DNA of 31,516 nucleotides from a virus (Duplodnaviria; Caudoviricetes), in the IMG/VR virus record IMGVR_UViG_3300007276_000178, positions 1 through 31,516 of that record. The stretch is one strand, 5' to 3'. Positions 1 to 31,516 of this stretch are shown here, one piece after another. Position numbers and translations under genes: made by a program. How positions within the stretch are numbered: position 1 is the stretch's first letter; every line of letters begins with the position of its first letter. Below the pieces are notes generated by a model, which was given only the letters and a program-made list of their open reading frames with translations, had not been told where the DNA came from and did no database searches.

Positions 1-1
1 A

Positions 2-238
2 TCTATTGTAGAGAGTACAGATCAGTTATCTCTAGGACAAGATGTAATACCTATTAATTACTTCGGTGGTATTATTACAGCAGTAGGTTCACTAGAAGCT
101 CTCGTAGTTAGTGTACAACAAATAACTAACCAAGGGGATACACCTAATCCTGCCAATTGGCAGACAACTAAGTTATCTATTGCAGATACAGAATATGCTA
201 GGACTATACTCTCAGATATAACTGTAGAGGTGATCTAA
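2..238 (+). CDS. Baseplate J-like protein, C-terminal fragment (5' truncated)
   Basis: Open frame ...LSLGQDVIPINYFGGII...ITVEVI*; TAA overlaps the next ATG (TAATG); position upstream of baseplate/fibre genes. Confidence 0.55.
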   Translation, partial: SIVESTDQLSLGQDVIPINYFGGIITAVGSLEALVVSVQQITNQGDTPNPANWQTTKLSIADTEYARTILSDITVEVI

Positions 239-1008
239 TGGCTACACCTACTAAACAAGATGTAGTTGCTAATGGTTTAGATTTCCTTATAGACTTCTGG
301 AAAGATAAACCTAAAGCAAGAGGGTTACTAGAGACTCCCTTAAGAGAGTTACAAAAAGTTGAAGACACTATATTCCAACTACTAGAAGATAGAGGTATCT
401 TAGTTGCAGAAGGTGAACAGTTAAATAACTATGGTAGGTTATATAGTGTACATCGTGCTGGTATGGAAGATGATGAGTATAGATTAGCTATTCTAAGACG
501 TATAGCTATTAATAACTCAGATGGTACAGAACCGGTAATACTAGATATTCTAGTATCTATAACAGGTTGTCCCTCTCCCCAGTTATTTGAACACTACCCA
601 GCTTTCTTCATGGGGTATGTAGACAGAAGTGCTACTAGAAAACTAGCTAGAACCCTTGATGAAATATCTGCTGCTGGTGTTGGTACACTTCTGGTATTTG
701 ATGATGAAGGAGATTCCTTTGTAGGATCAGAGATACTATCTTCTCAGGATTTGATATTCACTGATAATAATGAAGCAATAGAGTTAGATGATGGCTCACT
801 ACTAGCCACACCTTCCTATATAGAATCATGGAGTAATGCACATTCTTTCTTACCAGAAATAGATGAAGATGTAGTCAACCCAATGGCAGAGATATTTGAT
901 ACTTCTCAGTTTATTGCAGAAGATGGTATCTTAACTACTAATAATAATGAAGCTATAGAACTAAGCGATGGTTCTATCCTAGCTTGGAAATTGACAACAG
1001 GATTATAA
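238..1008 (+). CDS. Baseplate wedge protein (DUF2612-like)
   Basis: AEGEQLNNYGRL...R.GMEDDEYRLAILRRIAINNSDGT pattern typical of myovirus baseplate proteins downstream of J. Confidence 0.7.
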   Translation: MATPTKQDVVANGLDFLIDFWKDKPKARGLLETPLRELQKVEDTIFQLLEDRGILVAEGEQLNNYGRLYSVHRAGMEDDEYRLAILRRIAINNSDGTEPVILDILVSITGCPSPQLFEHYPAFFMGYVDRSATRKLARTLDEISAAGVGTLLVFDDEGDSFVGSEILSSQDLIFTDNNEAIELDDGSLLATPSYIESWSNAHSFLPEIDEDVVNPMAEIFDTSQFIAEDGILTTNNNEAIELSDGSILAWKLTTGL

Positions 1009-1011
1009 TAA

Positions 1012-1371
1012 ATGGCTGAACCAGATGTACAACTAAGCTGGGCTACGACAGATATAGTAGAACAGTACGACTTAGGTAAGGGAGACGGCTTACAGGCATA
1101 TCCTAATAAATATTTACCTCCTGACCAGATACAATCTAGTGGTATAAGTGTACGAGGTAAATGGCCTAGACCTTTCCTAAACTTTATATTTAATAATATC
1201 TTCTTATGGATAGATCATTTTAGGAATAGATACATCGTAGGAGATTTGCACATAACCACTACAGCAGAAGATGCTACAGCTATTAGTACAAGATTAGGTG
1301 GTACATGGACTTTATCAGGTACGGATACAATAGGTACTGAGAGTGTAAATGTATTTAAGAAAACAGCTTAG
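1012..1371 (+). CDS. Tail/baseplate-associated protein (fibre N-terminal-like)
   Basis: W.T...PP..IQSSG....PRPFLNFIFN...WI pattern resembling fibre attachment domains; context. Confidence 0.5.
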   Translation: MAEPDVQLSWATTDIVEQYDLGKGDGLQAYPNKYLPPDQIQSSGISVRGKWPRPFLNFIFNNIFLWIDHFRNRYIVGDLHITTTAEDATAISTRLGGTWTLSGTDTIGTESVNVFKKTA

Positions 1372-1389
1372 AGAGATAAGAGATAATAT

Positions 1390-2256
1390 ATGGCAACATT
1401 AACAAGTTTTCCTGTTGAAACAAAGACGTTATCGGAATTAACAACAGCAACAGCATTAGAAGATACTGATTTAATACATTTAGATCAAGGTGGTATAGAT
1501 AAGCATATTACAGGTCAAGTAAGTAAACAAGGTCACGGCGGTATTATTCCTTGGACAAGTGGATTCTCTTATTTAGAAGGTGGTTACTGTGATAGAAATG
1601 GAGTTCTATATAGAGCTAAACAAGCCCATAGCGGGCAAGACCCAGAACTAGATATTACTAATACTTATTGGGAATACGCTAAAATAACACCCACTAAAAT
1701 AGTAACAGGTGCAGCCACATTTAATAATTCAACGAATAATATAGCACTGACAGGTATAGGCATAATTGATGGTTTAGAAACTGGTGATGTAATACAAGTT
1801 ACATCTACTACGAATAACAACGCAGAGTTTACAGTAGATGTTATAACTGATAATGATAATGTTGTCGTTAATGAGGAACATGCCGGTGGTACAACCACAA
1901 AATCGCTTGTTGATGAAACAGCGGCTTGTACAGTATTATTGTTATCTAAGTGGTATGAAGCTCCACTAGGGTTAGGGCAAGGTCGTGTGAATATGGCTAG
2001 GTCTTCTGGAGTAGTACATACAAACAACTCAAAAAGAGTTAGACCTGTACAAGTGTCTTCATCTATAGCTGGAGGCGCAGCTCAAACAACGGGATTATTA
2101 CTTGAGATTGACGGTGTGATAGTAGAAAGAACCAGACAAACCATTACAAGTAACGAACAGGGCACATCAATCAGTTTTGACGTATTGCCTAGTGAAACAT
2201 ACGAAGTTACAACACTAGGTTCTGATTCTATTGATTATTGGTTTGAGATTTTATAA
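1390..2256 (+). CDS. Tail fibre / receptor-binding protein
   Basis: N-terminal KTLSELTTATAL..D.IHLDQGG motif; CBM5/12-like W...Y..G......GVLYRAK...DP...YW; Thr-rich beta region; C-terminal R.SGV.HTN...RP..V...Y.V...WFE fibre-tip motif. Confidence 0.75.
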   Translation: MATLTSFPVETKTLSELTTATALEDTDLIHLDQGGIDKHITGQVSKQGHGGIIPWTSGFSYLEGGYCDRNGVLYRAKQAHSGQDPELDITNTYWEYAKITPTKIVTGAATFNNSTNNIALTGIGIIDGLETGDVIQVTSTTNNNAEFTVDVITDNDNVVVNEEHAGGTTTKSLVDETAACTVLLLSKWYEAPLGLGQGRVNMARSSGVVHTNNSKRVRPVQVSSSIAGGAAQTTGLLLEIDGVIVERTRQTITSNEQGTSISFDVLPSETYEVTTLGSDSIDYWFEIL

Positions 2257-2268
2257 AAAGGTGTAAAT

Positions 2269-2664
2269 ATGACAGATAAAAAGTTTTTTAAGAATGCTCA
2301 AGGGAAGTTATTCATAGATCCTATCGAGTCTAATCATGAAGGGTTGGTTAATATTATAGAGCAAGAATATGATGAACTACTCGCTGCTAAAAATACACCA
2401 CCACTTCCTACATTAGAGCAACAACGTCAAACAGCAATGCAAACTGGTGTTGGATTTGAGGGTGTTATGTGTAGCGCATTCAAAGAAGATCAATGGGGAT
2501 TAGATTCAGTAAAGGATTACATTAGAGATGGTGTTGATATAGGAGATTTCTTATTTAAGAATGGTAGTACTCTCAATATAAATCAATCTAATATAGATGC
2601 TTTTGAAGCCGTGTGGCTACCATTCAGGATTGCACATACTAAATCTAACTTCATAGGCAGCTAA
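2269..2664 (+). CDS. Tail fibre assembly/chaperone-like protein (DUF4376-like)
   Basis: Immediately after fibre; GV.FEGVMCSA.KEDQWGL motif. Confidence 0.5.
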   Translation: MTDKKFFKNAQGKLFIDPIESNHEGLVNIIEQEYDELLAAKNTPPLPTLEQQRQTAMQTGVGFEGVMCSAFKEDQWGLDSVKDYIRDGVDIGDFLFKNGSTLNINQSNIDAFEAVWLPFRIAHTKSNFIGS

Positions 2665-2666
2665 CC

Positions 2667-3020
2667 ATGTTTATAAGAAATATAGGATTACTACTCTTAG
2701 CTATAGTTGCCTCTCTTCTTCTCATCCCACTATCCATTATAAGAAACCTTGTATATAAGATAACAGACTTTGAAGAGTTTAATTTCTATATATTTGCTAT
2801 AGCACATGGAATAGATGTAATGGGGGCATCTGTCTTATTCTCCACTACATATAAAACTGTTAGTGGAGTTACAGGTAAGAAAGCAATAGAGGAAAGAGCT
2901 AAAGGATTAGAGCGTTCATATATCTATCCATTTGAAAAGTTTATTGATTGGTTATTTAATGATCCTAAACATTGTTATAAGGCTTATATTAAAGAGTATA
3001 AGTGTAAGGAGGAAGTATGA
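2667..3020 (+). CDS. Conserved phage membrane protein
   Basis: N-terminal TM; ID..G....TVSG..GK...FIDWLF.DP.HC motif often seen after fibre genes. Confidence 0.55.
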   Translation: MFIRNIGLLLLAIVASLLLIPLSIIRNLVYKITDFEEFNFYIFAIAHGIDVMGASVLFSTTYKTVSGVTGKKAIEERAKGLERSYIYPFEKFIDWLFNDPKHCYKAYIKEYKCKEEV

Positions 3021-3547
3021 GTTTACTAGCACTAGGGTTACTCAAATTTGTACCAGATGTAATTGATTTGTTCTCTAGTAAGAATAAGAAGAAAGAAACT
3101 ATTGAATTAGTCTCTAATATAGCCAAAGAGGTTACAGGGGAGAGTTCAGTAGATAATGCAGAACGTATCTTATCTAATAACCCTGAACTGGCTTATGAAT
3201 TTAAGATGGCAGTAATGGAGAATGAGACTATCCTAGAACGGATGGATGAGGAAAGCAGGGAGAGAGCTAGTAGTCAGTATAAGGTGCATAATGTTCAGGC
3301 AGATAAGATAGCAGAATCTATCATGTCTAAGAATCTAGTTATTATCTTCGTATTGGTGCTTATCAACGTAGGTGCTGTATTTACTACTTCCTATTTTAAA
3401 CTAGATGATCCGGCTACTATTGCTATTATATCTAATCTAATAGGTGTAGTCATAGGACAATTGTTAGCAGAGAGACAAACAGTAGTGTCATTCTTCTTCG
3501 GCTCATCATTAGGCAGTAAGATTAAAAGTATGATAACACCCAAGTAG
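3017..3547 (+). CDS. Holin (GTA-type 3TM holin-like)
   Basis: N-terminal amphipathic region, NPELA.EFK, two C-terminal TMs ending FFFGSSLGSK. Confidence 0.65.
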   Translation: MSLLALGLLKFVPDVIDLFSSKNKKKETIELVSNIAKEVTGESSVDNAERILSNNPELAYEFKMAVMENETILERMDEESRERASSQYKVHNVQADKIAESIMSKNLVIIFVLVLINVGAVFTTSYFKLDDPATIAIISNLIGVVIGQLLAERQTVVSFFFGSSLGSKIKSMITPK

Positions 3548-3656
3548 AAGCTCCATACAGCCCCTCTAAGGGCTTACTAATCTACCCCTAGCTACCCTAC
3601 CTAGAAACAGAGAAACGCCCTTAGAATGGAATCTAGAGCCTTCTAGGGGTATGTTT
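3545..3656 (+). repeat. Dispersed ~110-bp symmetric element, copy A
   Basis: Arms TAGAAG..TCTAAGGGC / GCCCTTAGA..CTTCTA around CTACCCTAC (3592-3600); ungapped alignment to copies B and C. Confidence 0.9.
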
Positions 3657-3682
3657 AAAGAGTATTAATACAAGGAACTCTA

Positions 3683-4057
3683 ATGATAGAAGGAATACTG
3701 AAACAAGTTCCTAACCTAGTAAGTAGTGTCGGATTATCCAATACACTTATGTTGATATTCAGTGGAATATTAGTATATTACTGTGCATATCTAGTAAGAG
3801 CTAATACTAAGAGTATCCAAACTAATGAAGAAAACTTACAAAGAAAATTAAAGTTAGTAGAGGATGACCAAAGAGCTTGCCATGTGGAAAGGGAAGCTTA
3901 TAGAAAGGAATTAACTACTACTAAGTTAAGGAACGATGAACTTAATCTCCTTAATAGGGAAGCCCAAAGGCAATTAAAAGAATCTGAGGTAGCTAGGCAA
4001 ACTACTATGGATACTTTCACTAGGACTGTAGAACAGTTTATGGCTAATAATGAATAA
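3683..4057 (+). CDS. Single-TM coiled-coil protein (paralog of 5040..5447)
   Basis: TM at about aa 20-38, then heptad-rich helix; shares R.ELN.LN...Q...K...VA..T with 5040..5447. Confidence 0.75.
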   Translation: MIEGILKQVPNLVSSVGLSNTLMLIFSGILVYYCAYLVRANTKSIQTNEENLQRKLKLVEDDQRACHVEREAYRKELTTTKLRNDELNLLNREAQRQLKESEVARQTTMDTFTRTVEQFMANNE

Positions 4058-4373
4058 TGTATTATTTATAGAAGATTCAGAAGCACATCGAACTTTAATT
4101 GAATGCTATTTAGAGGCTAGGAACGATTGTATTTATCACACTACAGAAGAAGTAGATGAATCTTTAATAGAAGCCGCTGATATTATCTTTATAGATTATC
4201 ATCTAGGTAACTTAATAGGGACTAATATAGCTAAAGATATTCAGAGAAGGTATCCCGAAAAACATATCTACATATATACAAGTAGAAATGGGATAAGGTC
4301 TGATTTCCCTGTCATACCTAAAGGTGATTTTAGAGGGTTCATGTCTGTATTAGATGAGTATATAAACACTTGA
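4050..4373 (+). CDS. Stand-alone CheY-like response-regulator receiver domain
   Basis: VLFIED (E8/D9), DIIFIDYHL (D49), G57, YT77S, K91; no output domain. Confidence 0.85.
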   Translation: MNNVLFIEDSEAHRTLIECYLEARNDCIYHTTEEVDESLIEAADIIFIDYHLGNLIGTNIAKDIQRRYPEKHIYIYTSRNGIRSDFPVIPKGDFRGFMSVLDEYINT

Positions 4374-4398
4374 CTTTATACTTCATGTATGATAAGGT
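4370..4398 (+). promoter_or_regulatory. Putative sigma70 promoter
   Basis: TTGACT-17 bp-TAAGGT with TG extended -10. Confidence 0.55.
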
Positions 4399-4441
4399 AT
4401 AGAATCAAATTAATTAATAACTAACAAGAGAGAGTAAGTAT

Positions 4442-4501
4442 ATGTCAGCACCAAGTACAGCACCACGTAATAGCGCAGATAAGCCAAAAGTGAGGAAGTA
4501 A
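4442..4501 (+). CDS. Putative 19-aa peptide MSAPSTAPRNSADKPKVRK
   Basis: AAGAGAGAG purine tract ~7 nt upstream, directly after promoter; ends with TAA TAG TAA, the last overlapping the ATG at 4507. Confidence 0.55.
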   Translation: MSAPSTAPRNSADKPKVRK

Positions 4502-4506
4502 TAGTA

Positions 4507-5067
4507 ATGTTTACTACTCTCTGGATTATTCTTATATGTATATGTTTATACTATGCAATAACACACCCTCTTAAACAAGGTGCTGGTATTAGTTTGTTGT
4601 TTGTATTGGCAGCAGTTGTACCTTATGTGTTAGGTAAGCTGGTATATAATCTACCTATGCCTCAGATACACCTATTCAACTCTATGGCTGCATTTACAGT
4701 GATAGCTATTATAGCATGGTTAGAGGATTCTACTCTAAGAGATAATATAGTTTACTTATCTATTGCGGAAGTAGGGTTGAATATAATAGGATCAGAGAGT
4801 TGGTATAAGTATCACTACATACATCTTAGTAATTATATATTTGATAATACAGGAGTGTCCTTAGTCACTGTACTAGGAGAAAATTGGATATACAATACAC
4901 TACTTATCTTATTCTACTTAGTAGCTATATACATCCTATACGATAAAGAAGATAGGGAACAGTATGTCGGAAATGGAGTATTACAGTTTGTTGGTGATAC
5001 AGTTCTTAGTCCTAATATTCGCTTTAAGGATATGGAAGAATGCCAAGAGAAACAGAAGAACTCATAA
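4507..5067 (+). CDS. Polytopic membrane protein (~5 TM)
   Basis: Multiple hydrophobic segments; GAGGAAG RBS. Confidence 0.8.
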   Translation: MFTTLWIILICICLYYAITHPLKQGAGISLLFVLAAVVPYVLGKLVYNLPMPQIHLFNSMAAFTVIAIIAWLEDSTLRDNIVYLSIAEVGLNIIGSESWYKYHYIHLSNYIFDNTGVSLVTVLGENWIYNTLLILFYLVAIYILYDKEDREQYVGNGVLQFVGDTVLSPNIRFKDMEECQEKQKNS

Positions 5068-5447
5068 GAGAAGTAAGTCTAGCAGCAGGAGGAGTGATAG
5101 GAGGTAGTACAACACTACTCACACTTACGTTAGCATTTGCTGCTTTATTCGCAATAGCAGGTATGTTTCTAATGTGGAAGCAGAACTGTAAGAGTAATAC
5201 ACAGATAAAGAAAGAATTAGATAAGAATAAAGAAGGAAGGGAGGCTTGTGAAGCTAGAGAAAGGCGGTCTAATATAGTGTTAGCTGAGATTAGAAGTTCT
5301 CTAGAGAAGTGCGAGAAGAGAGGAGAAGAGCTTAATCAGCTTAACAAGAAATCCCAACAGAAGATAAAAGATGCTATAGTAGCGCAAGAAACTATGTCTA
5401 AGATGTTACAAGATACATTTAGTAAAGTTATGGATAAGATGAACTGA
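5040..5447 (+). CDS. TM coiled-coil protein (paralog of 3683..4057)
   Basis: Hydrophobic aa ~13-45, then charged coiled coil. Confidence 0.75.
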   Translation: MPRETEELIREVSLAAGGVIGGSTTLLTLTLAFAALFAIAGMFLMWKQNCKSNTQIKKELDKNKEGREACEARERRSNIVLAEIRSSLEKCEKRGEELNQLNKKSQQKIKDAIVAQETMSKMLQDTFSKVMDKMN

Positions 5448-5482
5448 TAAGAATAATATACAATACAATTACTAATTAAACT

Positions 5483-5534
5483 AATCCCCTAACACTATGT
5501 CCCCCTCTGCGTAGTTAAGTTAGGGGATTTTTTT
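5483..5534 (+). terminator. Intrinsic terminator
   Basis: AATCCCCTAAC...GTTAGGGGATT stem followed by T-run. Confidence 0.8.
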
Positions 5535-5559
5535 ACATTTAAAATAAGAGAAATACGTT

Positions 5560-5844
5560 ATGGCACAGACATTACCAGATATTATTATAGGGCAAACTTG
5601 GATAGATATTAATACAGTGAGCGGTATTGCTGTAGGAACACCTATGTTGATTACTAACAAGGGAAGTGGAGAATTGCTAGTACTAGAACAGACAGCTACA
5701 CCAGTTGACTCTGATACACTAGGAGTACCCATAACTAATACAGATAACCCTTATGCTACAGCCAATACATTAGTAGGTAGTTTAAAGATATGGTGCAAGG
5801 CTAGAGATACATTAGGGACTACTATTAACGTACAAGAAGTGTAG
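5560..5844 (+). CDS. Hypothetical protein (possibly virion, beta-rich)
   Basis: ORF with Thr/Val-rich composition. Confidence 0.6.
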   Translation: MAQTLPDIIIGQTWIDINTVSGIAVGTPMLITNKGSGELLVLEQTATPVDSDTLGVPITNTDNPYATANTLVGSLKIWCKARDTLGTTINVQEV

Positions 5845-5853
5845 GAGATTATT

Positions 5854-6363
5854 ATGACTATAATAATAGGTGAAAGAGGAAGTGGTAAATTAAGTGGTAA
5901 TACATCTGGGTGGGCTAGTTATGTCGATACAGTTCATGTTGATTTAGGGACATCGTTTACAGTGTCGGCAGATACAGATACTATCCTGCCTAATAATGCG
6001 GGTACTATTATTGATAGTCAAAAACCCTCAGATATTGCAACGTTTTATGATGGTTCTGTAATTACAGGTAGGAATGGAGATGCTTTAGATATGATGCTTT
6101 ATTTTAAAGCAGTACCTTCGGCAGCAAACCAATGGCTTGAGGTATGGGTAGATATAGGTGGGGCGGTTGGAGAGTTATATAAGCAAACTTTTGTATTCCC
6201 TAAAGGTGCGAGTGTTGAGCGAGGTATAGTTTATGGCTTACCTAGTGCTTATACATTAGGTACATGGGAAGCAAATGGTGCAACAGTTTATGTACGATCA
6301 AATGCTATAGTAGATATTTATAAGATAAATTATAACTTCGATAGGACACATAAAGCTATATAA
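5854..6363 (+). CDS. Hypothetical protein (possibly virion, beta-sandwich)
   Basis: AGGAG RBS; beta-rich; last + strand gene before the convergent junction. Confidence 0.65.
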   Translation: MTIIIGERGSGKLSGNTSGWASYVDTVHVDLGTSFTVSADTDTILPNNAGTIIDSQKPSDIATFYDGSVITGRNGDALDMMLYFKAVPSAANQWLEVWVDIGGAVGELYKQTFVFPKGASVERGIVYGLPSAYTLGTWEANGATVYVRSNAIVDIYKINYNFDRTHKAI

Positions 6364-6376
6364 TATTGATAGTATT

Positions 6377-6610
6377 TTATAAATAATTATCTACTATTGT
6401 AAACCTATCTCCAAATGCCTTACTAAGACATCTTACAACCTTATCAGGACTACTCCAACTGGTTGCATCTTCTCTATAAGTCTTAGTAAAGTTATCTCCT
6501 TCTGTATATGCGAGATACTTGCCAAACATTTTATTCTCTTTTACTATATATCTAACACCCTGCCTGTTTAGCACAGGGTATATCTTAAACTGTAGTGTAC
6601 TTTTATTCAC
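6377..6610 (-). CDS. Hypothetical protein
   Basis: Start overlaps the upstream stop codon. Confidence 0.6.
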   Translation of the reverse strand: MNKSTLQFKIYPVLNRQGVRYIVKENKMFGKYLAYTEGDNFTKTYREDATSWSSPDKVVRCLSKAFGDRFTIVDNYL

Positions 6611-7044
6611 CGCTTCATACCATCTTGTAATACTTCTCTACTTGTATAATAAAAGGCATCATCACTACGATTACCACTCTGTAGCCACTTCTTATCTAAT
6701 CTCTCTGTGCCTAGTACAACAGCACCACACTTCATCTTATCTTGCCATGTATAACAACAGATATCTATAATCCACTTAGAATTGATTGTATCGAACCCCG
6801 CATTGAATAGTATCTTATCTATCTCTGGATGATCTGTATCTACTAATTCTAGTGGTAGCTGTCTAGGCACTTTAATACTTCTACGGAATGATTTCACTTC
6901 CTTCTCTATAGCTAATCGTTTATTAACTAATGTGAAAGCTTCTTCTGCTATATGATCCCCTGCCTCCATGATCTGATTAAATAATTCTTTCTTAAATGAC
7001 TCTTCATTGTCTACCACAAGTGTTAACTCCGTTACTGCTGTCAT
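6607..7044 (-). CDS. Hypothetical protein
   Basis: 145-aa ORF in the - strand operon. Confidence 0.7.
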   Translation of the reverse strand: MTAVTELTLVVDNEESFKKELFNQIMEAGDHIAEEAFTLVNKRLAIEKEVKSFRRSIKVPRQLPLELVDTDHPEIDKILFNAGFDTINSKWIIDICCYTWQDKMKCGAVVLGTERLDKKWLQSGNRSDDAFYYTSREVLQDGMKR

Positions 7045-7075
7045 ATTATTGTTTCTTATGTTATGGGGTTATTGT

Positions 7076-7249
7076 TTATAGGTTAAAATTTACAAAATCT
7101 TTCTCTGTGGTTATGCCATCTTCTGTATATCTAGTCCAGCCATACAGGTTTAACTGTCCATCATCATAATCTACTATCATTTCATGTTTATCTAGTAGAG
7201 CCTCCCAATCCTTCCTAAACTCAGCTTCACGTTCTGCTGCTGTAATCAT
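7076..7249 (-). CDS. Hypothetical protein, 57 aa (MITAAEREAEFRKDW...), not in ORF track
   Basis: ATGA overlap with upstream gene; fills the gap. Confidence 0.6.
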   Translation of the reverse strand: MITAAEREAEFRKDWEALLDKHEMIVDYDDGQLNLYGWTRYTEDGITTEKDFVNFNL

Positions 7250-7650
7250 ATATCTAATGCCTCTAAGTCTTTAGCTAATTTCTCCATCTCTTTCTGGATA
7301 CGTTCTTTGTGTAATTGTTTAGGAGATTTAGAAGGTTTGATGCGATATTCCCACAGAGGATTCCAAATAGGACTAAACATACTATCCCACGTCCCATCCA
7401 CTGTTAGGTACTCAATCTCAACCCCATTTGCCCATGCAATGATTAAATCTCTATGTTTATGAGGTGTTTTACCCCCTATGTATTGTAAAGACCCTTTCGT
7501 CACTAACCATACACTATTTCCCAGTTTATAATCATTAGATAACCTTTCATAAAGGTTTATATCAACAATCTCAGTAACTTCCCCTCCATACATAACCCTA
7601 TCCCCTACTTCAATAATCTTATCTGTACCTTCATACTTCTCATTAATCAT
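7246..7650 (-). CDS. Hypothetical protein
   Basis: ATG at 7650 with AGGAG RBS; PHKH.DLI.AWA.G.EIEY...W.P.W...EYRIKP phage motif. Confidence 0.7.
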   Translation of the reverse strand: MINEKYEGTDKIIEVGDRVMYGGEVTEIVDINLYERLSNDYKLGNSVWLVTKGSLQYIGGKTPHKHRDLIIAWANGVEIEYLTVDGTWDSMFSPIWNPLWEYRIKPSKSPKQLHKERIQKEMEKLAKDLEALDI

Positions 7651-7652
7651 TT

Positions 7653-7764
7653 TATACACTCCTGTAAGCCTCTGTACGGCTCTCTGATATTACCCCTACC
7701 TACCCTACCTATTCAAGCTAAAAAGCTCTTAGAATGGAATGTAGGGCGTTCTAGGAGCATGTTT
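7653..7764 (+). repeat. Dispersed ~110-bp symmetric element, copy B
   Basis: CTCCTGTAAGCCTCTGTACGG...CTACCCTAC (7700-7708)...CTTAGAATGGAAT...TTCTAGG...ATGTTT. Confidence 0.9.
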
Positions 7765-7963
7765 ATACTGCTATTACGCAGTCTTCCTCTGCAACACTTA
7801 ATTCTCCAATAACCTTTGCACAGTCTAGGCAGAAAAGAATACTCTGCCCCCTATTTAGGGAAGTGTATGTATAGATTATTTTATCTCCTTTATATAAACT
7901 TCTATTACACCCCCTACAACCTCCATTTCTTTGTATAGACCTTCTTTCAATTTCATTATACAT
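7763..7963 (-). CDS. Small zinc-binding protein
   Basis: CRGC ... CLDC. Confidence 0.65.
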   Translation of the reverse strand: MYNEIERRSIQRNGGCRGCNRSLYKGDKIIYTYTSLNRGQSILFCLDCAKVIGELSVAEEDCVIAV

Positions 7964-7972
7964 AATGATAGC

Positions 7973-17524: not shown

Positions 17525-17794
17525 TTACTGATTAGGCCCTGATGGAAATGACCCACTAGTAGTCTCTGGGTTTACATCATAAGTTACCACACCATTTTCT
17601 ACTAACTCTAATTGTGACTGGTCTAACCACACCCACTCTGGAGTACCCCCCGCTTCTAATACCTTCTGTTGTTGCAATCCATAGTGGTGACACCCTGTAG
17701 AATACTCTGCACGTACACGCACAATACCTTCCAGTTTAGTTACTTTATCTCTAAGTAAGTCACCATTTTCATATTTAAAGTTTACTGTCGTCAT
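17525..17794 (-). CDS. Conserved phage hypothetical protein
   Basis: GD..RD.VT..EG.......TGC..Y. Confidence 0.7.
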   Translation of the reverse strand: MTTVNFKYENGDLLRDKVTKLEGIVRVRAEYSTGCHHYGLQQQKVLEAGGTPEWVWLDQSQLELVENGVVTYDVNPETTSGSFPSGPNQ

Positions 17795-17807
17795 ATTACA
17801 TTTCCTA

Positions 17808-18257
17808 TTAATTTAATTCAGTTTGTTGTTTATAATCGCCAACGAAGTTAATAACTCCTGACATTGGCCCTAATTTTCTAGCATCTACGTCTTTAATACT
17901 TTCAATCATACTCTCTTTTGCTGCTAATAGTTTTGACTCTGCATGAGACAGTGAGTTAACAATGGCTGCAACTGGAGTATCTGCATTCATTAATGCGCCT
18001 ACTGGGTAGTCAAAGTTATTTAACCTCTCTTGTAAACTATCCACACGCAATTGATATTCTTTTATATTCAAGTGTTGGTTCTTAATGTTAGAAAGATCAC
18101 TGGAATGGCTAATCCAAGATACTAGGGGTATAATACAAAATACTATACCAAATATTATCATAAAGAAGCCTCCACCTTCATCATACCTATGGAATGACTT
18201 TATGACTCCTAGTATTACTGCTATAAAAGCCAATAACCATAATATATAAAATAACAT
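17808..18257 (-). CDS. Two-TM membrane protein with coiled coil
   Basis: Two N-terminal hydrophobic segments. Confidence 0.7.
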   Translation of the reverse strand: MLFYILWLLAFIAVILGVIKSFHRYDEGGGFFMIIFGIVFCIIPLVSWISHSSDLSNIKNQHLNIKEYQLRVDSLQERLNNFDYPVGALMNADTPVAAIVNSLSHAESKLLAAKESMIESIKDVDARKLGPMSGVINFVGDYKQQTELN

Positions 18258-18451
18258 TACATTCCCTCCTTAACAAATAACACAATACCTTCATGTGCTA
18301 CATTTACTTGACTAATAACCTCATTACTTTCCATAACCCCTCCTATTCTAAGTTGTTCAGTTAACCATTCATACGTTAATGTTAATCCCTTACCTCCATC
18401 TTCATGCTCGAAGTCATTAATAGGGACTTGTGATAGAAATTTAGGCATCAT
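18257..18451 (-). CDS. Hypothetical protein
   Basis: Coupled ORF. Confidence 0.6.
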   Translation of the reverse strand: MMPKFLSQVPINDFEHEDGGKGLTLTYEWLTEQLRIGGVMESNEVISQVNVAHEGIVLFVKEGM

Positions 18452-18695
18452 TATTATTCATCTCCTCTAATAGTTTAGTTGCTTTATCAATATCAGCTTG
18501 TAATTTACGTTTAATAAAAGCACGATTGAATACTTGATCTAATTCTTCCTGAGTGAAAACATTATCTATACCTGCATCAGGTAATCCTTTAACCTCTAAA
18601 GAATAATGTTTTTCATCATCATATTCATCCTCTTCTGTGATAACTAAGGTTGCTTTTAGTTCATCTCCAATTTTATATCTTGTTTTATCGTTCAT
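18441..18695 (-). CDS. Hypothetical protein
   Basis: Coupled ORF. Confidence 0.65.
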   Translation of the reverse strand: MNDKTRYKIGDELKATLVITEEDEYDDEKHYSLEVKGLPDAGIDNVFTQEELDQVFNRAFIKRKLQADIDKATKLLEEMNNNDA

Positions 18696-19083
18696 TTATT
18701 TCTCCATTGATTTCATCTAATTTATTCAACATTCTTATTAAATCTATTTGTGTTAAACCCTCTACACTCTTATTCCTATAGCTATTCATAAATACACTAT
18801 ACCTATTACATCTGTCTTTATAACCTCCTACTTTTTCTTCTACTATGTCTGACCATAGTACAGGGGAGGGTGAATTAGGTTTACGTTTGCCACTAAAATT
18901 ACGACTTATAGCTTTCTGTAGAAAATAAAGAAAATATCCTCTTACACTATTAGGTACATAGTAATTAGGCTCATCTTCTGGTAATTCTTCAAACCACTCC
19001 CAGTTATCTAGTTTATTGTACACTTCTACTTGTCTAGAGATAGGTATTTTATTTACTATAGTTTCTACATAATCATTCTTCAT
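18685..19083 (-). CDS. Hypothetical protein
   Basis: GAGGA RBS. Confidence 0.65.
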   Translation of the reverse strand: MKNDYVETIVNKIPISRQVEVYNKLDNWEWFEELPEDEPNYYVPNSVRGYFLYFLQKAISRNFSGKRKPNSPSPVLWSDIVEEKVGGYKDRCNRYSVFMNSYRNKSVEGLTQIDLIRMLNKLDEINGEINER

Positions 19084-19084
19084 G

Positions 19085-19222
19085 TTAATCCTCTATTTTG
19101 TTTAAGTAGGCGTATTCACCATTAATCTTAAAAGCGTAGTCATTATAGGCCTTGGCTGCATCTGTTTCCAATACATGATTACCTAGATGTTTTTGTTTAC
19201 CATCTTTTTTAAATTTAGCCAC
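19085..19222 (-). pseudogene. Isolated AP2 DNA-binding domain (remnant of an HNH-AP2 endonuclease)
   Basis: VAKFKKDGKQKHLGNHVLETDAAKAYNDYAFKINGEYAYLNKIED aligns with the C-terminus of 25163..25843. Confidence 0.75.
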
Positions 19223-19227
19223 CCTCT

Positions 19228-21900
19228 TTAGTGACAGTCCGACCAATCTTTACCAATTGCATACCCTGCGGTCAATGGTACTTTCAACTTAAAATGTTCT
19301 GTAGTCATATCTACTGCCTTGGTTATCAGCTCAGAGGATAGACTCCAACCTAAGAACACTCTATCTCCTTTATAAATAGGCTCAGACCATATCTTATCAT
19401 CTTCTTTACTAAAAGTCAACGCTTCTTCTTTACTATTAAAAGATTTAAATATAAAGTTCTCACGGTTCTCTTCTATCTGCGCTTCATCATGAAACATTAT
19501 AAGTGATTGTGAGAACTTCTTATTTCTCCAGTCATCCTTAAAGAAATCGCAAGATAGTCCTGCATCATTAATTAACTTATCGTGGTAAACTGCCGCTACT
19601 TTAGCACAAATAACCCCTCCGCTTTGGAATAAAGAATTTAAGAGGGCATGTTTAGCCCTAGTATATATCTTCCTGCCATCAAGAGCGATAATATACTTCT
19701 TATCTCCCTTTACTTCCCACCATTTAGTCAACTTATCCTGTAGTATCTTGAGAGGTTTAGCAACTTCCCAGTAGGTGTCAAATACTCTCTCTCCTGTTTT
19801 GACATCACAGCCGATAGTCTGAGCTACTTTAGGTGCTTGTCCTCCATAAGCAATACAATAGTTCACAGATTTGGCACTACCTCTATCAAATGTTGTACCT
19901 AATGTTAGAGACAAGGCTTCTGCCATGATTGTATGTGCGTCCAGAGGTTTAGGTCTTACTAGAGAATTACAGTAAGGTTTATCCTCACTATCATAACCCC
20001 AAGTGTAGTGTGCCTGAATTACATTCTCTAGACTATCAAAATCATACCCAACTTGTAAGTAATCTTTATCTACTCCAAACAAAGCCCTCATCTGTTTGCC
20101 ATATAAAGATGTAGTACGAGGAATATTCGTAACCTTTTTATGCTTAAATCTACTTGATGCACAACCACAAGTATCAGCTTCCGTAGCAATTCTCCCATCC
20201 TCCCTTACATGAGCCATATACCCTTTTTCAGCTTCTTCATCACTATCCCAATCTGCATCTCCACCTAAAATACTTGAACGCCTGTGTTTATATGTAAGAT
20301 ATTCTACAATATCCTGTACGTAAGGAAATCTCTCAGCAATACGTTCTAAATCCTTACACAACTCTTTATTTTGGCCTACTGTGAAGGAAGCGTTGGTCAG
20401 AACTTTACATCCATACCGTTCTGCTTTTTCCATCATCTTACTTTTTAAACTCAAGTAAGTAGGCCTAGCTCTTAGGTGTTTGCAACGATCAGAACAAAAC
20501 TCAGAATTAAGAGTCTCTTCTATATACCTATCTACAGCTACTTCCAGTTCTTCCTTAGTGCGCTTAATCTTAGTGCCAGACTTTAGTGTAATGTCCTTCA
20601 TCTTATACTCAGATGGTTGCCATCCTAGAGATACCAGCCACTCTTTAATATGGGTAGTATTTTTAATTTCAGCCACCATGTGAGTCTTCAACGCCTTCAC
20701 ATCAATAGGTAACTTCATAGTCTCACCAAACACTATAATAGTTAAATTATCCTCATCATAACTACCACCATGTTTATCTGCAAACTTCTTAATATTAGCC
20801 GATAAAGATTTCTCTGTAAATGCTACAGGAGGAAAACTATAATTGCCACCACCTGTATCATAGTCTTTCTTTAATGTAATACCATTTACTTCAATCTCAC
20901 ATTTATCTTCATTATAAGTGGCATCATATTTCTCTAGCCATTTCTCGCCCGTCTTACTTAACTTCATCTTCTTGTTAAAGAATGACTTAGGGAATGGAAT
21001 CTCCTTCTCTAGTATCTGACTAGCAGGAGGTGTATGTTCCTTTAGAAACTTCTTAGTAGCTGGTCGTGGTGGTAGTAATGGTTCTACACGTTGTCGTCTT
21101 TCTTCCATGAGTTCGTCAAGCTCACGAATACATTTCTCAGCTAATTCTATGTCAAACTTGAATCCTCTGTGACTAGAGCGACATACTATTTCTGCCACTT
21201 TCTTCTCTAATCTAATAGCTGCATCCCAATTCCAATCGTCTTGCTTACGTTCTTTCTCTAAGTAATTATATACATCTGTATTAGACTTCACATCAAAAAT
21301 ATTGTAGTACAACATATCCACTGCAAATGTATTGTACTTATCTTTCTTAGGTACGTGTGGTCTAAAATCTACCTTCTCAGCACCTCCAGCTACTTTAGAT
21401 AATTTATCTAGACTGTGACCACATAAACGATCAGAGTTTAATGTTTTAGATAAGATCATTGTATCTACAATATCCACTTCTCTACCACACCACGTATCAG
21501 ACTCTCCGTCTAACCCACCAATAGTATAGTCCATACCGAAGTACAACTTACAGGAGAGGAAATCAAAGTTAATTCCATTGTGAAATACAACCTTATCTAA
21601 ATCCTTAATACCTTTAATGTAATCAGGAAATTCCCTTAATTGATAATGCGTGTATTCAATAGGTTCATAATCTTTCAACTCATAAGTGTACTTATCATCT
21701 TTCTCAATAAACTCACGACCATCCAGAATATACTTCTTCCCATTGTAGAATGCTATAATCTCATTAGTCTCATGTATCTCTAATACAATACAGTGAGTTT
21801 TGTAAGTATCTTTAAGTTTATAAGGCGATGAATTATAACAAATACTATCATTGTTGAGTAGATTATTAGTCTCGATATCTCCTGTAATGTTAACTGCCAT
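19228..21900 (-). CDS. DNA polymerase family A (T7-like, with 3'-5' exonuclease domain)
   Basis: DIET, HNGINFD, Y...D exonuclease motifs; DFDSLE (A), R..AK..NY...YG (B), LNSLFQSGG, HDE (C). Confidence 0.95.
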   Translation of the reverse strand: MAVNITGDIETNNLLNNDSICYNSSPYKLKDTYKTHCIVLEIHETNEIIAFYNGKKYILDGREFIEKDDKYTYELKDYEPIEYTHYQLREFPDYIKGIKDLDKVVFHNGINFDFLSCKLYFGMDYTIGGLDGESDTWCGREVDIVDTMILSKTLNSDRLCGHSLDKLSKVAGGAEKVDFRPHVPKKDKYNTFAVDMLYYNIFDVKSNTDVYNYLEKERKQDDWNWDAAIRLEKKVAEIVCRSSHRGFKFDIELAEKCIRELDELMEERRQRVEPLLPPRPATKKFLKEHTPPASQILEKEIPFPKSFFNKKMKLSKTGEKWLEKYDATYNEDKCEIEVNGITLKKDYDTGGGNYSFPPVAFTEKSLSANIKKFADKHGGSYDEDNLTIIVFGETMKLPIDVKALKTHMVAEIKNTTHIKEWLVSLGWQPSEYKMKDITLKSGTKIKRTKEELEVAVDRYIEETLNSEFCSDRCKHLRARPTYLSLKSKMMEKAERYGCKVLTNASFTVGQNKELCKDLERIAERFPYVQDIVEYLTYKHRRSSILGGDADWDSDEEAEKGYMAHVREDGRIATEADTCGCASSRFKHKKVTNIPRTTSLYGKQMRALFGVDKDYLQVGYDFDSLENVIQAHYTWGYDSEDKPYCNSLVRPKPLDAHTIMAEALSLTLGTTFDRGSAKSVNYCIAYGGQAPKVAQTIGCDVKTGERVFDTYWEVAKPLKILQDKLTKWWEVKGDKKYIIALDGRKIYTRAKHALLNSLFQSGGVICAKVAAVYHDKLINDAGLSCDFFKDDWRNKKFSQSLIMFHDEAQIEENRENFIFKSFNSKEEALTFSKEDDKIWSEPIYKGDRVFLGWSLSSELITKAVDMTTEHFKLKVPLTAGYAIGKDWSDCH

Positions 21901-21902
21901 TT

Positions 21903-22178
21903 TTACACCTTTATCTTTTTAATAAACTCAATCTTCTCATTAATCTTCTTACGTAAATAAGGCTCTATAGGTTCATAGTCACCTTCATCTTCAATCCATT
22001 CTCTCATGTCATCATCTGAATACCAGATAGATTCACCCAAGAACTTAACATGTAAACCATACATAGCTGTCATTGTAATCTCTAATTGTGGGTACTCATC
22101 TTCCCGACCAAGACATTCCCATATATCAGCGTCTATATTATCACATGCCTCTACTACTTGCTCTAATTCTTTATTCAT
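21903..22178 (-). CDS. Hypothetical protein
   Basis: GAGGAG RBS. Confidence 0.7.
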   Translation of the reverse strand: MNKELEQVVEACDNIDADIWECLGREDEYPQLEITMTAMYGLHVKFLGESIWYSDDDMREWIEDEGDYEPIEPYLRKKINEKIEFIKKIKV

Positions 22179-24017
22179 TTAATACTCCTCAGTATTATTC
22201 TCTAACCAATCATCTTTGTCATGCAGTTTATGAGTTTTATAGTCATAATATATCTCACAACATTTACCTGTAACACCATTACCCCTATTTTTGGTTAGTG
22301 TTACTCTTGTAGTATTCTTCTCTTCTGGGCATTCAGCCAGTTTATCTCTTGACATAAGAATTACCGTACTAGCACTTTTAATAGCAGTAGAGCTTCCATA
22401 AATACTGTGTTCATTTACAGAATGAGGGTTTACTTCCTTCCCTGACATCTCCTTACGCATGTGCATAATGCCTATAATAATTACTTCATTAGCTGCAATT
22501 ACTTTCTTAATCCTGCCCATAAACTCTGCTTGTGCATTTATATCTAAATTATCCATCAAATCAGATAGTACGTCAATGATAATTAACTTTACACCGAAGC
22601 CTCTAATAAGTTTATCTATATTCTTAAACACTTCCTCTGGATTAGATAGATAACTTCTATCGTCCATAATGTAAAATCTATCATCTCCGTCTACTGTTCT
22701 GAGTAATTCTTCTGATTTATCCTTATTATCAAGTAAGAACTTAACCTTATCATCTTCATTTGATATAGATGCTATGCGTTTGTTTAAGTGTAAGGATAGT
22801 AATTGCTCTCCTAGTACATGTTTAGATGCCTCTAGGCTTATAACACCTACCTTATCTTCTGCATTCATTACTAAGTGATAGAGTATTTCATTAGTAACTG
22901 TACTCTTACCTACGCTGGTATGGGCAGCTATAATGTTAAAGGTGTTCATAGATAAACCACCCTCCAGCATAACATTAACTTTATCTAAGAAGTTAGGTAA
23001 AGGTACTTTCTTCTTAGATACGTTCTCTAAGATTCCATCGAATATTGTACTACTTCCAGTGATACCTGCAACTACAGGTTTTTTAGCATTGTAAATATTC
23101 CTAATATAATCATTAGCAAGCCCATTTTTAAGTACATCACAAGCGTCTTTACAATCCTCTGGCTGTTCCATGACCCTTACTTTTAAATAAGGTAAAACTT
23201 TAAGTAATTTTTCTACAGCAAGATCACCTGCTTTATCATTATCTAGATTTAAGATGATACTATCATATCCATCTAAGAAATCATATTGCTTCTGACATTG
23301 TTTATCTATACTACCCTCTCCTAGACTAGAGGATACTACATCAATAGGTGCTATGCTATCCTTACCTTTACGCTTACGGTATTCTTCAATCATCTGTCTG
23401 GCTGCTATTGTATCCTCCTCTCCTCCACAGATTATCACCCGTTTACTACTACTGCATTTCCACTGCCCAAACAAATCACTATCCATAGATAATAGTCCAG
23501 TAGGGTAGAAATCTTTAGTAGCACACACTCGTTTCTTAAACGCAGTTATCTTAGGCTTACCAGAATCATTTACTCCTTGAGTCACAGGATAGTATCTGCA
23601 TTTTACAGCACCATCCCCATCAAATTCAGTCCTTACTCCATAGTATTTATTCCACTCATCTTTAATCTTACGATAGCCACCACCTTTTAGTGATGAGTTA
23701 TCTATAATTTCTTTAAATTGTTCCTTACTAATAGGAGCTTTTTCTTTAGTCTTACTACGTCTAGTTCTAGTAATCACCTTTTCCTCCTGTTTTTTATTAC
23801 TGTTTGTTTTAATTAACTTCTTAATGTCATATTCTTCTGCTAGGAAAGTTTCTGCTAATTTATTGGTAGACTTATATTGACCATCGGGACAATCTGGAGT
23901 TTGACAGAATCCATCTATAATGCCATCTGGTTTTTCATATAAGCTTAAATTATTAGAAGAGGAGCAGAAGGGGCATTCTACATTTTTTATCCATATACCA
24001 TTTTCGTGTTCAGTCAT
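22179..24017 (-). CDS. DNA primase-helicase (T7 gp4-like)
   Basis: CPFC...C..C Zn finger, TOPRIM (GGEED, DNDKAG), AHTSVGKST, SLE, IID, KNR..G.TG. Confidence 0.95.
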   Translation of the reverse strand: MTEHENGIWIKNVECPFCSSSNNLSLYEKPDGIIDGFCQTPDCPDGQYKSTNKLAETFLAEEYDIKKLIKTNSNKKQEEKVITRTRRSKTKEKAPISKEQFKEIIDNSSLKGGGYRKIKDEWNKYYGVRTEFDGDGAVKCRYYPVTQGVNDSGKPKITAFKKRVCATKDFYPTGLLSMDSDLFGQWKCSSSKRVIICGGEEDTIAARQMIEEYRKRKGKDSIAPIDVVSSSLGEGSIDKQCQKQYDFLDGYDSIILNLDNDKAGDLAVEKLLKVLPYLKVRVMEQPEDCKDACDVLKNGLANDYIRNIYNAKKPVVAGITGSSTIFDGILENVSKKKVPLPNFLDKVNVMLEGGLSMNTFNIIAAHTSVGKSTVTNEILYHLVMNAEDKVGVISLEASKHVLGEQLLSLHLNKRIASISNEDDKVKFLLDNKDKSEELLRTVDGDDRFYIMDDRSYLSNPEEVFKNIDKLIRGFGVKLIIIDVLSDLMDNLDINAQAEFMGRIKKVIAANEVIIIGIMHMRKEMSGKEVNPHSVNEHSIYGSSTAIKSASTVILMSRDKLAECPEEKNTTRVTLTKNRGNGVTGKCCEIYYDYKTHKLHDKDDWLENNTEEY

Positions 24018-24035
24018 ATTTTATTACTTCTCATA

Positions 24036-24257
24036 CTATTCTTTAAGTATCTTAGTTACATTCTCTTCTGAATTATTAATACATGGTGGGTAAAAGCTAT
24101 AAGGTTCAGTTATAGATATTATAGTGTTATTTAACCTTTTTACTGTCTCTAACAACTCTTCAATTCTATCCGCTGCCTGTATTTGAGCTTGGCAATTGAT
24201 TAATCCATTATTTTCTCTTAATGTACTGCATAACTCTTCATCTGTGTAATTATCCAT
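24036..24257 (-). CDS. Hypothetical protein
   Basis: AADRIEEL phage motif; GGAGG RBS. Confidence 0.65.
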   Translation of the reverse strand: MDNYTDEELCSTLRENNGLINCQAQIQAADRIEELLETVKRLNNTIISITEPYSFYPPCINNSEENVTKILKE

Positions 24258-24266
24258 AACCCCCTC

Positions 24267-24443
24267 CTAAGCACTAATATCTAATAGTTTACCATCTTTA
24301 TCGAACTCGAAGTATATACAATCACCCTCTTTTTTGGAGTAGTATTCTAAGTATGTTTCTCCACAGCGGTATTTAGTATAATCTCCCTTACCTTCATTTT
24401 GTAATCTAGCTAATATATTTTGTATATTGTGTTGGTCAGTCAT
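24267..24443 (-). CDS. Hypothetical protein, 58 aa (not in track)
   Basis: MTDQHNIQ...FEFDKDGKLL; fills the gap. Confidence 0.6.
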   Translation of the reverse strand: MTDQHNIQNILARLQNEGKGDYTKYRCGETYLEYYSKKEGDCIYFEFDKDGKLLDISA

Positions 24444-24446
24444 CCT

Positions 24447-24659
24447 CTAATCCTCAAGTGGTTTTATCTGATGATGTTCTAGGTAAGTGTTAATGAAGCC
24501 TTTATGATTATCTGGCATCTGTACCACAACATATAATTTATTATTTACCACTTCAAAACCTAATATGTGTCCAAAACCAGTTCTTTTACTCATCATTTCA
24601 TCGTAAGTATTGTCTACACCTTGCACTACTAATCCTAATTTGCATTCACTTAATTTCAT
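24447..24659 (-). CDS. Hypothetical protein
   Basis: Coupled ORF. Confidence 0.6.
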   Translation of the reverse strand: MKLSECKLGLVVQGVDNTYDEMMSKRTGFGHILGFEVVNNKLYVVVQMPDNHKGFINTYLEHHQIKPLED

Positions 24660-24856
24660 AACTTACTTATCCTCTTAATAATACTATTAAATTGTTCTAA
24701 GGGTAGATCCACACGCACTAAGCCTCTAGTTAGTATCACCTCAGTATAATTATTACCATCTCTTGTTCCACTCCCGTAATAGTGTGTTATTGAATCCTCA
24801 TTTATTACTACATTCGTACCATCAATTTCTTTTACTTGTATATAATTTCTCATCAT
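24656..24856 (-). CDS. Hypothetical protein
   Basis: Coupled ORF. Confidence 0.6.
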   Translation of the reverse strand: MMRNYIQVKEIDGTNVVINEDSITHYYGSGTRDGNNYTEVILTRGLVRVDLPLEQFNSIIKRISKL

Positions 24857-25092
24857 TTATCCTTTAATGTTAATGCTTGTTGTAATTTAATATCTATTTT
24901 TAATTCAGTATAAGATAAGTGAGCGAATTTAGATTCTTTTATACTTAACACTATACAAGAAGTGCCTAACACTTTAATGAATTTTTTGCTATCATATAAA
25001 GAGTAATACATATCTAGTGTAGCTAATTCCTTATTACTTAGAGGTAATTTATACCTAAGGTTTAGTGTTGTGCAGTGGTGAGAATTTGTCAT
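24853..25092 (-). CDS. Hypothetical protein
   Basis: GGAG RBS. Confidence 0.55.
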   Translation of the reverse strand: MTNSHHCTTLNLRYKLPLSNKELATLDMYYSLYDSKKFIKVLGTSCIVLSIKESKFAHLSYTELKIDIKLQQALTLKDK

Positions 25093-25162
25093 TACTTAAC
25101 TCCATACTTCAAATTATTGTAATATCGTTGCACATCTCTATTGATAACGATATCATTTATAG

Positions 25163-25843
25163 TTAATACTCTACCTTGTTTAGATTAGCATACTCTCCGA
25201 AAAGTTCTTTAGCTTTCTTGTTATAAATTAATGCAGCCTCTTTTTCATCTGTAAAATAACCTAGATGATGAAGTTTTCCTCCTCTCATAACCCTAGCTAC
25301 CCAATTATGACTTGCCTTACTCCAATGTACTCCTTTATACTTACTGGATTTCCCTATATCAGCACCCTTATTCATTAAGTTTTGACTGTGTGTAGCCCAC
25401 CTACAATTGACTTTATAATATCCTTTATCATTATCAATCCTATCTAGTTCTAATCCCACTTTATAACCATTTATCATATCATCATAGAAATCCTGAAAAC
25501 TATTTAACCACCTATCACAGATAGTAATACCCCTTCCCCCATAATTCTTATAATTCTTATTTTTAGGATTATTACATCTTTGTTTCATGTTTAACCATAC
25601 AGTGTACAAAGGGTGTCCTGTTAAGCCATGTTTAGTACTCATCTTAATAGTAGTTTCTATTTTTAAACACCCACAGGATCGAATACAGCCATTCTTTAGA
25701 TGACTACCTACTACACTAGTAGTATTACCACACGTACAAAGACATACCCATTTTACTTTTGAAGCTTTAGTTCTATTATGATCTTCATCTATTACCCATA
25801 ATCTTCCAAAGATTTGGCCTTTTAATCTTAATTTGTTATGCAC
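25163..25843 (-). mobile_element. Free-standing HNH homing endonuclease with AP2 domain
   Basis: G..FGRL.V, C.C.CG, YGGRGI.IC.RW, LDRIDN.KGY...NCRWAT...N, SKYKGV...HLGYF..E.EAA..YN. Confidence 0.9.
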
Positions 25844-25856
25844 TGTTCACCTCTTC

Positions 25857-27095
25857 TTATAAATCCTCATAAAACTGTTTAACCTTTTTATCTACTATAA
25901 CATCCTCCATTGTCAACTTTCTACTCAACTCAGAGTTTTCCAGATTTCTCACTCTTGATAGTGCAGTATAACACAACCCTGCTGCAAGTCTAGGTTTATT
26001 ACCTAAATCTATATAAATATTATCTAAACTCATCCCTTGTGCTTTATCAATACTTATAGCATAACCTGCCTTAACGGGAATAGTTTTTATAGTTTTATCT
26101 AAACTCCTAACTAAACCCTTTATAGACATCTTATACTTATAGGTAGATTCTTTTTTATAACCTACATCTACAATAGTACCATCATCTTTCTTTATTGTTA
26201 CGTACTTCGGGTGTAAGCTTAGTATATACCCCCTTTCCCCATTCCTATACTCACCTTCTGAATCATTTACGCAGATTATTACTCTCATATTTTCTTTTAA
26301 GAATAAATCTGTATTTTTTATAAGAGTCTCCTCTCCTTTTATGCCTACTTTATAGGATGGGTATTTTACCTCTGGATTAGTATTAAGTTTATAGAACTTA
26401 TTGTTAATTTTATCTGAATCTATATTACGAGAGCATAAATAAAACCTATTATCTAACTCTTTAGAGACACACCAAGAGTTGACACTTTCTATAGCAGACT
26501 CCAACCCCTCTCCACCTTCTCTTATAGTGGATAATACTTTGATTTGCTCTGCATTACTTTGTCTATATACCTTTGTTAGGCATATTGTAGTAAAATCGGC
26601 ACTATCCCATACATTAGAGTGAAACATCCAAGGAGATTTATATAAACGCCTATATATCCTCTTCTCTGATACATCTACTATGGGGGCTAATTGGAATAAA
26701 TCTCCTACTAATACTACTTGGATGCCTCCAAAGGGTAGATCATTCTCTCTTACTTTTCTAAGTTTAATATCAATTAAATCCAAGTTATCTGCGCGTGTAC
26801 GAGAAATCTCATCCATTATAATACGTTTAACTTTAGTTCCACTGAATATAGCTCTGAATGTGCTGCTAATAGTATTTGCATCTTTCTCTGTGTAAAGACC
26901 TCTAGGTAGTCCAAATAAGGAATGTGTTGTCTCCCCTCCTATGTGTAAGGCACTTAGTCCAGAGGAGGATGATAGTACAGTATCTTTTGTGGTTATTTTC
27001 TCAATAAGAAAACTCTTGCCAACTCCTCCTCCACCTGAGAGAAATACATTACCACCTTTATTAATTAGGTCTATAGCTTCTAATTGCGTTCCCAT
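25857..27095 (-). CDS. SF1B Pif1/RecD-like DNA helicase
   Basis: G.GGVGKS, DEIS, PFGGIQVVLVGDLFQL.P, YRQ, NGERG, YAISIDKAQGMSLD, YTALSR. Confidence 0.92.
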   Translation of the reverse strand: MGTQLEAIDLINKGGNVFLSGGGGVGKSFLIEKITTKDTVLSSSSGLSALHIGGETTHSLFGLPRGLYTEKDANTISSTFRAIFSGTKVKRIIMDEISRTRADNLDLIDIKLRKVRENDLPFGGIQVVLVGDLFQLAPIVDVSEKRIYRRLYKSPWMFHSNVWDSADFTTICLTKVYRQSNAEQIKVLSTIREGGEGLESAIESVNSWCVSKELDNRFYLCSRNIDSDKINNKFYKLNTNPEVKYPSYKVGIKGEETLIKNTDLFLKENMRVIICVNDSEGEYRNGERGYILSLHPKYVTIKKDDGTIVDVGYKKESTYKYKMSIKGLVRSLDKTIKTIPVKAGYAISIDKAQGMSLDNIYIDLGNKPRLAAGLCYTALSRVRNLENSELSRKLTMEDVIVDKKVKQFYEDL

Positions 27096-27111
27096 ATTAA
27101 ACCTTATAATT

Positions 27112-27336
27112 CTAATTCTTACCTATTACAGTATACAGTACAGTACCTTGCCAGTCAAATATCCACACTAAACCTAGATATTCAGCCTTATAGGTTACTC
27201 CTCTATACTTACATTTCCTAATAATCTTCTTATTATCACCTTGACTATAAGCTAATTTAGCAGCTCTTATCCAACCAGAGGGGTGAATATTAGTCCTTTC
27301 TCTTAACCTTTCTCTGGCGTGTGGGATTATATTCAT
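27112..27336 (-). CDS. Small basic protein, possible RelE/DUF4258-like RNase fold
   Basis: PHARERLRER N-terminus and ...VLYTVI C-terminus. Confidence 0.5.
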   Translation of the reverse strand: MNIIPHARERLRERTNIHPSGWIRAAKLAYSQGDNKKIIRKCKYRGVTYKAEYLGLVWIFDWQGTVLYTVIGKN

Positions 27337-27356
27337 AGATTACTTCACCTCTTAAC

Positions 27357-27468
27357 AAACACCCCTGAGAACGCCATATAAGCCTCACCGCAGCACGTTT
27401 AGGTAGTACCCTGTAGGGTAGTATACCCCTAGACTACTTGCCCGTACAGAGGCTTACAGGAGCTTCTA
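27357..27468 (-). repeat. Dispersed ~110-bp symmetric element, copy D (inverted)
   Basis: Minus strand TAGAAGCTCCTGTAAGCCTCTGTACGG...CTACCCTAC...GAGGCTTA..GGCGTTCTCAGGGGTGTTT. Confidence 0.88.
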
Positions 27469-27495
27469 TAGTAGATATATATATATCTGTTTATA

Positions 27496-27717
27496 TTAAA
27501 CTTCCATTGCAGGCAATAGAACTACTCTACAGGAGACTTCTATTTGTTGTATCTCATCTGCAATATTATCTCTATTATTAAAGAAGTACTTCTGTATGCC
27601 TGTAACACCTTTCTGGCAAGCCTCATAATTATCAGACTGTCTTGGATACCAACCATCTATAAGTTTTTGTTCACCACCTATCGTAAATAACACTACTATA
27701 AAAAATGTCTCAATCAT
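27496..27717 (-). CDS. Hypothetical protein
   Basis: GAGGA RBS; hydrophobic N-terminus, two Cys. Confidence 0.65.
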   Translation of the reverse strand: MIETFFIVVLFTIGGEQKLIDGWYPRQSDNYEACQKGVTGIQKYFFNNRDNIADEIQQIEVSCRVVLLPAMEV

Positions 27718-27757
27718 TTGTCTATCCTCGTTTCAGTTATTTAATTAATCTTCTACT

Positions 27758-27786
27758 ACTATACCATTAGCTTTACGATATTGCAA
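27758..27786 (-). promoter_or_regulatory. sigma70 promoter
   Basis: TTGCAA-17-TATAGT with TG extension. Confidence 0.7.
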
Positions 27787-27788
27787 CT

Positions 27789-28427
27789 CTAAATATTAAA
27801 TGTCAACACTTTATTAATAGGTTCATACTTTCCTGTACAGTTGCTTGCATTGTGGTAGGTAGTTCCTCGTATAGTCTCAGTACCATATCCTTCATGTATA
27901 TGTCCAAATATATGATGTTTTAGATTACCCAGCTTAGATAATCTACATGTAGCTTTATATAGTTCCTCACACCCTACGTGACCATCCTCGCAGTGATCTA
28001 AGATAGTATGAGGTGGCCCATGTGTAATCAATACATTAGTATCTTCTTCGATCATATCCCACTTCTTCTTAATTATATTACCTCTGGGTAGATTGAATGC
28101 CCAATTATAGAAGTAAGGTTGCCAAGGAGAGCCGTAGAACTTGATACCATCTATAACTACAGAGGAATCCTCTAAGTATGTAGCTACTCCTTTGATAGTT
28201 TCGATAGCTCTATCTCTAGTAGCAAGGTGTTCTAAACACGTATCATGGTTTCCTGCTACAACTATTTTATGCTTATGAGGTAACTCCTTTAACCAAGTAC
28301 AAAACTCTTCCAATTGGGAGAGTCTACCATTACCTAAAAAATCCCCTGAATGTATCAGGACATCCCCGTCTGGTATTGTTAGTTGCCTGTGCATACTATG
28401 TGTATCACTAATTGTAACTATCTTCAT
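27789..28427 (-). CDS. Metallophosphoesterase (MPPED-like)
   Basis: SDTH, GD, GNHD, YGSPWQP, THGPP, FGHIHE. Confidence 0.9.
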   Translation of the reverse strand: MKIVTISDTHSMHRQLTIPDGDVLIHSGDFLGNGRLSQLEEFCTWLKELPHKHKIVVAGNHDTCLEHLATRDRAIETIKGVATYLEDSSVVIDGIKFYGSPWQPYFYNWAFNLPRGNIIKKKWDMIEEDTNVLITHGPPHTILDHCEDGHVGCEELYKATCRLSKLGNLKHHIFGHIHEGYGTETIRGTTYHNASNCTGKYEPINKVLTFNI

Positions 28428-28428
28428 A

Positions 28429-28641
28429 TCACTTTCCCTCTTTACTCTTAATTTGTTTAAACACTAGCCATCCTATGCAAAAGATATTACCTAGCAACAA
28501 CCCTCTTTCATGCTCACTCCACTTATAAATATTAAAGTAATTCTCTAATTCTATAACAGATGCCATTAATGCTGTACAGATATATGCTAACACAAACCAT
28601 ACTATGAATGCAACTGTTATATCTCTAATTTGTTTATACAT
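28429..28641 (-). CDS. Small membrane protein
   Basis: Two hydrophobic segments. Confidence 0.65.
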   Translation of the reverse strand: MYKQIRDITVAFIVWFVLAYICTALMASVIELENYFNIYKWSEHERGLLLGNIFCIGWLVFKQIKSKEGK

Positions 28642-29071
28642 TATATTCTCCTAGTACATGTTTATCATTATCATCACCTAATCCATACTGTCTATTAGCT
28701 AAACGGTACATATTTAGATAGATTTCTTCTGGTGTTGGACGGTAACAATTTGCCATAAACGCTACAGGAATATTTTTATAGTTAGTTACAACTCTCTTAT
28801 GAAAATTACCATCTAAATTACAATTATATTTTTCTAATAGAGTATTCCGTATTCTAAGATATCTACACATTAAATATGGGCACTTGTCATAAAAGAAGGT
28901 GACATGTCCTTTACCAATAGTATATTTATCTGGAATATTGAAGTCATCTAGTGTCTTGCCAGATTCGATAGCTTTTAATACATGTGTGAATACCCTTGGT
29001 AATTCTCTATATTCTGCTAATAGATGTTGCTTGGTTAGTTGCTCTGGCTCTACAATGTTAATGCGTGTCAT
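28634..29071 (-). CDS. denV: Pyrimidine-dimer DNA glycosylase / endonuclease V
   Basis: MTRIN...L..QHL.AEYRELPRVF, G.GHVTFFYDK; catalytic Thr2 and Glu23 present. Confidence 0.95.
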   Translation of the reverse strand: MTRINIVEPEQLTKQHLLAEYRELPRVFTHVLKAIESGKTLDDFNIPDKYTIGKGHVTFFYDKCPYLMCRYLRIRNTLLEKYNCNLDGNFHKRVVTNYKNIPVAFMANCYRPTPEEIYLNMYRLANRQYGLGDDNDKHVLGEYNV

Positions 29072-29139
29072 ATCTACCTACCTTTAGTTAATTTGTATTT
29101 TATTGTACCAGAAATCCTAAACTAAAAAATCTCCAGAAA

Positions 29140-29313
29140 TTAATCTTCTCTATCATCTCCAAAGTTTAGCATATTAGTAAAAACTTCACTAGATAAATTC
29201 TTCCATTCATACTCACTAATAATACATAATGGTGTATCTAGTTTACCATGCTCAAATAGAATAATATATTTAATGCCGCTAGAATCTTCTACTACTTTAT
29301 TGTGTAATCTCAT
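29140..29313 (-). CDS. Hypothetical protein, 57 aa (not in track)
   Basis: GAGGAG RBS, directly after the leftward promoter. Confidence 0.65.
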   Translation of the reverse strand: MRLHNKVVEDSSGIKYIILFEHGKLDTPLCIISEYEWKNLSSEVFTNMLNFGDDRED

Positions 29314-29341
29314 TGGATATCTCCTCGGTTAATTTCCACGC

Positions 29342-29370
29342 ATAGTACACCCTCTAATAATACAAGTCAA
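29342..29370 (-). promoter_or_regulatory. Leftward sigma70 promoter
   Basis: TTGACT-17-TACTAT. Confidence 0.8.
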
Positions 29371-29384
29371 GTATTAATTTAAGG

Positions 29385-29413
29385 TTGACATATAGGCAAG
29401 TAGTCTGTATAGT
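29385..29413 (+). promoter_or_regulatory. Rightward sigma70 promoter
   Basis: TTGACA-17-TATAGT. Confidence 0.85.
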
Positions 29414-29442
29414 AGCTTCACATTAACCAATTGGAGAATATT

Positions 29443-29638
29443 ATGGATATAGTTAGATCAACTGACTAAAGAATTTAATAAAGTGTATCTTGAGGCTACA
29501 GCTAAATCTGATAGTGAGTTATACTTTAGGGCGGCTTTGTTAGGTAGACAGGTAGTGGATTACTTAGAGAATAATGAAGTAGTAATAGCCTCTTATGATG
29601 AACTCCTTACACTAAGAGGTGAATCTGATGAACACTAG
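29443..29638 (+). pseudogene. Frameshifted small gene (MDI / LDQLTKEFNK...)
   Basis: GGAGA RBS + ATG gives 8 aa only; removing one base (e.g. G29452) gives a 64-aa ORF overlapping the next start. Confidence 0.5.
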
Positions 29639-30017
29639 AGTACAACAAGTATTAGATACATATAATTTCACCAGAAACTCTAATGTAGACGTAAATGAAA
29701 TTATATACACATTAGACTCCTATAAGAAAGAAGTGGACGTATATACAGATAATGTGATATACTCAATGAGTAAACATATAGCTCAGTATTTACTAGATAA
29801 TTTAGATCATACACCTTTATCTAGTAAACAGGCTAATCGTGTGTTACACTTATCTAAGAAGCTATACAATCATGGTATGGGATCATGTTGGAGTGATAAG
29901 CCTGTAGTAATTAACTTATCTACATTAACTATTGAAGATGGAGTTACACGTTTATGTGCTGTAGCAGAGTTTGTTAGTAATCGTGGGGTTATGCTCCCTA
30001 TTAAATTAATTAAATGA
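29628..30017 (+). CDS. ParB/Srx-like domain protein (divergent)
   Basis: IAQYLLDN...W...PVVI....TIEDGVTRLCAV resembles DG.HRL.A; GAGGTG RBS before ATG at 29628. Confidence 0.55.
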   Translation: MNTRVQQVLDTYNFTRNSNVDVNEIIYTLDSYKKEVDVYTDNVIYSMSKHIAQYLLDNLDHTPLSSKQANRVLHLSKKLYNHGMGSCWSDKPVVINLSTLTIEDGVTRLCAVAEFVSNRGVMLPIKLIK

Positions 30018-30024
30018 GGATTGA

Positions 30025-30300
30025 ATGATGAGACCAGAGAAACTACATTATCTGACAAACAAAGCGTTCAATTACTATTTAGATACTAAATCTATTGAGA
30101 AGTTTAAACTTCTGTTACCCGCACTGATAAAGCTATATAAGAGGTGTGCTACCGAAGAAGATGATTTTAGAGCGGGAGGGGAGCTGGGAGGCTATAATAA
30201 GGAAGATAATTATTATGAAATGCTTTACATCTCTGACAGATGGTGTTGCGCTCATAGATTATCTTGGTTAATTGATGGTATTACAACAGGAGAATTATAA
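30025..30300 (+). CDS. Hypothetical protein
   Basis: GAGGA RBS. Confidence 0.65.
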   Translation: MMRPEKLHYLTNKAFNYYLDTKSIEKFKLLLPALIKLYKRCATEEDDFRAGGELGGYNKEDNYYEMLYISDRWCCAHRLSWLIDGITTGEL

Positions 30301-30301
30301 T

Positions 30302-30505
30302 ATGTCACCAGATGAATTTAAACAGTGGAAGAAGCAAGACTTCAATAGTGCTTTACAAAAGCGTTGTGATACTGAGGGACTTACTTTACGTATTGTTCCT
30401 CAAAACTCTGAGACTACTCTTTATATCATTAATAATGAAGGTTATGCTTTACATAATAATGGTGATAGGATATGGTGGGATGAAGTTAGGTTTAGAAGAG
30501 GGTAA
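30302..30505 (+). CDS. Hypothetical protein
   Basis: AGGAG RBS favours start at 30302. Confidence 0.6.
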   Translation: MSPDEFKQWKKQDFNSALQKRCDTEGLTLRIVPQNSETTLYIINNEGYALHNNGDRIWWDEVRFRRG

Positions 30506-30509
30506 GGTT

Positions 30510-30722
30510 ATGGATTTTAAAGAAGCAGCAGAAGAGGAAAGGACGTGTTCGGATTGTAAGTACTTTCAAATGAATGCAAAAGTACCTAACGTCTATATGG
30601 GTTATTTATGTATGAATGAAGATGCAAAGCAGTATGGGTACTACGGTAAACAATCTATGAATGTAGATAAAGACTTTCTTTGTAATAGGTTTGAAATTCA
30701 TGTAGAATTAGATGAAGAATAA
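30510..30722 (+). CDS. Small Cys-rich (zinc-binding) protein
   Basis: CSDCKYF...C...FLCNRFE; start reassigned to 30510. Confidence 0.65.
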   Translation: MDFKEAAEEERTCSDCKYFQMNAKVPNVYMGYLCMNEDAKQYGYYGKQSMNVDKDFLCNRFEIHVELDEE

Positions 30723-30811
30723 TTAACCCCTGTATTTTACCATACAGGATTTTACATATTAAAAAATCTGGGTAGAATATTATTCAGATATATATATATT
30801 GGAGATTTATT

Positions 30812-31003
30812 ATGAAAGTTAAATATTTGTGGATATTATTACCTATTATAGTGGTATATTTAATATCATTCCTGTTCCATATTATATCTACTTATTTAGG
30901 AGATACTTGGTACGCAATGGCTACCTCAGTGGCAGTAGGTATGTTTGCAGTTTTCGTTATGATGGCCTCTATATTTATAGCTTTGGTCAAGTCTTGTGAT
31001 TAA
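30812..31003 (+). CDS. Small two-TM membrane protein
   Basis: GGAG RBS; hydrophobic. Confidence 0.65.
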   Translation: MKVKYLWILLPIIVVYLISFLFHIISTYLGDTWYAMATSVAVGMFAVFVMMASIFIALVKSCD

Positions 31004-31516
31004 AGACTCCAATGACCTAAAGCGTCTAATAGTAGAACAAGAATCTGAGAAGCGTTCTCTCATTCAAGAGTTAATAGATGATGGTGTTATTAAACGCAAG
31101 CTTAGAGCTTCTAAACAAGAAACTAATGAAGCCTACACTTATGTGCTAGACACCGGAGATGATGCTACTAAAGCACTATCTGTTGTCTCTAATAAGCACA
31201 ATAAGCCTGAAACGTGGGTGAAGACAGTTAAGCATTCCCCTGTATATAAGAATATTATTGATTATAGTATTAAGAATAATGTAAACCACCCTACATATAC
31301 ATTAATGAAAGATAAGGATGTGTGGAATACAGGAGTTAAGCGCAGTTTACGAGAGTCTACTACATTAAGTAGTCTATTGAACTCTCTCAGTGCTTATGTT
31401 AATCTAGCTAAACGTGTAGAGGATTTAGAGAATATTACAGAAGCATTAGTAGAACATGCTATTGTAACAGATAGTAGATTAGCTGAACTAGAGAATAATT
31501 CTACATCTACTAAAGA
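30996..31516 (+). CDS. Hypothetical protein (3' truncated, ends in coiled coil)
   Basis: Open frame from GTG 30996 to window end. Confidence 0.65.
   Translation, partial: MIKDSNDLKRLIVEQESEKRSLIQELIDDGVIKRKLRASKQETNEAYTYVLDTGDDATKALSVVSNKHNKPETWVKTVKHSPVYKNIIDYSIKNNVNHPTYTLMKDKDVWNTGVKRSLRESTTLSSLLNSLSAYVNLAKRVEDLENITEALVEHAIVTDSRLAELENNSTSTK

What the first reader, a model, noticed from the sequence alone, without database searches (positions are those of the whole stretch)
3683..5534. Candidate phage signalling cassette beside the holin: receiver domain + small peptide + polytopic membrane protein + two paralogous TM/coiled-coil proteins
Seen: directly after the holin come TM-coiled-coil A and a stand-alone receiver (overlapping), then an internal promoter, a 19-aa ORF, a ~5-TM protein, TM-coiled-coil B (overlapping) and a terminator. 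The block is bounded by repeat copy A and the terminator. No histidine kinase or endolysin is in the window. Known: phages use peptide/receptor decisions (arbitrium) and membrane sensors of superinfection (T4 RI/T lysis inhibition), but I do not recognise this gene set as either. Inference: a membrane module that couples a peptide cue and/or host phosphorelay state to lysis timing or superinfection control, with the coiled-coil proteins as adaptors.
Basis: partly seen in the sequence, partly recalled or inferred. Interest (0 to 1): 0.85.

Follow-up and report, generated by a model that had tools for sequence, protein, structure and literature searches.

The report
Phage peptide–membrane module with hidden gene
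Many phages of Gram-negative bacteria carry an unnamed four-gene unit (a tiny basic peptide, a five-helix membrane protein, a small membrane gene hidden inside its tail, and a membrane coiled-coil protein), usually beside their lysis genes, and it likely controls when the infected cell bursts.

Summary
It is present in 18 of 18 loci against 4 of 162 control genes, and takes most synonymous changes. A short basic peptide gene precedes the five-helix gene in 16 of 18 loci, against 0 of 116 control genes (13 of 18 under the control's stricter rule). The five-helix family extends to cultured Edwardsiella, Klebsiella, Vibrio, Aeromonas and Erwinia phages (profile probability 97%); 9 of 13 such loci lie beside an endolysin. 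The neighbouring holin is a homologue of ICP1 TeaA (E 3e-15), whose lysis-inhibition locus has the same kinds of parts, but ArrA is not detectably related. The receiver plus coiled-coil A is an optional add-on (3 of 5 lineages), not one cassette with the rest. Best reading: a lysis-timing module with the peptide as ligand; function untested. This scan noted a similar layout in Bacteroidota phages (e1-6316842). My paper searches found no description.

The parts
3017..3547 (+). Holin, homologue of ICP1 TeaA (neighbour of the module)
   Evidence: 27.6% over 174 aa, E 3e-15; both are phrog_1544; TeaA holin activity in PMC7182436
3545..3660 (.). Dispersed intergenic repeat after the holin; not specific to the module
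   Evidence: 79% copy at 7691-7765; partial inverted copy 27440-27468; also upstream of the peptide gene in L013 and L029
3683..4057 (+). TM/coiled-coil protein A, paralogue of B; accessory unit with the receiver
   Evidence: one TM 22-40
4050..4373 (+). Stand-alone receiver domain with phosphorylation-site residues intact; accessory
   Evidence: PF00072 E 4.9e-6; 30 synonymous and 27 changed codons against L004
4370..4398 (+). Predicted sigma-70-type promoter (TTGACT-17-TAAGGT, extended -10)
   Evidence: conserved although the upstream gene differs; 5 of 6 loci; not listed by the scan
4442..4501 (+). 19-residue basic peptide, no signal peptide; consensus M-x-x-P-x4-(R)-x-x-[AS]-D-K-P-x-[VI]-[RK]-K
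   Evidence: same length and C-terminal motif in 5 of 5 lineages; 4-5 synonymous and 4 changed codons against L003/L004
4507..5067 (+). Five-helix inner-membrane protein, remote homologue of phrog_15451; tail overlaps the hidden gene
   Evidence: model pLDDT 84.8; BFVD matches; hhalign 96-97%; no Pfam or PDB match
4964..5107 (+). Hidden +1-frame gene: 47-residue single-TM protein, predicted N-out/C-in, basic tail
   Evidence: 18 of 18 loci against 4 of 162 controls; frame test; also L029
5040..5447 (+). TM/coiled-coil protein B, last gene of the core
   Evidence: present in 4 of 5 lineages at this place; one TM 26-44
5483..5534 (+). Hairpin and U-tract, predicted intrinsic terminator
   Evidence: -24.1 kcal/mol, z -7.0, 0 of 200 shuffles

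Best explanation
The core is a four-gene unit (basic peptide, five-helix membrane protein, hidden single-helix protein, membrane coiled-coil protein) that likely forms an inner-membrane complex and likely sets when the holin triggers, with the co-encoded peptide as the predicted ligand of the five-helix protein. Shown: the four reading frames, their fixed order and overlaps, their conservation, the spread across phages of several Gram-negative hosts, and the frequent link to lysis genes. Inferred: coupled translation gives fixed proportions of three membrane proteins; the five-helix protein binds the Lys/Arg-rich peptide; the hidden helix and the coiled coil (both predicted N-out, C-in) pass the state on to the holin, or the coiled-coil protein is itself a holin-type pore former. 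The peptide has no signal sequence, so it would reach a neighbour only on lysis or through the five-helix protein. The receiver with coiled-coil A is an optional second input, probably phosphorylated by a host or unseen phage kinase.
For: Peptide gene within -4 to +19 nt of the membrane gene in 16 of 18 loci, 0 of 116 control genes; repeated GG-x-G-K/R units in several cultured phages, three in PEi21. Hidden gene 18 of 18 against 4 of 162; e.g. 11 synonymous/9 changed codons in its frame against 1/18 in the host frame. Endolysin within 2 kb in 9 of 13 cultured loci. Holin is a TeaA homologue; the ICP1 lysis-inhibition locus also holds a polytopic antiholin and a TM/coiled-coil gene. The last gene of the cultured clade has weak holin-family hits, E 0.0008-0.007. 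Own promoter and terminator.
Against: No experiment. 4 of 13 cultured loci have no lysis gene within 2 kb (PhiPLPE, CKB-S1, phiA005, VP_EVC_2013). CP-T1 has the membrane, hidden and last genes but no peptide gene in front. L011 lacks coiled-coil B. ArrA is not detectably related (hhalign 0.2-0.3%; a different PHROG). Coiled-coil B and the hidden protein are not detectably homologous to their positional counterparts in the cultured clade (6.5%; 4.7%). The peptides of the two clades share composition, not sequence. The end of the late region is a common place for unrelated accessory genes (general knowledge).
Confidence: 0.45

Rival explanations
1. It is a multi-part holin/antiholin operon without signalling: the last gene is a holin, the five-helix and hidden proteins are fixed antiholins or assembly factors, and the small ORF is a leader that only couples or tunes translation in cis.
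For: Weak holin-family hits for the last gene and once for the hidden gene (E 0.008); no other holin candidate is annotated beside the endolysin in PEi21 or BUCT791; the peptide has no export signal and nearly always ends next to the start codon; CP-T1 does without it.
Against: The peptide's residues are conserved with synonymous changes and come as two or three repeated units in several phages, which pure coupling does not need; AeroV_348 has a separate holin (phrog_1356, E 6.5e-11) and the window has a TeaA-type holin as well as the module.
Confidence: 0.25
2. The module has nothing to do with lysis timing: it is a self-contained envelope function such as superinfection exclusion or counter-defence, parked at the end of the late region.
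For: Own sigma-70-type promoter and terminator; 4 of 13 cultured loci are away from lysis genes; it co-exists with a complete endolysin-holin-spanin set in AeroV_348.
Against: 9 of 13 cultured loci lie beside an endolysin and all five uncultured lineages follow a holin-like gene where it can be seen; holin-like last gene.
Confidence: 0.17
3. One reading: one seven-gene cassette in which the receiver couples host phosphorelay state to the peptide receptor through the coiled-coil adaptors.
For: Intact receiver residues; always directly behind a TM/coiled-coil gene; in L011 it runs straight into the peptide gene; A is a paralogue of B.
Against: Separated by two genes in L004; absent from that place in L013 and L029/L030; none seen within 2 kb in 13 cultured loci; no kinase seen in the window.
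Confidence: 0.08
4. The two TM/coiled-coil proteins are ordinary inner-membrane spanins and the rest is incidental.
For: Weak Rz-like PHROG hits for B, E 0.0024-0.04; no other spanin was identified in the window.
Against: No embedded or adjacent lipoprotein ORF (the hidden ORF has no cysteine); basic residues follow the TM, predicting a cytoplasmic coil; hits cover only the TM and coil; cultured carriers have separate spanin pairs, though their last gene is not shown homologous to B.
Confidence: 0.05

Closest known systems
ICP1 lysis-inhibition locus: holin TeaA (gp137), antiholin ArrA (gp138), gp139 (PMC7182436; passages and section 7 part 1 read)
   Same: The window's holin is a TeaA homologue; the locus also joins the holin to a polytopic membrane protein and a one-TM coiled-coil protein behind a sigma-70-type promoter.
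   Different: ArrA and gp139 are not detectably related to the window's proteins; I saw no peptide gene and no hidden TM frame in the ICP1 locus; the gene order differs.
phrog_15451 / phrog_13707 / phrog_36947 (unnamed PHROG families of PEi21 and related phages)
   Same: The five-helix protein is a remote homologue of phrog_15451; same order peptide, membrane gene, hidden gene, TM/coil gene.
   Different: All are 'unknown function'; the hidden gene is unannotated in the records I opened; the window's clade has a longer loop before helix 5, another peptide motif and an optional receiver.
T4 lysis inhibition, holin T with antiholins RI and RIII (PMC11413866, search listing only; otherwise recalled)
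   Same: Membrane-based control of holin triggering, if the inferred function holds.
   Different: No family hit to T, RI or RIII; the T4 cue is superinfection, not a co-encoded peptide.
Arbitrium AimP/AimR/AimX (recalled)
   Same: Small peptide gene next to a candidate receptor gene in a phage.
   Different: No signal peptide, no cytoplasmic TPR receptor, no AimX; Gram-negative hosts; the candidate receptor is a membrane protein.
Embedded Rz/Rz1 spanin pairs and Mu releasin gp25 (PMC9239132, passages read)
   Same: A +1-frame gene nested in a membrane gene; an N-out, C-in single-pass protein near lysis genes.
   Different: The hidden protein is not a lipoprotein; its tail is basic whereas the releasin's is acidic; no DUF2730 hit for B; the hidden protein was scanned against PHROGs only.

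Membership tests
TeaA/phrog_1544 holin (for 3017-3547) | Sequence homology to TeaA over the full length | tested here: met
   27.6% over 174 aa, E 3e-15; phrog_1544 for both; no PF11351 hit at E<=1
TeaA/phrog_1544 holin (for 3017-3547) | Triggerable collapse of the proton motive force | not testable with these tools
   needs expression
ICP1 ArrA antiholin (for 4507-5067) | Sequence homology to ArrA | tested here: not met
   hmmsearch 3.8 bits, hhalign 0.2-0.3%; ArrA is phrog_14386, not hit by the family
ICP1 ArrA antiholin (for 4507-5067) | Same fold as ArrA | not tested
   no model of ArrA was made
ICP1 ArrA antiholin (for 4507-5067) | Loss gives rapid lysis | not testable with these tools
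   needs mutants
phrog_15451-like membrane family | Profile and structure likeness | tested here: met
   hhalign 96.4% and 96.9%; PEi21 protein among the top BFVD matches, E 0.013, probability 1.0; direct HMM hit of the window protein only E 0.082, of relative P0019 7e-5
Arbitrium | Peptide precursor with signal peptide | tested here: not met
   no hydrophobic stretch in any of the 16 peptides (highest 9-residue hydropathy 0.8, a filter of the search itself; -0.5 in the window)
Arbitrium | Cytoplasmic TPR receptor and aimX | tested here: not met
   no such family among the neighbours scanned
Two-component spanin (for A and B) | Embedded or adjacent outer-membrane lipoprotein gene | tested here: not met
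   ORF list; hidden ORF has no conserved cysteine
Two-component spanin (for A and B) | N-in, C-out topology with periplasmic coil | tested here: inconclusive
   charge after the TM predicts the opposite; no topology predictor was run
Receiver domain (PF00072) | Acidic pocket, phospho-Asp, Thr/Ser, Lys | tested here: met
   residues present in sequence; E 4.9e-6, 27 bits against a cut-off of 30.2
Receiver domain (PF00072) | A cognate kinase | tested here: inconclusive
   none evident in the ORF list of a partial genome
AgrB/AgrD peptide processing (recalled) | AgrB family hit, catalytic His/Cys, thiolactone Cys in the peptide | tested here: not met
   no Pfam hit; no invariant His or Cys; peptide has no Cys

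The most novel reading that the evidence does not exclude
Lytic phages of Gram-negative bacteria run their own peptide communication: a basic peptide, sometimes in repeated copies, is released when infected cells burst (or exported by its five-helix partner), is sensed by that membrane receptor in neighbouring infected cells, and holds back the holin through a hidden overlapping membrane protein; this would be lysis inhibition cued by a phage-made peptide rather than by superinfecting virions.
Probability: 0.2. Interest if true: 0.92.

Novelty: new variant of a known kind. Interest (0 to 1): 0.72.

Why it matters
Lysis timing sets phage yield, and the cue for lysis inhibition is understood in very few phages. 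A conserved, unnamed module with a peptide gene and an unannotated overlapping gene, present in cultured phages that can be mutated (77 and 94 records, many of them duplicates), makes it directly testable whether lytic phages of Gram-negative hosts use a peptide to time lysis. The hidden gene also matters for annotation and for reading any deletion of the membrane gene's tail.

Tried and rejected
No solved fold: Foldseek PDB none at E<=0.001; VIA-align best Z 9.1 on generic helical bundles. ESM Atlas gave leads only: 0.88 unnamed and 0.86 'MreD' for the membrane protein, 0.82 BhlA holin for B. tblastn of the window's membrane protein and receiver against cultured phages found nothing; the link came through the model. 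Scans with P0019, P0023 and the Vibrio 367.14 protein found no loci in metagenome, viral and genome collections, so presence in prophages is untested rather than excluded; the last viral scan returned only known contigs. The phiCbK structural match could not be located, so its context is unchecked; the other BFVD matches were not followed, apart from PEi21. A frameshift fusion of the five-helix protein with the hidden helix was considered and judged less likely: starts with purine-rich upstream sequence exist in most loci and a fusion would put the basic tail outside; not excluded. The first profile comparison of B with the cultured last gene held one wrong-frame row and was redone. RNA-library contigs of three runs cover the module but show neither strand nor level, and no DNA run was laid; two stop at 5348 and 5402, short of the hairpin, which I do not count. 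Lysis systems of CSP1, BSPM4, N4, phiKZ, Siskin and phiCbK were read for likeness; none has this layout in what I saw.

Full report
Observation. The window is a 31.5-kb partial phage genome; its DNA polymerase is about 47% identical to those of Pseudomonas, Klebsiella and Escherichia phages. After tail genes come a holin-like gene (3017-3547), TM/coiled-coil A (3683-4057), a receiver (4050-4373), a 19-codon ORF (4442-4501), a 186-residue membrane gene (4507-5067), TM/coiled-coil B (5040-5447) and a hairpin with U-tract. A and B are paralogues (bridged by P0009 and P0010). The receiver keeps its phosphorylation-site residues but scores just under the Pfam cut-off. The promoter-like element is not called by the scan but is conserved where the upstream gene differs.

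Close relatives. Five lineages of uncultured phages were found (window; L002-L004; L011; L012-L013; L029-L030), with membrane proteins down to 37% identity. In all five a 19-residue basic peptide ending in DKP-x-[VI]-[RK]-K stops 2-5 nt before the membrane gene. B follows in four (not L011; GTG start in L013). A receiver behind a TM/coiled-coil gene is present in three: adjacent in the window and L011, two genes away in L004; the L011 receiver is assigned by motif only and had no Pfam hit at E<=0.01. L029 and L030 are short contigs, so there the receiver is absent only from this place. The stable core is therefore peptide, membrane protein and B; receiver plus A is an add-on.

Wider family. 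A profile search returned 15 proteins. The model from their alignment has five helices at pLDDT near 90 and a low-confidence tail after residue 150. It matches no solved fold but several uncharacterised phage proteins of 139-171 residues, among them Edwardsiella phage PEi21 ORF50, which is phrog_15451. Profile comparison confirms homology (96.4%; 96.9%, E 1.7e-10). This family occurs in 77 and 94 cultured records (redundant). I opened 13 of them, chosen for diversity. Eleven have a short basic ORF in front by rule; PhiPLPE appears by eye to have one split over two frames, and CP-T1 has none. These peptides share Lys/Arg/Gly/Pro content and often a GG-x-G-K/R unit, three times in PEi21 and twice in two Aeromonas phages; they do not align with the window's peptide. 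Under the stricter rule used for the control, 13 of 18 targets and 0 of 116 other genes pass (2 of the 118 control rows were targets). All 13 end with a small TM/coil gene; the nine that I scanned are phrog_13707, four of them with weak holin hits. This gene is not detectably homologous to B. An endolysin lies within 2 kb in 9 of 13 (annotation or Pfam) and not in 4.

Hidden gene. Right after helix 5 a +1-frame ORF starts and encodes one hydrophobic helix followed by a charged, mostly basic tail; in the window it is 4964-5107 and also overlaps the start of B. It was found in 18 of 18 loci examined (these include near-duplicate pairs) and in L029. The same rule fires on 4 of 162 other genes, two of which are annotated embedded spanin genes (9 of 167 rows, 5 being targets; the control includes relatives of the window). 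Third-position T in the host frame is 0.46-0.61 here against 0.15-0.38 in the gene body, also in GC-rich phages. In all eight pairwise comparisons the +1 frame has more synonymous changes than the host frame, strongly so in the cultured clade (11/9 against 1/18; 9/11 against 1/17); in the window's clade the margin is small and both frames look constrained, and in three pairs the mean substitution score did not favour the +1 frame. The records that I opened do not annotate it. Translation is not shown.

Comparison with known systems. The window's holin is a homologue of ICP1 TeaA (same PHROG), shown in PMC7182436 to act as a holin, with the polytopic ArrA as antiholin and gp139 a third TM protein (passages and section 7 part 1 read). 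ICP1 thus has the same kinds of parts, but ArrA and gp139 are not detectably related to the window's proteins and I saw no peptide or hidden frame there. Arbitrium and AgrB/D features (recalled) are not met. Spanin features are not met or inconclusive. Other papers seen: PMC13577005, PMC11657625, PMC12894885 (abstracts), 10.1101/2025.11.12.688109 (abstract and section 7), PMC3556154, PMC6498227, PMC9239132 (passages), PMC11413866 (search listing). Eight full-text searches showed no description of this module; the library lacks most subscription journals, and no supplements were read. Earlier AI notes of this scan report the same layout in Bacteroidota phages (e1-6316842) and TM hairpins with phage receivers beside endolysins (e1-5731549); a sequence look-up found no match, and I did not test them.

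Mechanism. Shown: four coupled reading frames, conserved order, own promoter and terminator signals, frequent lysis context. Inferred: a membrane complex that tunes holin triggering with the peptide as ligand (0.45). Rivals: holin/antiholin operon with a cis-acting leader (0.25), an envelope function unrelated to lysis (0.17), the single phosphorelay cassette (0.08), spanins (0.05). Verdict: a real, widespread, undescribed module with one more gene than reported; function untested; interest 0.72.

Noticed in passing
window 2667-3020: Two-TM protein (phrog_3342) sits directly before the holin in the window, L004, L011, L013 and L030, the position ArrA has in ICP1; no BLASTP hit to ICP1 gp135-139. 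A second antiholin candidate.
   Followed up: partly
window 3017-3547; L011 1566-2084; L013 5169-5708; L030 630-1124: The holin allele differs strongly between lineages (window, L011 and L013 are all phrog_1544) while its neighbours stay.
   Followed up: partly
window 3545-3660, 7691-7765, 27440-27468: Dispersed intergenic repeat with internal symmetry, also in relatives; function unknown.
   Followed up: partly
window 5560-6363: Gene pair phrog_4770 and phrog_8270 lies after the module here but between receiver and peptide in L004; a similar-looking pair precedes the module in Vibrio phage 1.009.O (by eye).
   Followed up: no
L021 about 1840-1955: The PhiPLPE peptide ORF seems split over two frames near a run of A, each part with a GGQGK unit; sequencing slip or real.
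   Followed up: no
window 5040-5067: All three forward frames are coding here (membrane tail, hidden gene, start of B).
   Followed up: partly
window 5583-5965: One RNA-library contig (run X1) carries a divergent allele of the genes after the terminator while the module itself is unchanged.
   Followed up: no
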